Assembly (NCBI RefSeq): GCF_044324785.1 | Contig: NZ_CP172127.1 | From: Escherichia coli | Lineage (GTDB): Bacteria > Pseudomonadota > Gammaproteobacteria > Enterobacterales > Enterobacteriaceae | Reading direction: 5' to 3' (one strand) | Length of the DNA: 64,000 bases | In this document: in pieces, positions 1-64,000 of the stretch | Layout of the letters: each line of letters opens with the position of its first letter | Position numbering within the stretch: position 1 is the first letter of the stretch | Translations under genes and position numbers: made by a program | Notes under the pieces: model-generated | Told to the model about the DNA's origin: nothing | The model's database searches: none | Seen by the model: the letters and a program-made list of their open reading frames with translations, nothing else

Positions 1-248
1 GCCAGATTTGCCACTTCCTCCAATGGGATATTATGGCTTTCAGCGAGCTTCTGATAACTCTCTTTCCGTGCCTGATTGATATTTGCTACCAGCTCTCGTG
101 TTTCTGGATCAGTGCTTATAGCCGCAAGGTAGCCATTATGCCTTTCACCTACCCGCCCCTGACTTCTGGCTTCATTCAGGGTTAATGCCATCGCACTACT
201 GCTCACCAGACCAATAATCCATACCGCTATGAGTAATGTTCTTTTCAT
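1..248 (-). CDS. ydbL: YdbL-like periplasmic protein (DUF1318), N-terminal ~82 codons; 3' end lies beyond window start
   Basis: Minus-strand ATG at 246-248, 7 nt after ynbE stop; translation begins MKRTLLIAVWIIGLVSSSAMA (signal peptide); position after ydbH-ynbE as in E. coli. Confidence 0.7.
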   Translation of the reverse strand, partial: MKRTLLIAVWIIGLVSSSAMALTLNEARSQGRVGERHNGYLAAISTDPETRELVANINQARKESYQKLAESHNIPLEEVANL

Positions 249-255
249 CATTACC

Positions 256-441
256 TCAGAAAAGATCGCTACGAGTTTCAAGCAGCTCTTCGACATCTTT
301 GTCTGCCTTGATGATGATCTCATGCTCAATTTTAACGTTCATATTGATAGTGATCGGTTCCTTAGGTGCAGCGACTTCAATGCGAGGCGTACAGCCAACC
401 AGCATAAAAGATGACGTCAACGCAGCCAGTAAAATTTTCAT
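256..441 (-). CDS. ynbE: small lipoprotein YnbE (61 aa)
   Basis: 61-aa ORF with lipobox LVGC; start overlaps ydbH stop by 4 nt (ATGA), operon-like. Confidence 0.8.
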   Translation of the reverse strand: MKILLAALTSSFMLVGCTPRIEVAAPKEPITINMNVKIEHEIIIKADKDVEELLETRSDLF

Positions 442-3077
442 TGTTTTTCCTCACACTCTTTTCCTTGCGGACAGTCATTTCCCGGCAGACGCGCGTTCTG
501 CTCCAACCATGCCTGGAGATTATCGCCAAAGCGTAAACTGCGCCACAGCGTAAAAATATTCTCTTCATGATGGTAATTAAGGTTTACCGTACCGCTTTTA
601 CCATCAACGCGACTGGTGCCTGTAATGTTGGCCTGCATGGTTAATAAACCGAGATTATCTAAGTTAATTTTTGTCGATGAACGGCTAATTTCCATATAGC
701 GCAACCAGTTAATTGCTGAACCCGCGGTCATATTGTCTTTCACTACCGCATCTGCGGTGTCTTTATCCAGCCGCAAGGTCATTGGCCCGCTATTTGCCAG
801 CCAACCATCTTTCACTATCCATTTTTCGTTGTTTAGCCATAACGGCAATGCACCACTAAATGCCCCGGACATGGCGAATTGTTTCGGATTGACGGCGCTA
901 ACCAGTTCGCTGGATGAGAGATTATTCAGCCGCAACAGCGCCGGGTCATGTTGCGGCATACGTAATTGTTTCATCAGCACGTTACCGCCTAACACATCGA
1001 CGCTAACATCAGTCAACAGCAATGGTTCTTCTTCTGTCCACGGATAGCGCCCTTGCAAATCAGCCGTAATATTTTTCGCTGTCACCAGATTAATCACTTC
1101 GGCAATTCGCAACGTAACGGGGCCGCGAGTCCCCAGATGCCAGGCTCCATCGGCAAAACGGAAAGGCAGGACAAAATCGACACCGTTAACCTGATTATCT
1201 GGCATCCAGGCACTACCGCCTTTCAACACACCGTGCCCTCCCGCGCGGAATCCTTGTTCAGGCGCAGCAGAAAATGCGACCTGGGCATATAGTTCGCCAT
1301 CGCGTAAGTTCATCTTCCAGTCGGGTGGCACCAGCGGCTGGAATACGGTCAGTGATTGTTTAGGCCACCAGGCGTTACCGCGCAGACGAATACCGTCCCA
1401 GCGACCACTTACCCGAACCGGGCCAATCTCACCAGCATGTAAATCGCCTTTAAAAAGGAAATACGTCGGATCGCGTCCATCGACGCTAAATTTTAAGGTT
1501 GATGGCGGTAACACACTGCCGCCAGTGAACAGCGTTTGCCCGGCGTCCAGTGACAGCGCGCCGCTAAAGGAGGGATGCTGTGCGTCACGTACCCAGACGA
1601 CGGGCTTGTCGAGAATTAGTCGCGGCTTTTCTACCGTCATCGTACCGTATTGTAACTGGTCGAAACCGGTGGAGAGATCGGTCAGCGTAATCGTGCTGTC
1701 ATGCCACTCACCCTTTCCTGCGACGTCCCAGGTGGCATTCATCGGTGTAAAACTGCCTTTTCCCCAGTAGCGCCACTGCCAGCGGCCAGCGTCAGGGAGA
1801 AAATCATTCGCCAGTCCATCCATATGCAGCACGAAATCGCCCAGTTCATTTTCATGCGCCTGCAAAATGGCCTGCAAACGTCCGTCAACACCACGTTGGG
1901 TGACTTTTACACCCGCTAAAGGCCAGCGGATTTCATCGATGTCCAGCGAATCGATGACTCTTCCCTTCGAACGTAATAACGCGCCTGGCTCAAAGGCCAG
2001 CGTTGGGTCAGTCAGACTTCCGCTTAGCTGCGCAGGTAAGCGGGCATATAAAATGAGATCCGCCTGTTTCGCTTCACCGGTCAGCTGCAAAGGCAGCTGG
2101 CTGTTATCCATGCTTAATTTTCCAGGGCCAAAATTAAGCACCGCGTTGCCTTTACCCGCTTGCCCCTGGGTCAGCACACTAAGTCGTCCGCTGACCAGAG
2201 CGTTCTCGAGCCCTGCCTGCCAGTTGTCGACTTTGACACCCAGTCGGCCACTCAAAGGAAAACCTGCATACGGCCAACTCCAGCGACCATCGCTTACGGT
2301 CAATTGTTGACGAGTAATTTGCCACGGCAAATCGAGCAACGGATCGCCGTTATCCCGTGCCAGCACAATCAATTGCCCGCTATTTTCCTGCCAGTCCAGC
2401 TCTGCATCCACCAGTGACGGTTCCTGCGGCAAGTTAAACGTCGCAGTAGTATGCCCACTGACAGGAAGTCCATCCGGCACGAGCGGCATAGTAAATTCCC
2501 CCGCCAGTTTAACCGGCGGCTGATTTTCAAACGCGACGACATCCAGTTCGCTGACTGTAAGTTGTTGCCCTTTCAGCTGGCCTTGAAATTTAACTTTTTC
2601 GCCCTGATAACGCAGTTGCTGGATATCAGAGGTTAATGCGAGAGAGAGTTTTCCCTGCCATTCCTGCCAGGGAGAAAAAATCAGTTTATCGATATTGATC
2701 CAGGTGTTAGGCAGCATGGACTGCCACTGCGCGAGGGTTTTTGGAGCGGCTGGCGATTGCTCCGTCTGCGGCAATTTCGCCAGACAAGCAGAATCAAGTT
2801 CTACCGTGCCGACGTTCAATAACCAGCGGCTGGGATGTGAAAGGCTGGCGTTGGTGATATGCGCAAGCTGACAATCTCCCACCAGATAACGGAGATCGGG
2901 AATGATTAAACCTTTACGCGTAATGCGTGGGCTTTCATCTAATGCAATACGTGTCCCGAGCGGTAGCCAGATGCCCGCCAGCGTGGGAACCCACAAGCCG
3001 AGCGTCATCAGCAGCGTCAACGGCACAAGAATAATCAGTAATAACAGCGCGAGAACGGCTTTATATTTACCCAGCAT
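438..3077 (-). CDS. ydbH: AsmA-family large membrane-anchored protein YdbH (879 aa)
   Basis: 879-aa ORF, N-terminal TM helix, length matches E. coli YdbH. Confidence 0.9.
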   Translation of the reverse strand: MLGKYKAVLALLLLIILVPLTLLMTLGLWVPTLAGIWLPLGTRIALDESPRITRKGLIIPDLRYLVGDCQLAHITNASLSHPSRWLLNVGTVELDSACLAKLPQTEQSPAAPKTLAQWQSMLPNTWINIDKLIFSPWQEWQGKLSLALTSDIQQLRYQGEKVKFQGQLKGQQLTVSELDVVAFENQPPVKLAGEFTMPLVPDGLPVSGHTTATFNLPQEPSLVDAELDWQENSGQLIVLARDNGDPLLDLPWQITRQQLTVSDGRWSWPYAGFPLSGRLGVKVDNWQAGLENALVSGRLSVLTQGQAGKGNAVLNFGPGKLSMDNSQLPLQLTGEAKQADLILYARLPAQLSGSLTDPTLAFEPGALLRSKGRVIDSLDIDEIRWPLAGVKVTQRGVDGRLQAILQAHENELGDFVLHMDGLANDFLPDAGRWQWRYWGKGSFTPMNATWDVAGKGEWHDSTITLTDLSTGFDQLQYGTMTVEKPRLILDKPVVWVRDAQHPSFSGALSLDAGQTLFTGGSVLPPSTLKFSVDGRDPTYFLFKGDLHAGEIGPVRVSGRWDGIRLRGNAWWPKQSLTVFQPLVPPDWKMNLRDGELYAQVAFSAAPEQGFRAGGHGVLKGGSAWMPDNQVNGVDFVLPFRFADGAWHLGTRGPVTLRIAEVINLVTAKNITADLQGRYPWTEEEPLLLTDVSVDVLGGNVLMKQLRMPQHDPALLRLNNLSSSELVSAVNPKQFAMSGAFSGALPLWLNNEKWIVKDGWLANSGPMTLRLDKDTADAVVKDNMTAGSAINWLRYMEISRSSTKINLDNLGLLTMQANITGTSRVDGKSGTVNLNYHHEENIFTLWRSLRFGDNLQAWLEQNARLPGNDCPQGKECEEKQ

Positions 3078-3284
3078 GGGTAGTTAATATCCTGATTTAG
3101 CGAAAAATTAAGCATTCAATACGGGTATTGTGGCATGTTTAACCGTTCAGTTGAAGGTTGCGCCTACACTAAGCATAGTTGTTGATGAATTTTTCAATAT
3201 CGCCATGGCTTTCAATTATATTTGAAATTTTGTAAAATATTTTTAGTAGCTTAAATGTGATTCAACATCACTGGAGAAAGTCTT

Positions 3285-4274
3285 ATGAAACTCGCCGTTT
3301 ATAGCACAAAACAGTACGACAAGAAGTACCTGCAACAGGTGAACGAGTCCTTTGGCTTTGAGCTGGAATTTTTTGACTTTCTGCTGACGGAAAAAACCGC
3401 TAAAACGGCCAATGGCTGCGAAGCGGTATGTATTTTCGTAAACGATGACGGCAGCCGCCCGGTGCTGGAAGAGCTGAAAAAGCACGGCGTTAAATATATC
3501 GCCCTGCGCTGTGCCGGTTTCAATAACGTCGACCTTGACGCGGCAAAAGAACTGGGGCTGAAAGTAGTCCGTGTTCCAGCCTATGATCCAGAAGCCGTTG
3601 CTGAACACGCCATCGGTATGATGATGACGCTGAACCGCCGTATTCATCGCGCGTATCAGCGTACTCGTGACGCCAACTTCTCTCTGGAAGGTCTGACCGG
3701 CTTTACTATGTATGGCAAAACGGCAGGCGTTATCGGTACCGGTAAAATCGGTGTGGCGATGCTGCGCATTCTGAAAGGTTTTGGTATGCGTCTGCTGGCG
3801 TTCGATCCGTATCCAAGTGCGGCGGCACTGGAACTCGGTGTGGAGTATGTCGATCTGCCAACCCTGTTCTCTGAATCAGACGTTATCTCTCTGCACTGCC
3901 CGCTGACACCGGAAAACTACCATCTGTTGAACGAAGCCGCCTTTGATCAGATGAAAAATGGCGTGATGATCGTCAATACCAGTCGCGGTGCATTGATTGA
4001 TTCTCAGGCGGCAATTGAAGCGCTGAAAAATCAGAAAATTGGTTCGTTGGGTATGGACGTGTATGAGAACGAACGCGATCTGTTCTTTGAAGACAAATCC
4101 AACGACGTGATCCAGGATGACGTATTCCGTCGTCTGTCTGCCTGCCACAACGTGCTGTTTACCGGGCACCAGGCATTCCTGACAGCAGAAGCACTGACCA
4201 GTATTTCTCAGACTACGCTGCAAAACTTAAGCAATCTGGAAAAAGGCGAAACCAGCCCGAACGAACTGGTTTAA
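3285..4274 (+). CDS. ldhA: fermentative D-lactate dehydrogenase, NAD-dependent (329 aa)
   Basis: 329 aa; D-2-hydroxyacid dehydrogenase NAD-binding motif GVIGTGKIG; begins MKLAVYSTKQYDKKYL. Confidence 0.95.
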   Translation: MKLAVYSTKQYDKKYLQQVNESFGFELEFFDFLLTEKTAKTANGCEAVCIFVNDDGSRPVLEELKKHGVKYIALRCAGFNNVDLDAAKELGLKVVRVPAYDPEAVAEHAIGMMMTLNRRIHRAYQRTRDANFSLEGLTGFTMYGKTAGVIGTGKIGVAMLRILKGFGMRLLAFDPYPSAAALELGVEYVDLPTLFSESDVISLHCPLTPENYHLLNEAAFDQMKNGVMIVNTSRGALIDSQAAIEALKNQKIGSLGMDVYENERDLFFEDKSNDVIQDDVFRRLSACHNVLFTGHQAFLTAEALTSISQTTLQNLSNLEKGETSPNELV

Positions 4275-4281
4275 TCTTGCC

Positions 4282-4309
4282 GCTCCCCTGCATTCCAGGG
4301 GAGCTTATT
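4282..4309 (+). terminator. rho-independent terminator of ldhA
   Basis: stem gctcccctg / caggggagc with loop cattc, followed by ttattc, 8 nt after ldhA stop. Confidence 0.6.
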
Positions 4310-4384
4310 CAGATAATCCCCAAAGACCTTTCATCCTCTATTCTTAAAATAGTCCTGAGTCAGAAACTGTAATTGAGAACCACA

Positions 4385-4807
4385 ATGAAGAAAGTAGCCG
4401 CGCTCGTTGCGCTAAGCCTGCTGATGGCGGGATGTGTAAGTAATGACAAAATTGCTGTAACCCCAGAACAGCTACAGCATCATCGCTTTGTGCTGGAAAG
4501 CGTAAACGGTAAGCCCGTGACCAGCGATAAAAATCCGCCAGAAATCAGCTTTGGTGAAAAGATGATGATTTCCGGCAGCATGTGTAACCGCTTTAGCGGT
4601 GAAGGCAAACTGTCTAATGGTGAACTGACAGCCAAAGGGCTGGCAATGACCCGTATGATGTGCGCTAACCCGCAGCTTAATGAACTCGATAACACCATTA
4701 GCGAAATGCTGAAAGAAGGTGCACAAGTGGATCTGACCGCGAACCAGTTAACGCTGGCGACCGCGAAACAGACATTAACTTATAAGCTGGCGGATTTAAT
4801 GAATTAA
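4385..4807 (+). CDS. hslJ: heat-shock lipoprotein HslJ (140 aa)
   Basis: ORF track 4373..4807; start set at MKKVAALVALSLLMAGC (lipobox) to match the 140-aa protein. Confidence 0.85.
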   Translation: MKKVAALVALSLLMAGCVSNDKIAVTPEQLQHHRFVLESVNGKPVTSDKNPPEISFGEKMMISGSMCNRFSGEGKLSNGELTAKGLAMTRMMCANPQLNELDNTISEMLKEGAQVDLTANQLTLATAKQTLTYKLADLMN

Positions 4808-5070
4808 TAGCTGCCACAGCTCCCGGCGGCAAGTGACTGTTCGCTACAGCGTTTGCCGTTGGGTAATGCACACATCCCAATCGCCGTACCATCCAGTTGA
4901 CGGGCAACAGAAAGCGAACCGCCGATCATTGCACAATTTGCTTCTCCACTACTGGACATCGACGCTTTTAAACCTGGCGCTACGTGCGCCGCAGTCGCCT
5001 GTTGAACAGGTTCACTACTACACGCCGACAACAATAAAGCGGCACACCCTACCCAAAACGCTGCTCGCAT
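4804..5070 (-). CDS. ydbJ: DUF333 lipoprotein YdbJ (88 aa)
   Basis: 88-aa ORF with signal peptide and lipobox LSAC; convergent 4-bp overlap with hslJ. Confidence 0.8.
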   Translation of the reverse strand: MRAAFWVGCAALLLSACSSEPVQQATAAHVAPGLKASMSSSGEANCAMIGGSLSVARQLDGTAIGMCALPNGKRCSEQSLAAGSCGSY

Positions 5071-5343
5071 CTTTTCTTCCTCTGATCTTCAAGCCAAACG
5101 ACACCGCCATAAATAATAGGCAGCACAGAGGGCGACGTCGAGAGCTGTCCTGCGCGTTGCCCCGCATTTTTACTTTTTTATGGCTATTTTTTTGCCCTCT
5201 GTTTGATCAAAACATTCATTACGCTGATGTGGGGGACACAAAAGCGAAAATGCAGAAGAAAGCCATTTGCTAAAATTGAAAGATAACTACTGGGCGCGCA
5301 GCAATTTCGTGCGCCCCTCATTTGCGCAATGTAAGGGTGTCAT

Positions 5344-8300
5344 ATGATTACTATTGACGGTAATGGCGCGGTTGCTTCGGTGGCGTTTCGCACCAGTGAA
5401 GTTATCGCCATCTACCCTATTACCCCCAGTTCCACGATGGCAGAACAGGCTGATGCATGGGCCGGAAACGGCTTGAAAAACGTCTGGGGAGACACACCAC
5501 GCGTGGTTGAAATGCAGTCGGAAGCAGGTGCTATCGCTACCGTGCATGGCGCTTTGCAGACGGGTGCCCTTTCAACATCGTTTACGTCATCGCAGGGTTT
5601 GCTGCTGATGATCCCGACGCTGTACAAACTGGCAGGCGAACTCACACCGTTTGTCCTACATGTAGCGGCACGTACCGTTGCCACACATGCACTCTCTATT
5701 TTTGGCGATCATTCCGACGTCATGGCGGTGCGCCAGACGGGTTGCGCGATGTTGTGTGCGGCAAACGTCCAGGAAGCGCAAGACTTTGCTCTCATTTCGC
5801 ACATCGCGACGCTGAAAAGCCGCGTGCCATTTATTCATTTCTTTGATGGTTTCCGCACGTCCCACGAAATCAATAAAATTGTCCCGCTGGCCGATGACAC
5901 GATTCTTGATCTCATGCCGCAGGCCGAAATTGATGCTCATCGCGCCCGGGCACTCAACCCGGAACATCCGGTGATCCGCGGTACGTCCGCCAATCCTGAC
6001 ACTTATTTCCAGTCTCGCGAAGCCACCAACCCCTGGTACAACGCGGTCTATGACCATGTTGAGCAGGCGATGAATGATTTCGCTGCCGCGACAGGTCGTC
6101 AGTATCAGCCGTTTGAGTATTACGGGCATCCGCAAGCTGAACGAGTGATTATCCTGATGGGCTCAGCCATTGGCACCTGTGAAGAAGTGGTTGATGAATT
6201 GCTAACCCGTGGCGAAAAAGTCGGCGTGCTGAAAATTCGCCTGTACCGCCCCTTCTCAGCCAAACACTTGCTACAAGCTCTGCCGGGATCCGTACGCAGC
6301 GTGGCGGTACTGGACAGAACCAAAGAACCCGGTGCCCAGGCAGAACCGCTCTATCTGGATGTGATGACCGCACTGGCAGAAGCCTTTAATAATGGCGAGC
6401 GCGAAACCCTGCCCCGTGTCATTGGTGGGCGCTATGGTCTTTCATCCAAAGAATTTGGCCCGGACTGTGTACTGGCGGTATTTGCCGAGCTCAACGCGGC
6501 TAAACCGAAAGCGCGCTTTACGGTTGGTATTTACGATGATGTGACCAATCTGTCACTGCCGTTGCCGGAAAACACCCTGCCAAACTCGGCGAAACTTGAA
6601 GCCTTGTTTTATGGCCTTGGTAGTGATGGCAGCGTTTCCGCGACCAAAAACAATATCAAGATTATCGGTAATTCCACGCCGTGGTACGCACAGGGCTATT
6701 TTGTTTACGACTCCAAAAAGGCGGGCGGCCTGACGGTTTCTCACCTTCGCGTGAGCGAGCAGCCGATTCGTTCCGCTTATCTCATTTCCCAGGCTGATTT
6801 TGTTGGCTGCCACCAGTTGCAGTTTATCGATAAATATCAGATGGTTGAACGTTTAAAACCTAGCGGCATTTTCCTGCTCAACACGCCGTACAGCGCAGAT
6901 GAAGTGTGGTCGCGCTTGCCGCAGGAAGTTCAGGCCGTGTTAAACCAGAAAAAAGCGCGCTTCTATGTGATTAACGCGGCGAAAATCGCCCGCGAATGTG
7001 GCCTGGCGGCCCGTATTAATACCGTCATGCAGATGGCTTTTTTCCATCTGACGCAAATTCTGCCTGGCGATAGCGCCCTCGCAGAATTGCAGGGTGCGAT
7101 TGCCAAAAGTTACAGTAGCAAAGGTCAGGATCTGGTGGAGCGCAACTGGCAGGCTCTGGCGCTGGCGCGTGAATCCGTAGAAGAAGTTCCGTTGCAGCCG
7201 GTTAATCCGCACAGCGCCAATCGACCGCCTGTGGTTTCCGATGCCGCTCCTGATTTCGTGAAAACCGTTACCGCGGCGATGCTCGCCGGGCTTGGTGATG
7301 CCCTCCCCGTTTCGGCGCTGCCGCCAGACGGCACCTGGCCGATGGGCACCACGCGCTGGGAAAAACGCAATATCGCCGAAGAGATCCCCATCTGGAAAGA
7401 GGAACTCTGTACCCAATGTAACCACTGCGTCGCCGCTTGCCCACACTCAGCTATTCGCGCAAAAGTGGTACCGCCTGAAGCGATGGAAAACGCCCCTGCC
7501 AGCCTGCATTCGCTGGATGTGAAATCGCGTGATATGCGCGGGCAGAAATATGTCTTGCAGGTGGCACCGGAAGATTGCACCGGCTGTAACCTGTGCGTCG
7601 AAGTTTGCCCGGCGAAAGACCGTCAGAATCCAGAGATTAAAGCCATCAATATGATGTCGCGCCTGGAACATGTCGAAGAAGAGAAAATCAATTACGATTT
7701 CTTCCTCAACCTGCCAGAAATCGACCGTAGCAAACTGGAACGTATTGATATTCGTACATCGCAGCTGATTACACCGCTGTTTGAATATTCAGGTGCTTGC
7801 TCCGGTTGTGGCGAGACGCCGTATATTAAATTGCTGACTCAGCTCTATGGCGACCGGATGTTGATCGCTAACGCCACGGGCTGTTCTTCAATTTATGGCG
7901 GTAACCTGCCCTCTACACCGTATACTACCGATGCCAACGGTCGAGGACCGGCATGGGCGAACTCGCTGTTTGAAGATAACGCCGAATTTGGCCTTGGTTT
8001 CCGCCTGACGGTCGATCAACACCGTGTCCGCGTGCTGCGTCTGCTGGATCAATTTGCCGATAAAATCCCGGCTGAATTACTAACTGCGTTGAAATCAGAC
8101 GCCACGCCAGAGGTTCGTCGTGAACAGGTTGCAGCTTTACGCCAGCAACTCAAAGATGTTGCCGAAGCACATGAACTGCTACGTGACGCAGATGCGCTGG
8201 TGGAAAAATCAATCTGGCTGATTGGCGGCGACGGCTGGGCTTACGATATCGGCTTTGGCGGTTTGGATCATGTATTGAGTTTGACAGAAAACGTCAACAT

Positions 8301-8868
8301 TCTGGTGCTGGATACGCAATGCTATTCCAACACCGGTGGTCAGGCGTCGAAAGCGACACCGCTGGGTGCAGTAACTAAGTTCGGCGAGCACGGCAAACGT
8401 AAAGCGCGTAAAGATCTTGGCGTCAGTATGATGATGTACGGTCATGTTTATGTGGCGCAGATTTCTCTCGGCGCGCAGCTCAACCAGACGGTGAAAGCGA
8501 TTCAGGAAGCGGAAGCGTATCCGGGGCCATCGCTGATCATCGCTTATAGCCCCTGTGAAGAGCATGGTTACGATCTGGCACTCAGTCACGACCAGATGCG
8601 CCAACTCACTGCTACCGGCTTCTGGCCGCTATATCGCTTTGATCCGCGTCGTGCCGATGAAGGCAAACTGCCGCTGGCGCTGGATTCACGCCCGCCGTCA
8701 GAAGCACTGGAAGAAACGTTACTTCATGAGCAGCGTTTCCGTCGTCTGAATTCGCTGCAGCCAGAAGTGGCAGAACAGTTATGGAAAGATGCTGCAGCTG
8801 ATTTGCAAAAACGCTATGACTTCCTGGCACAAATGGCCGGAAAAGCGGAAAAAAGCAACACCGATTAA
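5344..8868 (+). CDS. ydbK: pyruvate:flavodoxin/ferredoxin oxidoreductase (1174 aa)
   Basis: 1174 aa; two 4Fe-4S ferredoxin motifs CTQCNHCVAACP and CTGCNLCVEVCP; TPP-binding GGDGWAYDIGFGG. Confidence 0.95.
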   Translation: MITIDGNGAVASVAFRTSEVIAIYPITPSSTMAEQADAWAGNGLKNVWGDTPRVVEMQSEAGAIATVHGALQTGALSTSFTSSQGLLLMIPTLYKLAGELTPFVLHVAARTVATHALSIFGDHSDVMAVRQTGCAMLCAANVQEAQDFALISHIATLKSRVPFIHFFDGFRTSHEINKIVPLADDTILDLMPQAEIDAHRARALNPEHPVIRGTSANPDTYFQSREATNPWYNAVYDHVEQAMNDFAAATGRQYQPFEYYGHPQAERVIILMGSAIGTCEEVVDELLTRGEKVGVLKIRLYRPFSAKHLLQALPGSVRSVAVLDRTKEPGAQAEPLYLDVMTALAEAFNNGERETLPRVIGGRYGLSSKEFGPDCVLAVFAELNAAKPKARFTVGIYDDVTNLSLPLPENTLPNSAKLEALFYGLGSDGSVSATKNNIKIIGNSTPWYAQGYFVYDSKKAGGLTVSHLRVSEQPIRSAYLISQADFVGCHQLQFIDKYQMVERLKPSGIFLLNTPYSADEVWSRLPQEVQAVLNQKKARFYVINAAKIARECGLAARINTVMQMAFFHLTQILPGDSALAELQGAIAKSYSSKGQDLVERNWQALALARESVEEVPLQPVNPHSANRPPVVSDAAPDFVKTVTAAMLAGLGDALPVSALPPDGTWPMGTTRWEKRNIAEEIPIWKEELCTQCNHCVAACPHSAIRAKVVPPEAMENAPASLHSLDVKSRDMRGQKYVLQVAPEDCTGCNLCVEVCPAKDRQNPEIKAINMMSRLEHVEEEKINYDFFLNLPEIDRSKLERIDIRTSQLITPLFEYSGACSGCGETPYIKLLTQLYGDRMLIANATGCSSIYGGNLPSTPYTTDANGRGPAWANSLFEDNAEFGLGFRLTVDQHRVRVLRLLDQFADKIPAELLTALKSDATPEVRREQVAALRQQLKDVAEAHELLRDADALVEKSIWLIGGDGWAYDIGFGGLDHVLSLTENVNILVLDTQCYSNTGGQASKATPLGAVTKFGEHGKRKARKDLGVSMMMYGHVYVAQISLGAQLNQTVKAIQEAEAYPGPSLIIAYSPCEEHGYDLALSHDQMRQLTATGFWPLYRFDPRRADEGKLPLALDSRPPSEALEETLLHEQRFRRLNSLQPEVAEQLWKDAAADLQKRYDFLAQMAGKAEKSNTD

Positions 8869-8896
8869 ATGTTCTGGATAAGAATTATCCAATTCT

Positions 8897-9006
8897 AAAA
8901 AAAAGCCCGAACGACTGTTCGGGCTTGTCTTTTTATATGTTGGAAAATCAGTGGCAATGCAATGGCCCAACAGAAAATAAAATCTGTGACAATAAAGGCA
9001 TATAAC
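8897..9006 (-). ncRNA. micC: MicC small RNA (about 109 nt), antisense regulator of porin mRNAs
   Basis: Minus-strand sequence GTTATATGCCTTTATTGTCACAGATTTTATTTTCTGTTGGGCC... ending in hairpin GCCCGAACAGTCGTTCGGGC plus U-run matches MicC as I recall it; lies between ydbK and ompN. Confidence 0.85.
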
Positions 9007-9233
9007 CCGCGCAGAATAACGTATAGCAAATTAAAAGTATAATTTTTATTTTGTATGTATTATCTCCAATACATTCACCAGACTTATTATCATTTCAGAA
9101 GAATTATTTGATTAAGGTTTTACTTAAGGCGTAACAAATAATATTTATCGGCTAACTGAACTTCTCCTTTAGGATGTTTTCACTCCCCGAAATGGGGATA
9201 AAAGGCAAATAAAATAACTAAAGGATTTATTCA

Positions 9234-10367
9234 ATGAAAAGCAAAGTACTGGCACTTTTAATTCCTGCCCTGCTCGCCGCAGGTGCTGCACATGCAGCCG
9301 AAGTTTATAATAAAGACGGCAACAAATTAGATCTGTATGGCAAAGTTGATGGCCTGCATTATTTTTCTGATAATTCAGCGAAAGATGGCGACCAGAGCTA
9401 TGCGCGTCTGGGTTTTAAAGGCGAAACCCAAATTAACGATCAACTAACTGGCTACGGTCAATGGGAATACAATATTCAGGCAAACAACACTGAATCCTCA
9501 AAAAACCAGTCATGGACCCGTCTGGCATTTGCCGGATTGAAATTTGCAGATTACGGTTCTTTCGATTACGGACGTAATTATGGCGTAATGTACGACATCG
9601 AAGGCTGGACCGATATGCTGCCTGAATTTGGCGGTGACTCTTATACCAATGCAGACAACTTTATGACTGGTCGAGCCAATGGCGTCGCGACTTATCGTAA
9701 TACTGATTTCTTCGGTCTGGTAAATGGTCTGAACTTCGCGGTGCAGTATCAAGGTAACAACGAAGGTGCCAGTAATGGTCAGGAAGGCACCAACAACGGA
9801 CGTGATGTTCGCCATGAAAACGGTGACGGCTGGGGTCTTTCCACAACATATGATTTAGGCATGGGCTTTAGCGCTGGTGCGGCATACACCTCTTCTGACC
9901 GCACCAATGACCAGGTTAACCATACTGCGGCGGGTGGTGATAAAGCAGACGCATGGACTGCTGGGCTAAAATACGATGCTAACAATATTTACCTGGCAAC
10001 CATGTATTCAGAAACGCGTAATATGACCCCGTTTGGCGACAGCGATTATGCTGTTGCAAACAAAACCCAGAACTTTGAAGTTACTGCACAGTACCAGTTT
10101 GATTTTGGTCTGCGTCCGGCAGTCTCTTTCCTGATGTCTAAAGGCCGTGACCTGCACGCTGCCGGTGGTGCAGACAACCCGGCAGGTGTTGATGATAAAG
10201 ATCTGGTTAAATACGCCGATGTTGGCGCGACTTACTATTTCAACAAAAATATGTCCACCTACGTTGACTATAAAATCAACCTGTTGGATGAAGATGACAG
10301 CTTCTACGCTGCCAACGGCATCTCTACCGATGATATTGTCGCTTTAGGTCTGGTTTATCAGTTCTAA
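9234..10367 (+). CDS. ompN: outer membrane porin OmpN (377 aa)
   Basis: 377 aa, signal peptide ending AHA, porin-like beta-strand pattern, C-terminal YQF. Confidence 0.95.
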
Positions 10368-10375
10368 ATCCTCCT

Positions 10376-10399
10376 GCCCGCTGTTATGGCGGGCTTTTT
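10376..10399 (+). terminator. rho-independent terminator of ompN
   Basis: gcccgc tgttatg gcgggc followed by ttttt. Confidence 0.7.
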
Positions 10400-10426
10400 C
10401 TGCTTATTCTTCCTCCTTTGATCTAA

Positions 10427-10942
<516 letters not shown>

Positions 10943-10949
10943 CACTAAC

Positions 10950-10975
10950 GCCCGCACATTGCTGCGGGCTTTTTG
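10950..10975 (+). terminator. rho-independent terminator of uspF
   Basis: gcccgca cattgc tgcgggc followed by ttttt. Confidence 0.7.
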
Positions 10976-11117
10976 ATTCATTTCGCAAATGTGCTGACAT
11001 TTTCCCCTCTAATCCGTACCATACACGCCACTGTTTTTATATCAGATTTCTTATGCTGGGCATTCCGGCATGACGCATACTCTTCTGATGCCATATAACG
11101 AATTGAGTCGCTTTTAA

Positions 11118-12053
11118 ATGTCGCAAAATCAAGAAATTAGTAAGAAAGAACAATACAACCTGAACAAATTACAAAAACGTCTGCGTCGTAACGTGGGCGA
11201 AGCCATTGCTGACTTCAATATGATTGAAGAAGGCGATCGCATCATGGTTTGCCTCTCCGGGGGTAAAGACAGCTATACCATGCTGGAGATTCTGCGCAAT
11301 TTGCAGCAAAGCGCGCCAATCAATTTTTCGCTGGTGGCTGTTAACCTCGATCAAAAGCAACCGGGCTTCCCGGAACACGTTCTGCCCGAGTATCTTGAAA
11401 AGCTGGGCGTTGAGTACAAGATTGTTGAAGAGAACACTTACGGTATCGTGAAAGAGAAAATTCCAGAGGGCAAAACCACTTGCTCACTGTGTTCTCGCCT
11501 GCGTCGCGGTATCCTTTATCGTACCGCAACGGAACTAGGGGCGACGAAGATCGCACTGGGTCACCATCGTGACGATATCCTGCAAACGCTGTTCTTAAAT
11601 ATGTTCTACGGTGGCAAGATGAAAGGTATGCCTCCGAAACTGATGAGCGATGATGGCAAACATATCGTGATTCGTCCGCTGGCCTACTGCCGCGAGAAAG
11701 ATATTCAGCGCTTTGCCGATGCAAAAGCGTTCCCGATTATTCCGTGCAACCTGTGCGGTTCACAGCCTAACCTGCAACGTCAGGTAATTGCTGACATGTT
11801 GCGTGACTGGGATAAACGTTATCCGGGGCGTATCGAGACGATGTTCAGCGCAATGCAGAATGTGGTGCCGTCGCATCTGTGCGATACCAACCTGTTCGAT
11901 TTCAAAGGCATTACCCACGGTTCTGAAGTGGTTAACGGGGGTGATCTGGCGTTTGATCGCGAAGAGATCCCACTACAACCGGCGGGCTGGCAGCCAGAAG
12001 AAGATGAAAATCAGTTGGATGAGTTACGACTGAATGTGGTTGAAGTGAAATAA
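11118..12053 (+). CDS. ttcA: tRNA 2-thiocytidine(32) synthetase TtcA, intact (311 aa)
   Basis: 311 aa; PP-loop ATP pyrophosphatase motif SGGKDS; CxxC pairs (CSLC, CNLC). Confidence 0.9.
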
Positions 12054-12100
12054 CCAGGATAGCGCCCGATGCGCAAGCGTATCGGGCTACTCTTATGGAG

Positions 12101-12133
12101 GCCGGATAAGACGCGGCCAGCGTCGCGTCCGGC
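12101..12133. repeat. REP/PU-like palindromic element in the ttcA-dbpA convergent spacer
   Basis: gccggataagacgcggccagcgtcgcgtccggc resembles the GCCGGATAAG...CCGGC REP family; a separate hairpin (gcccgat...atcgggc) lies at 12064-12087. Confidence 0.5.
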
Positions 12134-12181
12134 AATCCCGGAGAAGATGTTTACTCTTGCACCCTGCGATTCAACATTTCA

Positions 12182-13555
12182 TTATTTTAATAACCGCACC
12201 CGGCACGTTTTTCCTTTAATCTTCCCGCCCTGCAACTGTTTCCATGCTTTATGAGCAACAGCCTGACGCACCGCGACATAGACATGCGCCGGATGCACGG
12301 CGATTTTGCCAATATCTGCGCCATCAAGCCCGATATCTCCTGTCAGCGCACCTAATACATCACCCGGGCGCATTTTGGCTTTTTTCCCGCCATCGATACA
12401 TAACGTTGCCATTTCGGCTTCCAGCGGCACAATGGAACTATTAACTGGCGGCGTTTGCCAGTTAAGTTTTATCTGCAACATGTCAGAAATGATATTGGCC
12501 CGCTGTGCTTCTTCCGGGGCACAGAAACTGATCGCCAGACCGCTATTTCCTGCACGCGCTGTGCGACCGATGCGATGTACATGAACTTCAGGATCCCACG
12601 CCAGCTCAAAGTTCACCACCAGCTCAAGCGATTTAATATCCAGACCTCGCGCAGCAACATCAGTCGCAACCAGTACACGGGCGCTACCGTTAGCAAAACG
12701 TACCAGGGTCTGATCGCGATCGCGTTGCTCCAGATCGCCGTGTAACGACAATGCACTTTGCCCTACTTCATTCAGCGCGTCGCAGACAGCCTGGCAATCT
12801 TTTTTGGTATTGCAAAACACCACACAAGAGGATGGCTGATGCAAGCTTAATAACCGTTGCAACAGAGGAATTTTGCCTTTACTGGATGTCTCATAAAATT
12901 GTTGTTCAATGGGTGGCAAAGCATCTGTTGAGTCAATTTCAATCGCCAAAGGATCGCGTTGCACTCGTCCGCTGATTGCGGCGATGGCTTCCGGCCAGGT
13001 TGCCGAAAACAGAAGCGTCTGTCGAGATGCAGGCGCAAAACGGATGACATCATCAATGGCATCGCTAAATCCCATATCCAGCATGCGGTCGGCCTCATCC
13101 ATCACCAAAGTATTCAGCGCATCCAGTGATACCGTGCCTTTTTGCAAGTGATCCAGCAAACGACCCGGCGTTGCCACGATAATATGCGGCGCATGTTGCA
13201 ACGAATCACGCTGCAAACCGAACGGTTGACCACCGCACAACGTCAAAATTTTGGTATTTGGCAGAAAACGCGCCAACCGACGCAATTCACCTGCCACCTG
13301 ATCCGCCAGTTCACGCGTAGGACACAGCACTAAAGCCTGGGTTTGAAATAGCGACGCATCAATTTGCTGTAACAAGCCGAGGCCAAAAGCCGCCGTTTTG
13401 CCGCTGCCGGTTTTCGCCTGCACGCGAACATCTTTTCCGGCAAGGATCGCCGGAAGCGCGGCGGCCTGCACCGGCGTCATGGTTAAATAACCCAACTCAT
13501 TAAGGTTCGTGAGTTGGGCGGGAGGCAAAACATTCAGGGTAGAAAAAGCGGTCAC
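12182..13555 (-). CDS. dbpA: ATP-dependent DEAD-box RNA helicase DbpA (457 aa)
   Basis: 457 aa; Walker A AKTGSGKT, DEAD box VMDEADRML, SAT motif. Confidence 0.95.
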   Translation of the reverse strand: MTAFSTLNVLPPAQLTNLNELGYLTMTPVQAAALPAILAGKDVRVQAKTGSGKTAAFGLGLLQQIDASLFQTQALVLCPTRELADQVAGELRRLARFLPNTKILTLCGGQPFGLQRDSLQHAPHIIVATPGRLLDHLQKGTVSLDALNTLVMDEADRMLDMGFSDAIDDVIRFAPASRQTLLFSATWPEAIAAISGRVQRDPLAIEIDSTDALPPIEQQFYETSSKGKIPLLQRLLSLHQPSSCVVFCNTKKDCQAVCDALNEVGQSALSLHGDLEQRDRDQTLVRFANGSARVLVATDVAARGLDIKSLELVVNFELAWDPEVHVHRIGRTARAGNSGLAISFCAPEEAQRANIISDMLQIKLNWQTPPVNSSIVPLEAEMATLCIDGGKKAKMRPGDVLGALTGDIGLDGADIGKIAVHPAHVYVAVRQAVAHKAWKQLQGGKIKGKTCRVRLLK

Positions 13556-13584
13556 AATCTATTCTCGTGGTCATCGACGCAAAG

Positions 13585-13758
13585 TTAGCAGGCGCGTATC
13601 CTCGCAGATCTACGCTCACGATGCGACAATTTAATCGGTTCTTCATCGGGTGGTGGGTCAGGCATGGGTTGCGGGCGAGGGATTGGATCGGGCACAGGAA
13701 CAGGATCGCCAGGAATCGGTTCAGGGACAGGAATTTGCAAATAAATAAGTGTCGTCAT
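13585..13758 (-). CDS. candidate small proline-rich protein (57 aa), immediately upstream of dbpA
   Basis: ATG at 13758 preceded by GGAGGG 4 nt upstream; translation MTTLIYLQIPVPEPIPGDPVPVPDPIPRPQPMPDPPPDEEPIKLSHRERRSARIRAC; stop 29 nt before dbpA ATG; below the 60-aa cut-off of the ORF track. Confidence 0.4.
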   Translation of the reverse strand: MTTLIYLQIPVPEPIPGDPVPVPDPIPRPQPMPDPPPDEEPIKLSHRERRSARIRAC

Positions 13759-13815
13759 ATTTCCCTCCGGTCATTGGGTGGACTCTTAAAGGGTAGACGC
13801 TGATAAATAACAGGC

Positions 13816-13937
13816 AAAAAAAAGCCGACTCATCAAAGTCGGCGTCGTACGAATCAATTGTGCTATGCAGTAATTCAAAAAAGGAAGTAAGACAATATGG
13901 AGCGCAACGCCCATCGCTTGACGTTGCATTCACCTGC
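13816..13937 (-). ncRNA. fnrS: FnrS small RNA (about 122 nt), FNR-activated anaerobic sRNA
   Basis: Minus-strand GCAGGTGAATGCAACGTCAAGCGATGGGCGTTGCGCTCC...GCCGACTTTGATGAGTCGGC plus U8 matches FnrS as I recall it. Confidence 0.85.
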
Positions 13938-13972
13938 AAGGGAGATATTGCCCTGAATGGGTAGAGAGTTTA

Positions 13973-13986
13973 TTGACTTCGCTCAA
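13973..13986 (-). promoter_or_regulatory. FNR binding site upstream of fnrS
   Basis: TTGACttcgCTCAA, centred about 42 bp upstream of the inferred FnrS 5' end. Confidence 0.7.
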
Positions 13987-14032
13987 ACTTTGCGGCGTTT
14001 TTGTATACAGACAGCCGGAAAAATTGCTTTTG

Positions 14033-15037
<1,005 letters not shown>

Positions 15038-15270
15038 TTATTTTGTAGTCTAGCCTTCTGGCCCTGTTACGCAACATCTCATCACCCCATTACCCTGAAA
15101 TGATTAATAAAATTCTGTCTAAATTGAATACAAAAAGCAAAATGCTTTTCCATATACAAACCGTGTGAAGTGTTAAATAGCGTCTATCATTATCAGAATT
15201 ATCTGATCATATGACGTGGCTTTTTTGCGATCGGATAGCAACAAAAATTGATAAAAATAATGGGATCTCA

Positions 15271-16503
15271 ATGATTACGCACAACTTCAATACCCTGGAC
15301 TTACTCACCAGTCCTGTCTGGATCGTTTCGCCCTTTGAGGAACAGTTAATTTATGCCAATAGCGCGGCGCGACTGTTGATGCAAGACCTCACGTTTAGTC
15401 AGCTACGAACCGGTCCCTATTCCGTCTCCTCACAAAAAGAACTGCCAAAATACCTCTCCGATCTGCAAAACCAACACGATATTATCGAAATCCTCACCGT
15501 TCAGCGCAATGAAGAGGAAACAGCATTGAGCTGTCGGCTTGTTTTGCGAAAGCTGACAGAAGCAGAACCGGTGATTATTTTCGAAGGTATCGAAGCACCG
15601 GCAACGCTGGGTTTAAAAGCCAGTCGCTCGGCAAATTATCAGCGCAAAAAACAAGGTTTTTATGCGCGCTTTTTTCTGACTAACTCTGCACCAATGTTGT
15701 TGATTGACCCGTCACGAGATGGACAAATCGTCGATGCTAACCTCGCCGCGCTCAATTTCTATGGTTATAACCATGAAACGATGTGCCAGAAACATACCTG
15801 GGAAATAAATATGCTCGGGCGTCGCGTCATGCCTATCATGCATGAAATCTCGCATTTACCCGGTGGTCATAAGCCTTTGAATTTTATTCATAGGCTGGCG
15901 GATGGTTCGACTCGTCATGTGCAGACCTATGCCGGTCCGATTGAAATTTATGGCGACAAGCTCATGTTATGTATTGTGCATGATATTACTGAGCAAAAAC
16001 GGCTGGAGGAGCAGCTGGAACATGCTGCCCACCATGACGCGATGACAGGATTACTGAATCGGCGACAGTTTTATCACATTACCGAGCCAGGCCAAATGCA
16101 GCACCTCGCCATCGCCCAGGATTACAGCTTGTTGCTCATCGACACCGATCGTTTTAAACACATTAACGATCTCTATGGGCATTCTAAAGGTGATGAGGTG
16201 TTATGCGCCCTCGCCCGCACTCTCGAAAGTTGCGCTCGCAAAGGCGATTTGGTGTTTCGTTGGGGAGGCGAAGAGTTTGTCTTATTGCTACCAAGAACCC
16301 CACTGGATACCGCGCTTTCGCTGGCTGAAACTATCCGCGTAAGCGTGACAAAAGTGAGTATTTCGGGCTTACCACGCTTTACCGTCAGCATTGGTGTGGC
16401 GCATCACGAAGGAAATGAAAGCATCGATGAACTGTTTAAACGCGTTGATGATGCTTTGTATCGGGCGAAAAATGATGGACGCAACCGCGTGCTGGCGGCA
16501 TAA
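15271..16503 (+). CDS. dgcM: PAS-GGDEF diguanylate cyclase DgcM/YdaM (410 aa)
   Basis: ORF track 15211..16503; start set at MITHNFNTLD; GGDEF active-site motif RWGGEEF. Confidence 0.9.
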   Translation: MITHNFNTLDLLTSPVWIVSPFEEQLIYANSAARLLMQDLTFSQLRTGPYSVSSQKELPKYLSDLQNQHDIIEILTVQRNEEETALSCRLVLRKLTEAEPVIIFEGIEAPATLGLKASRSANYQRKKQGFYARFFLTNSAPMLLIDPSRDGQIVDANLAALNFYGYNHETMCQKHTWEINMLGRRVMPIMHEISHLPGGHKPLNFIHRLADGSTRHVQTYAGPIEIYGDKLMLCIVHDITEQKRLEEQLEHAAHHDAMTGLLNRRQFYHITEPGQMQHLAIAQDYSLLLIDTDRFKHINDLYGHSKGDEVLCALARTLESCARKGDLVFRWGGEEFVLLLPRTPLDTALSLAETIRVSVTKVSISGLPRFTVSIGVAHHEGNESIDELFKRVDDALYRAKNDGRNRVLAA

Positions 16504-16523
16504 GCCGCGGATGCGTCTCGAGA

Positions 16524-17087
16524 TCAACGACTGCGCTTAGCGTGGCGCTCCCAGTTTTCTTGCTTCGCCTGCGCCGTTTTACGTAGTGCGACGTAACACG
16601 CCCCGCTGCCGCCATGATGCGGTAGCGCGGTGCAATATGCCTGAACATCATCAAATTCGGTCAGCCAGCGCGCCACATAGCTGCGGACAATATTGGCATG
16701 CGATTTATCATCCCGCCCTTTACCATGAATAATCAGCACGTTACGCAAACCATCCGCCAGGGCTTGTTGAATAAAACTGAACACCATTTTGCGGCACTCT
16801 TCCACCGGCTGGCGCAAAAGATTCAGGCTCGCCTGTTGCGGATATTTACCACTGCGCAGCTTATCCAGCACCCCATGTTGCAACCCTTCCCGCCGAAACT
16901 CCAGCGGCTGACTTAGTGGGATGATGTCGAGAAATCCGGTGGTGAGGAAATTATCAAGCTGCAGCGTGTCGATACGCTGCGGCGCACGTTGGTTACGCGT
17001 TGGATGCCAGTGGACATCGGTAGCACGTTTCAGCGGCTGGACATCTTCCATGGCGTCAAGAAACAGCGATTTGTCGTCAAGGTTCAT
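16524..17087 (-). CDS. smrA: Smr-domain DNA endonuclease SmrA/YdaL (187 aa)
   Basis: 187-aa ORF; length and position match YdaL. Confidence 0.85.
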   Translation of the reverse strand: MNLDDKSLFLDAMEDVQPLKRATDVHWHPTRNQRAPQRIDTLQLDNFLTTGFLDIIPLSQPLEFRREGLQHGVLDKLRSGKYPQQASLNLLRQPVEECRKMVFSFIQQALADGLRNVLIIHGKGRDDKSHANIVRSYVARWLTEFDDVQAYCTALPHHGGSGACYVALRKTAQAKQENWERHAKRSR

Positions 17088-17281
17088 GTAACCTCCTATG
17101 CACCTTCACACGTCGTGATTCAGACGGGTTAATTGTTCATACTTACTGCATCGTTCCCTTCACAGATTGAAACAATACTCTACTTCATACCTGTGAGTAT
17201 CTGCGCAGGCGGGGCATTTTATACTAGCCTGTTAGCAGTATCGAACAGTTTAGCCCGAGTTTAATTCAGCACAGGCTCCGA

Positions 17282-18796
17282 TCAGGATGATTTATTCATA
17301 GCAGGAACCAACAAAAATGCGATAAATAACAGACCACTGATTAGCAGAAAGGTATCCGAAAATGCCATAGTTTGCGCCTCCCTCAGCATCAATTGACTTA
17401 ATAATTTGGTTGAAGCCAGTATTTCCGATGTCTGGTCACTTCCACTGCGATTAAAAAACAAAGCACTTCTGGAAATGAAGTCATTCACCGTATGGGGAAC
17501 AGAAACCATTTTTTCACCCATTCTCGAAAAATGAAAATTAGTTCGATTATTGAGAATAGAGCCACACAGGGCAATACCAATCGCGCCCCCAAGATTACGT
17601 GTTAAATTAAATACACCAGAGGCTAACTTCAGCCGTTCTTTTGGAATTCCCCCCAGCGTTAATGTTACGATGGGGGCCATCGCAAACTGCTGCGAAATCC
17701 CTCTAATTGCCTGTGGAAACAGTAACTCCTGCCATCCCCATTCGTGGGTTATCGGGGTAAAAAGATACATTGAAAACACAAATCCACCCAGCCCCGCCAT
17801 CAACAGCCATCGCAGATTTATTTTTTTACTTAACCAGAAGTAAAAGGGAACAGAAAATAACTGGAAAATACCTGTTGTGCAAACGGCAAAACCTATCTCT
17901 TCGGCATTTAATCCGCGAACCTGCCCCAAAAACACAGGTATTAAATATACAGTAGAGAATATCCCAACCCCTCCAGAAAAAGAAAAAAAACATCCCAGCG
18001 TGAAATTTTTATCCTTAAAAGCATGAAGATCCATTATCGGATTGGATATTGTAAGTGTACGCACAGCAAATAAAATAAAACTCACCAATGCCAGAACTGA
18101 TGTCAGCAAAATAGTATTATCATCCAGCCATCCCCAGCGCGCTCCTTCTTCAACGGTATATTCCAGACATCCCAGTGTCATGGCCAACAGGATAATACTC
18201 GGATAATCAGCAACTTTCAGTAAAGAGAGATCAGGTTTATCAAAATTAACCAGAAAAGGAATACTCAAAACTAAATATATGCCAGGTAATATATTGATAT
18301 AAAATAGCCATCGCCAGTCGAGATTATCAGTGATCCAGCCCCCCAGAGTTGGCCCTAGCGTCGGTGACAGTGAGGCCAGCGCACTGACTACCGCAGCAGC
18401 CAACCCCAGCTCTTTACCCTGGTAATAAATAAACGCCGTCGTGAAAACTAAAGGGATCATGGATGCGCCAGCCGCTCCCTGTAAAGCACGAAACAAAATC
18501 ATGATCTGAATATTCCATGCAAGTCCACACGCGATACTCATTAAAGTAAATATTCCCGCGGATAGAGTAAAAAGCCAACGAGTGGAAAATACCCGTGACA
18601 GCCACCCAGAGAGCGGAATAACAATAATCTCAGCAATTAAATAGCTGGTCTGAAGCCAGGCCATTTCGTCTTTACCTGCGGACAGACCACCACCTATTTC
18701 ATTTAGGGATGACGATACAATTTGAATATCAAGCTGAGCAATAAATAATCCCATACACATACTGGCGAAAGCAATATGTTTACGCATAGACATCAT
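17282..18796 (-). CDS. MFS transporter, EmrB/QacA-like multidrug-efflux type (504 aa)
   Basis: 504 aa, highly hydrophobic with many predicted TM segments; start overlaps upstream MFP stop by 4 nt (ATGA). Confidence 0.8.
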   Translation of the reverse strand: MMSMRKHIAFASMCMGLFIAQLDIQIVSSSLNEIGGGLSAGKDEMAWLQTSYLIAEIIVIPLSGWLSRVFSTRWLFTLSAGIFTLMSIACGLAWNIQIMILFRALQGAAGASMIPLVFTTAFIYYQGKELGLAAAVVSALASLSPTLGPTLGGWITDNLDWRWLFYINILPGIYLVLSIPFLVNFDKPDLSLLKVADYPSIILLAMTLGCLEYTVEEGARWGWLDDNTILLTSVLALVSFILFAVRTLTISNPIMDLHAFKDKNFTLGCFFSFSGGVGIFSTVYLIPVFLGQVRGLNAEEIGFAVCTTGIFQLFSVPFYFWLSKKINLRWLLMAGLGGFVFSMYLFTPITHEWGWQELLFPQAIRGISQQFAMAPIVTLTLGGIPKERLKLASGVFNLTRNLGGAIGIALCGSILNNRTNFHFSRMGEKMVSVPHTVNDFISRSALFFNRSGSDQTSEILASTKLLSQLMLREAQTMAFSDTFLLISGLLFIAFLLVPAMNKSS

Positions 18797-19824
18797 CTCT
18801 CATCAACACTGACGGTGACGGACAGTCCCGGGCGAAGAAGTTGCTTTAATTCCTTTGCGTCGTCAAATGCAATCCGTACCGGGACACGCTGAACAATTTT
18901 GGTGAAATTGCCAGTGGCATTTTCTATCGGAATCAAGCTGAAACTGGCTCCTGTCGCTGGGGAAAGGCTTTCAATGTGACCGTGAAACACTTCCCCTTTG
19001 AGAATATCAGCACGGATCTCAGCCTTCATTCCTGGCTTCATTCCCGCTATTTGGTTTTCTTTATAATTTGCATCAACCCACAACTCACTGACTGGTACTA
19101 GTGAAACTAACGATGTGCCGCCTTCCACCCAACTGCCTGTATGGGCGCTGCGGTTTGCGACAATGCCATCAATCGGCGCACGAACAAGGGTATATTCCAG
19201 ATCCAGTAGTGCCTGAGTCAAAGCGGCCTGAACTTCTTCGATACTTGCACGTACGTTTTCTTCCTGAGCAGATAAAACTGCCAGCCGTTGCTTCTCCACC
19301 ATGAAATCGTTCGCGGCTTTGCGCTCCTTTGCTGCGACCTGCTGGTAGTCAAACCTGGCGTTATCAATAATTTGTTGCGATATTGCCGCTGATTGTGCGA
19401 GTTTTTCATAACGTTCAGTATCTCGCAGGCGCTTTTGCTCCTCATGTTTTACTGCCTGCCATGTTTCACTGGCACTTTGAATTATCGACTGCTGCATCGC
19501 AATAGTGGCTTGAATGCTTTCGAGATTGGCTTTGCTACTTTTTATTTTTGCCTCAAGCCTGGCGACATTTGCACGATAATCCCGATCATCGAGACGCAGG
19601 ATAATATCGCCTTTTTTTACGCTCTGATTATCGCGCACCTCTATAGCAGAAATATAACCAGAAACTTTACTTGCCACCGTGGTGATATTACCACCAATGT
19701 AAGCATCATCCGTCGTCTGTATAAATCTTCCTTTGCTTACCCACCAGATAAAAAAGACAACGCCAGCCAAAATAATACCGATCGCTACCACCCCAATAAG
19801 CTGTTTTTTAGAAATTATCATCAC
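18793..19824 (-). CDS. HlyD/EmrA-family membrane fusion protein (343 aa)
   Basis: N-terminal TM anchor (VVAIGIILAGVVFFIWW), long coiled-coil region, C-terminal beta-barrel segment typical of MFPs. Confidence 0.8.
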   Translation of the reverse strand: MMIISKKQLIGVVAIGIILAGVVFFIWWVSKGRFIQTTDDAYIGGNITTVASKVSGYISAIEVRDNQSVKKGDIILRLDDRDYRANVARLEAKIKSSKANLESIQATIAMQQSIIQSASETWQAVKHEEQKRLRDTERYEKLAQSAAISQQIIDNARFDYQQVAAKERKAANDFMVEKQRLAVLSAQEENVRASIEEVQAALTQALLDLEYTLVRAPIDGIVANRSAHTGSWVEGGTSLVSLVPVSELWVDANYKENQIAGMKPGMKAEIRADILKGEVFHGHIESLSPATGASFSLIPIENATGNFTKIVQRVPVRIAFDDAKELKQLLRPGLSVTVSVDER

Positions 19825-19917
19825 TCTTTACACCGTATATATCCGGAAACTTGCATTCGTCATATTTAAAATTTAACATGGCTTATTTGATGATTTCTGA
19901 CAAAATACCTACTGTAA

Positions 19918-20733
19918 ATGACAATCACACTGCAACCCAAAGCATCACCAGGGCATCACATTATCGGACTGGATTCGGAACATCTGAATGGAGGCACAGT
20001 TCCCTGGCATAAACATCTCTATGCCCAGTTGCTTTACCCGGCTGAAGGAGTCGTTCGTGTATGGGCTGGAGAAAGCGTCTGGCTAGTCCATGCCAGCAGC
20101 GCGCTTTGGCTGCCCCCACAAATGCCGCATAAGTTTGTTGCGACAGGCAACGTACTTTTAAAAACCGTACTGGTTTCAGAAGCGGAAAGTGAAACGCTGG
20201 GAAAAGTTTGCTTCATGACGGGTATTTCACCCCTGTTAAGAGAATTACTAATTGCAATTAACCAACTTCCACCGTCGCAAAGTACCACAGATAAACAACA
20301 GTTACGTTTTTCAGCCCTCGAGACACTGATACTTCAGGAAATAAAAATGGGGGTGAAAATGTCACTTGAACTCCCTTGGCCAAATGATGAGCGGCTACAG
20401 CAGCTTTGTGAGAATTTGCTAAACAACCAAGGGTATCTACCAACACTGGATAATCTAGCGGATAAAATTAACGTCAGTAGCCGTACACTCATGCGCTTAT
20501 TTGTTAAAGAGACGGGATTAACATTTCGCCACTGGGTTCAGCAAATGCACGTTATTTCTGCAGTGACGCTTCTTGATGATGGATATTCGTTGACCAAAAT
20601 TGCCCATCGTCTGGGCTATGCCTCAGCTGAATCGTTCGGCAATATGTTTAAGCGTCGAACGGGCTACTCGCCCGGTAAATTTACTCGTCGATTAACGATG
20701 CATGATTATGCAATCACAAGACAAATGATTTAA
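19918..20733 (+). CDS. AraC/XylS-family transcriptional regulator with N-terminal cupin-like domain (271 aa)
   Basis: C-terminal double HTH (KIAHRLGYASAESFGNMFKRRTGYSPGKF); divergent from the MFP-MFS operon. Confidence 0.8.
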   Translation: MTITLQPKASPGHHIIGLDSEHLNGGTVPWHKHLYAQLLYPAEGVVRVWAGESVWLVHASSALWLPPQMPHKFVATGNVLLKTVLVSEAESETLGKVCFMTGISPLLRELLIAINQLPPSQSTTDKQQLRFSALETLILQEIKMGVKMSLELPWPNDERLQQLCENLLNNQGYLPTLDNLADKINVSSRTLMRLFVKETGLTFRHWVQQMHVISAVTLLDDGYSLTKIAHRLGYASAESFGNMFKRRTGYSPGKFTRRLTMHDYAITRQMI

Positions 20734-20803
20734 CTTATATTTTCGTGAAATCTGTCACTGAAGAAAATTGGCAACGGATGGGTAAAACCGTTATAACACT
20801 GTC

Positions 20804-20897
20804 ACCGGTCACCAGGACCCCAGGCCGGATTTAAGACGAGGATGCACTGCTGTGTGTACTGTAGAGTCTGGCGGATGTCGACAGACTCTATTTTTTT
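20804..20897 (+). ncRNA. mcaS: McaS (IsrA) small RNA
   Basis: ACCGGTCACCAGGACCCCAGGCCGGATTTAAGACGAGGATGCACTGCTGTGTGTACTGTAGAGTCTGGCGGATGTCGACAGACTCTATTTTTTT; GGA motifs plus terminal hairpin and U-run; -35/-10 candidates ttggca/tataac upstream. Confidence 0.8.
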
Positions 20898-20905
20898 ATG
20901 CAGTT

Positions 20906-21814
20906 TTAACTTTGCAGATAGCCGCATTCTCGCCGAAATTGCGTGATTAATGACGCGGTCAGTGGTGTCTGGCGACTATCACGCCGCTGAATCAAATAAT
21001 AGGTCGCTTTCGGTAAAATTTCGCTAACCGGCAACATCACCAGCCCCTGTCCGTGCAAGGGATCGCAGCCCATTTCTTCAGGTAGTATGCTGAGAAAATC
21101 GCTTTTTGCCACCAGACTGATACAGGCTGAGAACGTCTCGCAGACTACGCCGACCTGTGGCGTTTGCGCCTGATCGTCAAGCAATTCACTCAAGTGTTTG
21201 TAGTAGCTGCCGTGTGGCGTCGGCATTGTCCAGCTGTAGTCCAGTAACTGTTTGATCGAACGGGCACCAATGGCGGGATGTCCCGGGCGGCAAAAGATCG
21301 CGAATTGTTTTTCCAGTAATTTCTCAAAAGTAAATTCGTGGTCGTAGGGTCCCTGATAATAGGTATTGATGGTGAAATCCAGTTCCCCCTGGCGCAATTC
21401 ATTAATCATCGATACCAGTTGCCCTTCCATAATGCGTACTTTTACCTGCGGATGCTGCTGATGAAAACGAGATATGACAGCTGGCATCAGACTGCGGGAA
21501 ATACTGGCCCCCATGCCGATATTAATTTGCCCTGCCAGTTGCCCTTGTCGTTGGCGAATATCCTCTTGCGCTGCGCGCAGCTCTTCAAGAATAAGACTGG
21601 CGTGCTGATAAAAACTTTCACCGGCATCAGTTAACGTCACGCCTTTACTACGGCGAAAAAAGAGTTGTGCCGCCAACCCTTCTTCCAGCTCCTGAATAGA
21701 TTTACTCAGTGCCGGTTGCGACATATTCAACATTCGGCTCGCTCCGCGAATGCTGCCCTGACGAGCCACTTCAACAAAAGCCCGAATTTGATGAATTTTT
21801 ACCTGAAAAGCCAT
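20906..21814 (-). CDS. abgR: LysR-family regulator AbgR (302 aa)
   Basis: 302 aa; N-terminal LysR HTH; divergent from abgABT. Confidence 0.9.
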   Translation of the reverse strand: MAFQVKIHQIRAFVEVARQGSIRGASRMLNMSQPALSKSIQELEEGLAAQLFFRRSKGVTLTDAGESFYQHASLILEELRAAQEDIRQRQGQLAGQINIGMGASISRSLMPAVISRFHQQHPQVKVRIMEGQLVSMINELRQGELDFTINTYYQGPYDHEFTFEKLLEKQFAIFCRPGHPAIGARSIKQLLDYSWTMPTPHGSYYKHLSELLDDQAQTPQVGVVCETFSACISLVAKSDFLSILPEEMGCDPLHGQGLVMLPVSEILPKATYYLIQRRDSRQTPLTASLITQFRRECGYLQS

Positions 21815-21989
21815 GACGCCACCGATAACCGTTATTTATCAGACCAAAGAAACTGGCATCTACTTTAATGCAGATGATTGTGTCAGGGTAATTTATGAAC
21901 GGTTAAAACTGTGAAAAATCAGTTAGTGATAAGTAAAAACTATCGCTACGTGAACCGGGTCACACTTTTTACTGATGACGGGAAAGGTT

Positions 21990-23300
21990 ATGGAGTCTTT
22001 GAATCAATTTATTAATTCGCTTGCCCCAAAATTATCGCACTGGCGACGTGATTTTCACCACTATGCAGAGTCTGGCTGGGTGGAATTCCGCACTGCCACC
22101 CTTGTTGCGGAAGAATTGCACCAGCTCGGTTATTCACTGGCGCTGGGCCGCGAAGTAGTTAATGAAAGTAGCCGGATGGGATTACCTGATGAATTCACTC
22201 TACAACGCGAATTCGAGCGCGCTCGTCAACAGGGTGCGCTAGAACAATGGATTGCGGCTTTTGAAGGCGGTTTCACTGGCATCGTCGCTACCCTGGATAC
22301 CGGTCGCCCCGGTCCGGTGATGGCTTTCCGTGTCGATATGGACGCGCTGGATCTCAGTGAAGAACGGGATGTCAGCCATCGCCCCTATCGCGACGGTTTT
22401 GCGTCATGTAACGCCGGAATGATGCATGCCTGTGGTCATGATGGACATACCGCCATTGGGCTTGGGCTGGCGCATACCCTTAAACAGTTCGAGTCCGGAC
22501 TACATGGCGTCATCAAACTGATTTTTCAACCTGCAGAGGAAGGTACGCGTGGCGCGCGGGCGATGGTCGATGCAGGAGTAGTGGATGATGTTGATTATTT
22601 TACTGCCGTGCACATTGGCACTGGTGTACCTGCGGGCACAGTAGTGTGCGGCAGTGATAATTTTATGGCAACCACCAAATTTGACGCGCACTTCACCGGG
22701 ACCGCCGCTCACGCAGGCGCAAAACCAGAAGACGGTCACAATGCCTTGTTGGCGGCAGCACAAGCAACTCTTGCACTGCATGCAATCGCCCCGCACAGCG
22801 AAGGCGCTTCCAGAGTAAACGTGGGCGTTATGCAGGCAGGAAGCGGTCGTAATGTTGTTCCCGCCTCAGCGTTGCTGAAAGTGGAAACACGCGGGGCCAG
22901 CGACGTCATTAATCAATATGTTTTTGACCGTGCACAACAAGCGATTCAGGGCGCAGCAACCATGTATGGTGTCGGCGTTGAAACTCGTCTGATGGGTGCA
23001 GCTACCGCCAGTTCTCCTTCGCCGCAATGGGTCGCATGGTTGCAAAGTCAGGCAGCTCAGGTCGCCGGGGTCAATCAGGCCATTGAACGTGTTGAAGCGC
23101 CTGCGGGTTCCGAAGATGCCACATTAATGATGGCCCGCGTGCAGCAACATCAAGGGCAAGCCTCCTATATGGTGTTTGGCACACAGCTGGCGGCAGGTCA
23201 TCACAACGAAAAATTCGATTTTGACGAGCAGGTTCTCGCTATTGCCGTCGAAACGCTGGCGCGCACCGCGCTCAATTTTCCCTGGACGCGAGGTATCTGA
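21990..23300 (+). CDS. abgA: p-aminobenzoyl-glutamate hydrolase subunit A, M20 amidohydrolase (436 aa)
   Basis: ORF track 21975..23300; start set at MESLNQFINS; M20 metal-binding residues. Confidence 0.9.
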   Translation: MESLNQFINSLAPKLSHWRRDFHHYAESGWVEFRTATLVAEELHQLGYSLALGREVVNESSRMGLPDEFTLQREFERARQQGALEQWIAAFEGGFTGIVATLDTGRPGPVMAFRVDMDALDLSEERDVSHRPYRDGFASCNAGMMHACGHDGHTAIGLGLAHTLKQFESGLHGVIKLIFQPAEEGTRGARAMVDAGVVDDVDYFTAVHIGTGVPAGTVVCGSDNFMATTKFDAHFTGTAAHAGAKPEDGHNALLAAAQATLALHAIAPHSEGASRVNVGVMQAGSGRNVVPASALLKVETRGASDVINQYVFDRAQQAIQGAATMYGVGVETRLMGAATASSPSPQWVAWLQSQAAQVAGVNQAIERVEAPAGSEDATLMMARVQQHQGQASYMVFGTQLAAGHHNEKFDFDEQVLAIAVETLARTALNFPWTRGI

Positions 23301-24745
23301 TGCAGGAAATCTATCGTTTTATCGACGATGCGATTGAAGCCGATCGCCAACGTTATACCGATATTGCCGATCAAATCTGGGATCATCCAGAAACACGTTT
23401 TGAAGAGTTCTGGTCAGCGGAGCATCTGGCTTCGGCGCTGGAGTCTGCAGGCTTCACCGTTACCCGCAACGTAGGCAATATCCCAAATGCCTTTATTGCT
23501 TCGTTTGGTCAAGGCAAACCGGTTATCGCCCTGCTGGGGGAATATGACGCCCTGGCAGGTTTAAGTCAGCAAGCCGGTTGCGCGCAACCTACATCCGCGA
23601 CGCCCGGTGAAAATGGTCACGGTTGCGGACACAATTTGCTGGGAACCGCCGCCTTTGCCGCAGCAATAGCCGTCAAGAAATGGCTGGAACAATATGGGCA
23701 AGGCGGCACGGTGCGCTTTTATGGTTGTCCTGGCGAAGAAGGCGGCTCGGGTAAAACGTTCATGGTCCGCGAGGGGGTATTTGATGATGTGGATGCGGCA
23801 CTCACCTGGCACCCGGAAGCCTTTGCCGGTATGTTCAATACCCGCACGCTGGCAAACATTCAGGCATCATGGCGCTTTAAAGGGATCGCAGCACATGCCG
23901 CGAACTCCCCTCATTTGGGACGCAGCGCCCTTGATGCCGTAACGTTGATGACCACTGGCACCAACTTCCTCAACGAACATATTATTGAAAAAGCGCGCGT
24001 ACACTATGCCATCACAGATAGCGGCGGGATCTCGCCCAACGTGGTCCAGGCGCAGGCAGAAGTGCTTTATCTTATCCGCGCCCCCGAAATGACCGATGTG
24101 CAGCATATTTATGATCGGGTCGCCAAAATCGCCGAAGGTGCGGCATTGATGACCGAAACCACGGTTGAATGCCGCTTCGACAAAGCCTGTTCCAGTTATC
24201 TCCCGAATCGCACCTTAGAAAATGCCATGTACCAGGCCCTATCCCATTTTGGTACCCCGGAATGGAACTGCGAAGAACTGGCTTTTGCGAAACAAATTCA
24301 GGCTACGCTCACCTCCAACGATCGGCAAAACAGTCTGAATAATATCGCCGCAACCGGTGGCGAAAACGGCAAGGTTTTTGCACTACGTCATCGTGAAACG
24401 ATACTGGCGAATGAAGTCGCTCCATATGCCGCCACCGATAACGTGCTTGCGGCATCGACTGATGTCGGCGACGTCAGTTGGAAACTGCCTGTTGCCCAGT
24501 GTTTCAGCCCCTGTTTTGCCGTCGGTACACCGCTACATACGTGGCAACTGGTTAGCCAGGGGCGAACATCTATTGCTCATAAAGGAATGCTGCTGGCGGC
24601 GAAAACTATGGCAGCAACCACAGTCAATCTCTTCATTGATTCAGGGCTATTGCAAGAATGCCAACAAGAGCATCAGCAAGTTACGGACACGCAACCGTAT
24701 CACTGCCCTATCCCGAAAAACGTGACACCGTCACCTTTAAAATAA
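23300..24745 (+). CDS. abgB: p-aminobenzoyl-glutamate hydrolase subunit B (481 aa)
   Basis: 481 aa; start overlaps abgA stop by 1 nt; motif GHGCGHNLLG. Confidence 0.9.
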   Translation: MQEIYRFIDDAIEADRQRYTDIADQIWDHPETRFEEFWSAEHLASALESAGFTVTRNVGNIPNAFIASFGQGKPVIALLGEYDALAGLSQQAGCAQPTSATPGENGHGCGHNLLGTAAFAAAIAVKKWLEQYGQGGTVRFYGCPGEEGGSGKTFMVREGVFDDVDAALTWHPEAFAGMFNTRTLANIQASWRFKGIAAHAANSPHLGRSALDAVTLMTTGTNFLNEHIIEKARVHYAITDSGGISPNVVQAQAEVLYLIRAPEMTDVQHIYDRVAKIAEGAALMTETTVECRFDKACSSYLPNRTLENAMYQALSHFGTPEWNCEELAFAKQIQATLTSNDRQNSLNNIAATGGENGKVFALRHRETILANEVAPYAATDNVLAASTDVGDVSWKLPVAQCFSPCFAVGTPLHTWQLVSQGRTSIAHKGMLLAAKTMAATTVNLFIDSGLLQECQQEHQQVTDTQPYHCPIPKNVTPSPLK

Positions 24746-24781
24746 CAACAACAACGCAAACACAACAAACGAGGAATGCCC

Positions 24782-26308
24782 ATGAGTATGTCATCCATAC
24801 CGTCGTCCTCCCAATCCGGGAAGCTCTATGGCTGGGTCGAAAGAATTGGTAACAAGGTTCCCCATCCTTTTTTGCTCTTTATCTATTTGATTATCGTACT
24901 CATGGTGACGACGGCAATTTTGTCGGCCTTTGGCGTCAGTGCGAAAAACCCGACCGATGGTACGCCGGTGGTCGTGAAAAACCTGCTCAGTGTGGAAGGA
25001 TTACACTGGTTTTTACCCAATGTGATTAAAAACTTTAGCGGTTTTGCTCCACTTGGTGCGATCCTGGCGCTGGTTTTAGGTGCCGGCCTAGCGGAGCGCG
25101 TCGGCTTACTGCCAGCGCTAATGGTTAAAATGGCATCGCATGTGAATGCCCGCTACGCCAGTTATATGGTGCTGTTTATTGCTTTTTTCAGCCACATTTC
25201 TTCCGATGCGGCGTTAGTGATCATGCCACCGATGGGTGCGCTAATTTTTCTGGCGGTGGGCAGGCATCCAGTTGCAGGTTTACTGGCCGCCATTGCAGGC
25301 GTAGGTTGCGGCTTTACGGCTAATTTACTGATTGTCACAACCGACGTGTTGCTGTCGGGGATCAGCACGGAGGCTGCGGCTGCGTTCAATCCGCAAATGC
25401 ACGTCAGTGTAATTGATAACTGGTATTTTATGGCCAGCTCCGTAGTCGTACTGACGATTGTTGGCGGCCTGATAACCGACAAAATCATTGAGCCACGTTT
25501 AGGTCAATGGCAGGGAAACAGCGATGAGAAACTGCAGACATTAACCGAAAGTCAGCGTTTTGGTTTACGCATAGCAGGTGTCGTATCGCTACTTTTTATT
25601 GCTGCGATTGCGCTGATGGTGATCCCGGAAAACGGGATATTGCGCGATCCGATTAATCACACCGTGATGCCATCCCCCTTTATTAAAGGTATCGTGCCAC
25701 TGATCATTCTTTTTTTCTTTGTGGTCTCGCTGGCTTATGGCATCGCTACCCGCACAATTCGACGTCAGGCGGATTTACCGCATTTAATGATTGAACCGAT
25801 GAAAGAGATGGCGGGATTTATCGTGATGGTTTTTCCCCTCGCCCAGTTTGTCGCCATGTTTAACTGGAGCAACATGGGGAAATTCATCGCCGTGGGGCTG
25901 ACCGATATACTGGAAAGTTCAGGGCTTAGCGGCATCCCGGCGTTTGTCGGTCTGGCGTTGCTTTCCTCTTTCTTATGCATGTTTATCGCCAGCGGTTCCG
26001 CAATCTGGTCGATTCTGGCCCCCATTTTCGTACCGATGTTTATGCTACTTGGCTTTCACCCGGCATTTGCGCAAATCCTCTTTCGTATTGCCGACTCATC
26101 CGTATTGCCTTTAGCGCCGGTATCTCCTTTTGTTCCACTGTTTCTTGGATTCCTGCAACGTTACAAACCAGACGCGAAACTGGGTACTTACTATTCGTTA
26201 GTTTTGCCCTATCCACTTATCTTTTTGGTGGTATGGCTGCTGATGTTGCTGGCGTGGTATCTTGTTGGCTTGCCGATAGGTCCGGGTATTTACCCACGTT
26301 TGTCTTAA
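24782..26308 (+). CDS. abgT: p-aminobenzoyl-glutamate transporter AbgT (508 aa)
   Basis: Polytopic membrane protein; ORF track 24776..26308 trimmed to MSMSSIPSS. Confidence 0.9.
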
Positions 26309-26318
26309 GAGAGAACGG

Positions 26319-26834
26319 ATGCTGAGATTACTTGAAGAAAAAATTGCCACGCCACTGGGTCCACTGAGGGTGATTTGCGATGAGCAATTTCGCCTGCGGG
26401 CGGTTGAATGGGAAGAGTACAGCGAACGCATGGTGCAGCTGCTGGACATCCATTATCGCAAAGAAGGCTATGAGCGCATTTCTGCCACCAACCCAGGTGG
26501 TTTAAGCGACAAGCTTCGTGAATATTTTGCCGGTAATCTTAGCATTATTGATACGCTTCCCACTGCCACGGGGGGGACGCCATTTCAGCGCGAAGTCTGG
26601 AAAACACTGCGCACTATCCCCTGCGGGCAGGTAATGCATTATGGCCAACTGGCTGAACAATTAGGCCGCCCAGGCGCGGCGCGTGCCGTTGGTGCGGCAA
26701 ACGGATCGAATCCCATCAGCATCGTCGTACCTTGCCATCGGGTTATTGGCCGAAACGGCACCATGACCGGATATGCAGGCGGAGTTCAGCGAAAAGAGTG
26801 GTTATTGCGCCACGAAGGTTATCTTTTGCTGTAA
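26319..26834 (+). CDS. ogt: O6-alkylguanine-DNA alkyltransferase Ogt (171 aa)
   Basis: 171 aa; active-site motif PCHRV ([10 protein letters not shown]). Confidence 0.95.
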
Positions 26835-26995
26835 ACATTAAACAATTTGTGCCAGCTTGTTCACACTTTTATGTAAAGTCACCCTTAACAACTTAAGGGT
26901 TTTCAAATAGATAGACATATATTTACATCTAATATCGGAATTCTCTGCTGTTAAGGTTTGCTTAGACTTACTTGCTCCCTAAAAAGATGTTAAAA

Positions 26996-27009
26996 TTGAC
27001 AAATATCAA
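26996..27009 (+). promoter_or_regulatory. FNR box at the fnr promoter (autoregulation site)
   Basis: TTGACaaatATCAA, 20 bp upstream of the fnr ATG. Confidence 0.7.
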
Positions 27010-27028
27010 TTACGGCTTGAGCAGACCT

Positions 27029-27781
27029 ATGATCCCGGAAAAGCGAATTATACGGCGCATTCAGTCTGGCGGTTGTGCTATCCATTGCCAGGATTGCAGC
27101 ATCAGCCAGCTTTGCATCCCGTTCACACTCAACGAACATGAGCTTGATCAGCTTGATAATATCATTGAGCGGAAGAAGCCTATTCAGAAAGGCCAGACGC
27201 TGTTTAAGGCTGGTGATGAACTTAAATCGCTTTATGCCATCCGCTCCGGTACGATTAAAAGTTATACCATAACTGAGCAAGGCGACGAGCAAATCACTGG
27301 TTTCCATTTAGCAGGCGACCTGGTGGGATTTGACGCCATCGGCAGCGGCCATCACCCGAGCTTCGCGCAGGCCCTGGAAACCTCGATGGTATGTGAAATC
27401 CCGTTCGAAACGCTGGACGATTTGTCCGGTAAAATGCCGAATCTGCGTCAGCAGATGATGCGTCTGATGAGCGGTGAAATCAAAGGCGATCAGGACATGA
27501 TCCTGCTGTTGTCGAAGAAAAATGCCGAGGAACGTCTGGCTGCATTCATCTACAACCTGTCCCGTCGTTTTGCCCAACGCGGCTTCTCCCCTCGTGAATT
27601 CCGCCTGACGATGACTCGTGGCGATATCGGTAACTATCTGGGCCTGACGGTAGAAACCATCAGCCGTCTGCTGGGTCGCTTCCAGAAAAGCGGTATGCTG
27701 GCAGTCAAAGGTAAATACATCACCATCGAAAATAACGATGCGCTGGCCCAGCTTGCTGGTCATACGCGTAACGTTGCCTGA
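27029..27781 (+). CDS. fnr: global anaerobic regulator FNR (250 aa)
   Basis: ORF track 26972..27781; start set at [10 protein letters not shown]; Fe-S cysteine cluster CAIHCQDC; CRP-family HTH. Confidence 0.95.
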
Positions 27782-27932
27782 TTTTTCCGCATAACTCACT
27801 ATCCTTCTGTCATATCATTAAATTTTTCTGATTTATTGATCTGACAGAAGGTTCATCACTGTTTCATTCACCAGATATGGGTTAATCTTTTAATTACAAA
27901 CTGCGTTGACAGTTGTTGTAAGGAGACCCTGT

Positions 27933-28883
27933 ATGGCTATGTATCAGAACATGCTCGTTGTTATCGATCCTAACCAGGACGACCAACCAGCATTGCGGCG
28001 AGCTGTTTATTTACATCAACGGATTGGTGGCAAAATTAAAGCCTTTTTGCCGATCTATGACTTCTCATACGAAATGACCACCCTGCTCTCTCCGGACGAA
28101 CGTACCGCTATGCGTCAGGGCGTCATCAGCCAGCGTACAGCCTGGATCCACGAGCAGGCAAAATATTATCTCAATGCTGGCGTTCCCATTGAAATTAAAG
28201 TGGTCTGGCATAACCGTCCTTTCGAAGCCATCATTCAGGAAGTGATCAGCGGCGGGCACGATTTGGTGCTAAAAATGGCGCACCAACATGACCGTCTGGA
28301 AGCGGTGATTTTTACGCCAACGGACTGGCATCTGTTACGCAAATGCCCAAGCCCGGTGTGGATGGTGAAAGACCAGCCGTGGCCGGAAGGGGGTAAGGCG
28401 CTGGTGGCGGTGAATCTCGCCAGTGAAGAGCCGTATCATAATGCGCTCAATGAAAAACTGGTCAAAGAGACGATCGAACTGGCGGAACAAGTCAACCATA
28501 CCGAAGTTCATCTGGTTGGCGCTTATCCGGTAACGCCAATTAATATCGCGATTGAACTGCCGGAATTTGATCCGAGCGTTTATAACGATGCCATTCGTGG
28601 GCAACATTTGCTGGCAATGAAAGCCCTGCGGCAGAAATTCGGCATTAATGAAAACATGACGCACGTAGAAAAAGGTCTGCCAGAAGAGGTGATTCCTGAT
28701 TTGGCGGAGCATTTACAGGCGGGGATTGTGGTTCTGGGCACGGTCGGACGCACCGGTATTTCAGCGGCATTCCTCGGCAACACGGCGGAACAGGTGATTG
28801 ATCATCTTCGCTGCGACCTGCTGGTCATTAAACCTGACCAGTATCAGACACCCGTTGAACTGGATGACGAAGAAGACGATTAA
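27933..28883 (+). CDS. uspE: tandem-domain universal stress protein UspE (316 aa)
   Basis: ORF track 27906..28883 trimmed to [10 protein letters not shown]; two Usp domains. Confidence 0.9.
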
Positions 28884-28903
28884 CGACTCTTCAATAACTG
28901 ACA

Positions 28904-28930
28904 AGGCCCGAGTTATCGGGCCTATTTTTT
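28904..28930. terminator. terminator hairpin between convergent uspE and ynaJ
   Basis: aggcccga gtta tcgggcct followed by attttttt. Confidence 0.65.
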
Positions 28931-28932
28931 AC

Positions 28933-29190
28933 TTACTGCTCTTCGCCGCCAAGGAAATAAATTCCCAACGGGATTGCCAGCAACACAGTAAAGACCAGGC
29001 TATAAACAAAAATCATCGATGACTGAATCACATACATTGATGTCGTCCACTCAGACAGCGGAATATTGTACTGTTCTATCACGCCGCCGATGGTCGCGCG
29101 AGTCACAACCGACGCCGCAATAATGAAAACCGCCAACAAACCAAAGAGAAATTTCTTCCCTTTCGCTGACTTCAGTTTCGCCATAATCAT
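28933..29190 (-). CDS. ynaJ: small membrane protein YnaJ (85 aa)
   Basis: 85 aa with two hydrophobic helices. Confidence 0.8.
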   Translation of the reverse strand: MIMAKLKSAKGKKFLFGLLAVFIIAASVVTRATIGGVIEQYNIPLSEWTTSMYVIQSSMIFVYSLVFTVLLAIPLGIYFLGGEEQ

Positions 29191-29433
29191 GATGTAATCC
29201 TTGTGCAGACAAATTTCTTGTTACCTAAACGTAACAATACCATGACATTTTACCGTTGTCTGCTCTGAAAACCTTACCTCTTAGCTGGATTTACAATCAA
29301 CGCATTGATTAGTTAGCTAATGTTGCTACTTCCTTCCCTGACTATTGATGATCTGAATGAATTGTCGCGGTAAAATAGCCCCGCCAGGGGTTTCCGGCAT
29401 GACGACAATTATCTGGAGGAGCCTGATAAAACA

Positions 29434-30465
29434 ATGATCGCTGAACTGTTTACAAATAATGCGCTTAATCTGGTCATTATTTTCGGTAGCTGCGCAGCAT
29501 TGATTCTGATGAGCTTTTGGTTTCGCCGCGGAAATCGTAAAAGAAAAGGTTTTTTATTCCATGCGGTGCAATTTTTAATCTACACCATAATTATCAGTGC
29601 TGTTGGTAGCATCATTAATTATGTTATAGAAAACTATAAACTCAAATTTATCACCCCAGGCGTTATCGATTTTATCTGTACGTCCCTGATTGCGGTTATT
29701 CTGACGATTAAGCTATTTCTGCTGATTAATCAGTTTGAAAAACAGCAGATTAAAAAAGGTCGCGATATCACCAGTGCGCGGATTATGTCGCGTATCATCA
29801 AAATCACCATTATTGTGGTGCTTGTTCTGCTTTATGGCGAACATTTCGGCATGAGCCTTTCTGGCTTGTTGACCTTTGGTGGTATTGGTGGTCTGGCTGT
29901 CGGTATGGCCGGTAAAGATATTCTGAGTAACTTCTTTTCCGGGATTATGCTCTATTTCGACCGTCCTTTTAGTATTGGCGACTGGATCCGTTCACCGGAC
30001 AGAAATATCGAAGGTACAGTAGCGGAAATTGGCTGGCGAATTACCAAAATTACGACCTTTGATAATCGTCCATTGTACGTACCGAACTCGCTGTTTTCGT
30101 CAATCAGCGTAGAAAACCCTGGACGAATGACCAACCGGCGCATTACCACGACCATTGGTTTACGTTATGAGGATGCGGCAAAAGTGGGCGCTATTGTCGA
30201 AGCCGTACGTGAGATGCTGAAAAATCACCCGGCCATCGACCAGCGACAAACCCTACTGGTTTATTTCAACCAGTTTGCTGACTCTTCATTGAATATTATG
30301 GTTTATTGCTTTACCAAAACCACGGTATGGGCTGAATGGCTTGCTGCACAGCAAGACGTTTATTTGAAGATTATCGATATTGTACAGTCACACGACGCGG
30401 ACTTTGCCTTCCCCAGCCAGACGCTGTATATGGATAACATTACACCGCCGGACCAGGGTCGCTAA
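29434..30465 (+). CDS. ynaI: MscS-family mechanosensitive channel YnaI (343 aa)
   Basis: 343 aa; N-terminal TM helices followed by MscS beta domain. Confidence 0.9.
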
Positions 30466-30682
30466 ATCAGACATCACTGGCGTTATCCACAAGGGTAACG
30501 CCAGTTCCCATTACATCAATGCTTCACAATATACATAGTCCGACTGTACGCCACATCTTCAGGGTTATTAATGGGATAACCTTTCAGCCACGGCTTGATT
30601 AATCGTCCATTGGTATATTGATAAATTGGTGCAATCGGTGCTTGCTCCATGAGGATTTTTTCTGCCGCATTGTAATCGGCAT

Positions 30683-30691
30683 TACGCGCTT
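30683..30691. repeat. IS1 target-site duplication, left copy (TACGCGCTT)
   Basis: identical 9-mer immediately flanks both IS1 ends. Confidence 0.9.
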
Positions 30692-30746
30692 GGTGATGCT
30701 GCCAACTTACTGATTTAGTGTATGATGGTGTTTTTGAGGTGCTCCA

Positions 30747-31022
30747 GTGGCTTCTGTTTCTATCAGCTGTCCCTCCTGTTCAGCTACTGACGGGGTGGTG
30801 CGTAACGGCAAAAGCACCGCCGGACATCAGCGCTATCTCTGCTCTCACTGCCGTAAAACATGGCAACTGCAGTTCACTTACACCGCTTCTCAACCCGGTA
30901 CGCACCAGAAAATCATTGATATGGCCATGAATGGCGTTGGATGCCGGGCAACTGCCCGCATTATGGGCGTTGGCCTCAACACGATTTTACGTCACTTAAA
31001 AAACTCAGGCCGCAGTCGGTAA
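30747..31022 (+). CDS. insA: IS1 InsA (91 aa)
   Basis: [43 protein letters not shown]... zinc-finger/HTH InsA. Confidence 0.95.
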
Positions 31023-31444
31023 CCTCGCGCATACAGCCGGGCAGTGACGTCATCGTCTGCGCGGAAATGGACGAACAGTGGGGCTATGTCGGGGCTAAAT
31101 CGCGCCAGCGCTGGCTGTTTTACGCGTATGACAGTCTCCGGAAGACGGTTGTTGCGCACGTATTCGGTGAACGCACTATGGCGACGCTGGGGCGTCTTAT
31201 GAGCCTGCTGTCACCCTTTGACGTGGTGATATGGATGACGGATGGCTGGCCGCTGTATGAATCCCGCCTGAAGGGAAAGCTGCACGTAATCAGCAAGCGA
31301 TATACGCAGCGAATTGAGCGGCATAACCTGAATCTGAGGCAGCACCTGGCACGGCTGGGACGGAAGTCGCTGTCGTTTTCAAAATCGGTGGAGCTGCATG
31401 ACAAAGTCATCGGGCATTATCTGAACATAAAACACTATCAATAA
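30941..31444 (+). CDS. insB: IS1 InsB reading frame (expressed as InsAB' by -1 frameshift)
   Basis: 167-aa ORF in the -1 frame overlapping the insA 3' end. Confidence 0.9.
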
Positions 31445-31459
31445 GTTGGAGTCATTACC

Positions 31460-31468
31460 TACGCGCTT
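31460..31468. repeat. IS1 target-site duplication, right copy (TACGCGCTT)
   Basis: identical to 30683-30691. Confidence 0.9.
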
Positions 31469-32963
31469 TAACGGTATTTTCCGTTGATGCCTGGGCCAGT
31501 ACTTTGTCGTATGCCGGATTGTTAAAGCGTGAAATATTCCCTGAATGCGTTGACGTTAACAACGTAAGGAAAGTGGAGGGTTCATTATAATCCCCTACCC
31601 ATGAGGCGCGGATAACATCAAAATTGCCGGTGTTACGGCTATCGATATAGGTTTTCCATTCCTGATTCTGCAATTTAACATCTACGCCAAGGTTCTTTTT
31701 CCACATCGATGCTACAGCAATCGCAATTTTTTGATGGTTTTCTGAAGTGTTATACAAAAGCGTCAGCTTCAGCGGTTTTTGCGGACCATAACCAGCTGCG
31801 CTCAACAAAGTTTTTGCCTGCGCATTCAGTTCTTCCTGACTCATTTGTTCAAACGGCGAAGGCTCCGGCGTAAAACCGGCAGTAACATCTGGTGTAAAAT
31901 GCCACGCTGGCTTTTCCCCCGTCCCCAACACTTTTTCGGTCATCAGGCGGCGATCTATCGTCATACTTAATGCCAGGCGAACACGCTGATCGGCCGTCGG
32001 CCCTTTTTGCGTGTTAAACGCATAATAATAGGTCCCGAGCTGCGGCGGCGTATAAACCTGCCCCGGAATATCCTTCAACAGCTTCTGATACATATTTTTC
32101 GGGAAGGATTCGGTGATATCAATATCCCCCGCGAGGTAACGCTTAGTGGCTGCGGATTCCTGATTAATTGGCAAGAAGGTCACTTTTTGCAGTACCGTTT
32201 TGGCGTTATCCCAATAATGGGTATTCGGTACCACGACCAGTTTTTCATTGACTACGCGCTCTTCAAGAACATAAGCGCCATTACCGATCAGTTTTCCGGG
32301 TTTCGTCCACTCTTTAATGCTTTCTACGTTGGCTTTTTGCACCGGGAAGAAGGCAAAGTTAGCGGTTAAATTCACAAACCACGGCAACGGTTTATCAAGC
32401 TGGATTTTCAAAGTATGGGCATCAACTGCGGTGACGCCAAGCTGGTCAGGCGTGGCTTTACCATCAATAATCGCCTGTGCGTTGTTGATTCCCGCCAGCG
32501 CGGCAAACCATGCAAATGGCGACAATGTTTTTGGGTCCACCAGACGTTGCCAGCTGTAGACAAAATCTTGCGCCGTTACCGGTGTGCCATCCGCCCATTT
32601 TGCGTTATCGCGCAAGGTAAATGTCCAGATACGGTTGTCATTACTTTTCCACTGAGTCGCAACGCCGGGGACAATCTCCCCTTTCTCGTTCTGATTCACC
32701 AGTCCTTCAAACAGATCGCGAATGACCTGAATCTCTGGCAGGCCCACGGCTTTAGCGGGATCCAGCGACGCAGGTTCATCTTTAATGTGGCGCACCAACT
32801 CCTGCTTCTCTGCCAGTACTGTGCCGCTCGGAACTTCTGCAGCATACGAAAGAGAAATGCTGCTGACCAACAGCGCACAACACGTGACTGAAACAGAGTG
32901 CTTCATAAGTTTCCCTCTAACCGACATTAAAATTGATGCGTAATTATTTGTTTCGCCTTAAAG

Positions 32964-32998
32964 AAATGCAAACAACTTCCATCAAAAAAGTGACAAAG
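32964..32998. promoter_or_regulatory. conserved motif upstream of mppA (copy A); candidate operator/promoter element, possibly for PgrR(YcjZ)
   Basis: AAATGCAAACAACTTCcatCAAAAAAGTGA matches 28 of 32 positions with a copy upstream of mpaA (36954-36988). Confidence 0.45.
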
Positions 32999-33242
32999 GA
33001 AGCATCAAATGTTTTAAGTATCAATATATCAAATCAGATTTAGCGTAAATAATAGTCTCCAAAATGCGGTAAAGCACATAGAACTCCGAACACTACGTTC
33101 GGGCTTCGCACGTTCAAACCCGTTTTCGGTATCATAATCAGCATCTGTCGCCATTGTGCGAAGAATAAAAAATGACCAAAACGTTGAAAGGAACTGAGAA
33201 TACGTTAAGAGAAGAATTAAATTAATGTATCAGCAAGTAGTG

Positions 33243-34142
33243 CTAAACAGCACCTTTATACTTCAGCCTATCTATAAATAATGAGAATGCCGAGCCAGCA
33301 TGTCGACGGTGTGGATAGTACAGGTGATAACCGGGTAAATCTGGTGTGAATTTATCCAAAACACGTATCAGTTTTTTTTCTTTAATAGCCCGCTCAACCT
33401 GATCATAAGGTAGATACGCCAACCCATGCCCATCAATTGCAGCATCAATGATCAGGTCTATCGTATTCAGTAAAAGCTGACCTTCCATGCGAACACGAAC
33501 TTCACGTCCACCGCGTATTAATCTCCAGCGATTTGCTGTACCCGATGTGGGAAGATACAAATTAATTGCCTGATGATCTATTAATTGTGACACTGACGTT
33601 GGAGCACTTCGACGAGAAAAATAATCCGGTGAGCCAACAATAGCCATTGGTATATCTGGCCCGATTCGAATGGCGATCATATCTTTATCCATCTCCCCAC
33701 CCAGACGGACGCCTGCATCAAAACGTTCAGAAACGACATCGGTCAAACCATAATCAATGGTAAGCTGGATATCAATTTCAGGATGCGATTTCAGGAATGT
33801 GCGCATAGCTGGTAACAATATCGTTTTTGCTGCATGTTCTACAGTAGTAATACGTATTGTCCCGGATGGGCGGTTCTGCAGATCGCTCAGGGATGTCAGG
33901 GCAGAATCTATGTCATGCAACATAGGGCCAAGAACAGACAAAAGATGCTCGCCCGCTTCAGTGGGTACAACGCTGCGCGTGGTTCGCGTCAGAAGCCGCA
34001 ATCCTAATCGTTCTTCTATACGGCGCACTATCTGGCTTAAAGCTGACTGCGCCATGCTCAGGCGGGCTGCTGCGCGAGTGAAGCTACGCTCCTCTGCAAC
34101 GACGACAAACGCCATCAGATCAGCGATTTCTTCACGCTTCAT
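33243..34142 (-). CDS. ycjZ: LysR-family regulator YcjZ (I believe renamed PgrR, peptidoglycan-recycling regulator) (299 aa)
   Basis: 299 aa; N-terminal LysR HTH (AARLSMAQSALSQIVRRIEERLG); divergent from ycjY. Confidence 0.85.
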   Translation of the reverse strand: MKREEIADLMAFVVVAEERSFTRAAARLSMAQSALSQIVRRIEERLGLRLLTRTTRSVVPTEAGEHLLSVLGPMLHDIDSALTSLSDLQNRPSGTIRITTVEHAAKTILLPAMRTFLKSHPEIDIQLTIDYGLTDVVSERFDAGVRLGGEMDKDMIAIRIGPDIPMAIVGSPDYFSRRSAPTSVSQLIDHQAINLYLPTSGTANRWRLIRGGREVRVRMEGQLLLNTIDLIIDAAIDGHGLAYLPYDQVERAIKEKKLIRVLDKFTPDLPGYHLYYPHRRHAGSAFSLFIDRLKYKGAV

Positions 34143-34166
34143 TCAGTATCTCCATACAATCTATTA

Positions 34167-34180
34167 ATCATTTAAATGAT
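34167..34180. promoter_or_regulatory. perfect 14-bp palindrome in the ycjZ/ycjY divergent region (candidate LysR-type operator)
   Basis: ATCATTTAAATGAT, followed by direct repeat GGTCTAATCA at 34182-34191 and 34200-34209. Confidence 0.4.
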
Positions 34181-34267
34181 AGGTCTAATCATGATTTTGG
34201 GTCTAATCAACTTAATGATCAATATCTATAGTGATATCACCAACCGTCAAAACGAACCGACAACTCC

Positions 34268-35200
34268 ATGAGGAACGGAATGATGAATAATAAAGTCAGC
34301 TTCACTAACAGCAATAATCCAACCATCTCTTTGTCTGCAGTGATCTATTTCCCTCCAAAATTTGATGAAACCCGTCAGTATCCGGCAATTGTGGTATCTC
34401 ACCCAGGTGGGGGCGTTAAAGAGCAAACGGCCGGAACCTATGCCGAAAAACTGGCGGAAAAGGGATTTGTCACTATTGCTTATGACGCATCTTATCAAGG
34501 TGAAAGCGGCGGCGAGCCGCGTCAGTTAGAAAACCCATACATTCGTACTGAAGACGTCAGTGCCGTGATTGATTACCTGACAACGCTTTCTTATGTCGAC
34601 AATACCCGAATTGGTGCGATGGGAATTTGTGCCGGTGCAGGATATACAGCCAATGCTGCAATTCAGGATCGCCGCATCAAGGCCATCGGTACTGTTAGTG
34701 CGGTCAATATTGGTTCGATGTTCCGTAATGGTTGGGAAAACAATGTGAAATCTATTGATGCCCTACCATACGTTGACGCGGGTTCAAACGCCCGAACCAG
34801 CGATATTAGCAGCGGAGAATACGCCACTATGCCACTGGCACCAATGAAGGAGTCCGATGCGCCGAACGAAGAACTGCGTCAGGCCTGGGAGTATTACCAC
34901 ACCCCTCGCGCGCAGTATCCAACAGCACCGGGTTACGCTACTTTGCGCAGCCTTAACCAGATTATTACCTATGATGCTTACCATATGGCGGAAGTGTACC
35001 TGACTCAGCCGATACAGATTGTGGCGGGCAGCCAGGCAGGGAGCAAATGGATGAGTGACGACCTGTACGATCGAGCATCAAGCCAGGATAAACGCTATCA
35101 CATTGTTGAAGGCGCAAACCATATGGATCTTTATGACGGCAAAGCCTATGTGGCTGAAGCAATTTCAGTATTAGCTCCGTTCTTTGAGGAAACTCTGTAA
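34268..35200 (+). CDS. ycjY: alpha/beta hydrolase, dienelactone-hydrolase-like with Cys nucleophile, YcjY (310 aa)
   Basis: GxCxG nucleophile elbow (MGICAGAG) in an alpha/beta-hydrolase-like sequence; start may be a few codons downstream. Confidence 0.8.
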   Translation: MRNGMMNNKVSFTNSNNPTISLSAVIYFPPKFDETRQYPAIVVSHPGGGVKEQTAGTYAEKLAEKGFVTIAYDASYQGESGGEPRQLENPYIRTEDVSAVIDYLTTLSYVDNTRIGAMGICAGAGYTANAAIQDRRIKAIGTVSAVNIGSMFRNGWENNVKSIDALPYVDAGSNARTSDISSGEYATMPLAPMKESDAPNEELRQAWEYYHTPRAQYPTAPGYATLRSLNQIITYDAYHMAEVYLTQPIQIVAGSQAGSKWMSDDLYDRASSQDKRYHIVEGANHMDLYDGKAYVAEAISVLAPFFEETL

Positions 35201-36132
35201 TGAAACATATTCAAATCCGCAATAGTGATATGGCCTGGCATATTGCTGCCAATATTCAGTTTCCACCAAATTTTGATGAGTCAAAACAGTATCCGGCGAT
35301 TATCAGCGTCCATCCTTTTGGCAGTTGTAAGGAGCAGACGTCTGGCAATATCTATGGCAAGGCATTGGCTGAAAAAGGCTATGTCGTTCTCGCTTATGAC
35401 GCCAGTTTCCAGGGAGAATCTGGTGGGGAGCCTCGTTGGATAGAAGATCCGACACAGCGCGTTGAGGATATTAGCCGTGTTATCGATTATGCAGTAACTC
35501 TGCCATATGTTGATGCTGAACGCATTGGCGTGCTGGGTGTGTGTGGGGGGGGTGGCTATGCCATTAATGCCGCGCTGACAGAAAAACGAATTAAAGCTGT
35601 AGTGAGTATTACGGGTGTTAATATCGGGCGTCTTTTTCGAGAAGGTTTCAGCAATTACGATCCGATTGGCGCATTGAATGCAATGGCGTCGCAACGAACC
35701 AAAGAGGCTCGTGGTGGAGAATTACAGATCAACGAATTACTTCCCGCCAGCCTGGATGCAGCAAAAGCCCATGGACTGACCGAACGCGATGTTTATGAAG
35801 CAACTGACTACTATAAAACACCACGCGGGCAACAACCGGGAGGTGCGACAAAAATGTTGTTCTCACATGCACAGAAAACGCTGGCCTGGGATGCCTTCGC
35901 ATTTACTGAAGTGTTACTGACTCAGCCGGTGATGGTAGTAGTTGGTGAAAAAGTCGGTGCCTTCGGTGCTTATCGTGATGGACTGGAAGTCTATGGCCGG
36001 GCGATGGTTTCGCAGGATCGTCAGTTAGTTTCGTTACCCGATTTCTCACATTATGAACTGTATGACAAACCGGAAGCAGTTCAGGAGGCGCTGGAAAAAG
36101 TTATTCCTTTTTTCAACACCCATCTGGGATAA
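35200..36132 (+). CDS. paralogous alpha/beta hydrolase with Cys nucleophile (310 aa); corresponds in position to a region I recall as the K-12 ymjD remnant
   Basis: Clear paralog of the upstream gene (shared blocks AYDASFQGESGGEPR, LGVCGGGG); start overlaps ycjY stop. Confidence 0.75.
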   Translation: MKHIQIRNSDMAWHIAANIQFPPNFDESKQYPAIISVHPFGSCKEQTSGNIYGKALAEKGYVVLAYDASFQGESGGEPRWIEDPTQRVEDISRVIDYAVTLPYVDAERIGVLGVCGGGGYAINAALTEKRIKAVVSITGVNIGRLFREGFSNYDPIGALNAMASQRTKEARGGELQINELLPASLDAAKAHGLTERDVYEATDYYKTPRGQQPGGATKMLFSHAQKTLAWDAFAFTEVLLTQPVMVVVGEKVGAFGAYRDGLEVYGRAMVSQDRQLVSLPDFSHYELYDKPEAVQEALEKVIPFFNTHLG

Positions 36133-36137
36133 GTTTC

Positions 36138-36788
36138 ATGAGAAATATTATGAAAAAAGTACTCATTCTTGGTGCTGGCGGTCAGATAGCCCGCCATGTG
36201 ATTAATCAACTGGCAGATAAACAAACCATTAAACAAACTTTATTTGCTCGTCAGCCAGCAAAAATACACAAACCCTATCCAACTAATAGCCAGATTATTA
36301 TGGGGGATGTACTGAATCATGCAGCACTGAAGCAGGCCATGCAGGGACAGGATGTTGTGTATGCCAACCTTACGGGGGAAGATTTAGATATTCAGGCAAA
36401 TTCAGTGATCGCTGCGATGAAAGCCTGTGATGTTAAACGTCTGATCTTTGTTCTTTCCCTCGGTATTTATGATGAAGTTCCAGGAAAATTTGGCGAATGG
36501 AATAATGCAGTTATTGGTGAACCCCTAAAACCATTCCGCAGGGCTGCGGATGCAATTGAGGCTTCTGGACTGGAATATACAATTCTTCGCCCTGCCTGGC
36601 TGACTGATGAAGATATTATTGATTATGAGCTTACCTCACGCAATGAACCATTCAAAGGTACGATCGTATCACGTAAGAGTGTCGCCGCATTAATTACAGA
36701 TATCATCGATAAACCTGAGAAACACATTGGTGAGAATATAGGCATCAATCAACCCGGGACTGATGGCGATAAACCCTTCTTCATGTAA
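36138..36788 (+). CDS. NAD(P)H-binding NmrA/SDR-like protein (216 aa); corresponds in position to a region I recall as the K-12 ymjC remnant
   Basis: Rossmann motif VLILGAGGQIARH near the N-terminus; true start may be MKKVLILG at 36150. Confidence 0.7.
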   Translation: MRNIMKKVLILGAGGQIARHVINQLADKQTIKQTLFARQPAKIHKPYPTNSQIIMGDVLNHAALKQAMQGQDVVYANLTGEDLDIQANSVIAAMKACDVKRLIFVLSLGIYDEVPGKFGEWNNAVIGEPLKPFRRAADAIEASGLEYTILRPAWLTDEDIIDYELTSRNEPFKGTIVSRKSVAALITDIIDKPEKHIGENIGINQPGTDGDKPFFM

Positions 36789-36953
36789 ATCAATTATATA
36801 GCTACCATCGTACTGTACTATGTGCAGTACGATTTATTAAACTTATTAAGGTGAACTGATCAATCAGATGCGATTAACATGTGTAGAACCAGTAAGAATA
36901 AAATACGCCATGTATATAACATTACGACAATTCTAATATCTGCACATCAATGA

Positions 36954-36988
36954 AAATGCAAACAACTTCTGGCAAAAAAGTGATACAA
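36954..36988. promoter_or_regulatory. conserved motif upstream of mpaA (copy B)
   Basis: AAATGCAAACAACTTCtggCAAAAAAGTGA; matches copy A at 28 of 32 positions. Confidence 0.45.
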
Positions 36989-37078
36989 GATCGATGACAT
37001 AGCGTTGAAGAAAAGGATTTGATAATCCGCAAAATTTGCACAACACTGCCTGTAATACTTCCTGAACCAGAGACGATC

Positions 37079-37807
37079 ATGACCGTAACCCGCCCACGCG
37101 CCGAACGCGGCGCATTTCCGCCCGGAACAGAACATTACGGACGTTCATTATTGGGCGCGCCGTTAATCTGGTTTCCTGCCCCTGCAGCCAGCCGCGAAAG
37201 TGGTTTGATTCTGGCTGGCACTCACGGTGATGAAAACTCTTCGGTCGTCACGCTCTCCTGTGCTCTGCGGACGTTGACACCTTCTTTGCGCCGTCATCAT
37301 GTGGTGCTGTGTGTAAATCCTGACGGCTGCCAGTTGGGGTTACGGGCCAATGCTAATGGTGTGGATTTAAACAGAAACTTTCCGGCGGCGAACTGGAAGG
37401 AAGGTGAAACCGTTTATCGCTGGAACAGCGCCGCTGAAGAACGTGATGTCGTTTTACTGACAGGTGACAAACCTGGCTCCGAACCTGAAACCCAGGCGCT
37501 GTGCCAGCTTATACACCGCATTCAACCTGCCTGGGTGGTCTCATTCCACGATCCACTGGCCTGTATTGAAGATCCCAGACACAGCGAATTAGGCGAATGG
37601 CTAGCCCAGGCGTTTGAATTGCCTCTGGTAACCAGCGTCGGTTATGAAACACCTGGCTCTTTCGGTAGTTGGTGTGCGGATCTCAACCTGCATTGCATAA
37701 CCGCAGAGTTTCCGCCCATCTCCTCCGACGAAGCCAGCGAAAAATATCTCTTTGCGATGGCAAACTTGCTGCGCTGGCATCCTAAAGATGCAATTCGCCC
37801 GTTGTGA
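37079..37807 (+). CDS. mpaA: murein peptide amidase A, gamma-D-Glu-meso-DAP zinc carboxypeptidase (242 aa)
   Basis: ORF track 37019..37807 trimmed to MTVTRPRAERG; zinc-binding HGDEN motif. Confidence 0.9.
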   Translation: MTVTRPRAERGAFPPGTEHYGRSLLGAPLIWFPAPAASRESGLILAGTHGDENSSVVTLSCALRTLTPSLRRHHVVLCVNPDGCQLGLRANANGVDLNRNFPAANWKEGETVYRWNSAAEERDVVLLTGDKPGSEPETQALCQLIHRIQPAWVVSFHDPLACIEDPRHSELGEWLAQAFELPLVTSVGYETPGSFGSWCADLNLHCITAEFPPISSDEASEKYLFAMANLLRWHPKDAIRPL

Positions 37808-38747
37808 ACTGAAGCGCCGGTTCCACATCTACCGCCAGCCAGGTCGGTCCGTCAAGATCGGCGAAACTGACCTGCGGCACCAGCGGTAAAGCGGCGCTAA
37901 TGGCACGAGAGGTACACAACATGCAGCCCAGCATCAGACTAAAACCTTGTGCACGTGCTTCAGTCGCCAGCGCCAGCGCTTCCGTCAGGCCACCCGTTTT
38001 ATCGAGCTTAATGTTAACCATCTCATAGCGCCCTTTCAGCGCCTTCAGATTGCTACGAGTATGACAACTTTCATCTGCACAAATCGGTAACGGATGAATA
38101 AAATTCTCCAGTGCCGCATCGTCCTGCGCAGGGAGCGGTTGTTCAAGCATCGCAACGCCTAAATCCGCCAATAGCTGGCAACGCGCCGCCAACCCTTCTG
38201 CACGCCAGGATTCATTTGCGTCAACGATCAGCGTCGCATCGGGCACAGCTGTGCGAATTGCCACCATCCGCTCACTGATAAGATGGTTATCCAGCTTCAC
38301 TTTCAGTAATTTCGCGCCTGCCTGCCAGAATGTTGATGCACTATTGGCCATCTGATCAGGCGTACCGATGACTACCGTCTGTGCAGTGGTGACTATCTCG
38401 GGAAGCGTTACGCCGATCAAATCAGCCAGCGATTGCTGCTGTTTTCGCGCCGCCAGATCCCACAATGCACAATCCAGCGCATTACGTGCTGCGCCGGCAG
38501 GGAGAATTTTTTGCAACTCCTCCCGTGTCAGCCCTTTCTCTAATTGCGGCACGACGCTCATAATTTGCGCCATTACCGAGGCATCACTTTCTCCATAGCG
38601 CGGATAGGGCGTGCATTCACCGGTGCCTTTAATACCCTCTTCTTCCAGTTCAACCACCACCACGCGCGCTTCACTGCGACTTCCCCGAGCAATCACAAAC
38701 GGGGTATGTAAGGGCCAGGCTTCCTCAAATACCTTAACGGTTCTCAT
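37782..38747 (-). CDS. ycjG: L-Ala-D/L-Glu epimerase, enolase superfamily (321 aa)
   Basis: ORF track 37782..38789 trimmed to MRTVKVFEE; enolase-superfamily fold; 3' end overlaps mpaA by 26 bp (convergent). Confidence 0.9.
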   Translation of the reverse strand: MRTVKVFEEAWPLHTPFVIARGSRSEARVVVVELEEEGIKGTGECTPYPRYGESDASVMAQIMSVVPQLEKGLTREELQKILPAGAARNALDCALWDLAARKQQQSLADLIGVTLPEIVTTAQTVVIGTPDQMANSASTFWQAGAKLLKVKLDNHLISERMVAIRTAVPDATLIVDANESWRAEGLAARCQLLADLGVAMLEQPLPAQDDAALENFIHPLPICADESCHTRSNLKALKGRYEMVNIKLDKTGGLTEALALATEARAQGFSLMLGCMLCTSRAISAALPLVPQVSFADLDGPTWLAVDVEPALQFTTGELHL

Positions 38748-38865
38748 CTTTACTCCTTGTTGTCGCAGTGGTCTGCGGATTAAGCGCAAATAGCGTTTGC
38801 TGTGTTATTGACAGTTAGCATAAACTAGGTGTGACGTTAACTATATGTAAACAGGAAAGATAATC

Positions 38866-39372
38866 ATGTCACAAACCGTTCATTTCCAGGGCAACCCGGT
38901 TACAGTCGCCAATTCCATCCCGCAGGCGGGTAGCAAAGCGCAGACTTTTACTCTCGTGGCAAAAGATCTGTCTGACGTCACCCTCGGTCAGTTTGCGGGT
39001 AAACGCAAAGTGCTGAACATTTTCCCGAGTATTGATACCGGTGTTTGCGCCGCATCAGTACGTAAGTTTAACCAACTGGCAACAGAGATCGACAACACCG
39101 TTGTGCTGTGTATCTCTGCCGATCTGCCGTTCGCCCAGTCTCGTTTCTGCGGCGCAGAAGGTCTGAACAACGTTATCACCCTCTCCACTTTCCGTAACGC
39201 TGAGTTCCTGCAAGCTTACGGTGTGGCAATTGCTGATGGCCCACTGAAAGGTCTGGCAGCGCGTGCCGTTGTGGTTATTGATGAAAATGACAATGTGATT
39301 TTCAGCCAGCTGGTGGATGAAATCACCACCGAGCCGGATTACGAAGCAGCTCTGGCTGTACTGAAAGCATAA
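38866..39372 (+). CDS. tpx: thiol peroxidase Tpx (168 aa)
   Basis: 168 aa; peroxidatic Cys in [10 protein letters not shown]. Confidence 0.95.
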
Positions 39373-39376
39373 GTTA

Positions 39377-39409
39377 ATATGCCTGATGGTGTTGCACCAT
39401 CAGGCATAT
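39377..39409. terminator. bidirectional terminator hairpin between convergent tpx and tyrR
   Basis: perfect 15-bp stem atatgcctgatggtg / caccatcaggcatat with 3-nt loop. Confidence 0.7.
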
Positions 39410-39415
39410 TCGCGC

Positions 39416-40957
39416 TTACTCTTCGTTCTTCTTCTGACTCAGACCGTATTCCCGCAACTTATTGGCAATCGCGGTATGCGAAACGCCCAGGCGTTTTGCC
39501 AGTTTGCGCGTGCTGGGATAATTGCGATAAAGCTGGGTTAATACCGAGCGTTCAAAACGGCTGGTGATTTCGTCCAGCGAACCTTCCATCGCATCTTCGC
39601 CCACGGCTACCGTTGCGGCGTCATAATCCGGTAACAAAATATCCTGTGGACGCAGCTCATAACCGTCCAGTTGTGTTAGTGCGCGATAAATAGCGTTCTT
39701 TAACTGCCGCACATTTCCCGGCCACGCATAACGCGTAAGTACAGTATTCAGGTCAGCGGCCAGTTTCGGACGCGGCACGCCCTGCTCGTCGGCAAAGCGG
39801 GCGACGAACAGCTCGGTTAACGGCATGATGTCCTGCGGACAGTCACGTAGCGGCGGCAGATTGAGCGTCAACACGTTCAGACGATAATAGAGATCTTCAC
39901 GGAACACGCCTTTTTGCACCAGTTCGACAAGATTCTTCTGCGTCGCGCAAATCACCCGCACATCGACATGCACCTCATGGTCTTCGCCAACCCGACGGAA
40001 AGTGCCATCATTAAGGAAACGCAGTAATTTCGCCTGCATCCGTGGTGACATCTCACCTATTTCATCCAGCAGTACCGAACCACCGTTCGCCTGCTCAAAG
40101 AACCCTTTCTTCCCTTCCGGAGCATGACCAAACAGTTCACTCTCGACCGCATCTTCCGGGATAGAAGCACAGTTCAGCGCCAGATAGGGTTTGCCCGCGC
40201 GTGGGCTTGCCTGATGACAGGCATACGCAAAGAGATCTTTTCCGGTGCCGGTATCACCCGTAATCAGCAGCGGCGCGCTTAGCATCGCCAGTTTTTGCGC
40301 CTGTTCGACAACATGCTTCATTTTCGGGCTGACAGCGACAATTTGACTAAAGGCGCTGACGTCCTGGGCGGCGACATTTTGCAACTGACGGCCCATACGA
40401 ATCGTTGATCGCAACATCACCACCGCACCGGTCAGGACGTGTTGATCATTTTCATCCTGAAGATAAACAGGCGTAATCTCCATCAGGAAATTCTGCCCAT
40501 TAATAACGACATGCTCGTTATGCGAATCTTGCGGTTCGCTTTCCAGCCAACGTAAAAAATTAAAGCCGTTAATCAATTGTGCGGCGGTATGGTTGCGCAG
40601 GCGATCCAATTTTTGCCCAAAAAGCTGACAGCTCGCCGGGTTCGCCATATCCACTTTGCTTTTCATATCGACAGAGAGCACAGGTTCAGGCAACGCCTCC
40701 AGTAACGCGCTCAACGCCAGATGCTCACGTTCGGAAGGCATCCACGGGACAGTACGGACATCGGTAACACCTGCAATACGGCGTATTTCGGCCATCAGAC
40801 TGCTGAAACTCTCAAACTCCAGTTCAGCAAAATTGAGGTAGATTCGCCCAATGGGGTCAATCTCAATACCGCGTAAATCAATGCCTCTTAGCACGAGTAG
40901 ATCGAGTAATTCGCGGGTCAGACCGAGTCGGTCTTCACAAAAGACTTCCAGACGCAT
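39416..40957 (-). CDS. tyrR: sigma-54-family regulator of aromatic amino acid genes TyrR (513 aa)
   Basis: ORF track 39416..40984 trimmed to MRLEVFCEDRLG; AAA+ Walker A GDTGTGKDLFA; C-terminal HTH. Confidence 0.95.
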   Translation of the reverse strand: MRLEVFCEDRLGLTRELLDLLVLRGIDLRGIEIDPIGRIYLNFAELEFESFSSLMAEIRRIAGVTDVRTVPWMPSEREHLALSALLEALPEPVLSVDMKSKVDMANPASCQLFGQKLDRLRNHTAAQLINGFNFLRWLESEPQDSHNEHVVINGQNFLMEITPVYLQDENDQHVLTGAVVMLRSTIRMGRQLQNVAAQDVSAFSQIVAVSPKMKHVVEQAQKLAMLSAPLLITGDTGTGKDLFAYACHQASPRAGKPYLALNCASIPEDAVESELFGHAPEGKKGFFEQANGGSVLLDEIGEMSPRMQAKLLRFLNDGTFRRVGEDHEVHVDVRVICATQKNLVELVQKGVFREDLYYRLNVLTLNLPPLRDCPQDIMPLTELFVARFADEQGVPRPKLAADLNTVLTRYAWPGNVRQLKNAIYRALTQLDGYELRPQDILLPDYDAATVAVGEDAMEGSLDEITSRFERSVLTQLYRNYPSTRKLAKRLGVSHTAIANKLREYGLSQKKNEE

Positions 40958-41027
40958 GGGAACCTTCACCTGAAAAAAGAACAATTAATATGATGATATG
41001 ACACTATTTGGATAGCAGGAAGGTTTC

Positions 41028-41045
41028 TGTCAACAATCATTGACA
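41028..41045. promoter_or_regulatory. TyrR-box-like palindrome in the tyrR upstream region
   Basis: TGTCAAcaatcaTTGACA, compare TyrR box TGTAAA-N6-TTTACA; 71 bp upstream of tyrR ATG. Confidence 0.5.
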
Positions 41046-41104
41046 CAAAGACGGAAAAACGGGCACTTCGGCGTAAAGATATCCGGTCAGCACCCGATAT
41101 TGCA

Positions 41105-42166
41105 TTATTTTTCGCTGGGCGTTTTGCCTTTTTGCAGCGTTTCTTTCACCTGACCGATAAGCTGACGACGGAAATCCCCAAGGCGAGGTTTGTCATCGTC
41201 AATCCACGGCAGAGGGCGGCAAAGCTCCATAGCTTTAATCCCCAGTCGTGCCGTCAGAAGTCCAGCACCAATCCCCTGAGCTGCCCGGGTAGACAAACGC
41301 GCAGCGAGATCTTGCGACATCCAGTCCATCCCCACTTCGCGCACCAGTTCGCTGGCCCCGGCGAAAGCGATATTCAGCAATACCAGCTTAAACAGGCGCA
41401 AACGGCTGTAATATCCCAGTTCAATGCCATACAGCGTGGCGATGCGATTGATCAAACGCAGATTGCGCCAGGCGATAAATGCCATATCCACCAGCGCCAG
41501 CGGGCTAACGGCGATCATCAACGTTGATTCCGCTGCCGAACGGCTGATTTCGCGCCGCGCCTGGGCATCTAAAACTGGCTGGACCAGATGAGCATACAGG
41601 CTGACCACTTCACGATCGTTCTGCGTTTCATGGATTGAGGCATACCAGCGTTGCAGTGCCGGATGCGACTGGTCGATGCCCGCCTGCTGCGCCAGTTTTT
41701 CGCAAAATGCGCGGCCTTTACCCGTGCCGTGACTGTGCAACAAATCGCGCGCTTCGTCGCGTTCATGGGCGCGCTGTCGCAAGCGCCATAAGCGCCGCCA
41801 CTCTGTTACCACAGAACCTACGCCAGCGCCGATAATCAATGCCCCAGCGGCACATCCACCCAGCGCTACCCAATCCTGAGTTTGCCAGGCGTTCATTGTC
41901 CACTGTACGCCCTGCCCGACAACGCTTGCGCCAAACAGAGCCAGCCCGCCCATCACCATTTTGCGCCACAGGCTGCGTTTCGGACGTAACGCTGCGTCCA
42001 TCACCGCTTCAACTTGCCCTTCTTCTTCCGGTGCTTCGTCGAGCGTGGCCGGAGCAAAATTTTGCGCCTGATTTTCGTCAAAGGTCTGCTGCGCCCTGAA
42101 TTTTGGATTCTGATCGACCTCCAGTGGACCGTCGAAATCAATACGTGGTTTTAACGGTTCGGTCAT
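41105..42166 (-). CDS. ycjF: UPF0283 inner-membrane protein YcjF (353 aa)
   Basis: 353 aa; start overlaps ycjX stop (4 nt). Confidence 0.85.
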
Positions 42167-43560
42167 CGCAATTTATCTCCTATTAAAAATTCCAGCGCAG
42201 CATCAAGACGAATATGCGGCAGCGGTTTGTCGACATCCATCACCTGCGGACGAAACGCCTCAAACTGGAAGCCTTGCTTATCCCAGAACGCCTGACCAGG
42301 TAAACGTGCGGGAACTTCGCCAGGATAAACAGTGAGCGGTGCGCCATCGCTGAGTCGATTACCGCGCAGCGCCGGGATTTTCTCACCGTTAACATCAATA
42401 ATGCCGCTGGTGGTCGCCTGAACTGACGCCAGCCCCAGGCAGTCCATGCTGATCCCTTCGAAAGCCGCATTTTGCCAGGCATCCTGAATTAGTTGTTGCA
42501 GTAATGAAACCATATTGGCGTGCTGATCGATGGTCACATGGTCTGCTTTAGTGGCAGCAAACAATAGCTTATCGATAACCGGCGAAAACAAACGCCGGAA
42601 CAGGGTTCGCTGCCCGTAGTGGAAACTTTGCATCAGCTGCGTCAGCGCCAGACGCATATCATTAAATGCCTGTGGCCCACTGTTGAGAGGCTGCAGGCAA
42701 TCCACCAGCACAATCTGGCGGTCAAAGCGCAGAAAATGATTCTTATAGAATCCCTTCACCACTTTCTCGCAGTAATAATTAAACCGCTCGCGCAGCATTC
42801 CGGCATTGGTATGCTTATCGGCCTGCGCCAGTTTGGACTCGCCCCAGGCATCGACATCCGGCCACGGGAAGAATTGCAGCGCGGGCGCACCTGCCATATC
42901 TCCCGGCAAGACAAAGCGCCCAGGCTGAATAAAGTGCAACCCCTGCTGTTTGCAGTGGTGGAGATACTCGGTCCAGGCGGCGGCAATGTCTGCCAGCCGG
43001 TTTTCGTCGGCAGGCGCTAGCGGATCCAGCCCTTCGCACATCATTCGCCATTTCGCCGACCATTCGCCGCGCTGACCATTAAGTAAGCCCGTCATCTGGC
43101 GCGACCAGCTTAAATAGTCCTGCGCCAACATCGGCAGATCGAGCAGCCATTCGCCGGGATAATCCACAATCTCCAGATACAGCGTGGAGGTGTCCTTGAA
43201 GTGGCGTAGCAGCGAATCGTTCGATTTAAAACGTAACGCCAGGCGAATTTCACTGACGCCGCGCGTAGGCGTCGGCCAGGCGGGAGGATCGCCATATAAC
43301 TGCGCCAACCCTTCATCATAGGTGAAGCGCGGAATGCCAAAGTCACGCTGGGGAATGCGTTTTACGCCCAGCAGGCGCTCTTCACGCACCGCACTTAAAA
43401 GCGGCAAACGTGCTCCGGCATGAATATTGAGCAACTGATTAACCATCGCGGTGATAAACGCTGTTTTGCCGCTGCGGCTAAGTCCGGTTACAGCGAGGCG
43501 CAGATGTCTGTCGACACCCCGATTCACCAGCGCATTAAGTTCATTTTTAAGTCGCTTCAT
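42163..43560 (-). CDS. ycjX: P-loop NTPase YcjX (DUF463) (465 aa)
   Basis: 465 aa; Walker A GLSRSGKT. Confidence 0.85.
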
Positions 43561-43678
43561 TGCTGTCCTGTGCCAGAAAGCTGTAGAAAGGATTAGATAC
43601 TGGAGATAATAATGTGGGTTAATTTTGATTTATCAAATGAATAAGCGGCGTTGTTTACACCGCTCAATAAGTAATTTG

Positions 43679-43993
43679 TTAACCTTTGACCTTCGGCATT
43701 GCGATGTCTTTCAGGCCACCGGCGTTCTCAACGTGGGTATATCCCATCTCGCTAAGGATCTCTTTTGCCTGCCCTGACTGGCGTCCGGCATTGCAATACA
43801 CTTTCACGGTGTCGTTTTTATCCGGAACGGCGGTGGCAATGCGCTCTTTTACTTCCTTCAGGGGAATATTGATGGCCCCCTGAACGTGCTCTTGCTGATA
43901 CTGCTCTGGAACACGAACATCGATCCAGTGTTCAGCGGCGAAAACGGGCAGTGAAAACACCAGTGTCAGAGCAAGTAAGCCTTTTTTAAACAT
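43679..43993 (-). CDS. pspE: periplasmic rhodanese (thiosulfate sulfurtransferase) PspE (104 aa)
   Basis: signal peptide; rhodanese active-site Cys in YCNAGRQS. Confidence 0.9.
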   Translation of the reverse strand: MFKKGLLALTLVFSLPVFAAEHWIDVRVPEQYQQEHVQGAINIPLKEVKERIATAVPDKNDTVKVYCNAGRQSGQAKEILSEMGYTHVENAGGLKDIAMPKVKG

Positions 43994-44067
43994 GTAAGCG
44001 TCCTTCTATGGATGAAAATTGCCATCCATAATATGCCTTAGCTTTAACAATTTTTGCGAAACTCCCC

Positions 44068-44289
44068 TCACCTTTTATAACGCTGCGCCAGTTTATTGGC
44101 AGCCCGACTTAACAGCGGTTCCAGCGCCACGGCCAGCAACATTTTCAGTGGTCGGCGAGCAACTGATTTTATCGCCCAGCCAGCTACACCCGCCGGGCCA
44201 TAGCGCAGTGCGGTAAGAAGTACCAGCTTGCCTGCTAATTTGAAACCAGGCTTCACCTTTTGCCCGGCCTGTTGCCAGCGAGTATTCAT
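44068..44289 (-). CDS. pspD: phage-shock protein D (73 aa)
   Basis: ORF track 44068..44301 trimmed to [10 protein letters not shown]. Confidence 0.85.
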
Positions 44290-44297
44290 AACTTTCC

Positions 44298-44657
44298 TCA
44301 CAGTTGACGGAAACGGCTACGTAACGTGAAAGTATCGGAAGTGACATAACGTTCCATCTCGCGTAAACGCGTTTCACTTGCCGCCAGTTCACGGTCGACT
44401 TCATCCAACAATTCGCTGCTGGAAGGTAGCTGCTCACCAAAGGCCATGTTGTCCGGCATTGGATCAAGCGCAAATGACAAAATGATGTAAGCAACCAGGG
44501 TAAACAGCGCCAGACCGAAGAAAATCGACAGCACCACCAGGATACGCACCAGTTTTACCGGTACATCAAAATAGTTGGCAATCCCGGCGCAAACGCCGCG
44601 TACCATGCCCTGCTGCGGAATACGCCATAATTTTTTATTGAGATTAATGCCCGCCAT
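44298..44657 (-). CDS. pspC: phage-shock protein C (119 aa)
   Basis: 119 aa with single TM; overlaps pspB stop. Confidence 0.9.
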
Positions 44658-44881
44658 TAGCGATCCCTCCAGTTCGGATGTTCTGCATCAAGAATAGATT
44701 CCAGCGCCTGAGTACGTTCGCGCATCCGTTTTGCTTCATCAGCCAGTTGCGCTAATCGCTGCTGCTCACTTTGCGACAATTCACTGCGACCAGAACGATT
44801 GCTGTAATGCAGCCATAACCAGATCGGTAAAACAAACAGCACAAAAATGGTTAACGGAATAGCCAGAAATAGCGCGCTCAT
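44657..44881 (-). CDS. pspB: phage-shock protein B (74 aa)
   Basis: 74 aa with N-terminal TM helix. Confidence 0.9.
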   Translation of the reverse strand: MSALFLAIPLTIFVLFVLPIWLWLHYSNRSGRSELSQSEQQRLAQLADEAKRMRERTQALESILDAEHPNWRDR

Positions 44882-44934
44882 AAGGACTCCTTAGACGATG
44901 AGCGGCGGCGCGTTCGGACGCCGCCTGGATGTTA

Positions 44935-45675
<741 letters not shown>

Positions 45676-45769
45676 TTATCTTTTTGATTTATAAAGATCT
45701 GATTGAAGAATCAACAGCAGCATGCCAGGATAAGTTAGCGAATTACACTAACAAGTGGCGAATTTCATC

Positions 45770-46747
45770 ATGGCAGAATACAAAGATAATTTACTCGGCG
45801 AGGCGAACAGCTTTCTCGAAGTGCTGGAACAGGTTTCGCATCTCGCACCGCTGGACAAACCGGTGCTCATCATCGGCGAGCGCGGCACAGGTAAAGAGCT
45901 GATTGCCAGCCGTCTGCATTATCTCTCCTCCCGTTGGCAGGGGCCGTTTATTTCCCTTAACTGCGCGGCGTTAAATGAAAATCTGCTGGATTCCGAACTG
46001 TTTGGTCACGAAGCGGGCGCGTTTACCGGTGCGCAAAAACGTCATCCAGGGAGATTTGAACGTGCCGACGGCGGTACGCTATTTCTTGATGAACTCGCTA
46101 CGGCACCGATGATGGTACAGGAGAAATTATTGCGCGTGATTGAGTACGGTGAACTGGAGCGCGTTGGCGGCAGCCAGCCATTGCAGGTGAATGTGCGGTT
46201 GGTATGCGCGACGAATGCCGATCTCCCGGCGATGGTCAATGAAGGTACTTTTCGCGCTGACCTGCTCGACCGGCTGGCTTTCGATGTAGTGCAACTGCCG
46301 CCCCTGCGCGAGCGCGAAAGCGACATTATGCTGATGGCAGAACACTTTGCCATTCAGATGTGTCGGGAAATCAAGCTGCCTCTGTTCCCGGGGTTTACGG
46401 AGCGCGCCAGAGAAACATTGCTGAATTATCGCTGGCCGGGAAATATTCGTGAATTGAAAAACGTGGTGGAACGTTCAGTGTATCGCCACGGCACCAGCGA
46501 TTATCCGCTTGATGACATCATTATTGATCCCTTTAAACGGCGTCCGCCTGAAGACGCTATCGCCGTTTCAGAAACCATCTCGCTTCCAACACTGCCGCTG
46601 GATTTACGTGAGTTTCAGATGCAGCAGGAAAAAGAGTTGCTGCAACTCAGTTTGCAACAAGGGAAATATAACCAGAAGCGCGCGGCTGAATTACTGGGGT
46701 TAACCTATCATCAGTTCCGCGCGTTGTTGAAAAAGCACCAGATTTAG
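45770..46747 (+). CDS. pspF: sigma-54-dependent activator PspF (325 aa)
   Basis: ORF track 45755..46747 trimmed to MAEYKDNLL; AAA+ Walker A GERGTGKE and GAFTGA sigma-54 contact motif. Confidence 0.95.
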   Translation: MAEYKDNLLGEANSFLEVLEQVSHLAPLDKPVLIIGERGTGKELIASRLHYLSSRWQGPFISLNCAALNENLLDSELFGHEAGAFTGAQKRHPGRFERADGGTLFLDELATAPMMVQEKLLRVIEYGELERVGGSQPLQVNVRLVCATNADLPAMVNEGTFRADLLDRLAFDVVQLPPLRERESDIMLMAEHFAIQMCREIKLPLFPGFTERARETLLNYRWPGNIRELKNVVERSVYRHGTSDYPLDDIIIDPFKRRPPEDAIAVSETISLPTLPLDLREFQMQQEKELLQLSLQQGKYNQKRAAELLGLTYHQFRALLKKHQI

Positions 46748-46782
46748 CGAAGTTGGGCAATACAACTTGCCGGATGCGGCGT

Positions 46783-46786
46783 GAAT
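46783..46786. repeat. 4-bp direct repeat (GAAT) flanking the left end of the IS3-family element; lies within the left half of a split REP palindrome
   Basis: left flank ...gccggatgcggcgtGAAT | TGAACTGCACCCC... Confidence 0.6.
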
Positions 46787-47310
46787 TGAACTGCACCCCA
46801 AATGTTGGACATAATCTGACATCTGAAGGTGCAGTTTATGAAACATTCATTTGAAGTAAAACTTGCCGCTGTAAATCATTACCTGGCTGGTCATGCAGGC
46901 ATCATTTCTACGGCAAAACTCTTTCAACTTTCTCACACCAGCCTCTCACACTGGATTAATCTTTTTCTTCTTCACGGTCCTCGGGCACTGGATTGCAGAC
47001 ACAAGCGTAGCTATTCTCCTGAAGATAAACTTTGCGTGGTTCTTTATGCTCTCGGGCATTCTGAGTCTCTACCCCGGGTAGCTGCCCGGTTTAACATTCC
47101 CAGCCACAACACGGTTAAAAACTGGATAAAAGGCTACCGCAAATCTGGTAATGAGGCCTTTATCAGGCGCAGGAAGGAGAAAAGCATGACCCGTTCTGAT
47201 GATACCCATGAAAACGAGGCAAACATGACGCCGGAAGAGATGAAGAATGAGCTGCGTTATCTTCGCGCAGAAAATGCATATCTGAAAGCCATGCAGGAGC
47301 ATCTCCTGGA

Positions 47311-48218
<908 letters not shown>

Positions 48219-48222
48219 GAAT
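48219..48222. repeat. 4-bp direct repeat (GAAT) flanking the right end of the IS3-family element; start of the right half of the split REP
   Basis: ...CAGTTCA | GAATgctttatccggc. Confidence 0.6.
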
Positions 48223-48313
48223 GCTTTATCCGGCATACATAATCAATACGTCGTTTGCAGGCCTGATAAGCGCAGCGCATCAGACATTATTGCGTTGACC
48301 CTGCTTCTGCGTA

Positions 48314-49579
48314 TTAATCTTTCAGCGCATCCTGCAAAATTTTCATTGCCGCATCGAATTGCGCATCCGGGATGGTCAGCGGATACAGGAAACGAATCAC
48401 GTTGCCGTATGCGCCACAGGTCAGCAGAAGCAGCCCCTGCGCCAGCGCGCGTTGCTGGATTTTCTGTGCAATCGCCGCTGACGGCTCGCCCGTTTGCGGA
48501 TCGTTAAACTCTGCCGCAATCATAGACCCCAGACCGCGTACCGCCGCGATGGCCGGAACGCTTTCTTTGGCATCAATCAACGTGTTTGTCAGGCGCTGGC
48601 CCAGTTGATTCGCGCGTTCACAGAGTGATTCTTTGTCGATAATGTTGAGCACAGCGTGCGCGGCAGCCACCGCCAGCGGGTTCCCGGCGTAAGTACCACC
48701 CAACCCGCCCGGCGCGGGCGCGTCCATAATATTCGCGTTACCGACCACGCCCGAAAGCGGCATGCCGCCTGCGAGGCTTTTCGCCATCGTCATTAAGTCC
48801 GGCTTATCGGCGTAGTGATCCATGGCAAACAGTTTACCGGTACGCGCAAAGCCGCTTTGCACTTCATCGGCAATCATCACAATGCCGTGCTCGTCGCACA
48901 GGCGGCGAATGGCGGCAACCAGCTCTTTGGGTGCAACGTTGAAACCGCCCTCGCCCTGCACCGGTTCGAAAATAATCGCCGCCACCTGCTTCGCTTCAAT
49001 GTCCGATTTAAACAAGCGTTCGATGGCGTCGAGGGAGTCCTGCGTTGAAACGCCATGTAAATCTGACGGATAAGGTACGTGATATACCGAACCGGGGAAC
49101 GGGCCGAAGCCGATTTTGTACGGCGCGACCTTTCCGGTCAGCGCCATGGTCATATATGTACGACCGTGGAAGCCGCCGCTAAACGCAATCACGCCAGGGC
49201 GTCCGGTATGGGCGCGGGCGATTTTCACCGCGTTCTCCACCGCTTCCGCACCGGTAGTGAAGAACGCAGTTTTAGCCTGCCCGCTCACCGGGGCAAGGGC
49301 GTTGATTTTCTCCGCCAGGGTGACGTAGCTTTCGTACGGCACAATCTGATACGCCGTGTGGGTAAACTGTTGCAATTGCTGCTCCACCGCCGCGACCAGA
49401 TCAGGGTGGCGATGCCCGGTATTCAGCACCGCAATGCCTGCGGCGAAATCGATATATTCGTTGCCCTCTACATCCTTCAGCGTGGCGTTTTCTGCCGACT
49501 GGGCGAAGAAGTTACACATCACGCCAACCCCGCGTGGGGTAGCAGAAAGACGACGCTGATGGAATTCATTGTTGCTCAT
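48314..49579 (-). CDS. puuE: 4-aminobutyrate aminotransferase PuuE (421 aa)
   Basis: class-III PLP aminotransferase; 421 aa. Confidence 0.95.
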   Translation of the reverse strand: MSNNEFHQRRLSATPRGVGVMCNFFAQSAENATLKDVEGNEYIDFAAGIAVLNTGHRHPDLVAAVEQQLQQFTHTAYQIVPYESYVTLAEKINALAPVSGQAKTAFFTTGAEAVENAVKIARAHTGRPGVIAFSGGFHGRTYMTMALTGKVAPYKIGFGPFPGSVYHVPYPSDLHGVSTQDSLDAIERLFKSDIEAKQVAAIIFEPVQGEGGFNVAPKELVAAIRRLCDEHGIVMIADEVQSGFARTGKLFAMDHYADKPDLMTMAKSLAGGMPLSGVVGNANIMDAPAPGGLGGTYAGNPLAVAAAHAVLNIIDKESLCERANQLGQRLTNTLIDAKESVPAIAAVRGLGSMIAAEFNDPQTGEPSAAIAQKIQQRALAQGLLLLTCGAYGNVIRFLYPLTIPDAQFDAAMKILQDALKD

Positions 49580-49616
49580 GTTTCACACCTTTTGACTCTT
49601 CACTGTTAATCGGAAA

Positions 49617-50897
49617 TTAAACGCCCAGACGATCGCGCAGGCTGTAATAAGCCGCGCCCATCGCGGTAAATGGCACGCGCAGCGTGCGCCCGCCGGGGAA
49701 CGGGTAATGCGGCAGATTGGCGAAGGCGTCGAAGCGTTCGGCGTCACCGCGCAGCAGTTCAGCAATCAAACGCCCGGCAAGATGGGTACAGGTGACGCCG
49801 TGGCCGCTGTAACCCTGCATGTAATAGATGTTGGTATCAAGGCGACCGAACTGCGGCATGCGCGACAAGGTCAGCAGGAAGTTGCCCGTCCAGCGGTAAT
49901 CAATTTTCACGCCCTTCAGCTGCGGGAAGGTTTTCAGCAGTTTCGGCACAACAAGACGCTCAACGTCATCTGGGTCGCGCGCGCCGTAGACCACGCCGCC
50001 GCCGTACAGCAGGCGGTTATCGGCAGTCAGGCGGTAGTAATCAAGCAGATAGTTACAGTCTTCCACGCAGTAGTTTTTCGGGATCAGCGAACGGGCTAAA
50101 TCATCGGAAAGCCGCTCGGTGGTGATCACCTGCGTACCGCACGGCATGCTGCGTTTCGCTAGTTCCGGCTCTACTTTATCGCCCAGATACGCATTCCCGG
50201 CGACAACCACATACTTCGCCGTCACCTGACCATTGGCAGTCCGCACCACGGCTGGCGTGGTGTGCTGGATCTGCGTCACGGCGGAAAGCTCATACACGCG
50301 CCCGCCGTTCAGGCGGATGGCATCGGCTTCACCAATGGCGAGGTTTAGCGGGTGAATATGCCCACCGCTGTGATCCAGCAGCGCACCAGTGTAGCGATCG
50401 CTGGCGACCTCGCGGCGAATAGCGTTGGCGTCCAGCAGCTCCAGCTGTTTATTGCCGTAGCGTTCCCAGTTCTCTTTCTGCTCTTCGAGTGTGGCGAGTT
50501 GTTTATCATTCATCGCCACAAACAGACCGCCGGGGCGATAGTCGCAGTCAATCTGATAACGTTTGATACGTTCGCGGATGATCTCGCCACCCTCGAACAT
50601 CATGCTGCCGAGCATACGGGCGGTGTCCATGCCGTAGCTTTTTTCGATCACGTCGATGTCGCGGCTGTAGGAGTTCACAAGCTGCCCGCCGTTGCGTCCG
50701 CTTGCGCCGAAGCCGATGCGTGAGGCTTCAAGAACCACCACGTCAAAGCCCGCTTCTGCCAGATGCAGCGCGGAGGAAAGCCCGGTATAGCCGCCGCCGA
50801 CCACGCAAACATCGCAGGAAATCGACTCATTCAGTGTGTCGAATGGCGCGTATTTATTCGCACTGGCGGCGTAATAACTGCTGGTATGTTCGGTCAT
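49617..50897 (-). CDS. puuB: gamma-glutamylputrescine oxidase PuuB (426 aa)
   Basis: FAD-binding GxGxxG (VCVVGGGYTG). Confidence 0.95.
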   Translation of the reverse strand: MTEHTSSYYAASANKYAPFDTLNESISCDVCVVGGGYTGLSSALHLAEAGFDVVVLEASRIGFGASGRNGGQLVNSYSRDIDVIEKSYGMDTARMLGSMMFEGGEIIRERIKRYQIDCDYRPGGLFVAMNDKQLATLEEQKENWERYGNKQLELLDANAIRREVASDRYTGALLDHSGGHIHPLNLAIGEADAIRLNGGRVYELSAVTQIQHTTPAVVRTANGQVTAKYVVVAGNAYLGDKVEPELAKRSMPCGTQVITTERLSDDLARSLIPKNYCVEDCNYLLDYYRLTADNRLLYGGGVVYGARDPDDVERLVVPKLLKTFPQLKGVKIDYRWTGNFLLTLSRMPQFGRLDTNIYYMQGYSGHGVTCTHLAGRLIAELLRGDAERFDAFANLPHYPFPGGRTLRVPFTAMGAAYYSLRDRLGV

Positions 50898-50898
50898 T

Positions 50899-52386
50899 TC
50901 AGGCCTCCAGGCTTATCCAGATGGTTTTCAGTTCGGTGAATTTTTCAAGGGCATGCAGGGATTTGTCGCGACCGTTGCCGCTCTGCTTATAGCCGCCAAA
51001 CGGCACTGTCATATCGCCATCGTTGTAGTTATTGACGAAGACGGAACCGGCTTTCAGGCGGCGACTCATGCGGTGCGCGCGGGAGAGGTCGCGCGTCCAT
51101 ACTGCCGCGCCGAGGCCGTACTGGCTGTCGTTAGCAAGCTGAAGCGCCTGATCTTCTGATGTGAAACGCGTGACCACCAACACCGGGCCGAAAATCTCTT
51201 CGCGGCTTAAGGACGCATTCGGGTCTACATCCACAAAGATGGTCGGGCCGATGGCGGCAGCCAGCTCGGCGTTACGGCCATCCAGCAGCAGTTGCCCTTT
51301 GCCTTCGCCTTCACGAATAAAGCTATGCACCGAGTCGGCGTGGGCGCAGTCGATTAAGGTGCCCATGGTGGTTGCGGGATCAAGTGGATGGCCCGGCTGC
51401 CAGTTTTGCGCCTGCTGTTTTAACAGGGCTAAGAATTCATCGGCGATGCTCTCTTCCAGCAACAAACGCGTTCCGGCGATGCACACCTGGCCCTGGTTGT
51501 AGAAAATGCCTGCGGCGGTGGCGCTTGCCGCCTGTTGCAAATTCGGGCAGTCGGCGAAAACGATGTTGGCGCTTTTGCCGCCCGCCTCCAGCCAGACGCG
51601 TTTCATGTTGCTGTCGCCCGCGTCCTTCAGCAGCTGTTTCCCGGTGCGGGTTGAGCCAGTAAAGGCAATGGCATCGATATCGTTATGGCGCGAAAGCGCC
51701 TGCCCGGCTTCATGACCAAAACCCGTCACCACGTTCAACACACCATCCGGCAGCCCCGCGTCTTTCGCCAGCCCCGCGAGACGAATCGCACTGAGCGGTG
51801 ATTTTTCAGACGGTTTTAGAATCACGCTGTTTCCCGCCGCCAGCGCCGGGCCGAGTTTCCAGCAAGTCAGCAGCAGCGGGAAGTTCCACGGCACGATGGC
51901 GGCAATCACGCCGACCGGTTCACGCACGATCATCGCCAGCTCATGGCTACTGGTGGTCGCCACTTCGCCATACACTTTGTCGATCGCTTCGGCGTACCAG
52001 CGAATGGCGCGCGCCGCGCCGGGAATATCATCACGCAGGCTGTGACGAATCGGTTTACCGGTGTCGAGCGTTTCCAGCAGTGCCAGCTCTTCGGCGTTGG
52101 CTTCCATTAAATCGGCGAGTTTATTCAGTACCGCTTTACGTTTAGCCGGAGAAGAGAGTGACCAGTCGCCGCGTTCAAATACGCCGCGTGCTGCGCTCAC
52201 CGCACGGTCGATATCGACGCTCTTGCCGCGGGCAATTTTCGCCAGCGGTGCCTGGGTGACCGGATCAACGGTTTCAAAAGTTTCATTTTCCGCCGCAGCA
52301 GTATATTCACCGTTAATAAATAAGCGGGTTTCAATGGCGAGACTTAACGCTTTATCCTGCCAGTAAGCCAGATGATGAAAATTCAT
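50899..52386 (-). CDS. puuC: gamma-glutamyl-gamma-aminobutyraldehyde dehydrogenase PuuC (495 aa)
   Basis: ORF track 50899..52482 trimmed to MNFHHLAYWQ; aldehyde dehydrogenase family. Confidence 0.9.
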   Translation of the reverse strand: MNFHHLAYWQDKALSLAIETRLFINGEYTAAAENETFETVDPVTQAPLAKIARGKSVDIDRAVSAARGVFERGDWSLSSPAKRKAVLNKLADLMEANAEELALLETLDTGKPIRHSLRDDIPGAARAIRWYAEAIDKVYGEVATTSSHELAMIVREPVGVIAAIVPWNFPLLLTCWKLGPALAAGNSVILKPSEKSPLSAIRLAGLAKDAGLPDGVLNVVTGFGHEAGQALSRHNDIDAIAFTGSTRTGKQLLKDAGDSNMKRVWLEAGGKSANIVFADCPNLQQAASATAAGIFYNQGQVCIAGTRLLLEESIADEFLALLKQQAQNWQPGHPLDPATTMGTLIDCAHADSVHSFIREGEGKGQLLLDGRNAELAAAIGPTIFVDVDPNASLSREEIFGPVLVVTRFTSEDQALQLANDSQYGLGAAVWTRDLSRAHRMSRRLKAGSVFVNNYNDGDMTVPFGGYKQSGNGRDKSLHALEKFTELKTIWISLEA

Positions 52387-52535
52387 TATGACTCCTGTTT
52401 CACGTCTATCAGATATATGCAGTTTGTGAACGTCAGGGCGCAGAGATCCCCGGGCCGTATGCCCGTTTATTTCTGGCGACATTCTTTATAGATTGCCGGG
52501 CGCATTGCGCTTACCCGGCTTACAGAACAAAAAGA

Positions 52536-53093
52536 TTAAAACGTGGTGGGCGTATGGGCGCTGATAATTCGGCAAATACCTGCCGACGTATTACTGAAAC
52601 TGTGCGGGATGCCGGTATTAATGGCATAACTTTGCCCCGCGACGAGGTGGTAATCCTGACCATTAATCGTCAGAACAATTTCACCTTCCAGTACAGTGCC
52701 TATTTCCTCACCCTGATGCTTAATTCTTTCCCCAGTGGTTGTGCCCGGCTGGTAAGTTTCAAAGATCATCGCCAGCGTGCGATTCGGGTTACCGTTATGA
52801 ACCAGCTTCATTGACACACCCTGACTGCCCATCTCAATTAAGTCGTCCTGATTAATGACGACCTGCGGCTCATCAGGTTTTTCCGGCTCGGAAAAGAATT
52901 CCGAGAGTGACAGACCATACACCTTCAGCAGCTTTTGCAGCGTACTTATGGCAGGGCTGACTTTATCTTGTTCTATCGTACTGATAGCACTGTGAGTCAG
53001 CCCGGAGAGTTCGGCGGCACGACGTTGTGAAAGCCCCTGCTGCTGGCGGATTTCCGACAAGCGTTTTCCTGGCGCCAGTCCCTCATCACTCAT
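52536..53093 (-). CDS. puuR: repressor PuuR, HTH_XRE plus cupin (185 aa)
   Basis: 185 aa; N-terminal Xre-type HTH. Confidence 0.9.
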   Translation of the reverse strand: MSDEGLAPGKRLSEIRQQQGLSQRRAAELSGLTHSAISTIEQDKVSPAISTLQKLLKVYGLSLSEFFSEPEKPDEPQVVINQDDLIEMGSQGVSMKLVHNGNPNRTLAMIFETYQPGTTTGERIKHQGEEIGTVLEGEIVLTINGQDYHLVAGQSYAINTGIPHSFSNTSAGICRIISAHTPTTF

Positions 53094-53119
53094 ATTTGCA
53101 TTTCCTTAAACTGTAGTGG

Positions 53120-53884
53120 TCAGAGTCGCTGTTTTTCAGCGATATGGTGCTGACAAGCGGTGATAAAGCCCTCGAACAATATACGCGAAAGCGCGTACTC
53201 GCTACTGTTCCATTCCGGGTGCCACTGTACGCCCAGCGCAAAAGGATGATTGATGACGCTAACCGCCTCAACTAAGCCATCCGGCGAGCGAGCTTCAACA
53301 CGCAACCGTGGGCTAACGACCTTCGCCCCTTGTCCATGCAGAGAGTTTACCCAAAAGTTGCTACATTCAGGTAACAACGCAGACAGTAATCCCCCCTCTT
53401 CAACCAGAACTTCATGCGACGGCGCATATTGCTGCTCCACCGGCAGTTCGGGATCTTCCCGATGTTCCAGCAATTCAGGCTGTTCGCACAGCTTGCGATG
53501 CAACGAACCACCGGTTGCCACCACCAGTTCCTGTAAACCCCGGCAGATGGCGAAAATGGGGATGCGCCTTTCGAGTGCGGCATTAATTAACGCCATGCTC
53601 AGAAGATCACGCCCAGGATCGGCGTCAGGCTCATCGCCGTTTTCACCATATAGGTGCGGCTGCACATTGCTGGGACTACCAGGAAGATAAATACCATCGA
53701 GTTTCGGCAAAAGTTGTTCAAGTAATGACGGTTCCGCCAGCGCATGTGGCAGCGCAATTGGCAAGCCGCCTGCGTGGATGATGGCATTCAGGTACTTTTC
53801 TTGCAGAGTCTGGGTCGCATGACCCTTAAGCCTGTTCCTGCACATTACGACACCGATAACCGGATTGTTCATTATATTTTCCAT
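53120..53884 (-). CDS. puuD: gamma-glutamyl-GABA hydrolase PuuD, class-I glutamine amidotransferase (254 aa)
   Basis: ORF track 53120..53896 trimmed to MENIMNNPVIG; nucleophile Cys in AICRGLQ. Confidence 0.9.
   Translation of the reverse strand: MENIMNNPVIGVVMCRNRLKGHATQTLQEKYLNAIIHAGGLPIALPHALAEPSLLEQLLPKLDGIYLPGSPSNVQPHLYGENGDEPDADPGRDLLSMALINAALERRIPIFAICRGLQELVVATGGSLHRKLCEQPELLEHREDPELPVEQQYAPSHEVLVEEGGLLSALLPECSNFWVNSLHGQGAKVVSPRLRVEARSPDGLVEAVSVINHPFALGVQWHPEWNSSEYALSRILFEGFITACQHHIAEKQRL
53866..53880. promoter_or_regulatory. PuuR-box candidate 1 (overlaps the first codons of puuD)
   Basis: minus-strand AAAATATAATGAACA; first of three repeated 15-mers in the puuD/puuA region. Confidence 0.6.
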
Positions 53885-53942
53885 GCTCAATCTCACAAAG
53901 TGGACTAAATTATCGCCATTACTGCGCTTTAAATGACCTTTA

Positions 53943-53957
53943 TGTTCAATATTTTTT
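53943..53957. promoter_or_regulatory. PuuR-box candidate 2
   Basis: minus-strand AAAAAATATTGAACA. Confidence 0.55.
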
Positions 53958-54037
53958 CAATCTAGCAGTGGGTTTTCATTTTTGCAAACTCAATTTAACA
54001 TTTGACAAACATTTAGTTTGCATACAGATTCGAATGG

Positions 54038-54052
54038 TGGTCATTATATTTT
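54038..54052. promoter_or_regulatory. PuuR-box candidate 3
   Basis: minus-strand AAAATATAATGACCA. Confidence 0.55.
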
Positions 54053-54095
54053 ACGCTTTGATAACGAGCGGAAAACAAACCAAAGGCGAAGAATC

Positions 54096-55514
54096 ATGGA
54101 AACCAATATCGTTGAAGTAGAGAACTTTGTTCAGCAGTCAGAAGAGAGGCGGGGTAGCGCCTTTACGCAGGAAGTGAAACGCTACCTGGAGCGCTACCCG
54201 AATACGCAATATGTTGATGTTTTACTTACCGATTTAAATGGTTGCTTCCGTGGAAAACGTATTCCTGTTTCAAGCCTGAAGAAGCTCGAGAAAGGGTGTT
54301 ATTTCCCGGCCTCGGTATTTGCAATGGATATTCTGGGCAACGTAGTAGAAGAAGCGGGTCTGGGTCAGGAAATGGGCGAACCGGATCGTACCTGTGTTCC
54401 TGTTCTCGGTTCCTTAACCCCTTCTGCCGCCGATCCAGAGTTTATCGGTCAGATGCTCCTGACCATGGTCGATGAAGATGGCGCTCCCTTTGACGTTGAG
54501 CCGCGGAACGTTCTTAACCGCCTGTGGCAGCAGCTGCGCCAGCGCGGATTGTTCCCGGTCGTAGCGGTAGAGCTGGAGTTCTATTTACTGGATCGCCAGC
54601 GCGACGCTGAAGGGTATCTGCAACCGCCCTGCGCGCCTGGCACCGATGACCGCAATACACAAAGCCAGGTTTACTCCGTTGATAACCTCAACCACTTCGC
54701 CGACGTGCTCAATGATATTGATGAGCTGGCGCAGTTACAGCTGATTCCGGCAGATGGCGCGGTCGCCGAGGCCTCGCCAGGTCAGTTTGAAATCAATCTT
54801 TACCATACCGATAACGTGCTGGAAGCTTGCGATGATGCGCTGGCACTAAAACGCCTGGTGCGTCTGATGGCAGAAAAGCATAAGATGCACGCCACTTTTA
54901 TGGCGAAGCCGTATGAAGAGCACGCGGGCAGCGGGATGCATATCCATATCAGTATGCAAAATAATCGTGGCGAGAACGTGCTTTCTGACGCGGAAGGCGA
55001 AGATTCGCCGCTGCTGAAAAAGATGCTCGCCGGGATGATTGACCTGATGCCGTCATCAATGGCGTTGCTGGCACCAAACGTGAACTCGTATCGCCGCTTC
55101 CAGCCGGGAATGTATGTGCCGACGCAGGCGTCGTGGGGCCATAACAACCGCACCGTTGCCCTGCGTATTCCGTGCGGCGATCGTCATAATCACCGCGTGG
55201 AATATCGCGTGGCGGGTGCCGATGCCAACCCATATCTGGTGATGGCAGCGATTTTTGCCGGTATTTTGCATGGCCTTGATAACGAGCTGCCGTTGCAGGA
55301 AGAAGTCGAAGGCAACGGGCTGGAACAGGAAGGCTTACCCTTCCCGATTCGCCAGAGCGATGCCCTGGGTGAGTTTATCGAGAATGATCACCTGCGCCGC
55401 TATTTAGGCGAACGCTTCTGCCATGTCTATCACGCCTGTAAAAATGATGAGCTGTTGCAGTTTGAGCGCCTCATCACAGAAACAGAAATTGAGTGGATGT
55501 TGAAAAACGCGTAA
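54096..55514 (+). CDS. puuA: gamma-glutamylputrescine synthetase PuuA, glutamine-synthetase family (472 aa)
   Basis: ORF track 54018..55514 trimmed to METNIVEVENF. Confidence 0.95.
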   Translation: METNIVEVENFVQQSEERRGSAFTQEVKRYLERYPNTQYVDVLLTDLNGCFRGKRIPVSSLKKLEKGCYFPASVFAMDILGNVVEEAGLGQEMGEPDRTCVPVLGSLTPSAADPEFIGQMLLTMVDEDGAPFDVEPRNVLNRLWQQLRQRGLFPVVAVELEFYLLDRQRDAEGYLQPPCAPGTDDRNTQSQVYSVDNLNHFADVLNDIDELAQLQLIPADGAVAEASPGQFEINLYHTDNVLEACDDALALKRLVRLMAEKHKMHATFMAKPYEEHAGSGMHIHISMQNNRGENVLSDAEGEDSPLLKKMLAGMIDLMPSSMALLAPNVNSYRRFQPGMYVPTQASWGHNNRTVALRIPCGDRHNHRVEYRVAGADANPYLVMAAIFAGILHGLDNELPLQEEVEGNGLEQEGLPFPIRQSDALGEFIENDHLRRYLGERFCHVYHACKNDELLQFERLITETEIEWMLKNA

Positions 55515-55816
55515 TACCCCTTGCGGGGTTGTTTCATCGGCCTGAGCGGAGCCAGGCCTGACATTTGCTGGTAATCCAGACATTTTCCGGATGTCGCGTT
55601 ATGGAGCGCAGGCGGCAACGGGCTTCCGTTAACGATTAAGACTGTGACGAGGAAATGAGATGATGCCGATGATTAAATCCCCGCATGGCGAGGGAGGCTG
55701 CGTATGCGCCCCTCCTGCGACTGACTGGACTCCGCCCCCTTTGCTTCCCTTGCTAAACAGGTTTGATTTCAGGTCGACACGACCGCAAACCTTATTACGC
55801 AGGGGAGGCAGCAATT

Positions 55817-57202
55817 ATGGCTATTAATTCACCACTGAATATTGCTGCGCAACCCGGCAAAACCCGTCTGCGAAAATCACTGAAATTGTGGCAGGTGGTG
55901 ATGATGGGTCTGGCCTATCTCACGCCGATGACTGTGTTCGATACCTTTGGTATTGTCTCCGGCATTAGCGACGGTCACGTTCCGGCGTCCTATTTGCTGG
56001 CGCTGGCGGGCGTGCTGTTTACCGCTATCAGCTACGGCAAACTGGTTCGCCAGTTTCCGGAAGCCGGTTCGGCCTATACCTACGCGCAAAAGTCGATTAA
56101 CCCGCACGTCGGATTTATGGTCGGCTGGTCATCGCTGCTGGATTATCTCTTTTTGCCGATGATCAACGTCTTGTTGGCGAAAATCTATCTCTCCGCCCTC
56201 TTCCCGGAAGTGCCGCCGTGGGTGTGGGTGGTAACCTTCGTCGCCATTTTAACCGCCGCGAATCTGAAGAGCGTCAACCTGGTCGCAAACTTCAATACCC
56301 TGTTTGTACTGGTGCAAATCTCCATCATGGTGGTGTTTATCTTCCTGGTGGTTCAGGGACTGCATAAAGGAGAAGGCGTTGGCACCGTCTGGTCACTTCA
56401 GCCGTTTATCAGCGAGAACGCGCACCTGATCCCGATTATTACCGGGGCGACGATTGTCTGTTTCTCCTTCCTCGGTTTCGATGCGGTGACCACGCTTTCG
56501 GAAGAGACGCCGGACGCCGCACGCGTGATCCCTAAAGCCATCTTCCTGACGGCGGTATACGGCGGCGTTATCTTTATCGCTGCGTCGTTCTTTATGCAGC
56601 TGTTCTTTCCCGATATCAGCCGCTTTAAAGACCCGGACGCCGCACTGCCTGAAATTGCGCTGTACGTCGGCGGCAAGCTCTTCCAGTCGATTTTCCTCTG
56701 CACCACGTTTGTGAACACGTTAGCGTCTGGCCTGGCTTCACATGCCAGCGTGTCGCGTCTGCTGTATGTGATGGGGCGTGACAATGTGTTTCCGGAGCGC
56801 GTGTTTGGCTATGTGCACCCGAAATGGCGCACGCCAGCGCTGAACGTCATTATGGTCGGGATTGTTGCGCTGTCGGCGCTGTTCTTTGATTTAGTCACCG
56901 CGACAGCATTGATTAACTTCGGTGCTCTGGTGGCATTTACCTTCGTAAATCTGTCGGTGTTTAATCATTTCTGGCGGCGTAAAGGAATGAATAAAAGCTG
57001 GAAGGATCACTTCCACTATTTGCTGATGCCGCTGGTTGGCGCGCTGACGGTGGGTGTGCTGTGGGTTAACCTCGAGTCAACGTCACTGACACTCGGTTTG
57101 GTATGGGCTTCATTAGGCGGCGCATATTTGTGGTATCTGATCCGCCGCTATCGCAAAGTGCCGTTGTATGATGGTGACAGAACGCCGGTGAGCGAAACGT
57201 AA
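55817..57202 (+). CDS. puuP: putrescine importer PuuP, APC family (461 aa)
   Basis: ORF track 55763..57202 trimmed to [12 protein letters not shown]; 12-TM amino-acid/polyamine permease pattern. Confidence 0.9.
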
Positions 57203-57335
57203 TAGTCGGATGCGCGGCGCATTATCCTGCCTGAGGGTAATGCACCGCGCCATTAACTATAAAAAGATGTATGACCCGGATCACGAGTGCTATCATCCGC
57301 CCTTATGCTTAGCGCATTAACCCCAGGGGCAAACA

Positions 57336-57581
57336 ATGAACCACGATATCCCGCTAAAATATTTTGATATTGCCGATGAGTACGCGACCGAATGCGCAGA
57401 GCCTGTCGCAGACGCTGAACGCACACCGCTGGCCCACTACTTCCAGTTACTGCTCACCCGTTTGATGAACAATGAAGAAATCAGCGAAGAAGCCCAACAT
57501 GAAATGGCTGCTGAAGCGGGGATTAATCCCGTACGCATTGATGAGATCGCAGAGTTTTTGAATCAATGGGGTAATGAGTAA
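57336..57581 (+). CDS. ymjA: small protein YmjA (81 aa)
   Basis: 81-aa acidic ORF in the expected position between puuP and sapA. Confidence 0.8.
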
Positions 57582-57614
57582 TTATTTCATTGCAGACGCT
57601 CGGTCAGTATCGTT

Positions 57615-57645
57615 GCCCGGATAAAGCGTTCACGCCGCATCCGGC
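57615..57645. repeat. REP (palindromic unit) element
   Basis: GCCCGGATAAAGCGTTCACGCCGCATCCGGC, canonical REP-like sequence. Confidence 0.75.
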
Positions 57646-57893
57646 TAAAAATGACACGCACTGCAGCGTGCCTTAATGGGTTTCTCACGATCGTACCGCT
57701 CTGCTCCTCGCTAAGTTGTTCTGTGAGTTATAGTTATAGAGAAATCACGGGTACGAATGTTGAACAGATGGCGACGTCACCTGTTCAACGACCAACCACA
57801 CGGCCCTCATTAAGACCCCTGAACACAAACGGTAATGGCAAATGTCATTAAATATTAGTAAGATAGCCTCTTTACATAAAATCCCTTAATATT

Positions 57894-59537
57894 ATGCGCC
57901 AGGTATTATCGTCTCTTTTGGTGATTGCTGGACTTGTGAGTGGTCAGGCAATCGCCGCGCCTGAATCCCCCCCGCATGCTGATATCCGCGACAGCGGTTT
58001 TGTCTATTGCGTTAGCGGGCAAGTCAACACCTTTAACCCATCCAAAGCGAGCAGTGGGTTAATTGTCGATACCCTTGCCGCCCAGTTTTATGATCGACTG
58101 CTGGATGTCGATCCCTATACCTATCGCCTGATGCCGGAACTTGCCGAAAGCTGGGAAGTTCTCGACAACGGCGCGACCTATCGCTTCCACCTGCGTCGCG
58201 ATGTTCCGTTTCAAAAAACCGACTGGTTTACTCCCACTCGTAAAATGAATGCCGACGATGTGGTGTTTACCTTCCAGCGAATTTTTGACCGCAACAACCC
58301 GTGGCATAACGTCAACGGCAGCAACTTCCCCTACTTCGACAGCCTGCAATTTGCCGATAACGTGAAAAGCGTCCGCAAACTGGATAATCATACGGTTGAG
58401 TTCCGACTCGCCCAGCCGGATGCTTCTTTTTTGTGGCACCTGGCGACCCATTATGCATCGGTCATGTCGGCAGAATATGCCGGGAAGTTAGAGAAAGAAG
58501 ATCGCCAGGAACAACTCGACCGTCAACCGGTTGGCACCGGTCCGTATCAGTTGTCGGAATACCGCGCCGGGCAATTTATTCGCTTACAACGTCATGATGA
58601 TTTCTGGCGTGGTAAGCCGTTGATGCCACAAGTGGTGGTGGATTTAGGCTCTGGCGGTACAGGACGATTGTCGAAACTCCTGACCGGGGAGTGCGACGTT
58701 CTGGCCTGGCCTGCTGCCAGTCAGCTATCCATTTTGCGTGACGACCCACGCTTGCGTTTAACGCTGCGTCCTGGGATGAACGTCGCCTATCTGGCATTTA
58801 ACACCGCCAAGCCGCCGCTAAATAATCCCGCTGTCCGCCATGCGCTGGCACTGGCGATCAATAACCAGCGTCTGATGCAATCCATCTATTATGGTACGGC
58901 TGAAACGGCAGCCTCTATTTTACCGCGCGCCTCGTGGGCCTATGACAACGAGGCTAAAATTACTGAATACAATCCGGCGAAATCGCGCGAACAGTTGAAG
59001 GCGTTGGGGCTGGAAAACTTAACGCTGAAACTGTGGGTGCCAACACGTTCGCAGGCGTGGAACCCCAGTCCACTGAAAACCGCCGAACTGATTCAGGCGG
59101 ATATGGCACAGGTTGGCGTAAAAGTGGTGATTGTGCCGGTAGAAGGTCGCTTTCAGGAGGCGCGGTTGATGGATATGAGCCATGATCTGACGTTATCCGG
59201 TTGGGCGACTGACAGTAACGACCCGGACAGTTTCTTCCGTCCGTTACTGAGCTGCGCAGCAATTCATTCGCAGACCAACCTCGCCCACTGGTGCGATCCG
59301 AAATTCGACAGCGTGTTGCGTAAGGCGCTCTCCTCGCAGCAGCTGGCGGCGCGTATTGAAGCCTATGACGAAGCGCAAAGTATTCTGGCGCAGGAATTAC
59401 CTATTCTGCCGCTGGCGTCGTCATTGCGTTTGCAGGCCTATCGGTACGATATCAAAGGTCTGGTACTTAGTCCGTTTGGTAACGCCTCCTTTGCTGGGGT
59501 GTATCGCGAGAAACAGGATGAGGTGAAAAAACCATGA
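57894..59537 (+). CDS. sapA: periplasmic peptide-binding protein SapA (547 aa)
   Basis: signal peptide; family-5 solute-binding protein. Confidence 0.95.
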
Positions 59538-60499
59538 TTATCTTCACCTTACGCCGCATTTTGTTATTGATTGTCACCTTGTTCCTGCTGACCTTCGTTG
59601 GCTTCAGTTTGAGCTATTTCACTCCACACGCGCCGTTACAAGGCGCGTCACTGTGGAATGCCTGGGTGTTCTGGTTTAATGGCCTGATCCACTGGGATTT
59701 TGGTGTTTCCAGCATTAACGGTCAACCAATTGCCGAACAGTTAAAAGAGGTCTTCCCGGCGACGATGGAACTGTGCATCCTCGCCTTCGGTTTTGCGCTG
59801 ATTGTTGGCATCCCCGTGGGGATGATTGCCGGGATTACGCGCCATAAGTGGCAGGATAACTTGATCAACGCCATCGCCTTACTGGGCTTTTCAATCCCGG
59901 TGTTCTGGCTGGCGCTTCTGTTGACGCTGTTTTGTTCACTCACGCTAGGTTGGTTGCCCGTTTCAGGGCGTTTCGATCTGCTCTACGAAGTGAAACCGAT
60001 TACCGGTTTTGCGTTGATTGATGCCTGGCTTTCGGACTCACCATGGCGGGATGAAATGGTCATGAGCGCAATCCGCCATATGATATTGCCCGTGATCACC
60101 CTGTCGGTTGCGCCAACAACTGAAGTGATCCGACTGATGCGTATCAGCACTATCGAAGTGTATGACCAGAACTATGTTAAAGCAGCGGCGACCCGCGGTT
60201 TGTCGCGCTTTACTATTTTGCGTCGCCACGTTCTGCATAACGCGTTACCTCCGGTTATTCCTCGCCTGGGCTTACAGTTTTCTACCATGCTGACGCTGGC
60301 GATGATCACCGAAATGGTTTTTAGCTGGCCGGGTTTAGGCCGCTGGTTAATTAACGCTATCCGCCAGCAGGATTACGCAGCCATTTCCGCCGGAGTGATG
60401 GTGTGTGGCTCACTGGTCATTATTGTTAACGTGATTTCTGATATTTTGGGTGCCATGGCTAACCCTCTGAAACATAAGGAATGGTATGCCTTACGATAG
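59534..60499 (+). CDS. sapB: ABC permease SapB (321 aa)
   Basis: overlaps sapA stop; polytopic permease. Confidence 0.95.
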
Positions 60500-61376
60500 C
60501 GTATACAGCGAAAAGCGCCCGCCGGGCACGCTGCGTACCGCCTGGCGCAAATTTTATAGTGATGCCTCTGCGATGGTCGGCCTGTACGGCTGCGCGGGGC
60601 TGGCTGTACTGTGTATTTTTGGCGGCTGGTTTGCGCCTTACGGCATCGATCAGCAATTTCTCGGTTATCAATTATTGCCGCCGTCATGGTCGCGCTATGG
60701 CGAAGTTTCTTTCTTCCTGGGGACTGACGACCTCGGACGCGATGTTTTAAGCCGTTTACTGAGCGGAGCTGCGCCAACCGTAGGCGGCGCATTTGTGGTG
60801 ACGCTTGCCGCTACGATCTGTGGCCTGGTACTGGGCACCTTCGCCGGGGCGACGCACGGCCTACGCTCAGCGGTGCTTAACCATATTCTGGATACCTTAC
60901 TGGCGATCCCTTCCCTGCTGCTGGCAATTATCGTTGTAGCGTTTGCCGGACCGAGTTTGTCTCACGCCATGTTTGCCGTCTGGCTGGCGCTACTGCCGCG
61001 TATGGTACGTTCGATTTACAGCATGGTGCATGACGAACTGGAAAAAGAGTACGTCATCGCCGCCCGTCTGGATGGCGCATCAACGCTGAATATTCTCTGG
61101 TTTGCTGTGATGCCAAACATCACCGCCGGGCTGGTCACCGAGATCACCCGCGCACTGTCGATGGCAATTCTCGATATCGCCGCGCTGGGCTTTCTCGATC
61201 TCGGCGCGCAACTCCCCTCGCCTGAATGGGGAGCGATGCTCGGTGATGCGCTGGAACTGATTTATGTCGCCCCGTGGACTGTCATGCTGCCAGGTGCGGC
61301 AATTATGATTAGCGTGCTGTTGGTTAACCTCCTTGGCGACGGTGTCCGTCGTGCAATTATTGCGGGGGTGGAATAA
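60486..61376 (+). CDS. sapC: ABC permease SapC (296 aa)
   Basis: overlaps sapB; permease. Confidence 0.95.
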
Positions 61377-62368
61377 TGCCATTACTCGATATTCGTAACC
61401 TGACCATTGAATTTAAAACCGGTGATGAGTGGGTTAAAGCCGTCGACCGCGTAAGTATGACCTTAACCGAAGGTGAAATCCGCGGTCTTGTTGGTGAATC
61501 CGGTTCCGGCAAGAGTTTGATTGCGAAAGCAATTTGTGGGGTGAATAAAGATAACTGGCGTGTTACAGCTGATCGTATGCGTTTTGATGATATCGATTTG
61601 CTGCGTCTCTCCGCACGCGAACGGCGCAAGCTGGTTGGTCACAACGTGTCGATGATTTTCCAGGAACCGCAGTCGTGTCTTGACCCTTCAGAACGTGTGG
61701 GTCGCCAGTTGATGCAAAACATCCCAGCCTGGACCTATAAAGGCCGTTGGTGGCAGCGTTTTGGCTGGCGCAAACGCCGTGCCATTGAACTGCTGCACCG
61801 CGTGGGGATTAAAGATCACAAAGATGCGATGCGCAGTTTTCCCTATGAGTTGACCGAAGGTGAATGTCAGAAAGTGATGATAGCCATTGCACTGGCGAAT
61901 CAACCGCGTCTGCTGATTGCTGACGAACCGACAAACTCAATGGAGCCAACAACCCAGGCGCAAATCTTTCGCCTGCTGACGCGTCTCAACCAAAACAGCA
62001 ATACCACTATTTTGCTTATCAGCCATGACTTACAAATGCTTAGCCAATGGGCGGATAAAATTAACGTGCTTTACTGCGGTCAAACGGTGGAAACCGCGCC
62101 AAGTAAGGAGTTGGTGACAATGCCACATCATCCTTATACCCAGGCGCTGATCCGCGCGATACCAGACTTCGGCAGCGCGATGCCGCATAAAAGTCGCCTC
62201 AATACGCTGCCCGGCGCTATCCCACTGCTGGAACAGTTACCGATTGGGTGTCGTCTGGGGCCGCGTTGCCCGTATGCACAACGAGAATGCATTGTGACGC
62301 CACGTTTGACGGGGGCGAAAAATCATCTCTATGCCTGTCATTTCCCGCTGAACATGGAGAAAGAGTGA
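61376..62368 (+). CDS. sapD: ABC ATPase SapD (330 aa)
   Basis: Walker A GESGSGKS. Confidence 0.95.
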
Positions 62369-62369
62369 G

Positions 62370-63176
62370 ATGATCGAAACGTTGCTTGAAGTGCGTAATT
62401 TAAGTAAAACGTTCCGCTACCGGACCGGCTGGTTTCGTCGTCAGACCGTAGAAGCGGTAAAACCCTTGAGCTTTACGCTACGTGAAGGCCAGACACTGGC
62501 GATCATTGGCGAGAATGGTTCTGGTAAATCCACGCTGGCAAAAATGCTGGCGGGAATGATAGAACCTACCAGCGGCGAGTTATTGATTGACGATCATCCG
62601 CTGCATTTTGGCGATTATTCCTTCCGCAGTCAGCGTATCCGCATGATTTTTCAGGATCCTTCGACCTCGTTGAATCCCCGTCAACGTATCTCGCAAATTC
62701 TGGATTTTCCACTGCGTCTGAACACCGATCTGGAACCTGAACAGCGTCGCAAACAGATTATTGAAACGATGCGTATGGTTGGGCTGCTACCGGATCACGT
62801 CAGTTACTATCCGCATATGTTGGCACCCGGGCAAAAACAGCGTCTGGGGCTGGCGCGCGCGCTGATATTGCGCCCAAAAGTCATTATTGCCGATGAAGCC
62901 CTCGCCTCACTGGATATGTCGATGCGTTCGCAGTTGATTAATCTGATGCTGGAGTTACAGGAAAAACAGGGCATTTCGTATATTTATGTTACCCAGCATA
63001 TCGGAATGATGAAGCACATTAGCGACCAGGTGCTGGTGATGCATCAGGGCGAGGTTGTCGAGCGAGGCAGCACCGCGGATGTGCTGGCATCGCCGCTGCA
63101 TGAACTCACCAAACGGCTTATTGCCGGTCATTTTGGCGAGGCATTGACGGCGGATGCGTGGCGTAAGGACCGTTAA
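62370..63176 (+). CDS. sapF: ABC ATPase SapF (268 aa)
   Basis: Walker A GENGSGKS. Confidence 0.95.
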   Translation: MIETLLEVRNLSKTFRYRTGWFRRQTVEAVKPLSFTLREGQTLAIIGENGSGKSTLAKMLAGMIEPTSGELLIDDHPLHFGDYSFRSQRIRMIFQDPSTSLNPRQRISQILDFPLRLNTDLEPEQRRKQIIETMRMVGLLPDHVSYYPHMLAPGQKQRLGLARALILRPKVIIADEALASLDMSMRSQLINLMLELQEKQGISYIYVTQHIGMMKHISDQVLVMHQGEVVERGSTADVLASPLHELTKRLIAGHFGEALTADAWRKDR

Positions 63177-63805
63177 CAGGTTTCCTGGCTAGTACAATAT
63201 TCTTCACCGATAGCATCAGGGTCGATAAAGGGATACTCATTTTGCATAATATCCTGTAAATATTGTGCAAAATTAACAGCAATGACCTGATAGCTATCGG
63301 GATCATGTAAATAACGAACAATTTGTCCAGATTTTCCTTTTGGAGATGGAGAAAAGTCGATATATAAACGTGAAGTGCCGCCATTATTAATGCAATGAGC
63401 AAAACAGAGCCAGCGATGAAACGGTACAGTTGGATCTATACGTTCATCAACATCGACTTCGTCCATTTGCCCATCGTAGATTTTCATGATGGATTCCTGA
63501 CCAAACCATGACTTTCTTTCCTCCAAAATCTGCTGGGCAGACTGGAGATAATAGGGATATTCTCCGCCTTCAACATCCGCCCCTAAAACGGGTAAAAATA
63601 CCTTTTTATCCTGATGTTGTTGAAAATAAGTTCCCTTGATCTGGCGAAGCAAACCGAGTAAATCCTCCGAAGAATCAGGATATTCATGGAGAAGTTCTGT
63701 TATATCGCTTTCTTGCGCTCCAGACAGTGTTGCAAATAATGCCCTGACATCCGTTGGCAAATGTGCGGCAAGCCCGGCCAAATATTCCTGATACATTGTC
63801 ATCAT
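63173..63805 (-). CDS. uncharacterised acidic cytoplasmic protein (210 aa), convergent with sapF; possibly SMI1/KNR4 (SUKH)-like, unverified
   Basis: 210-aa ORF MMTMYQEYLAGLAAHLPTDVRALF...; no signal peptide or TM segment; 4-bp convergent overlap with sapF stop; does not resemble the 117-aa YcjD I expect next to sapF in K-12. Confidence 0.6.
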   Translation of the reverse strand: MMTMYQEYLAGLAAHLPTDVRALFATLSGAQESDITELLHEYPDSSEDLLGLLRQIKGTYFQQHQDKKVFLPVLGADVEGGEYPYYLQSAQQILEERKSWFGQESIMKIYDGQMDEVDVDERIDPTVPFHRWLCFAHCINNGGTSRLYIDFSPSPKGKSGQIVRYLHDPDSYQVIAVNFAQYLQDIMQNEYPFIDPDAIGEEYCTSQETC

Positions 63806-64000
63806 AACGTCCTTTTTTAATCCATAATGAACAGCGTGTTTTGACTGTTTTTCTTAACAAAAGTTCCTGCTGTGCAACGCTCTGGCTCTTTAGTCCTTTC
63901 GTCGCTTATAATAGCTTTTTTCGGTCTTCCTCTTTCTCAAGAGAAAAGCTGCCTGATGTACAGGCACTGAAACGAGTATCAACAATAAGGATTAAAGCTA

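Follow-up and report, generated by a model that had tools for sequence, protein, structure and literature searches.

An IS1 insertion at codon 483 of mppA in an Escherichia coli strain, with probable loss of MppA function

The stretch of Escherichia coli DNA analysed here, referred to as the window (64,000 nucleotides of contig NZ_CP172127.1, assembly GCF_044324785.1), contains uspE, ynaJ, ynaI, mppA, pgrR and ycjY, followed by mpaA and ycjG, which is the usual order of these genes; mppA is split by an insertion sequence (Table 1). When we removed the insertion sequence in silico, together with one of the two nine-base repeats that flank it, a 537-codon mppA frame ending in MYIVKH* was restored with its stop codon at 30516–30518, as the initial annotation of this DNA had proposed. 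The restored protein aligned end to end with the crystallised MppA of E. coli K-12 (3o9p and 4toz), from which it differs only by G197I, N205K and K215E, and it scored 1171 bits against 3o9p vs. approximately 530 bits against OppA structures. Its score against the NCBIfam OppA equivalog was 635, below the cut-off of 947, and an MppA-specific model was absent among its NCBIfam matches, so the identity of the gene rests on the solved K-12 protein. In the alignment to 3o9p, the residues that contact Mtp (Lys-20, Gln-267, Arg-402, Arg-411, and Ser-413 in mature numbering, i.e., the precursor number minus 22) are conserved. As a complete three-domain polypeptide (mature residues 1–515), however, the product falls short: the open reading frame ends after residue 460, and residues 461–515 are cut off by the IS1. 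Judged by its sequence, the interrupted gene is orthologous to mppA and deficient in length alone, and hence an mppA pseudogene.

Elsewhere in the window, positions 34268–36788 hold tandem alpha/beta-hydrolase paralogues (ycjY-like; 34268–35200 and 35200–36132) followed by an SDR/NmrA-like gene (36138–36788); many other E. coli have a single hydrolase there, or lack the SDR gene. Gene content between smrA and abgR (17282–20733) differed among strains in a comparison with loci L004–L011. Here the window shares with L005 genes for an MFS transporter, a membrane-fusion protein and an AraC-type regulator that are absent in most of the comparators, and L006 has a phage-type integrase island in this position. 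Three known small RNAs were found at full length, namely FnrS (13820–13937, minus strand), MicC (8889–9009, minus strand) and McaS/IsrA (20804–20899, plus strand), none of them near the IS1, and an Rfam scan revealed no RNA family in or beside mppA. Related loci show further strain-specific lesions in this neighbourhood: an IS200C lies between uspE and ynaJ in strain A10 (L001, 5847–6305), and abgB is frameshifted in strain N3 (L002, 1–314).

Table 1. Features of the interrupted mppA locus (positions in the window)
Feature	Position	Strand	Remarks
Complete IS1, IS1A type	30692–31459	+	768 bp; ends and length read from the sequence
IS1 left terminal inverted repeat (IRL)	30692–30714	+	18 of 23 positions agree with IRR
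IS1 right terminal inverted repeat (IRR)	31437–31459	-	Source of the GG of the Arg codon and of the TAA stop
insA, 91 aa	30747–31022	+	
insB' reading frame	30941–31444	+	Joined to insA by a -1 frameshift
Target-site duplication, left copy (9 bp, TACGCGCTT)	30683–30691	.	Directly outside the IS1
Target-site duplication, right copy (9 bp, TACGCGCTT)	31460–31468	.	Identical to the left copy
Interrupted mppA, whole extent	30516–32906	-	IS1 inside
Truncated mppA open reading frame, 483 aa including signal peptide	31455–32906	-	482 native residues, Arg and stop
Orphaned mppA 3' remnant	30516–30691	-	Codons 483–537, stop and one 9-mer; no start codon of its own
mppA–pgrR intergenic (promoter) region	32907–33242	.	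Unaltered; 100% identical to relatives with intact mppA

The transposase genes of the inserted element are read on the plus strand, opposite to mppA. The first bases of the element are GGTGATGCTGCCAACTTACTGAT and its last bases are the reverse complement of GGTAATGACTCCAACTTATTGAT; its terminal inverted repeats are imperfect, and this end pattern occurs at only these two places in the window (0 expected from shuffles). The frameshift motif TTAAAAAAC (A6C) lies at 30996–31004, where a -1 shift yields the InsAB' transposase fusion, a product of 232 aa that is intact, has no internal stop and matched the NCBIfam model for IS1 family transposases (NF033558) with 243 bits (cut-off 100). Alignment with the IS1A of K-12 gave 766 matches in 768 positions (99.7%); both differences, at 262 and 687, fall on third codon positions, and many E. 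coli plasmids hold copies that are 100% identical to the element in the window and are annotated as members of the IS1A family. Every IS1-defining feature that can be checked in the sequence was found in this element; the sequence requirements for transposition are all intact, and the copy is active-looking. A second IS1 or another long repeat, which would be a sign of a composite transposon or rearrangement, was not found in the window.

The target-site duplication of IS1 is typically 9 bp, and simple insertion of IS1 with a duplication of this length is the classic way in which genes are inactivated in E. coli and Shigella. The element in the window is bordered by two identical copies of TACGCGCTT. 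A comparison with mppA alleles of related strains, which the initial annotation had named as a check, provided 13 loci with intact mppA, in all of which TACGCGCTT is single-copy at the matching position; the first 10 are related E. coli loci and the other three (L016, L019, and L020) are 100% identical to the flanks of the window. In the alignments of these three empty sites, the nine bases of the lone TACGCGCTT align to both flanks of the window. Moreover, the two flanks run colinear with the empty site, and neither a deletion nor an inversion adjoins the element; together with the identity to the empty site, this indicates a simple insertion without adjacent rearrangement.

The truncated reading frame starts with MKHSVSV at 32906 and ends with ENTVKARR*. 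Its additional Arg codon, AGG, takes the A from the duplicated target and GG from the end of the IS1, and the TAA that follows (31455–31457) lies within the right end of the element. The resulting 483-aa product still matches the Pfam family SBP_bac_5. Each sequence claim made in the initial annotation about the element, its flanking 9-mers and the replacement of the last 55 residues of MppA by one IS-encoded Arg was reproduced. We likewise found no change in mpaA (242 aa), in ycjG (321 aa) or in the region upstream of mppA, in line with what the initial annotation had stated for mpaA/ycjG and the upstream motif. The gene beyond the mppA remnant, ynaI, lies convergent to mppA with its end at 30465, and we therefore expect no polar effects of the insertion on other genes. 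A consensus scan of 30300–33300 returned only promoter-like matches at 9 of 12 positions, five in number vs. 3.5 expected from shuffles, and we therefore give no weight to an outward promoter borne by the IS1.

Since assemblers often put multicopy repeats such as IS1 in the wrong place, we weighed the alternative that an assembly error put the element into mppA and that the true genome carries an intact gene. When the IS1 and one 9-mer were removed, the window was 100.000% identical over 21,614 bp to contig ABDBPQ010000016.1 of GCA_020368225.1, a public E. coli draft genome in which mppA is intact; this contig is among the 307 contigs carrying the 537-aa allele. The identity of L019 and L020 to the window flanks likewise surrounds an empty site. 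A single public sequencing run (Logan collection) yielded an assembled contig, SRR31073010_66, with which 2 samples are listed. Over 11,475 bp it was 100% identical to the window, and it contains mppA codons 1–482 fused to 28 nt of the IS1 IRR, where it ends, with the junction at the same base as in the window. A contig end just inside an insertion sequence is how short-read assembly normally breaks at a repeat. The left junction was not recovered from single-run assemblies, in which a look-up of the AbgT and YnaI alleles of the window led to empty-site loci or to contig ends, and just one of the two junctions was therefore found in an independent assembly. A misjoin, however, would not produce an exact 9-bp repeat of a target that near-identical relatives carry only once, and SRR31073010_66 has its junction at exactly the same base; we consider an assembly error exceedingly unlikely. 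The possibility of an artefactual junction, which the initial annotation had named as the finding that would overturn it, is thus largely answered, by the right junction though not by the left. The IS1 insertion in mppA is real and, with zero substitutions over 21.6 kb, recent. One of the three loci identical to the window flanks, L020 (GCA_044688645.1, DBBFKU010000021.1, 3583–5097), ends inside mppA at 1,515 nt from the 3' end with no insertion sequence at the break, which may reflect plain assembly fragmentation or another interruption further upstream.

The interrupted allele is rare. The intact 537-aa allele was present on 307 public contigs and the truncated 483-aa product on one, SRR31073010_66, and an IS1 at this base of mppA was found in 0 of 5,426 complete E. 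coli genomes. Thirty-four records in that search cover at least 80% of the query, all with spans different from that of the window, and in the three that we inspected the IS1 lies in the mppA–pgrR spacer or in pgrR. The spacer and the start of pgrR (window 32907–33300; L013, L014, L015, and L009) constitute a recurrent landing zone for IS1: in the 34 complete genomes the element lies near the spacer with several different spans, approximately 15 ETEC-like genomes share one position, and one of the three inspected genomes has a frameshifted pgrR. Interruption of mppA itself was seen in the MppA of E. coli HVH 153 (EQS53724.1, P0012), a protein of 453 aa whose last residues, VMLPTY, are encoded by the left end of IS1 (G GTG ATG CTG CCA ACT TAC TGA); this ending marks an independent, oppositely oriented IS1 insertion near mppA codon 447. 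For Shigella flexneri, too, there are truncated MppA entries on record, some of them labelled partial, and some of the truncated database entries may be contig-end fragments. A full-text literature search for mppA with IS1, insertion sequence or pseudogene returned no relevant paper.

What the insertion removes can be read against the domain limits of MppA, in which domain 1 comprises residues 7–46, 165–263, and 487–515 and domain 2 comprises residues 264–486 (PMC3173086). Truncation after mature residue 460 deprives domain 2 of residues 461–486 and domain 1 of its whole third segment, 487–515. In all close solved homologues (MppA, and OppA of several genera) the alignment extends through the lost C-terminal stretch to its final residue, which suggests that this stretch is an integral part of the fold. 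It is conceivable that the insertion is real and that the 483-aa protein nevertheless keeps useful activity, in which case the strain would not be MppA-deficient: the promoter and start codon of mppA are untouched, and about 90% of MppA is kept, including the signal peptide and every ligand contact listed for the Mtp complex, as Lys-20, Gln-267, Arg-402, Arg-411, and Ser-413 (the contacts named in PMC3173086) all precede the truncation point. Against this, the 55 missing residues take away parts of both domains in a region retained to its final residue in all close solved homologues, and the mppA mRNA lacks its native 3' end and runs antisense into the IS1, which may affect expression. We regard residual activity as improbable. 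The description of the strain as probably MppA-deficient in the initial annotation is reasonable given the loss of the end of domain 2 and of the last segment of domain 1; these losses make loss of MppA function likely, and we infer it for this strain with considerable confidence.

MppA is described as a peptidoglycan-specific binding protein that works with OppBCDF, and OppA "does not facilitate transport" of murein tripeptide (PMC3173086). MppA/Opp acts as a high-affinity scavenger of released muropeptides, and AmpG recycles periplasmic turnover products (PMC10622912). As it is MppA that delivers murein tripeptide to OppBCDF, and OppA does not transport this peptide, loss of MppA would close the Opp route for this peptide. 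The suggestion in the initial annotation that murein tripeptide uptake would then depend on Opp had the mechanism backwards, because MppA is the protein that feeds OppBCDF (PMC3173086; PMC10622912). Without MppA, recycling would rest on AmpG and would lack high-affinity scavenging from the medium.

Taken as a whole, we find it highly probable that a recent, simple IS1 jump into codon 483 of mppA occurred and that MppA function was lost as a result. One active-looking copy of IS1 moved into mppA by simple insertion in a recent ancestor of this strain, duplicating 9 bp of the target. With the promoter and start of mppA intact, translation would now end at the TAA in the right end of the IS1 and give a 483-aa precursor from which the last 55 residues are gone. 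In the bilobed binding-protein fold these residues complete domain 2 and supply the last segment of domain 1, and the truncated MppA would therefore most likely be misfolded and degraded in the periplasm, or at least fail to close on its ligand and to dock to OppBCDF. The strain would be expected to lack the MppA/OppBCDF-dependent route for taking up and scavenging free murein tripeptide, whereas recycling through AmpG and the two cytoplasmic enzymes, MpaA and YcjG, are predicted to stay intact. The sequences themselves show the insertion, how it is built, that it is recent and that it is rare; the loss of protein function and the phenotype are inferred.

We also asked whether the loss of mppA was positively selected rather than neutral, such that a knockout that turned off the high-affinity scavenging of free peptidoglycan peptides, an altered peptidoglycan-fragment economy, or an MppA-linked regulatory effect on drug tolerance helped the clone. 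The gene has been hit repeatedly, as the HVH 153 allele, with its IS1 at another codon and in another orientation, and the truncated Shigella flexneri entries illustrate, and loss of MppA/OppBCDF is described, in a heading of PMC10622912, as suppressing toxic recycling in a ΔldcA background. If selection were at work, the repeated arrival of IS1 within mppA and upstream of it, across E. coli and Shigella, would identify this locus as a contingency target. The allele with the IS1 is, however, found on one contig (2 samples) vs. 307 contigs with an identical intact allele, the absence of any SNP over 21.6 kb relative to the intact relative gives no sign of spread, the site is shared by no complete E. 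coli genome among the 5,426 searched, and the truncated entries labelled partial may be contig-end fragments. Nothing in this analysis supports selection for mppA loss, and we judge an adaptive knockout to be unlikely.

Under the preferred reading, that of a recent IS1 insertion that inactivated mppA, the gene in this genome should be annotated as a pseudogene interrupted by IS1, and we predict that the strain can still recycle through AmpG but has lost the ability to scavenge free murein tripeptide by way of MppA/OppBCDF. With its empty site, GCA_020368225.1 forms with this strain a clean natural pair in which the contribution of MppA could be tested. Insertional inactivation by IS1 is textbook knowledge, and both the element and the role of MppA have been characterised; the sole new item is a strain-specific allele, and no new biology is implied.

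Compared with known IS1 elements of the IS1A/IS1R type, the copy described here is alike in its length of 768 bp, its imperfect repeats of approximately 23 bp, its insA/insB' arrangement with an A6C site for the -1 shift and its 9-bp target repeat, and it differs from known IS1 insertions only in location, as this base of mppA is free of IS1 in the complete E. coli genomes of the collection. The IS1 insertions in the spacer and in pgrR of the 34 complete genomes involve the same element and the same neighbourhood; unlike in the window, mppA is intact in the three inspected, and any effect of those insertions would be regulatory rather than one of truncation. The MppA proteins of HVH 153 and Shigella flexneri are C-terminally truncated like that of the window, whereas their different codons, IS1 orientation and lineages point to independent events. 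Finally, the restored 537-aa protein resembles the MppA of E. coli K-12 (b1329; PDB 3O9P and 4TOZ) end to end, with three substitutions and the same ynaI–mppA–pgrR context; in contrast to the K-12 gene, mppA is split here, and its open reading frame stops after residue 482 and one Arg.

Follow-up and report, generated by a model that had tools for sequence, protein, structure and literature searches.

What does the short spacer between pgrR, the gene of a LysR-type regulator, and the divergent hydrolase operon beginning with ycjY encode, and is it read by the neighbouring regulator itself? We addressed this question in a 64-kb stretch of an Escherichia coli chromosome (the window), in which positions 33243-36800 match strain N3 at 99.7% identity. 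The genes and the translation signal that frame the spacer are the following; YcjZ has been renamed PgrR (PMC4797297).

33243-34142, minus strand: pgrR (ycjZ), LysR-type transcription factor of 299 aa (ORF and RefSeq annotation of N3 and K-12)
34270-34275, plus strand: Shine-Dalgarno sequence GAGGAA of ycjY, upstream of the conserved ATGATG
34280-35200, plus strand: ycjY, first gene of the regulated operon (ORF and RefSeq annotation)
35200-36132, plus strand: second alpha/beta hydrolase, ymjD-type, intact (ORF and RefSeq annotation)
36138-36788, plus strand: SDR, ymjC-type, intact, end of the operon (ORF and RefSeq annotation)

The LysR-family gene is adjacent to the operon and divergent from it, with pgrR on the minus strand and ycjY on the plus strand. 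The best NCBIfam similarities of PgrR were to YafC, GcvA and AaeR, all of them far under the cut-offs. In K-12, ymjD and ymjC are present as remnants only. The first-pass annotation of this DNA had ended the spacer at 34267, just before an ATG at 34268; we rejected this ATG as the ycjY start because it fails to be conserved (Serratia proteamaculans has ATA there) and RefSeq starts the gene at 34280, which moves the real end of the spacer to 34279. Of the Shine-Dalgarno sequence, AGGAA is invariant, and the full GAGGAA is found in 10 of the 11 aligned sequences, S. proteamaculans having AAGGAA.

The same annotation had pointed to a palindrome and two direct repeats in this spacer. The palindrome ATCATTTAAATGAT at 34167-34180 is indeed perfect over 14 bp and occurs once in the 64-kb window, and the two copies of GGTCTAATCA, at 34182-34191 and 34200-34209 with starts 18 bp apart, are the only ones in the 64 kb; an independent repeat finder reproduced the palindrome and the repeats. 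The symmetric pairs within ATCATTTAAATGAT are A-N12-T, T-N10-A and C-N8-G. Two symmetric elements had been overlooked: one is TAATCAACTTAATGAT (34204-34219), a related dyad 39 bp downstream that shares 81% identity with TAATCATTTAAATGAT, and the other is the 10-bp palindrome AATCATGATT (34187-34196). The elements considered in this work are listed below.

34163-34232, unstranded: conserved core of the divergent promoter/operator region, 70 bp, enterobacterial identity 81-96%
34167-34180, unstranded: dyad D1, ATCATTTAAATGAT, proposed PgrR recognition binding site (RBS); perfect palindrome with conserved arms
34176-34181, minus strand: predicted pgrR -10, TATCAT, over the D1 right arm (consensus scan; same hexamers in PMC3946193)
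34182-34191, plus strand: GGTCTAATCA copy 1, with AATCA as D2 left arm (repeat search); poorly conserved
34187-34196, unstranded: dyad D2, AATCATGATT, 10-bp palindrome, candidate promoter-distal activation subsite (ABS')
34200-34209, plus strand: GGTCTAATCA copy 2, holding the conserved GTCTAATC; nearly invariant in Enterobacterales
34204-34219, unstranded: dyad D3, TAATCAACTTAATGAT (ATCA-N6-TGAT), candidate promoter-proximal activation subsite (ABS''), proposed from its likeness to the D1 16-mer
34227-34232, plus strand: predicted ycjY -10, TATAGT, with a predicted start near 34239; CTATAGT invariant in 11 enterobacterial sequences

When 34143-34267 was shuffled 5000 times with dinucleotides preserved, a palindrome of at least 14 bp arose with P = 0.012 and a direct repeat of at least 10 bp with P = 0.016, and the two occurred jointly in 0 of 5000. 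ATCA/TGAT tetramers numbered 9 vs 3.6 ± 1.5 expected from shuffles, a 2.5-fold enrichment (P = 0.0016). The entire window holds three perfect 14-bp palindromes and three matches to ATCA-N6-TGAT, including TAATCAACTTAATGAT. A further candidate, ATCAACGCATTGAT in the ynaJ-ynaI spacer (29296), was attributed to chance, spacings N0-N8 each giving one to three matches in the window.

With 14 perfectly self-complementary nucleotides, the palindrome might also be read as an RNA hairpin or a cruciform in a 5' leader, such as an attenuator, an sRNA or a terminator. It is, however, loop-free and nearly all A-T, and folding of 34143-34279 on both strands gave z values of only -0.65 and -0.23 relative to shuffles; a search of Rfam gave nothing at E ≤ 1. 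Since it is flanked by the two predicted transcription starts, the conserved block is for the most part probably untranscribed, and the centre of the dyad varies without compensating changes. We give this explanation almost no credence.

The conservation of the spacer was then compared among enterobacteria. Among the representative genomes scanned, the pgrR-ycjY pair turned up in Citrobacter, Kluyvera, Pseudocitrobacter, Shimwellia and Serratia, where the PgrR proteins are 85-88% identical. Phylogenetic footprinting, which had been suggested as a check on the elements, was positive: the aligned spacers show a sharply bounded core at 34163-34232. Between E. coli and each other genus, this core is 81-93% identical, vs 31-45% (saturated) for the four-fold degenerate sites of pgrR and ycjY, 5-55% for the pgrR leader (34143-34162) and 49-66% for the distal part (34233-34267). 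At least five lineages compared mutually showed a four-fold identity of 30-43% and a core identity of 81-96%, so that the conservation of the core does not depend on one comparison. The K-12 spacer differs from that of the window at two positions (34156 and 34248), both beyond the conserved block, and its core is identical. Among the sampled E. coli genomes the sole SNP in the core is 34198 T>A, in an O157:H7 strain, located in the linker between the repeat copies, and none falls within the named elements. The elements are thus under strong purifying selection.

The elements are not equally conserved. At D1 the conserved pattern is ATCA-N6-TGAT and then A(A/G)G. For the direct repeats, the first-pass annotation was right that both copies are real, but their 10/10 identity is specific to Escherichia and only copy 2 is widely conserved, copy 1 being replaced by AGTCCAATCA in other Enterobacterales and by GGCCTAATAA, GGCCAAGCGT or GGCCATGACG in alphaproteobacterial plasmids. 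The D2 position reads AATCATTATT in most other genera and is palindromic only in E. coli and one metagenome-assembled genome (MAG). The right arm of D3 is weakly conserved, with TAAT in some Enterobacterales and N4-CAAT in alphaproteobacteria.

More distant homologues were retrieved by tblastn against plasmids, which yielded the divergent module of a LysR gene and two hydrolase genes from four plasmid loci. The PgrR homologues are 74% identical in Rhizobium tropici pRtrCIAT899a, 72% in Agrobacterium fabrum pAt12D13a 69% in Kozakia baliensis and 61% in Agrobacterium pusense. The scan of representative genomes added a gammaproteobacterial MAG with a 58% homologue. Altogether, the divergent pgrR/ycjY-type layout was found in 10 enterobacterial loci, 4 plasmid loci and 1 MAG locus. 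The Rahnella ycjY homologue has a co-directional, not divergent, LysR gene, and the Pseudoalteromonas and Burkholderia homologues have no PgrR-like gene in the flank examined; these were excluded from the comparison.

In the distant loci the spacer is otherwise diverged and three elements persist at fixed spacing. In the Rhizobium, A. fabrum and Kozakia cassettes (PgrR 69-74%), the D1 arms and the A after them match E. coli at 100%, vs 33-67% for the 6-bp centre of the dyad, which reads TTTAAA, TCTCAA, CCTCAG or CTCCAG across loci. The GTCTAATC block is 88-100% identical in the same cassettes and the remaining blocks 25-62%. In the three alphaproteobacterial plasmids, GTCTAATC or CTCTAATC lies exactly 35 bp from the D1 start and is followed by N4-YAAT. 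All distant cassettes have a -10-like hexamer (TAGATT, TACCAT or TATATT; TATAGT in E. coli) 59-60 bp from the start of the dyad. With the 61% homologue, ATCACCTCAGTGATAGG is kept and GTCTAATC is replaced by a second dyad, ATCATGGAATGAT (ATCA-N5-TGAT), 32 bp on. The MAG locus (58%) has ATCA-N6-TAAT at the place of D1 and a different perfect 14-bp palindrome, TTGTTAATTAACAA, at the second position. In the predicted DNA-reading helix, E. coli PgrR and the 72% homologue share the residues MAQSALSQIVRR; those of the 58% homologue are different. Kept arms around a free centre are characteristic of recognition by a protein dimer. Given the variation in the central 6 bp, we take the recognition unit to be ATCA-N6-TGATA and not the full palindrome.

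That dimer might be another regulator, the AT-rich dyads being sites of H-NS, Fur, ArcA, IHF, FNR, CRP or NagC instead of PgrR. The region has a G+C content of 33% and abounds in AATCA/TGATT, loosely recalling Fur-box hexamers; moreover, knock-down of hns raises the ycjY promoter (log2 0.88) and ChIP-exo evidence is listed (PMC10505187). Nevertheless, the best consensus matches for Fur, ArcA, CRP, FNR, IHF, LexA and NagC were within the range of shuffles (P = 0.08-0.86), and the elements travel with pgrR into alphaproteobacterial plasmids, where most of the listed regulators have no direct counterpart. A different cognate regulator is therefore quite improbable, and PgrR is the candidate that we retain.

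The primary paper for PgrR binding at the ycjY/pgrR spacer is reportedly that of Shimada, Yamazaki and Ishihama (2013, Genes Cells 18:123); the reviews citing it give no sequence of the PgrR site. By genomic SELEX, the ycjY/ycjZ spacer is a PgrR target, and the PgrR regulon comprises ycjY-ymjDC-mpaA (repressed), ycjG and ycjXF-tyrR (PMC5934670). In DAP-seq, PgrR gave a 5632-fold signal at the pgrR promoter, vs 4413-fold for LacI on lacZYA (PMC10505187, Suppl. Data 6), and 16-fold at its other listed target, sfmCD (PMC10505187). Upon pgrR knock-down, the activity of the pgrR promoter measured by PPTP-seq increased (log2 0.97), a result borne out in a strain with titratable PgrR, and the ycjY promoter changed by log2 0.28-0.60, not called significant (PMC10505187), so that the control of ycjY under laboratory conditions is weak and of uncertain direction. 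The K-12 site belongs to the same locus and its core is identical to that of the window; the published K-12 data on PgrR therefore apply here. Binding of PgrR to the spacer in vitro and repression of its own promoter in vivo have thus been shown in the literature. Together with the positive footprinting, the SELEX and DAP-seq data and the measured negative autoregulation support the LysR-type recognition/activation layout with autoregulation that the first-pass annotation had proposed. At other reported PgrR regulon promoters in the window, no match to ATCA-N6-TGATA within one mismatch was found at the ycjG-tpx spacer, upstream of ycjX or upstream of mpaA, which counts against the operator reading.

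The promoters were assigned by a consensus scan, which on the minus strand predicted TAGACC-18-TATCAT as -35/-10 of pgrR, TAGACC being the reverse complement of a stretch within repeat copy 2; PMC3946193 gives these two hexamers for pgrR as well. On the plus strand, TAATCA in copy 2 occupies the -35 position of ycjY and is weak, with 3/6 consensus matches. Taking TATAGT as the ycjY -10, the dyad centres fall at about -65.5 (D1), -47.5 (D2) and -26.5 (D3) relative to the predicted start. Another ycjY promoter, ATGATA-19-TCTAAT, has been proposed (PMC3946193) and, if right, would alter the -65/-35 geometry. The Cappable-seq supplements, searched in both K-12 coordinate systems, have no entry near the predicted pgrR or ycjY starts.

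These assignments raise the question of whether the conserved elements are mainly RNA polymerase elements of overlapping back-to-back sigma-70 promoters, with the symmetry as a by-product. The spacer is bound by the RpoD holoenzyme alone (PMC3946193); TAGACC-18-TATCAT comes from both the scan and that study, and either TCTAAT or TATAGT could serve as the ycjY -10. TGATA and GTCTA, both conserved, fall on these hexamers, and CTATAGT shows no variation. Since promoter elements overlap the proposed protein sites, the conservation of TGATA and GTCTA could stem partly from RNA polymerase contacts. However, the left arm of D1, ATCA, has no promoter role and yet is invariant across cassettes with 58-100% PgrR identity, the conservation is of the dyad type with arms kept and centre free, and hexamers with 3-5/6 matches are seldom invariant across phyla. 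According to the literature, PgrR moreover binds the spacer extremely strongly in vitro without polymerase. As a full account of the conserved elements, promoters alone seem unlikely to us, although the sigma-70 promoter reading and the PgrR operator reading overlap and are not mutually exclusive.

A second sigma factor deserves consideration, TCTAA/TCTGA resembling the sigma-E -10 motif. GTCTAA in the repeats would then be a sigma-E (RpoE) -10, and ycjY and pgrR would be tied to envelope stress. A high SELEX peak of the RpoE holoenzyme (17.2) was reported on the ycjY/ycjZ spacer, and pgrR and ycjY have been called known RpoE-dependent promoters (PMC5493296). Against this, neither GTCTAA copy is preceded, at 15-17 bp, by a GGAACTT-like -35, the best combined match in 34100-34330 is 8/12, under the shuffle mean of 8.9, and repeat copy 1 is not conserved. 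We regard a sigma-E origin of the repeats as very improbable.

We consider it likely that 34163-34232 comprises compact back-to-back promoters of pgrR and of the ycjY operon together with the operator of PgrR, the regulator encoded next door; the bases contacted by PgrR, both transcription starts and a ligand-driven switch are inferred.

In the classical divergent operators of the LysR family (BenM/CatM at benA, CbnR, AtzR, OxyR), a recognition site lies near -65 and activation subsites near -35. The PgrR locus resembles them in its divergent regulator gene, in a strong dyad predicted to lie near -65 and to overlap the regulator's own promoter, in a weaker related dyad that covers a poor -35 at a distance of 2-4 helical turns downstream, and in the repression by PgrR of its own gene. 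The candidate for the weaker second site (ABS) over the target -35 region is D3, with GTCTAATC at the fixed 35-bp offset, and the region 34163-34221 has, at about 55-60 bp, the size of a tetramer footprint. Unlike the classical operators, the PgrR dyad is even-numbered, ATC-N8-GAT (T-N10-A), one base under the textbook T-N11-A. This mismatch lowers the fit to the textbook motif and not the functional reading, because the definition of the box is loose in the LysR family. The literature also differs in describing PgrR as a repressor of its target operon, and the subsite switch remains putative. LysR boxes include the NodD-type ATC-N9-GAT and the NahR-type TTCA-N6-TGAT. The PgrR dyad shares with them the ATC/GAT or TCA/TGAT letters of the half-sites and an AT-rich variable centre, its spacing being one base shorter than in the NodD box, and PgrR is not an orthologue of NodD or NahR.

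According to the proposed operator model, one pair of PgrR DNA-binding domains would bind with high affinity at D1 (ATCA-N6-TGATA). This dyad would lie some 65 bp upstream of the start predicted for ycjY and cover the predicted pgrR -10/+1, so that PgrR bound there would block its own promoter, which would explain the measured negative autoregulation. The second pair of DNA-binding domains of the tetramer may touch weaker downstream sites, D2 and D3 being alternative subsites whose left arms (AATCA) come from the two GGTCTAATCA copies. D3 sits between the weak ycjY -35 (TAATCA) and the predicted -10 (TATAGT), and PgrR occupying it would hold ycjY silent. Other LysR regulators suggest, by analogy, that a ligand would move PgrR from D3 to D2 and thereby free or activate the ycjY promoter.

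The binding of PgrR at the spacer and its autoregulation were already known, and the architecture is that of a standard LysR system. New, as far as we checked, are the resolution of the putative sites into ATCA-N6-TGATA and GTCTAATC, their conservation in alphaproteobacterial plasmids, and the predicted -65/-47/-26 geometry. The understanding of LysR-type regulators is unchanged by the operator model; what it offers is a testable description at the level of single bases for a regulator so far characterised by genome-wide binding assays only. In the form of ATCA-N6-TGATA, GTCTAATC at +35 bp and a -10 at +60 bp, it aids annotation and the design of reporters.

The comparison of loci bears also on how the operon came to its present place. 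The gene order ycjY-ymjD-ymjC beside a PgrR homologue recurs in other genera and on plasmids, and IS or integrase genes often adjoin the plasmid modules. Outside Escherichia, in the loci examined, the pgrR-ycjY(-ymjD-ymjC) module is never beside mppA, mpaA or ycjG. In a Citrobacter with no pgrR at that locus, 184 nt separate the divergent genes mppA and mpaA, and AAATGCAATTAACTTCCGACAAGAAAGTGATA is present once. E. coli has two copies of the AAATGCAATTAACTTCCGACAAGAAAGTGATA segment, 32963-33003 and 36951-36992, one on either side of a cassette of about 4 kb. The single segment in Citrobacter and the flanking pair in E. coli indicate that the cassette was inserted into an ancestral mppA-mpaA spacer with duplication. 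The motif shared by mppA and mpaA, from which the first-pass annotation had distinguished the palindrome and repeats, is accordingly a duplicated piece of the ancestral spacer, present in the Citrobacter that lacks pgrR at that locus; that distinction holds, and the shared motif, having arisen by duplication when the cassette inserted, has nothing to do with the PgrR operator. The sequence ATCAAAAAAGTGACA in the mppA-side repeat was rejected as a PgrR site, one-mismatch matches arising about every 2 kb and the motif (left arm GACA) being present in Citrobacter without pgrR at that locus.

It is possible, and we propose it tentatively, that PgrR is the dedicated ligand-responsive regulator of a horizontally mobile ycjY-ymjD-ymjC cassette and perhaps not primarily a regulator of peptidoglycan recycling. 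On this mobile-cassette reading, the cassette would be exchanged between alpha- and gamma-proteobacteria, in many cases carried by plasmids and near IS elements or integrase genes, and its insertion in the Escherichia lineage would have duplicated about 45 bp of the mppA-mpaA spacer. The link of PgrR to mpaA would then be positional, by read-through or neighbourhood, and the conserved operator geometry, with its dyad near -65 and the second site over a poor -35, would predict activation of the hydrolase operon by a small molecule, possibly an ester or a lactone. The joint travel of regulator, operator and hydrolase genes suggests that the assignment of PgrR to peptidoglycan recycling merits re-examination, as this assignment may reflect the landing site of the cassette rather than what PgrR senses.

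The motif shared by mppA and mpaA, GAAATGCAAACAACTTC..CAAAAAAGTGA, proved to be a direct duplication, with copies at 32963-33003 and 36951-36992 of the window that flank the approximately 4-kb pgrR-ycjY-ymjD-ymjC cassette. At the mppA-mpaA locus of a Citrobacter that lacks the cassette there (L023, 3817-4000), the gap between the two genes is 184 nt and holds one copy of the motif. Two copies around the cassette and a single copy in its absence place the insertion site of the cassette in the ancestral divergent mppA-mpaA spacer.

In the window, the ymjD-type second hydrolase and the ymjC-type SDR are both intact (35200-36788). At least 80% of 33243-36800 was covered in 1281 of the 5242 complete E. 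coli genomes having a match; the others, K-12 and BL21 among them, carry deletions leaving ymjD/ymjC remnants. Directly 3' of the SDR stop codon lies a hairpin, ATCGTACTGTAC...GCAGTACGAT, followed by TTTATT (36806-36836), where ycjY-operon transcripts could stop ahead of mpaA; the terminator scan called no terminator at this hairpin.

Among the E. coli genomes sampled, the only SNP within the conserved core of the pgrR/ycjY spacer was a T>A at window position 34198 in the O157:H7 strain E32511 (L025), in the linker separating the two GGTCTAATCA copies. A near-palindrome, CAATCAACGCATTGATTA (AATCAA-N4-TTGATT), is present in the ynaJ-ynaI divergent spacer (29294-29311); it fits ATCA-N6-TGAT, the form of the proposed PgrR recognition dyad, and was judged compatible with chance.

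Two further observations concern the following genes:

31293-32906, minus strand, mppA, murein tripeptide binding protein gene
42163-43560, ycjX
43679-43993, pspE

The mppA gene is broken near codon 482 by an IS1 copy (30692-31459), with a terminal inverted repeat, GGTGATGCTGCCAACTTACTGAT, at 30692 and the other matching end at about 31459; compared with strain N3, the extra DNA amounts to 777 nt. The murein tripeptide binding protein is thus truncated in the window's strain. This strain also lacks the ycjMNOPQRSTUV-ompG-ycjW block, located between pspE and ycjX on the K-12 map, and pspE, pspC, pspA and pspF (43561-46747) directly adjoin ycjX.

The LysR-plus-two-hydrolase module, compared across genomic loci L002-L013, is also carried by Klebsiella, Agrobacterium, Rhizobium and Kozakia plasmids (L016, L019, L020, L021), and IS or integrase genes often adjoin it. 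Each of the two hydrolases gave a partial match, below threshold, to the UilS family of acyl-homoserine lactonases. The YcjY identity of 80-93% across classes points to horizontal spread of the module.

What the first reader, a model, noticed from the sequence alone, without database searches (positions are those of the whole stretch)
34268..36788. Intact tandem Cys-nucleophile hydrolase paralogs plus an NmrA-like NAD(P)-binding gene upstream of mpaA
Two adjacent 310-aa paralogs carry GxCxG (MGICAGAG, LGVCGGGG) where alpha/beta hydrolases usually have GxSxG, as in dienelactone-type cysteine hydrolases. They are followed by a 216-aa Rossmann protein and then mpaA. In K-12, as I recall, this position holds ycjY plus the ymjD/ymjC deletion remnants, so this strain appears to keep the ancestral complete operon. 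The enzymes suggest an unassigned hydrolysis/reduction step linked to peptidoglycan peptide catabolism under the divergent LysR regulator.
Basis: partly seen in the sequence, partly recalled or inferred. Interest (0 to 1): 0.55.

Follow-up and report, generated by a model that had tools for sequence, protein, structure and literature searches.

The report
Mobile PgrR cysteine-hydrolase cassette, intact form
The three genes are real, intact and correctly read, but they are already annotated genes of a 4-kb mobile cassette with its own regulator. The cassette landed between two cell-wall-recycling genes in Escherichia and has been partly deleted in K-12, so it is probably not part of cell-wall peptide catabolism.

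Summary
Observation confirmed. Window 34280-35200 is ycjY (306 aa, PDB 5XB6). Window 35200-36132 is an intact 310-aa paralog, 42% identical to ycjY. Window 36150-36788 is an NAD(P)-binding atypical SDR (about 99% identical to PDB 3QVO). mpaA follows. K-12 lacks 867 bp (leaving ymjD) and 664 bp (leaving ymjC).

Cys sits at the nucleophile elbow and His follows beta8 in both hydrolases. The usual acid slot after beta7 holds no acidic residue, so a Cys-His-Asp triad is not shown.

The regulator pgrR, the two hydrolases and the SDR form a 3,990-bp insert flanked by a 30-37-bp direct repeat. It lies in the mppA-mpaA spacer. Citrobacter, Enterobacter, Klebsiella and 174 E. coli genomes have the empty site.

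The LysR + hydrolase-pair unit, with a conserved operator, occurs in Serratia, Klebsiella (including a conjugative IncF plasmid), Rhizobiales and Sphingomonadales. It never lies next to murein genes there.

Among complete E. coli genomes about 24% are intact, 31% lack hydrolase 2, 42% are K-12-like and 3% are empty.

The function is unknown. It is probably thioester-intermediate hydrolysis of a small ester, lactone or thioester, followed by NADPH reduction. Ordinary and largely known.

The parts
32964..33000 (.). Left copy of the direct repeat AAATGCAAACAACTTC...CAAAAAAGTGA that brackets the inserted cassette
   Evidence: the repeat finder family D3, spacing 3,990 bp, 84% over 37 nt. The empty site in E. 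coli AF57 and in Citrobacter has a single copy.
33070..33144 (-). queH (epoxyqueuosine reductase) fragment inside the left end of the insert, probably a relic of the donor context
   Evidence: PGAP pseudogene annotation in O157:H7 F8092B, L050 1871-1945, mapped onto window coordinates.
33243..34142 (-). pgrR (ycjZ), the LysR-type regulator of the cassette
   Evidence: ORF of 299 aa. 99-100% identical to K-12 and N3 PgrR. Orthologues at 57-88% identity sit divergently beside the hydrolase pair in other taxa.
34167..34208 (.). Conserved operator: palindrome ATCATTTAAATGAT (34167-34180) plus the GTCTAATC box (34200-34207)
   Evidence: These columns are invariant in an alignment of 11 LysR-Hyd1 intergenic regions from Enterobacterales, Rhizobiales and Sphingomonadales (A3). 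Sequence shown.
   Evidence: E 1.5e-201 to PDB 5XB6 'YcjY'. Pfam S15/DLH/Hydrolase_4 matches. Conservation data.
35200..36132 (+). Hyd2, the full-length form of K-12 ymjD. It is a paralogous Cys hydrolase of 310 aa (Cys115, His284). Its start overlaps the Hyd1 stop by 1 nt.
   Evidence: 42% identical to Hyd1. 99% identical to an E. coli cluster of 1,490 members, and 79-87% identical in Serratia, Klebsiella and Rhizobiales. AlphaFold model pLDDT 96.7. TM 0.91 to 5XB6.
36150..36788 (+). Full-length form of K-12 ymjC, an NAD(P)H-binding atypical SDR of 212 aa (216 aa if translation starts at 36138)
   Evidence: PF13460 E 3e-54. E 4.5e-138 and about 99% identity to PDB 3QVO 'NmrA family protein'.
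36806..36834 (+). Hairpin with a 12-bp stem about 20 nt after the SDR stop. It is a candidate operon terminator and lies inside the K-12 deletion.
   Evidence: MFE -17.2 kcal/mol, z -2.9 against shuffles. The same hairpin is present in the deletion-1-only allele. The U-tract is imperfect (UUUAUUAAAC).
36954..36990 (.). Right copy of the flanking direct repeat. Sequence from here to mpaA is homologous to the empty-site spacer.
   Evidence: The right end of K-12 deletion 2 (36952) lies 1 nt to its left.
37079..37807 (+). mpaA (murein tripeptide amidase). It is a resident neighbour, not part of the insert.
   Evidence: NF007897, 478 bits. It is adjacent to mppA, without the cassette, in Citrobacter, Enterobacter, Klebsiella and 174 E. 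coli genomes.

Best explanation
Window ~32994-36953 is a 3.99-kb horizontally acquired islet. It is bracketed by a 30-37-bp direct repeat and sits in the old mppA-mpaA intergenic spacer. It carries a self-contained LysR-regulated operon: pgrR, transcribed divergently from ycjY (Hyd1), Hyd2 and an NADPH-binding atypical SDR. The window holds the complete allele. K-12 holds a doubly deleted one (ymjD and ymjC).

Shown: Hyd1 and Hyd2 belong to the uncharacterised YcjY/PA2218 family of capped alpha/beta hydrolases. In that family the elbow nucleophile is normally Cys and the post-beta8 His is conserved.

Inferred mechanism: PgrR binds the conserved ATCA-N6-TGAT / GTCTAATC operator and releases or activates the operon when a small-molecule effector appears. 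The two hydrolases attack a small, probably carboxylate-bearing ester, lactone or thioester through a Cys thioester acyl-enzyme. His acts as the base, and no canonical acid is present. The SDR then reduces a carbonyl or enone product with NADPH. The substrate is unknown.

The tie to mpaA is positional. In K-12, deletion 2 removed the SDR 3' end and the hairpin that follows it. That may be why ycjY-ymjDC-mpaA behaves as one PgrR-controlled operon there.
For: Insert and repeat.

Empty sites: Citrobacter, Enterobacter and Klebsiella; E. coli AF57, IAI39 and CE10, and 174 of 5,418 genomes overall.

Cassette elsewhere without murein genes: Serratia, Klebsiella, Afipia and Sphingobium. Across 36 species-level loci the LysR + Hyd1 + Hyd2 core is present in about 28. 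The same four genes lie on a conjugative IncF plasmid next to IS110, and the pair lies on an Agrobacterium pAt plasmid.

Operator conserved across bacterial classes.

Strong purifying selection: dN/dS 0.02-0.13 with dS saturated and GC content adapted to each host.

Catalytic residues: the nucleophile column is Cys in 68 of 76 representatives that share under 50% identity, and Ser in 2. His is 92% conserved, R132 100%, and the K-E-Q motif over 95%. Elbow and His topology appear in the AlphaFold model. Nearest folds are listed.

Related architectures: a tandem GICAG + GICGG fusion protein, and relatives fused to CMD (PcaC-like) or cupin domains.

Other: SDR family and structure. Hairpin. The strongest PgrR SELEX site lies at ycjY/ycjZ, and PgrR autoregulates (PMC5934670, PMC10505187).
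Against: - No biochemical data exist for any family member that I could find, and no paper was found for 5XB6. Substrate, product and effector are therefore guesses.
- The hairpin lacks a clean U-tract. Equivalent positions in other taxa show no significant hairpin, so the terminator and read-through idea is weak.
- Published K-12 work assigns PgrR to peptidoglycan recycling, including ycjG, which is not downstream of ycjY (Shimada 2013, cited in PMC5934670; I could not read it).
- ycjY over-expression causes filamentation (PMC3614548), which is compatible with a cell-wall link.
- Hyd2 is lost in about 73% of E. coli genomes and the SDR in about 42%, so the full cassette is dispensable there.
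- The empty site could result from excision rather than being ancestral within E. coli.
Confidence: 0.7

Rival explanations
1. The hydrolases and the reductase carry out an unassigned hydrolysis/reduction step of murein-peptide catabolism, co-transcribed with mpaA under PgrR.
For: The genes lie on the same strand immediately upstream of mpaA. In K-12 the PgrR regulon is listed as ycjY-ymjDC-mpaA, ycjG and ycjXF-tyrR (PMC5934670). ycjY over-expression gives filaments (PMC3614548).
Against: The cassette never co-occurs with mpaA, ycjG or mppA outside Escherichia. The murein genes are adjacent without it in Citrobacter, Enterobacter, Klebsiella and 174 E. coli genomes. The block is an insertion flanked by repeats. 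Hyd2 and the SDR are deleted in most E. coli. In this very window mppA is truncated by IS1 while the cassette is intact.
Confidence: 0.12
2. The Cys proteins are acyltransferases or polymerases rather than hydrolases. One example is the proposed cPHB polymerase role, based on the PHA-synthase-like GXCXG box. Another is BAAT-like acyl-CoA:amine transfer.
For: ycjY was picked as a candidate cPHB polymerase because of GXCXG (Rychlewski, cited in PMC3709699). There is a weak BAAT_C Pfam match around the elbow. A Cys thioester intermediate suits transfer chemistry.
Against: The nearest solved folds are esterases, thioesterases and monoglyceride lipases. At 306-310 aa the proteins lack the extra PhaC regions. 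No experimental support was found. The pairing with an NADPH reductase fits catabolism or detoxification better than polymer synthesis.
Confidence: 0.1
3. The cassette is decaying cargo with no current role in Escherichia. The intact allele here is simply a not-yet-deleted copy.
For: About 73% of complete E. coli genomes lack Hyd2, 42% also lack the SDR 3' part and 3% lack everything.
Against: The ORFs are intact. dN/dS is 0.02-0.06 against the Serratia and Klebsiella orthologues. ycjY and pgrR are retained in about 97% of genomes. The intact allele is fixed in large lineages such as O157:H7 and is also found in O145, O103 and O111 strains.
Confidence: 0.08

Closest known systems
E. coli K-12 ycjY-ymjD-ymjC-mpaA locus and its regulator PgrR (YcjZ)
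   Same: It is the same locus and the same regulator. PgrR is 99-100% identical and YcjY 97%. The YcjY structure is 5XB6.
   Different: The window keeps the 867 bp and 664 bp that K-12 has lost. ymjD is therefore a 310-aa hydrolase, ymjC is a 212-aa SDR, and a hairpin-containing spacer separates the SDR from mpaA.
Dienelactone hydrolase (ClcD; Pfam PF01738)
   Same: It has the alpha/beta-hydrolase fold with Cys in place of Ser at the elbow. There is a partial DLH profile match (E 8e-9 and 6e-8).
   Different: The match covers only the N-terminal half. A ~100-residue cap is inserted between beta6 and beta7. No acidic residue occupies the slot after beta7. DLH structures are not among the top structural neighbours.
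PA2218 of Pseudomonas aeruginosa (PDB 2HDW) and the COG1073 'FrsA-like' hydrolases
   Same: They belong to the same family (E 1.7e-46, TM 0.87). PA2218 has the same G-I-C-G-W-G-G elbow and the H-x-D-L-Y-D motif.
   Different: PA2218 is also uncharacterised, so it gives no functional transfer.
UilS quorum-quenching AHL lactonase of Serratia (NF047920; PMC11633161)
   Same: It is the best NCBIfam hit, and for Hyd2 the alignment is full length. It is a DLH-annotated lactonase.
   Different: The scores of 87 and 78 bits are far below the 400-bit cut-off, so these proteins are not members. The paper gives no catalytic-residue data.
PcaL/PcaDC-type enol-lactonase + carboxymuconolactone decarboxylase fusions
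   Same: Distant family members (P0136, P0162) carry two CMD/PcaC-like domains fused to the Cys hydrolase. This hints at lactone chemistry.
   Different: The fusions occur in relatives that share under 50% identity, not in this cassette. PcaD uses Ser, and no pca genes lie nearby.
NAD_binding_10 atypical SDRs (human BLVRB flavin/biliverdin reductase, ChuY/ShuY, PDB 3QVO)
   Same: There is a full-length PF13460 match, a GAGGQIA dinucleotide motif, and about 99% identity to 3QVO.
   Different: The protein is only 20-30 bits from the characterised members (BLVRB, ChuY), so its substrate is unknown.

Membership tests
alpha/beta-hydrolase fold superfamily | Canonical beta-sheet/helix core, confirmed by structural similarity | tested here: met
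   AlphaFold model of Hyd2: pLDDT 96.7, pTM 0.94. Foldseek TM 0.91 to 5XB6, 0.87 to 2HDW and 0.8 to 7QJM and 7D79. Hyd1 is 5XB6 itself.
alpha/beta-hydrolase fold superfamily | Nucleophile in a G-x-Nu-x-G elbow between beta5 and the following helix | tested here: met
   Hyd2 G113-V-C115-G-G lies between strand 104-114 and helix 116-127. Hyd1 G-I-C-A-G aligns with G-M-S-F-G of 7D78. The column is Cys in 68 of 76 family representatives.
alpha/beta-hydrolase fold superfamily | Catalytic His in the loop after the last core strand | tested here: met
   Hyd2 His284 directly follows strand 274-283. The column is His in 70 of 76 representatives.
alpha/beta-hydrolase fold superfamily | Catalytic acid (Asp/Glu) in the loop after beta7 | tested here: not met
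   The Hyd2 loop 252-256 is V-G-A-F-G. Hyd1 has A-G-S-K-W at the aligned positions. The family column is D in 23 of 76 and G in 23 of 76. An acid from elsewhere (D283/D286, E48) cannot be judged without coordinates.
Dienelactone hydrolase family (PF01738, ClcD-like) | Full-length match to the DLH domain, and DLH as the best-scoring family | tested here: not met
   Only DLH model positions 11-123 and 10-129 of 217 are matched. Peptidase_S15 scores higher. No DLH structure appears among the top 50 Foldseek hits.
Dienelactone hydrolase family (PF01738, ClcD-like) | Cys-His-Asp triad with Cys as nucleophile | tested here: inconclusive
   Cys and His are in place. Asp was not identified.
Dienelactone hydrolase family (PF01738, ClcD-like) | Hydrolysis of dienelactone to maleylacetate | not testable with these tools
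   This needs an enzyme assay.
YcjY/PA2218 family (COG1073-type capped hydrolases) | Significant full-length sequence and fold similarity to YcjY and PA2218, with the family motifs (HPGGGxKEQ, GESGGxPR, GxCxGGG, HxDLYD) | tested here: met
UilS AHL-lactonase family (NF047920) | Score above the curated cut-off of 400 bits | tested here: not met
   87.3 bits for Hyd1 and 77.6 bits for Hyd2.
NAD_binding_10 / NmrA-like atypical SDR | Full-length Rossmann NAD(P)H-binding domain with a Gly-rich dinucleotide motif | tested here: met
   PF13460 positions 1-184 of 184, E 3e-54. The NmrA match (PF05368) covers only the N-terminal 100 residues, E 1e-10. The motif LGAGGQIA is visible in the translation. 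3QVO is named 'NmrA family protein'.
Murein-peptide recycling gene set (mppA, mpaA, ycjG) | Conserved co-occurrence or synteny with the recycling genes across taxa | tested here: not met
   Such neighbours are found only in Escherichia. They are absent from 34 non-Escherichia loci and from the two plasmid loci examined. The recycling genes are contiguous without the cassette.
Murein-peptide recycling gene set (mppA, mpaA, ycjG) | Co-transcription with mpaA in an intact-island strain | not testable with these tools
   This needs RT-PCR or Term-seq. A hairpin (z -2.9) lies between the SDR and mpaA.
Genomic islet / horizontally transferred cassette | Empty and occupied sites with flanking direct repeats, and the same unit in unrelated hosts and on plasmids | tested here: met
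   No integrase or transposase lies inside the E. coli insert, so the insertion mechanism is unknown.

The most novel reading that the evidence does not exclude
PgrR is not primarily a peptidoglycan-recycling regulator. It is the cognate sensor of a widely transferred Cys-hydrolase pair that acts on an unknown small molecule. On this reading, the PgrR control of mpaA reported in K-12 is an evolutionary accident. It arose when the cassette inserted into the mppA-mpaA spacer, and then a 664-bp deletion removed the operon's terminator and fused mpaA to the ycjY transcript. The YcjY/PA2218 family would then be a distinct class of Cys-His alpha/beta hydrolases that lack the canonical acid, working as an obligate pair.
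Probability: 0.3. Interest if true: 0.5.

Novelty: already known. Interest (0 to 1): 0.3.

Why it matters
The genes themselves are already in the databases:
- RefSeq annotates 'alpha/beta hydrolase (x2) | SDR family oxidoreductase' in about 1,280 complete E. coli genomes.
- YcjY and the SDR have crystal structures.
- The GXCXG box of YcjY has been noted in print.
- PgrR is named.

What the analysis adds is context. The regulator and the enzymes are one mobile unit that is foreign to the murein-recycling locus. The text-book K-12 arrangement is the most degraded of four alleles. This cautions against reading YcjY function, and the PgrR 'peptidoglycan recycling' label, from K-12 gene order alone.

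It also points to intact-island strains such as O157:H7 as the right background for finding the substrate. The enzyme pair is very strongly conserved (about 80% identity between gamma- and alpha-proteobacteria) and is still uncharacterised.

Tried and rejected
- Literature: I found no paper for 5XB6. Nothing useful turned up for PA2218. The UilS paper contains no catalytic-residue information. Shimada 2013 and Choi 2016 are not held, so the K-12 regulon claims are second-hand.
- NCBIfam on the extra reductases downstream in Serratia (two classical SDRs, a flavodoxin-like protein, an OYE) gave only generic names. They hint at detoxification of reducible electrophiles but are not part of the E. 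coli insert.
- My own ORF clustering of flanks was noisy in high-GC loci because of spurious antisense ORFs. It was used only to confirm that LysR and the hydrolases are the sole recurrent neighbours.
- The consensus promoter/terminator scan found nothing above shuffles and missed the hairpin because the U-tract is imperfect.
- Folding the regions after the last cassette gene in other taxa gave no significant hairpins, so conservation of a terminator is not shown.
- The third triad residue could not be located, because the tools return no coordinates.
- I considered and rejected membership of the UilS family (scores below cut-off) and of the ClcD-type DLH family (partial match, different architecture).
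Full report
**1. Observation**

mpaA follows, and a divergent LysR gene lies at 33243-34142(-).

The two hydrolases are 42% identical over 299 residues (E 4e-72). They carry RIGAMGICAGAGY and RIGVLGVCGGGGY. Pfam gives overlapping alpha/beta-hydrolase families for both: Peptidase_S15, DLH, Hydrolase_4 and Abhydrolase_1. The third protein is a full-length NAD_binding_10 domain (E 3e-54) with a weaker NmrA match.

Two details need correction:
- ycjY really starts at 34280, giving 306 aa. The evidence is the Shine-Dalgarno GAGGAA at 34270-75, the K-12 annotation and PDB 5XB6.
- PGAP starts the SDR at 36150, giving 212 aa.

**2. K-12 comparison**

MG1655 has ycjY, ymjD (21 aa), ymjC (60 aa) and mpaA. 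blastn and junction inspection show that K-12 lacks two segments of the window.
- Segment 35255-36121 is 867 bp, or 289 codons, and the deletion is in frame. ymjD is Hyd2 residues 1-18 plus N-L-G.
- Segment 36289-36952 is 664 bp, with AAT microhomology at the junction. ymjC is the first ~46 SDR residues reading into the spacer.

A third allele, seen in isolate NRZ105019 (L003), lacks only the first segment.

Counts in 5,426 complete RefSeq E. coli genomes:

| Allele | Genomes | Share |
|---|---|---|
| Intact (Hyd2 DNA present) | ~1,280 | ~24% |
| Deletion 1 only (SDR 3' part present in 2,942 genomes, minus those with Hyd2 DNA) | ~1,660 | ~31% |
| K-12-like, both deletions | ~2,300 | ~42% |
| Empty site | 174 | ~3% |

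RefSeq already annotates the intact allele as 'alpha/beta hydrolase (x2) | SDR family oxidoreductase'. It is found in O157:H7, O145, O103 and O111 strains.

**3. The block is an insertion**

In Citrobacter, Enterobacter and Klebsiella, mppA and mpaA are divergent neighbours about 185 bp apart, followed by ycjG, tpx and tyrR. E. coli AF57, IAI39, CE10 and others have the same empty arrangement.

I aligned the empty spacer with the window. One spacer segment, AAATGCAA.CAACTTC...CAAAAAAGTGA, is present twice in the window, at 32964-33000 and 36954-36990. The copies are 3,990 bp apart (family D3). Everything between them is insert: a queH fragment, pgrR, Hyd1, Hyd2, the SDR and about 165 bp of trailing sequence.

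The right end of K-12 deletion 2 falls 1 nt from the right repeat. I cannot explain this coincidence.

**4. The cassette is a mobile unit that is independent of murein genes**

Hyd2 is 79-87% identical in Serratia, Klebsiella, Citrobacter, Mesorhizobium, Afipia, Agrobacterium, Sphingobium and others.

Gene neighbourhoods and a scan of one genome per species (analysed) show a PgrR-like LysR gene (57-88% identity) lying divergently beside Hyd1-Hyd2 in about 28 of 36 loci. The SDR is present in about 9 of them. MpaA, YcjG and MppA appear as neighbours only in Escherichia.

The exact four-gene unit sits on a conjugative IncF plasmid of K. pneumoniae beside an IS110 transposase. The hydrolase pair is also on an Agrobacterium pAt plasmid.

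The LysR-Hyd1 intergenic region keeps an invariant ATCA-N6-TGATA palindrome and a GTCTAAT box from E. coli to Rhizobiales. The regulator-operator-enzyme relationship is therefore ancestral to the cassette.

dN/dS is 0.02-0.13, with saturated dS and host-adapted GC content. The proteins are under very strong constraint, and the transfers are not recent.

**5. Enzymology**

YcjY is PDB 5XB6, and PA2218 (2HDW) is a family member with the same GICGWGG elbow.

A profile search of 1.84 billion cluster representatives found 599 relatives at E <= 1e-30. I aligned 76 full-length sequences, with these results:
- The nucleophile column is Cys in 68 and Ser in 2.
- His281 is 92% conserved.
- R132 is invariant.
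- K47-E48-Q49, D69, G74/S76/G78, R172 and Y205-Y206 are at least 89% conserved.

The AlphaFold model of Hyd2 (pLDDT 96.7) puts Cys115 between strand 104-114 and helix 116-127, which is the nucleophile elbow. It puts His284 right after strand 274-283. The loop after beta7 (252-256, VGAFG) has no acidic residue, and Hyd1 has AGSKW at the aligned positions. Across the family this column is Asp in 23 of 76 sequences. A Cys-His pair in canonical positions is therefore supported. A Cys-His-Asp triad is not.

After YcjY and PA2218, the nearest folds are a Chloroflexus polyester hydrolase, the fungal thioesterase DcsB, GrgF, PET46, feruloyl esterases and monoglyceride lipases. ClcD-type dienelactone hydrolase is not among them. 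The best NCBIfam hit, the UilS AHL lactonase, scores 87 and 78 bits against a cut-off of 400.

Distant relatives offer hints:
- One is a tandem fusion of a GICAG domain and a GICGG domain, in the same order as Hyd1-Hyd2.
- Others have N-terminal CMD (PcaC-like) repeats or a cupin domain. These are weak pointers to lactone or carboxylate chemistry.

The SDR is about 99% identical to PDB 3QVO. It is distantly related to BLVRB and ChuY.

**6. Regulation and the link to mpaA**

The literature names YcjZ as PgrR. Its strongest SELEX site is at ycjY/ycjZ, and its K-12 regulon is given as ycjY-ymjDC-mpaA, ycjG and ycjXF-tyrR (PMC5934670). PgrR is negatively autoregulated (PMC10505187). ycjY over-expression gives filaments (PMC3614548). 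The GXCXG box was noted long ago (PMC3709699).

In the intact allele a 12-bp-stem hairpin follows the SDR stop. Its free energy is -17 kcal/mol and its z-score is -2.9, but the U-tract is imperfect. It lies within deletion 2.

I infer, with modest confidence, that the cassette operon normally ends there. On this view K-12-type alleles read through into mpaA, which would explain the reported operon. The inference is untested, and hairpins are not significant at the equivalent positions in other taxa.

**7. Verdict**

The K-12 recollection is right. The Cys is at the elbow. But the genes are already annotated and partly solved structurally. 'Ancestral operon' holds only relative to K-12. The proposed role in murein-peptide catabolism is contradicted by comparative context.

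The most likely reading is a self-contained, horizontally spread, PgrR-controlled pair of Cys-nucleophile hydrolases plus an NADPH reductase, acting on an unidentified small ester, lactone or thioester. Interest is low to moderate. The useful lesson is that K-12 carries the most degraded allele, and that the PgrR label may reflect an insertion-plus-deletion accident.

Noticed in passing
window 30680-31455 and 31455-32927(-): An IS1 copy (insA/insB ORFs at 30747-31444) abuts mppA, whose ORF lacks about the last 55 codons of the 537-aa K-12 protein. No complete E. coli genome shares this junction. The murein-tripeptide binding protein is therefore probably inactive here, and the source may be a Shigella or another IS1-rich lineage.
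   Followed up: partly
window 32964-33000 and 36954-36990: A 30-37-bp direct repeat brackets the 3,990-bp pgrR-to-SDR insert. Empty-site genomes have one copy. There is no integrase or transposase inside the insert, so the insertion mechanism is unknown.
   Followed up: yes
window ~33070-33144(-): PGAP annotates a 75-bp internal fragment of queH (epoxyqueuosine reductase) between mppA and pgrR in O157:H7 (L050). It is probably a relic of the donor genome context.
   Followed up: no
window 36949-36953: The right breakpoint of K-12 deletion 2 lies 1 nt from the right flanking repeat, at the edge of the insert. This coincidence is unexplained and may indicate a boundary-associated recombination event.
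   Followed up: partly
window 36138-36160: The SDR 5' end differs by a 12-nt indel between alleles. The window has ATGAGAAATATTATGAAAAAAG (MRNIMKK...). K-12 and the deletion-1-only allele have ATGAAAAATG (MKN...). The true start codon in this allele is therefore ambiguous (216 or 212 aa).
   Followed up: no
window 36806-36834: A perfect 12-bp-stem hairpin follows the SDR stop (z -2.9). A degenerate version sits at the same place on the K. pneumoniae IncF plasmid copy (L051 8588-8640).
   Followed up: partly
L004 7624-11105 and L009 7663-9663: In Serratia marcescens and Klebsiella variicola the cassette continues downstream. Both carry a classical SDR and an Old-Yellow-Enzyme-type flavoreductase. 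Serratia additionally has a second classical SDR and a Flavodoxin_4 protein. This suggests a reductive detoxification context.
   Followed up: partly
proteins P0135, P0136, P0162, P0164: Multi-domain relatives exist: a tandem GICAG + GICGG double hydrolase, CMD-CMD-hydrolase fusions, and a secreted cupin-hydrolase fusion.
   Followed up: partly
window 37782-37807: mpaA (+) and ycjG (-) overlap convergently by 26 bp at their 3' ends, as in K-12.
   Followed up: no

Follow-up and report, generated by a model that had tools for sequence, protein, structure and literature searches.

An uninterrupted pspE/ycjX junction in Escherichia coli is probably the ancestral, empty allele of an old ycjM-ycjW presence/absence polymorphism

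The window, by which we mean the whole 64-kb stretch of Escherichia coli DNA analysed here, carries tyrR, ycjF, ycjX / pspE, pspD, pspC, pspB and pspA in that order, followed by the divergent pspF. The first-pass annotation singled out the junction within this series, where pspE and ycjX were said to lie 118 bp apart (43561-43678), and this distance is exact, the ycjX start lying at 43560 and the pspE stop at 43679. The features at and around the junction are as follows.

42163..43560, minus strand: ycjX, 465 aa, YcjX-family GTP-binding protein, the first gene of ycjX-ycjF(-tyrR) (ORF, and annotation in matching genomes)
43561..43678, minus strand: spacer between pspE and ycjX, 118 bp, representing the ycjM-ycjW block site in its unoccupied ('empty') form
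43561..43573, minus strand: part of the ycjX leader, 13 nt long and reading GCACAGGACAGCA on the minus strand; nothing else in the spacer is significantly shared with block-bearing K-12
43574..43659, minus strand: central part of the spacer, specific to this allele; block-bearing E. coli give no megablast match to it
43609..43636, minus strand: promoter-like element for ycjX, TTGATA-16-CATTAT (consensus scan)
43642..43666, minus strand: intrinsic-terminator-like hairpin closing the psp operon, with a 10-bp stem, a 5-nt loop and a T-rich tail (consensus scan)
43679..43993, minus strand: pspE, 104 aa, rhodanese / thiosulfate sulfurtransferase, the last gene of pspABCDE (ORF and annotation)
44068..45603, minus strand: pspD, pspC, pspB and pspA, the remainder of the phage-shock operon (ORFs, and annotation of the colinear locus L001)

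The first-pass annotation placed the K-12 genes ycjM to ycjW, with ompG, between pspE and ycjX, and noted that this block appears absent here. The K-12 gene order that it gave is right. In the K-12 derivative ER1709 (locus L002) the two genes are not neighbours; 14,113 bp separate the start of ycjX from the stop of pspE, so that the stated size of about 13 kb was slightly low, and the interval holds the twelve expected genes, ycjM, ycjN, ycjO, ycjP, ycjQ, ycjR, ycjS, ycjT, pgmB (ycjU), ycjV, ompG and ycjW. None of these twelve K-12 genes has a blastn match in the 64-kb window, which bears out the absence. In both genomes the flanking genes have the same order and orientation, with nucleotide identities of 99.0% for pspE and 96-97% for ycjX, and in both a terminator hairpin follows pspE and a TTGATAA-type promoter motif precedes ycjX; what K-12 has in addition, unlike the window, is the 14,113 bp with its 12 genes, together with intergenic edges that are non-homologous to the window's spacer beyond 13 nt. 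The block is also carried by the B2 strain ATCC 25922 and by strains E04, O157:H7, O91:H21 and E09. The uninterrupted join in the window is thus real, yet it is an ordinary accessory-gene polymorphism at a variable spot.

Read from pspE toward ycjX, the spacer would form a compact functional unit, in which a predicted terminator hairpin of the psp operon is followed by a predicted ycjX promoter. The first-pass annotation saw only a small hairpin in it; the hairpin stands, the word 'only' does not, a promoter-like element being present as well. The putative rho-independent terminator combines a stem-loop, a T-rich tail (TTCATTTGAT in the consensus scan, a weak U tract) and a position after the last gene of the operon. 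The 130-nt region around it folds better than 200 of 200 shuffles (z = -2.8), and the hairpin is kept in seven Escherichia and Citrobacter sequences, with compensatory changes at five of its ten pairs. An Rfam search of the spacer for structured RNA gave no match at E<=1. The promoter-like element can also be read as TTGATAA…CCCACAT, which resembles the sigma-32 type, and a sigma-70-like reading is possible as well; a true sigma-32 promoter would have a TTGAAA-like -35 and a CCCCATNT-like -10 at the correct spacing and would respond to heat. TTGATAA…CCCACAT keeps its position in other Escherichia and in Citrobacter spacers, as it does ahead of ycjX in K-12 and Enterobacter, and a sigma-32 promoter has been reported for K-12 ycjX (PMC3041696, citing Nonaka 2006).

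The first-pass annotation left two possibilities side by side, a deletion in this lineage or an insertion in K-12, and comparison beyond E. coli is what separates them. We located the psp and ycj genes around ycjX in 80 loci, one genome per species, a set from which E. fergusonii, E. marmotae, E. ruysiae and Salmonella are absent. In these loci pspF/pspABC(D)(E) lies directly upstream of ycjXF in nearly all Enterobacterales, and the same adjacency of psp and ycjXF is found in Photobacterium, Grimontia, Aliivibrio, Salinivibrio and Aeromonas; the juxtaposition of psp and ycjX across these taxa is therefore a deep ancestral arrangement. The linkage itself has been described before as an 'extended psp operon' (Darwin 2005; Huvet et al. 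2011, PMC3041696). As in the window, ycjX in other Enterobacterales comes straight after the last psp gene, although most other genera are without pspE, and the junction there is pspD/ycjX or pspC/ycjX. Within Escherichia, pspE adjoins ycjX in E. albertii (L005) and in SCPM-O-B-8794 (L006).

The spacer tells the same story at the nucleotide level. Its whole length is colinear with the uninterrupted spacers of E. albertii and SCPM-O-B-8794, and it aligns more distantly and partly with that of Citrobacter youngae. In the 80 nt that precede ycjX the window is 89% identical to E. albertii and 90% identical to SCPM-O-B-8794, the same level as the 88-95% nucleotide identity of the flanking genes to those Escherichia; against K-12, by contrast, the flanking genes are 96-99% identical and the same 80 nt only 59%, as low as in comparisons between genera. 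The junction alignment against K-12 and other E. coli that the first-pass annotation had proposed is equally clear: the K-12 left and right edges, joined, do not give the window's spacer, and the best local alignment of the spacer to these edges has a score of 13, corresponding to the 13 nt that abut the ycjX ATG, a score reached by 1 of 2,000 shuffles. About 105 bp of the spacer thus have no K-12 counterpart and are present in other Escherichia, and the spacer therefore descends from an uninterrupted junction. Judged from these sequences, interruption of the pspE/ycjX spacer is the derived state in E. coli, whichever history the block itself has had. Of the two possibilities originally offered, then, synteny, spacer orthology and the K-12 edges favour insertion, and a fresh deletion falls away; the K-12 state nonetheless appears best described not as a clean insertion but as an exchange, in which about 105 bp of spacer gave way to 14.1 kb whose edges are unrelated to it.

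The genome SCPM-O-B-8794 (NZ_JAATUR010000011.1) is itself labelled Escherichia coli, but across tyrR, ycjF, ycjX and the psp genes its identity to E. coli is no more than 88-95%. Because of this level of nucleotide identity we regard it as probably a cryptic-clade or other Escherichia species deposited as E. coli.

How frequent the two states are can be read from 5,426 complete E. coli genomes. A 920-bp probe over the junction is contiguous in 372 of the 5,426 and split in two places in almost all others; the 118-bp spacer alone is likewise found in 372 genomes, one copy each, always chromosomal and always at 99% identity or more. A probe spanning ycjW-ompG-ycjV-pgmB matches 5,050 of the 5,426, and the two counts add up to 5,422, so that the empty and occupied states, whose complementarity is judged on these totals and not genome by genome, look mutually exclusive and together make up nearly the whole collection. 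The empty state thus accounts for about 7% of complete E. coli genomes and the block for about 93%. There is a single empty allele, all 372 spacers being at least 99% identical, and the 920-bp contexts in which it sits differ by up to 1.7%. In block-bearing genomes megablast aligns the 920-bp query at 1-413 and 500-920 only, the match ending at window position 43573 on the ycjX side and restarting at 43660 or 43679 on the pspE side; some 86-105 bp of the spacer are therefore allele-specific.

The borders of the K-12 block bear no marks of mobility. The first-pass annotation suggested a search for short direct repeats at the borders, and none turned up: the window's spacer has no notable repeats, and neither direct nor inverted repeats were found at the K-12 block borders, where the best match between the left and right intergenic regions is an 11-mer, a length reached by 134 of 2,000 shuffles. 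We found no tRNA attachment site for the block and no integrase, transposase or IS in the annotation of the K-12 block, and at the window's junction no IS sequence or remnant lies in the spacer, the nearest element being an IS1397 3.1 kb off (46786-48218). The GC content of the block is 51.0%, with flanks at 49.9% and 55.3%. With no repeats, no tRNA, no mobility genes and an unremarkable GC content, the block does not qualify as a classical mobile island. The unrelated edges suggest that a foreign segment was brought in, rather than that the block inserted by transposition, and it is from them that we infer how it first entered. Among the genera compared we identified no donor for the K-12-type edges. 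Enterobacter was considered, its ycjW-ycjX spacers sharing the TTGATAATCAA motif, but the identity of 63%, versus 59% to the window, is no meaningful difference. A duplicated ycjX promoter at the ycjM edge, hinted at by a MAFFT alignment, was likewise set aside, the similarity not rising above that of shuffles.

In several E. coli lineages the ycj block is decaying independently. In K-12 ycjV is frameshifted (L002 6121-7202); in O157:H7 AC-3 ycjN is broken by an internal stop and ycjM by a frameshift (L095 15826-18810); in MSB1_4I an internal deletion joins ycjT to a remnant of ycjO (L098 14027-15781); and in ER1821R the block has received an IS1 insertion (hit H156). On the empty side, the soil isolate VCSW7 has a ycjX annotated as a pseudogene, with an internal stop (L094 2603-4000).

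The flanks of the two alleles were compared in 15 genomes, eight of them empty (the window, 1190, 315, Yu5, N3, ST2747, A1_136 and VCSW7) and seven block-bearing (K-12, ATCC 25922, E04, O157:H7, E09, O91:H21 and MSB1_4I). No fixed differences separate the eight from the seven in ycjF, ycjX, pspE, pspD-B, pspA or pspF, which suggests that the alleles are exchanged by homologous recombination, a process that we infer from this pattern. A flank haplotype linked to either state, as would be the signature of long-term balancing selection, was accordingly looked for and rejected, with neither fixed differences nor a divergence peak by the junction in the 15 genomes. E09, which carries the block, does not differ from the window in the first 200 bp of ycjX and diverges from it by 0-1.6% around the junction. 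The empty ST2747, whose spacer is 100% identical to that of the window, belongs to phylogroup D together with UMN026 and 042 (PMC4765171). The genome closest to the window is N3, with 0-7 mismatches per kb across some 45 kb. It too is empty, its divergence from the window stays the same at the junction, and no recombination tract is seen to end there; given the empty state of N3 and this steady divergence, there is no sign of a recent switch of state in the window's lineage. The E09-type strains we take to be O102:H6/ST405, of phylogroup D. If this assignment holds, the polymorphism segregates within phylogroup D, and because both states then occur there, ST2747 being empty, gains or losses at the level of lineages would have occurred within E. 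coli.

Overall, we believe that the window holds the ancestral, never-interrupted pspE/ycjX junction, that is, the empty allele of an old presence/absence polymorphism of a 14.1-kb block, of which the occupied allele arose by replacement and both alleles are exchanged by recombination; we give this reading a probability of roughly 0.8. On this model, about 105 bp of spacer would have been replaced in block-bearing E. coli by the block and its own unrelated intergenic edges, after which both alleles would have persisted side by side, moving between backgrounds by homologous recombination via the psp and ycjX flanks. That same recombination provides the only rival of any weight, one in which a block-bearing ancestor of this strain lost the block by recombination with a pre-existing empty allele of another E. 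coli lineage, so that the allele would still be ancestral and only the state of this lineage secondarily derived. The lack of fixed flank differences between states, the divergence of only 0-1.6% between the window and block-bearing E09 around the junction, and the probable occurrence of both states in phylogroup D (ST2747, PMC4765171, and the E09-type strains) all fit it, as do the 372 spacers, which are at least 99% identical despite contexts that differ by as much as 1.7%, consistent with the spread of one allele. Against this stands the closest relative, N3, which is also empty along the roughly 45 kb compared and shows no shift in divergence at the junction, and we think it unlikely, at something like one chance in six, that the window's own lineage acquired its state in this way.

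A de novo deletion would be a different matter, since it supposes that a K-12-like ancestor lost ycjM-ycjW in a single illegitimate or repeat-mediated event, leaving the 118 bp as a scar. A block that contains no essential genes and is decaying in several lineages could be lost, but no such event can recreate about 105 bp that K-12 lacks and that E. albertii and divergent Escherichia keep colinear. The K-12 borders offer no repeats to mediate it, their best edge match being the 11-mer that shuffling also produces; the junction is not a fusion of left and right K-12 edges, with which only the 13 nt by ycjX are significantly shared; and the terminator and promoter architecture of the spacer is intact. 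We consider such a deletion highly improbable. Slighter still is the chance that a collapsed or misjoined contig has placed pspE beside ycjX in the window: other Escherichia species have the same junction, and its presence in 372 independent complete genomes shows that it is no product of faulty assembly.

Regardless of how the window's lineage came by its allele, the distribution of the block in other genera shows that this boundary is variable well beyond E. coli. In Enterobacter cloacae, from a genus without pspE, the order is pspABCD-[block]-ycjX; in werkmanii-type Citrobacter it is pspABCD-[block]-pspE-ycjX, and the pspE-ycjX spacer is intact there; and in Superficieibacter and Siccibacter the block adjoins ycjX. 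The sister species C. youngae, E. asburiae and E. albertii are without it. The Citrobacter and Enterobacter blocks have the same gene content and order as in E. coli, with ycjW divergent at the ycjX-proximal end, and they too lie between the psp operon and ycjX; unlike in E. coli, the Citrobacter block sits between pspD and pspE, and presence varies by species within each genus. This patchiness, and the placement of the Citrobacter block on the other side of pspE, supports the earlier suggestion that the site is a hotspot of gene-content variation.

The block is also old. Its genes differ by 3-6% between E. coli lineages and by 14-33% at the nucleotide level between E. coli and Citrobacter or Enterobacter, their identities across these genera, 70-86%, being comparable to those of core genes, at 74-83%, and the block is therefore old in each genus. 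It could, to judge from these divergences, predate the split of the genera, in which case some 'empty' states would have arisen by loss, and two histories fit: either the block was inserted long ago on separate occasions, at points slightly apart, or it was present early and was then rearranged and lost more than once. A more ambitious and distinctly tentative reading, which we think possible but would not bet on, makes the psp/ycjX boundary a recurrent cross-genus docking site, where a block of about 14 kb has been installed at least twice without mobility machinery (at pspD/pspE in Citrobacter and at pspE/ycjX in E. coli) and where the alleles are long-lived, possibly as a trans-species polymorphism under niche-dependent selection, gut versus environment. 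Were this true, pspE-dependent sulfur/H2S metabolism would be uncoupled from YcjW and the promoter context of ycjX altered.

The absence of the block limits what can be carried over from K-12. There the LacI-type regulator YcjW, which is responsive to kojibiose, represses ycjMNOPQRSTUV-ompG, and cells that have lost YcjW express more pspE and produce more H2S in a PspE-dependent manner (PMC6599011); the same paper cites work in which YcjT is described as a kojibiose phosphorylase and YcjM as a glucosylglycerate phosphorylase. By extension, about 7% of E. coli should lack kojibiose/glucosylglycerate catabolism, the YcjNOPV transporter, the OmpG porin and the YcjW repressor. In K-12 YcjW influences the expression of pspE (PMC6599011), and the window has no YcjW; since YcjW is missing in strains with the empty allele, the K-12 results on YcjW and pspE are not transferable to them, and in such strains pspE would be free of its influence.

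It has been suggested that ycjM, variably present among E. coli and the cryptic clades, could serve to tell enteric from environmental strains (Deng et al. 2014, Water Res, as cited in PMC13118800). As summarised in that citation, the marker concerns the same variable block, scored as one gene by PCR, and the summary does not extend to the junction, polarity and allele structure worked out here. Presence/absence of ycjM and the psp-ycjXF linkage are thus already known, and what is added is the polarity of the change and the structure of its alleles. The locus provides a worked example in which the absence of a 'missing' block proves to be ancestral, while an accessory operon is maintained as an allele open to exchange, with no mobile-element signature.

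Several other variable sites lie in the same region. A copy of IS1397 (IS3 family, 1,433 bp) occupies window positions 46786-48218, in a REP palindrome loop between pspF and puuE, in the context GCCGGATGCGGCGTGAA|IS|…TGCTTTATCCGGC, with both flanks intact. The E09-type strains, which carry the block and have about 10 IS1397 copies, show the identical left junction, and no genome in the collection has both this insertion and the empty pspE-ycjX junction. The shared site hinted at a recent loss of the block in the window's lineage, an idea that was rejected, the window being N3-like, and so empty, throughout the region and not E09-like. IS1397 is reported to target REP loops, and the shared insertion site may for this reason be independent.

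An IS1 at about 30700-31455 in the window (InsA, 91 aa, 30747-31022; InsB, 167 aa, 30941-31444) abuts the 3' end of mppA, whose ORF is 490 aa here versus an intact 1,614 bp (about 537 aa) in N3 and ATCC 25922; mppA thus appears truncated in the window. In ATCC 25922 (L003 35524-35950) pspF leads almost straight to ymjA, without the puuE-puuP putrescine cluster that is present in the window (48314-57202), K-12, N3 and E09, which makes a second large polymorphism only a few kb from the first. At 34268-36132 the window, like N3, has two adjacent alpha/beta-hydrolase genes of about 310 aa, either a tandem duplicate or an extra gene, where ATCC 25922 has a single ycjY. Downstream of sapF, finally, a 210-aa ORF on the minus strand (63173-63805), annotated in N3 as an SMI1/KNR4 family protein, occupies another variable spot, which is taken by ycjD in K-12 and by an MFS/RND efflux cluster in other strains.

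Follow-up and report, generated by a model that had tools for sequence, protein, structure and literature searches.

Probable operator boxes of the putrescine-responsive repressor PuuR in the puuA–puuD divergon of Escherichia coli

The puuA/puuD locus and its three repeats

The control region studied here separates two divergently transcribed operons, puuAP and puuDRCBE, and lies within a 64 kb stretch of Escherichia coli DNA, the whole of which was analysed and is called the window below (genes and regulatory features are listed in Table 1). The start codon of puuD occupies positions 53884–53882 and the puuA ATG begins at 54096, leaving a spacer of 211 bp (53885–54095) with a G+C content of 34%. 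When the window was compared with E. coli genomes, the puuD/puuA region proved to be 99.9–100% identical in thousands of them, and the puuA–puuD intergenic sequence is identical to that of K-12 MG1655. The product of puuR carries an HTH_3 domain (residues 13–66, 6.4e-15) followed by a Cupin_2 domain (residues 111–178, 6.3e-19), that is, the N-terminal XRE-type HTH and C-terminal cupin sensor domain characteristic of the XRE-cupin repressors.

Some variation in the presence and annotation of the locus is also observed. Of 5426 complete E. coli genomes, 4371 carry the segment 53840–54140 with the puuD/puuA control region (4298 of them at an identity of at least 99%), compared to 5412 that carry the ldhA region of this window; the puuD–puuA junction therefore appears to be missing from roughly one genome in five. 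In Klebsiella pneumoniae puuD is annotated as a gene of 753 nt, compared to 765 nt in E. coli, its start being placed at the next in-frame ATG, that of codon 5 (53870–53872 in the window, within box 1). In many genera codon 5 is TTT, so that it is the first ATG that is conserved as the start.

Table 1. Genes, promoters and candidate regulatory sites of the puuD/puuA region (positions in the window; boxes 1–3 are the very probable PuuR boxes discussed in the text)
Feature	Position	Strand	Description
puuR	52536..53093	-	Repressor gene (K-12 annotation); HTH_3 + Cupin_2; directly downstream of puuD
puuD	53120..53884	-	Gamma-glutamyl-GABA hydrolase; Peptidase_C26; first gene of the puuDRCBE operon
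Box 1	53866..53880	-	AAAATATAATGAACA, exact match; + strand reads TGTTCATTATATTTT; 18-mer reading (- strand) TGGAAAATATAATGAACA, 53883..53866
Candidate fourth, weak PuuR site	53901..53918	.	TGGCGATAATTTAGTCCA on -; ACTAAATTATCGCCA on + at 53904–53918; +35..+52 of the puuD transcript
Box 2	53943..53957	-	AAAAAATATTGAACA, 2 mismatches to AAAATATAATGAACA; + strand reads TGTTCAATATTTTTT; 18-mer reading (- strand) 53960..53943
puuD promoter	53952..53987	-	-35 TTGCAA (53987..53982), 17-nt spacer, extended -10 TGcTAGATT (53967..53959), +1 A at 53952
Conserved central block	53983..54022	.	AAATGTTTGTCAAATGTTAAATTGAGTTTGCA on -; between two back-to-back -35 hexamers; 26/40 columns at least 85% conserved
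Predicted puuA promoter	54002..54030	+	-35 TTGACA (54002–54007), 17-nt spacer, -10 CAGATT (54025–54030), start near 54037; from sequence reading and conservation
Box 3	54038..54052	-	AAAATATAATGACCA, 1 mismatch to AAAATATAATGAACA; + strand reads TGGTCATTATATTTT; 18-mer reading (- strand) 54055..54038
puuA	54096..55514	+	Glutamate-putrescine ligase; Gln-synt_C; first gene of the puuAP operon

The word AAAATATAATGAACA is what we take to be the PuuR consensus, as quoted in EcoCyc and RegulonDB from the 2012 work of Nemoto et al., and that work (J Bacteriol 194:3437) is said to describe where PuuR binds its operators in E. coli K-12. Three 15-mers of this type on one strand, at 53866–53880, 53943–53957 and 54038–54052, had been pointed out in an earlier note on this DNA, and all three are indeed present, with zero, two and one mismatches, respectively. 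On K-12 NC_000913.3, where a position equals 1415004 minus the window coordinate, box 1 corresponds to 1361124–1361138, box 2 to 1361047–1361061, box 3 to 1360952–1360966, the candidate fourth site to 1361086–1361103 and the candidates in the central block to 1360993–1361018. A pattern search of both strands of the 64 kb window yields no other matches to AAAATATAATGAACA with at most two mismatches. At up to three mismatches seven matches are found compared to 2.17 expected, a number reached in none of 100 shuffles; the four additional matches, each with three mismatches, are far from the puu genes. For a local test box 1 was used as the query against the 211-bp intergenic region and its dinucleotide-preserving shuffles (n = 20,000). 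As the query was box 1 itself, this test asks for two further copies, and two or more copies with at most two mismatches occur in none of the 20,000 shuffles (mean 0.0055 matches). Hence the three repeats are real and not a product of chance. A scan with a matrix derived from 35 distinct orthologous boxes puts these E. coli sites at ranks 1–3 in the window, with scores of 19.0–19.6 bits, and the next best position at 16.3 bits.

Several weaker matrix matches outside the puu genes were considered and rejected. Two to three of them, including TACTAAAAATATTTTACA and TTTCAAATATAATTGAAA, are located at 3210–3248 upstream of ldhA (ATG at 3286) in the AT-rich ydbH–ldhA intergenic region; they score 12–17 bits, compared to 19–26 bits for the puu boxes over the 15-mer and 18-mer matrices, and probably reflect base composition. 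A match at 3488 was judged to be a chance one, in AT-rich or coding sequence. The matches at 29471–29488 (TACCGAAAATAATGACCA) and 60414–60431 (CGTTAACAATAATGACCA), both on the minus strand and scoring 13.7–16.9 bits with the asymmetric 18-mer matrix, lie inside the plus-strand ORFs 29434–30465 and 59534–60499, have no second site nearby and were likewise assigned to chance.

Positions of the boxes relative to the puuD and puuA promoters

The transcription start of puuD (ycjL) was mapped 68 nt upstream of the ATG, at NC_000913.2 position 1359076, and reported together with the upstream 51-mer (Kim et al., 2012); the same distance of 68 nt was obtained independently by directed 5′ RACE, with GCTAGATT assigned as the –10 and GAGTTTGCA as the –35 element (Mendoza-Vargas et al., 2009). 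As the 51-mer matches 54002..53952 on the minus strand exactly, +1 of puuD is at 53952. The promoter thus placed is of the sigma-70 extended –10 type, having TGn-TAnnnT 7 nt upstream of the mapped start and a –35-like hexamer at a 17-nt spacing. In an alignment of 24 sequences all nine columns of the extended –10 are conserved and invariant across genera, and the presence of this promoter explains the invariant CTGCTAGATTGA block seen in the cross-genus alignment.

Relative to the mapped start, box 2 covers –5..+10, box 1, +73..+87, and box 3, –86..–100. Box 1 extends 18 nt into puuD and spans the last two nucleotides of codon 2, the whole of codons 3–6 and the first nucleotide of codon 7 (M-E-N-I-M-N-N), so that its placement over codons 2–6 in the earlier note is nearly right. 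The proposal made there that binding at box 1 would directly occlude puuD initiation does not hold, as a start 68 nt upstream of the ATG leaves box 1 outside the RNA polymerase footprint. The box able to block puuD initiation directly is box 2, not box 1, because the mapped start, 53952, lies inside it. Moreover, the overlap of box 1 with the start codon has no mechanistic meaning, since PuuR binds DNA and not mRNA, and box 1 would rather be an auxiliary downstream operator.

A transcription start of puuA is absent from both studies (Kim et al., 2012; Mendoza-Vargas et al., 2009). Box 3 is located 44–58 nt upstream of the puuA ATG. If puuA transcription begins near 54037, as the promoter predicted in Table 1 suggests, box 3 covers approximately +2..+16; an alternative –10, TATATT at 54045–54050, is inside box 3. 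Under both promoter readings box 3 would thus overlap the core promoter or the start region of puuA.

No further PuuR boxes scoring above 7.5 bits with the orthologue matrix are found elsewhere in the puu cluster, and none upstream of puuP or puuC; the scan upstream of puuP that had been suggested along with the original observation revealed no box. As there is no PuuR box near the puuP start, PuuR control of puuP, if any, must be exerted by read-through from puuA. A separate puuP start has been reported in the puuA–puuP intergenic region, 146 nt upstream of the puuP ATG (approximately 55671 of the window, plus strand; Kim et al., 2012), and the K-12 annotation also places a small ORF, ymjE, in this gap. 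On the other side of the divergon, puuR is co-transcribed downstream of puuD and is therefore autoregulated via the same boxes.

Conservation of the boxes and the possible shape of the operator

Scanning with PuuR yielded 80 loci in genera from Escherichia to Serratia, Pantoea and Rahnella, of which 59, from Escherichia to Serratia and Pantoea, have divergent puuD and puuA genes separated by a spacer of nearly constant length (210–215 bp in Enterobacteriaceae). The boxes keep fixed offsets from the puuD ATG in these 59 loci: box 1 is always at +4, box 2 is found at –71 to –73 in 55 loci, and box 3, mostly of the form TAAATATAATGTCCA, at –166 to –169 in 57 loci; 13 of 15 columns are at least 85% conserved in box 2, and the same number in box 3. 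In the 24-sequence alignment the box columns are 86–88% identical to E. coli, compared to 47–56% for the spacers between them. Hence the boxes are conserved together with the PuuR orthologues.

Within puuD, the conservation of box 1 extends to synonymous positions. Codon 4 (53873–53875) is the rare isoleucine codon ATA in all 59 loci, codon 3 is NAT in all 59, and codon 5 is TTT in each of the 40 loci where phenylalanine is encoded, while in codons 8 and 10–12 all synonymous alternatives are used and the third positions are free. We also observe that codon 2 always begins with G, though encoding E, G, D or V. The frozen synonymous positions in box 1 point to the DNA word itself being under selection, rather than mRNA structure alone, because ATT, which is equally A/T-rich, never replaces ATA in codon 4.

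A second PuuR-like gene, 77–86% identical, is present in Serratia and Rahnella (scan loci L057–L074 and L075–L080). In Serratia these copies are divergent from a puuA-like gene of the glutamine-synthetase family, with no puuD between them. The near-perfect palindrome TGGGCAATATATTTTCCA, together with ATAAAATATTGACCG, is observed upstream of the second PuuR-like gene (e.g., in L064 at 3803–3817 and 3877–3894, and in L075–L080 near 3194–3211). This looks like a paralogous regulon with the same type of operator, and the occurrence of the motif beside PuuR paralogues links it to the family of regulators rather than to a single promoter.

Boxes 1 and 3 score on the opposite strand too, with a shift of 3 bp, and in other genera box 1 takes the more palindromic form TGGGCAATATATTTGACA, scoring on both strands. 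Together with the palindrome TGGGCAATATATTTTCCA, these features suggest, with moderate support, that the operator is an 18-bp pseudo-palindrome, TGG-N2-AATATATT-N2-CCA, the 15-mer being its better-conserved 15 positions. The strict form of the palindrome was rejected: at up to three mismatches the idealised TGGNNAATATATTNNCCA retrieves the three boxes and two unrelated matches, and this number (5 compared to 3.2 expected) is not significant window-wide, nor is the candidate fourth site reached. Two other readings of the motif were rejected, as a direct repeat, ATTGAA...ATTGAA, fits box 2 only, and an inverted half-site partnering the motif upstream suits boxes 1 and 2 but fails for box 3.

The number of strong boxes found is three, compared to four motifs in the literature, and the other candidates are weak. 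One of them, at 53901–53918, is ranked 14th of approximately 64,000 positions and fourth in the spacer by a symmetrised 18-mer matrix built without it; it forms a positional cluster in the inverted orientation in 48 of 59 loci, and 12 of its 18 columns are at least 85% conserved. A secondary –10 (GATAAT) or a 5′-UTR element is another possible reading of it. Alternative candidates for the fourth motif, both in the central block and on the plus strand, are AAACTCAATTTAACA at 53986–54000 and AACATTTGACAAACA at 53997–54011, with 10 of 15 matching positions each. The centre-to-centre distances are 95 bp between boxes 3 and 2 (approximately 9.0 turns), 42 bp between box 2 and the candidate fourth site (4.0 turns) and 77 bp between boxes 2 and 1 (7.3 turns). 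We tentatively propose, at somewhat less than even odds of being right, that the functional operator is not the asymmetric 15-mer, that the spacer holds four 18-bp pseudo-palindromes, TGGCGATAATTTAGTCCA among them, conserved in Enterobacterales, three of them being in helical phase with centres 95 and 42 bp apart, and that the site inside puuD, by selection at the nucleotide level that keeps the ATA codon invariant, is a dual-use coding and regulatory sequence serving as a downstream auxiliary operator.

Nowhere in the spacer is conservation deeper than in the central block between the –35 hexamers, where TGTTTGTCAAATGTTAA hardly varies among genera. ATGTT direct repeats at an 11-bp spacing are found in this block, which is flanked by a 7-bp inverted repeat, TGCAAAC/GTTTGCA. 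The ArcA consensus GTTAATTAAATGTTA, with TGTTA-type direct repeats at the same spacing, is matched here at 12 of 15 positions (53996–54010, minus strand); two such matches occur in the window compared to 1.94 expected, so that taken on its own the match is at the chance level. Moreover, an ArgR site has been computationally predicted at 54010–54031 (Mendoza-Vargas et al., 2009).

PuuR as the probable regulator, alternative readings and related systems

According to the secondary literature, PuuR binds the puuA–puuD spacer and dissociates from it at high putrescine, the spacer holds four PuuR DNA-binding motifs, and the puuAP and puuDRCBE operons are repressed by PuuR; the same sources describe ArcA and FNR sites in the spacer, as well as putrescine biosensors built on PuuR with a reported dose-response. 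A search for the box sequences in published full texts gave no relevant match, and the reviews and biosensor papers give no box coordinates. A link between the motifs and the sequence is provided by the “full-length” PuuR-responsive promoters designed from four motifs by Zhao et al. (2023), whose primers begin at 53861 (CCGGATTGTTCATTATATTTTCCA) or extend to 53847, slightly past box 1 and within puuD. This primer design gives indirect confirmation that box 1 belongs to the published motifs. In Corynebacterium, the puuD promoter fragment with boxes 1–3 had an ON/OFF ratio of 36, and the fragment 54028..53885, without boxes 1 and 3, a ratio of 6.9 (Zhao et al., 2023); therefore the flanking boxes, removed together and in this heterologous host, add to repression.

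Taken together, the locus identity, secondary literature, reporter design, conservation and co-occurrence with paralogues bear out the central claim of the earlier note, that the 15-mers are PuuR operator boxes of the puuA/puuD divergent region. Its count of three repeats stands as far as the repeats themselves are concerned, but is one short of the four motifs of the secondary literature. We conclude that the three 15-mers are very probably operator boxes of PuuR, a putrescine-responsive XRE-HTH/cupin repressor, acting by the mechanism proposed below. PuuR boxes in this spacer are already known and ordinary.

At low putrescine, PuuR would occupy box 2 over the puuD start (–5..+10) and thereby block RNA polymerase, and PuuR bound to box 3, on the predicted core promoter or start region of puuA, would block puuAP likewise. 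Box 1 may strengthen this repression by cooperative multi-site binding, possibly with looping or as a roadblock, and a weak fourth site would probably contribute to the cooperative binding as well. Binding of putrescine to the cupin domain would then release PuuR, and both puuAP and puuDRCBE, including puuR itself, would be de-repressed. In this scheme, the sequences with their statistics and conservation, their placement against the mapped start and the protein domains come from the present analysis; PuuR binding, the number of four motifs and release by putrescine come from the secondary literature; and where the puuA promoter lies, what box 1 does and which site is the fourth motif are what we infer.

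The boxes are AT-rich, and one may ask whether they are simply features of the divergent promoters, such as TATAAT-like –10 hexamers or UP-like tracts, and not operators. Boxes 1 and 3 do contain a perfect TATAAT on the minus strand, TATATT, which could serve as a –10 of puuA, is read in the reverse complement of box 3, and a promoter consensus scan reports TTGTGA-16-TATAAT at 53898..53871. The last of these, the only promoter-like match of that scan, was rejected, as it would initiate transcription downstream of the puuD ATG, which conflicts with the mapped start. The same applies to the TATAAT of box 1 taken as a –10, whereas the mapped start at 53952 has its own extended –10, TGcTAGATT; moreover, the conserved G-n-M-C-A arm of the boxes is not a –10 feature, and the motif recurs beside PuuR paralogues in other gene contexts. 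We consider this reading extremely improbable. It is also very unlikely that the boxes are bound by another regulator (ArcA, FNR, ArgR or a nucleoid protein) with PuuR binding elsewhere. The ArcA and FNR sites described in the spacer, the predicted ArgR site and the 12/15 ArcA match would fit such a regulator, but the candidate ArcA, FNR and ArgR sites are in the central block and not on the three boxes, which, in addition, co-occur with puuR orthologues and paralogues. Furthermore, the published PuuR sensor constructs are built on motifs reaching box 1, and removal of the flanking boxes decreased PuuR-dependent repression in a host lacking the E. coli regulators.

A narrower doubt concerns box 1 alone, which might be non-functional and retained by coding or translation-initiation constraints at an A/T-rich ORF start, with only boxes 2 and 3 working. 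Its position 73–87 nt downstream of the start site and within codons 2–7, where low mRNA structure is generally favoured, would be in line with that, as would the variation of its right arm with the encoded residues (AATGAACA, AATGTACA, ATTTGACA), and the conservation of box 1 could partly reflect such constraints. Such constraints do not readily account for a box in which ATA is never replaced by ATT in any of 59 loci, AAT never by AAC and TTT never by TTC, while nearby codons vary freely, and which is more palindromic in other genera (TGGGCAATATATTTGACA). As the full-length constructs with box 1 also repress 5-fold better than those lacking boxes 1 and 3, a non-functional box 1 seems unlikely to us, and PuuR binding at all three boxes is the reading we retain.

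PuuR control of the puu divergon is textbook-level knowledge, experimentally characterised and already used in putrescine biosensors, and for this reason the boxes matter little beyond correct annotation. Modest gains are an explicit placement of the boxes against the mapped puuD start and an operator model spanning genera, which could help in biosensor design; box 1 also offers an example of an operator constraining the choice of synonymous codons at a gene start. Minor additions, as read from sequence comparison, are the proposed 18-mer model of the operator, a candidate for the fourth site and the ATA codon frozen within box 1.

The closest known system is that of the PuuR sites of E. coli K-12, with the same organism, an identical spacer and the same adjacent regulator gene; nothing substantive differs, apart from four motifs having been reported there compared to three strong matches here. 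The XRE-cupin repressors of Pseudomonas, PauR, PsdR and relatives, have the same HTH_3 + Cupin_2 architecture as PuuR, and PauR is described as the PuuR homologue (Trouillon et al., 2021, PMC7901475). Like PuuR, they act locally, repressing a neighbouring metabolic operon until a metabolite of the pathway releases them; however, they belong to other genera and control other regulons, and the likeness described here concerns architecture and role. In the lac operon, auxiliary operators O2, inside lacZ, and O3, upstream, raise repression several-fold. The arrangement of the puu divergon may be likened to it, with box 2 as the main operator at the start site and boxes 1 and 3 as auxiliaries, one of them inside the first structural gene. 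The PuuR boxes are, however, much closer together (their centres being 77 and 95 bp apart), and PuuR belongs to another protein family.

Follow-up and report, generated by a model that had tools for sequence, protein, structure and literature searches.

The locus and its gene order

The stretch of DNA analysed here (hereafter the window, 64 kb in length) is E. coli chromosome, and the gene calls within it give the order puuA-puuP-ymjA-sapABC, that is, the K-12 sapA-ymjA-puuP-puuA arrangement read in reverse. The features discussed below are collected in Table 1. The spacer between ymjA and sapA aligns to that of K-12 without gaps and with eight differing positions, a window position x corresponding to K-12 coordinate 1357111 + (57893 - x). 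There are no differences within 57673-57812, and the inverted repeat that is the subject of this study is therefore the same in K-12. Sequences at least 99% identical to the complete spacer of the window are found in just 107 of the 5,422 matching ecoli_genomes records; the best match is an O169:H41 pig isolate (99.7%), and a few of the matches (6-7 places) lie on plasmid-labelled records.

Among sapA loci fetched from 80 species, ymjA lies upstream of sapA only in the three Escherichia loci, and outside Escherichia and a subset of Citrobacter the sequence upstream of sapA differs. A different upstream sequence is found in L005, L016 and L019 and in most loci of the Enterobacter/Klebsiella group. 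The upstream region of these loci is presumably the end of pspF, as in the gene order of Salmonella; if so, the ymjA-puu cluster would be an insertion between pspF and sapA in Escherichia.

Table 1. Features of the puuA-sapA region, in window coordinates
Feature	Position	Strand	Remark
PuuR boxes (TGTTCATTATATTTT-type)	53868-53881; 53943-53958; 54039-54052		puuA-puuD spacer
puuA	54018-55514	+
puuP	55763-57202	+
ymjA	57336-57581	+
ymjA-sapA spacer	57582-57893		312 bp
REP-type palindrome GCCCGGATAAAGCGTTCACGCCGCATCCGGC	57615-57645		just after ymjA
Hairpin GACACGCACTGCAGCGTGCC	57653-57672		after the REP
Tandem GTTATA hexamer region	57727-57740	+	-10-like TATAGT (57729-57734) and TATAGA (57735-57740)
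Mapped distal sapA start	57746	+	converted from the coordinate of Kim et al. 2012
Whole element GTTGAACAGATGGCG-A-CGTCACCTGTTCAAC	57759-57789	.	31-bp quasi-palindrome
Left outer arm GTTGAACAG	57759-57767	+
13-nt spacer ATGGCGACGTCAC	57768-57780	+	four inner pairs
Right outer arm CTGTTCAAC	57781-57789	+
Conserved block	57822-57868	+	93% identity to 11 Citrobacter sequences
sapA CDS	57894-59537	+	first gene of sapABCDF, then sapB and sapC

The REP-type palindrome is the genuine REP between ymjA and sapA. Escherichia sp. MOD1, with a shorter spacer, lacks it, and most positions at which the spacer of the window differs from that of K-12 are inside it or nearby. The Rfam family naRNA4 gives below-threshold matches on both strands at 57615-57672, on the REP and not on the repeat in front of sapA. 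The hairpin that follows the REP continues on the minus strand into ATTTTTAG and was scored as terminator-like; on the plus strand it may mark the end of ymjA transcription. A 'constitutive promoter', ATGACA-15-TTTAAT in K-12, was placed in this spacer by Shimada 2014 as a guess based on hexamers. We do not rely on it: its hexamers (57651-57677) overlap the hairpin, and the window has CTTAAT there.

A 31-bp quasi-palindrome upstream of sapA

An earlier note on this DNA had described a 9-bp inverted repeat with a 13-nt loop about 105 bp upstream of the sapA ATG. The two arms are indeed perfectly complementary and 13 nt apart, with 104 nt separating the end of the right arm from the ATG at 57894, and the repeat proves larger than had been described: it extends inwards into 15-nt arms (57759-57773 and 57775-57789), complementary at 13 of 15 positions around one central base. 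One of the two inner mismatches is a G:T, which becomes a G-U pair in plus-strand RNA. The tandem hexamer GTTATAGTTATA that the same note had listed at 57725-57736 exists as well, at 57727-57738.

How much of this symmetry is to be expected by chance was estimated from first-order Markov shuffles of the window. The window has 11 perfect inverted repeats with arms of 9 bp or more and a loop of 3-20 nt against 4.3 ± 2.0 expected, and thus the 9-bp arms constitute weak evidence by themselves. Quasi-palindromes in which 13 or more of 15 positions are complementary and the spacer is up to 5 nt number five against 0.31 ± 0.51 in shuffles, an approximately 16-fold enrichment, and therefore the extended 31-bp element is more than chance: it is a real and non-random feature, and its pattern occurs once in the window. 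That the repeat is pure coincidence, with neither selection nor templated mutation behind it, is in our judgement very unlikely. Such a reading can draw on the background of perfect 9-bp repeats expected per window and on the fact that the repeat was picked from a scan of all 64 kb; it is set against the rarity of the 13/15 extension in shuffles and against independent substitutions in separate lineages that repeatedly approach complementarity (see below).

The four other quasi-palindromes of this quality lie at 8898-8931, 39376-39410, 57214-57248 and 63239-63273. The one at 39376-39410 is a perfect 15-bp inverted repeat (AATATGCCTGATGGT...ACCATCAGGCATATT), and that at 57214-57248 directly follows the puuP stop and may be the puuP terminator. 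In our reading two or more of the four resemble transcription terminators in both appearance and position, which would mean that such repeats are often functional. An 18-codon open reading frame, MLNRWRRHLFNDQPHGPH (57757-57813), has its ATG overlapping the left arm. It is probably not a gene, because the ATG is absent from most Citrobacter and the stop differs in K-12, where TAC in its place gives 21 codons.

Transcription starts and a conserved block closer to sapA

The only mapped sapA start found in the literature is that of Kim et al. 2012 (PMC3415461, Table S1), at NC_000913.2 position 1355282 on the minus strand, with 2 reads. The same work gives a 148-nt sapA 5' UTR and an upstream sequence that ends ...GTTATAGTTATAGAGAAATC (PMC3415461). 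Converted to window coordinates, this distal start has TATAGA of the tandem hexamer region as its -10 and no well-fitting -35 hexamer, and relative to it the repeat occupies leader positions +14 to +44. To this extent the earlier note was right in assigning the repeat to the sapA leader; the assignment is weak, given the 2 reads and a better-conserved promoter-like block downstream. The tandem GTTATA hexamer is partly kept in Citrobacter as TATAnT. In strain YP3 a 6-nt insertion creates a third, imperfect GTTATA copy, and the length of the hexamer array therefore varies by slippage.

The conserved block contains the hexamers ATGGCA (57835-57840) and TAAGAT (57859-57864) with an 18-nt spacer between them. 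Its core, GGTAATGGCAAATGTCATTA, lies at a fixed distance of -63/-64 from the sapA ATG in Escherichia and Citrobacter, and Klebsiella, Raoultella and Pseudocitrobacter have a version with 3-5 mismatches at the same distance from the ATG. We infer from this arrangement that the block is probably the main sapA promoter, with a start near 57871 and hence downstream of the repeat; the centre of the repeat would then lie about 97 bp upstream of the start. The block is a better candidate for control of sapA than the reported repeat. A scan with consensus promoter models found none above threshold anywhere in the ymjA-sapA spacer, and a preprint on 3'-end mapping makes no mention of sapA. Within the core, positions 57834-57849 form a 16-bp imperfect palindrome, AATGGCA-AA-TGTCATT, which overlaps the -35-like ATGGCA. 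A similar sequence in inverted orientation, TGATGACATTTGC, is seen near -94 in some loci (L016, L018 and L063), whose upstream regions are of the Salmonella/C. gillenii type.

Predicted structure of the leader RNA

The earlier note had suggested that the leader be folded, and had raised a 5'-UTR structure affecting sapABCDF expression as one possible role of the repeat. The plus-strand RNA is predicted to form a hairpin of -15.9 kcal/mol over 37 nt with z = -4.1, a score that is inflated, as the segment was selected for having a repeat. The repeat hairpin is the dominant local structure both alone and when the whole leader is folded, and the fold of the whole leader is not unusual (z = -1.05). 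In that fold the hairpin does not pair with the region of the start codon, some 100 nt away. The minus strand folds with equal stability into another shape.

A functional 5'-UTR hairpin would form, in transcripts starting at 57746, a stem of 13-14 pairs spanning +14 to +44. It could act on the long sapABCDF leader through its stability, its processing or the pausing of RNA polymerase, and could thereby tune putrescine export or peptide resistance in E. coli. The position of the repeat inside the mapped leader, its dominance in the local fold and the different shape of the equally stable minus-strand fold are consistent with this, as are two G-C to G-U polymorphisms that are tolerated only in plus-strand RNA and three changes that create pairs. 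We nevertheless regard a functional leader hairpin as unlikely. The start itself is known from 2 reads, the whole-leader fold is unremarkable, and the start-codon region is both distant from the hairpin and unpaired with it. With its stem beginning 13 nt inside the transcript, the hairpin is too distant from the 5' end to be a stabiliser of the ompA type. The stem is not followed by a T-run: the following sequence is GACCAACCACACGG, and a terminator scan is silent at the site. The transcript would thus lack the U-tract needed for termination, and the repeat is therefore not an intrinsic terminator or attenuator. Compensatory changes across relatives, the mark of a conserved RNA secondary structure, were not seen: in an alignment of eight distinct Escherichia alleles 0 of 14 pairs are altered on both sides, and 81% of cells are paired against 82.5% in column shuffles, so that there is no excess of pairing. 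No curated covariance model of a described cis-regulatory RNA fits the site, and nothing in Rfam 15 overlaps 57759-57789 even at E-values up to 10. The stem is also poorly kept, both in sister species and within E. coli, as detailed in the next two sections.

Conservation between species

Of the Citrobacter loci, a subset keeps the proximal ~190 bp of the sapA spacer, and the comparison was made with 11 sequences. Identity between the window and Citrobacter falls from 74% in the left arm to 50% in the 13-nt spacer and 32% in the right arm, the last being close to random, and it is 36% in the 32 nt after the right arm. The left arm is nearly invariant in Escherichia and takes the form TTGAnCAG in Citrobacter; the constraint shared by the two genera bears only on the left half, that is, TTGAnCAG together with the GGTAyGAAT that precedes it. 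The right arm reads CAGTGCGAC in E. whittamii and CAGTGCAAC in another sister Escherichia (L004), each with 7 of 9 arm pairs. The hairpins of these two have predicted stabilities of -7.8 and -6.4 kcal/mol, respectively, with z-scores of about -1.2 and -1.1, and do no better than shuffled sequences; in Citrobacter the region folds into various small hairpins with no common register and no significant z-scores. Sister species thus have no hairpin beyond chance and Citrobacter has no common structure, which argues against the leader hairpin discussed above. The earlier note had itself named two outcomes that, taken together, would tell against its proposal of a protein-binding palindrome or a regulatory 5'-UTR structure: a lack of conservation and a transcription start mapping downstream of the element. 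The former is what the conservation analysis finds, and the latter is predicted from the conserved block. Neither role gains support from conservation, the right arm being unconserved, the element polymorphic among E. coli lineages and covariation absent.

The same comparison weighs on the idea of a DNA operator for a putative dimeric or tetrameric transcription factor, which could either form a roadblock whose centre lies at +29 of the distal start or bind an upstream site centred near -97 of the proximal promoter. The repeat is a near-perfect palindrome whose 9-bp arms are 22 bp apart from centre to centre, about two helical turns; its left half is conserved in Citrobacter, and it lies in a promoter region that adjoins a putrescine gene cluster. 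An operator would be expected to keep both half-sites in orthologous promoters, and here identity to Citrobacter is 0.74 in the left arm and 0.32 in the right, with 7 of 9 pairs in sister Escherichia. Moreover, the site is polymorphic within E. coli, arms included, 31 bp is long for an operator palindrome, and the T at 57777 in K-12 lowers the symmetry of the DNA while keeping the pairing of the RNA. Only TGTTCA is common to the repeat and the PuuR boxes of the puuA-puuD spacer, and literature searches found no protein binding to the region upstream of sapA. Altogether, we consider an operator rather improbable.

Several known binding sites and element classes were compared with the site. The published PuuR consensus is AAAATATAATGAACA; the right arm has TGTTCA only, the AT-rich half is absent, and a PuuR operator was rejected. 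By eye and against consensus sequences, MetJ (one GACGTC core, no tandem boxes), sigma-54 (TGGCA at 57836 without GC at -12), FNR, ArcA and PhoP half-sites (one half fits only) and the Tus/Ter core (ATGTTGAAC is one base short of GTTGTAAC) were set aside. The sigma-E promoter consensus is GGAACTT-N16-TCAAA; the by-eye match GAACAG-N17-TCAAC is weak, its spacer is off the optimum, and its -10-like part is absent in Citrobacter. A REP/BIME or other dispersed repeat was rejected on copy number, the median being one place per genome in 4,360 matching genomes. Searches of the literature on the regulation of E. coli sapA found nothing bearing on the repeat site, and the PtrR paper has nothing on sap.

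Variation among E. coli genomes

To survey alleles we used the 61-mer 57744-57804 in 5,426 complete E. coli genomes, 5,105 of which (94%) carry one of four alleles. The allele of K-12 and the window (1,673 genomes) has a predicted hairpin stability of -15.9 kcal/mol. In 1,653 genomes 57777C turns an inner G-U into a G-C pair (-18.6 kcal/mol), and in a further 734, O157:H7 among them, 57777C is combined with 57780T in a perfect 15+1+15 palindrome (-23.3 kcal/mol). The remaining allele, 57766T + 57777C + 57789T (1,045 genomes, including ABU 83972), has one outer pair broken and another changed to G-U (-12.0 kcal/mol). The right arm of B2-type E. coli is CTGTTCAAT. The stem-breaking A-to-T change at 57766 reaches a frequency of ~19%, and ~75% of the sampled genomes retain perfect 9-bp arms. 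Both the stem-breaking change and the range of stability from -12 to -23 kcal/mol count against a functional leader hairpin, a twofold spread being hard to reconcile with a tuned structure.

No other part of the sapA-proximal spacer is as variable as the repeat segment, flanking 61-mers being far more often identical to the window: 57683-57743 in 4,325 genomes and 57820-57880 in 4,881. The commonest repeat 61-mer is found in 31% of genomes as compared to 80% and 90% for the two flanks, frequencies that describe polymorphism and not mutation rate, and relaxed constraint would look alike. Among the Escherichia alleles nearly all variation falls in the spacer and the right arm, the left arm being almost fixed, and therefore the arms are not constrained as a unit. 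The polymorphic sites of the spacer are 57777 (T/C; G-U versus G-C) and 57780 (C/T; A:C versus A-U).

The direction of change is informative. In the E. coli lineage positions 57782 and 57785, and in O157:H7 position 57780, each took on the base complementary to the opposite arm. Three substitutions strengthen the pairing, and another two turn G-C into G-U, which keeps the plus-strand RNA stem. In strain N96 five substitutions are clustered in the sequence aligned to 57775-57785 (CGT to AAC and TT to AA), a pattern that one complex mutational event would fit better than independent point changes.

It is most improbable, in our view, that the four alleles make up a recent regulatory element that sets the expression of sapABCDF by lineage. 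Were it true, B2, A/B1 and O157:H7-type strains would differ in putrescine export or in tolerance to antimicrobial peptides, and alleles that differ in sapABCDF expression would constitute a small case of regulatory divergence between phylogroups.

Origin and possible role of the repeat

An operator or a tuned RNA would be expected to be conserved as a unit, and the repeat is not, which favours drift and templated mutation. We think it somewhat probable that the repeat is a lineage-specific quasi-palindrome produced by these two processes, with little or no regulatory role. It would be specific to E. coli and its closest clade and would sit in the non-coding spacer upstream of sapA without a dedicated regulatory role. 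Only the left half would derive from a sequence block common with Citrobacter; the right half would have gained complementarity to it in the E. coli lineage, and continued change would have led to the perfect 31-bp palindrome of the O157:H7 type and to the weaker stem of the B2 type. The likely drivers would be neutral drift and template switching during replication, a mechanism known to mutate quasi-palindromes, in which one arm is copied onto the other. Changes toward the complement of the opposite arm, as at 57780, 57782 and 57785, are the signature of template-switch mutation, and a template-switch origin is what we infer from them. If the distal start at 57746 is in use, the hairpin would be present near the 5' end of the 148-nt leader, and its effect would be at most modest, dependent on the allele and limited to a minor, long-leader transcript.

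Several observations weigh against drift and templated mutation as an explanation. Escherichia and Citrobacter share a conserved left arm together with the bases immediately before it, so the repeat overlaps a half that is constrained. Quasi-palindromes of this quality are enriched ~16-fold in the window and, on our reading of the other four, would often be functional. Pair-creating changes and G-C to G-U changes are also what selection for an RNA hairpin would yield, about three quarters of the sampled genomes retain perfect 9-bp arms, and template switching is deduced from the pattern of changes.

The practical value of this result is negative: symmetry alone is no ground for annotating an operator or a riboregulator of sapA. 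In positive terms, the repeat provides a natural quasi-palindrome in several states of completion, sister species having 7 of 9 arm pairs and O157:H7 all 15 of 15, and the series of alleles could serve studies of templated mutation.

Comparison with known systems

The repeat shares features with several classes of element. As in palindromic transcription-factor operators, it has twofold symmetry and is located in a promoter region; unlike these, it has only one half conserved, matches no known motif and is 31 bp long. Like REP/BIME elements, it is an inverted repeat between genes of E. coli that can form a hairpin; unlike them, it is present once per genome and is not GC-rich as REP is. From intrinsic terminators it is set apart by the absence of a T-run. 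Stabilisers of the 5'-terminal ompA type have a stem that starts at most a few nucleotides into the transcript. The repeat would likewise be a strong hairpin close to the beginning of a long leader if transcription starts at 57746; it differs in that its stem begins only at +14, in having no conservation across genera and in having no covariation.

Mutagenesis by template switching at quasi-palindromes is described by the Ripley model and has been studied by the Lovett laboratory. Quasi-palindromes are documented as template-switch mutational hotspots in E. coli (PMC7202029). At the sapA repeat the process is read from natural variation, and one common allele, of the B2 type, moves away from complementarity, unlike the hotspots. 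In common with them, the repeat has imperfect inverted symmetry and exceeds its flanks in polymorphism, and its natural variants convert mismatches to the complement of the opposite arm, up to the perfect palindrome of the O157:H7 type.
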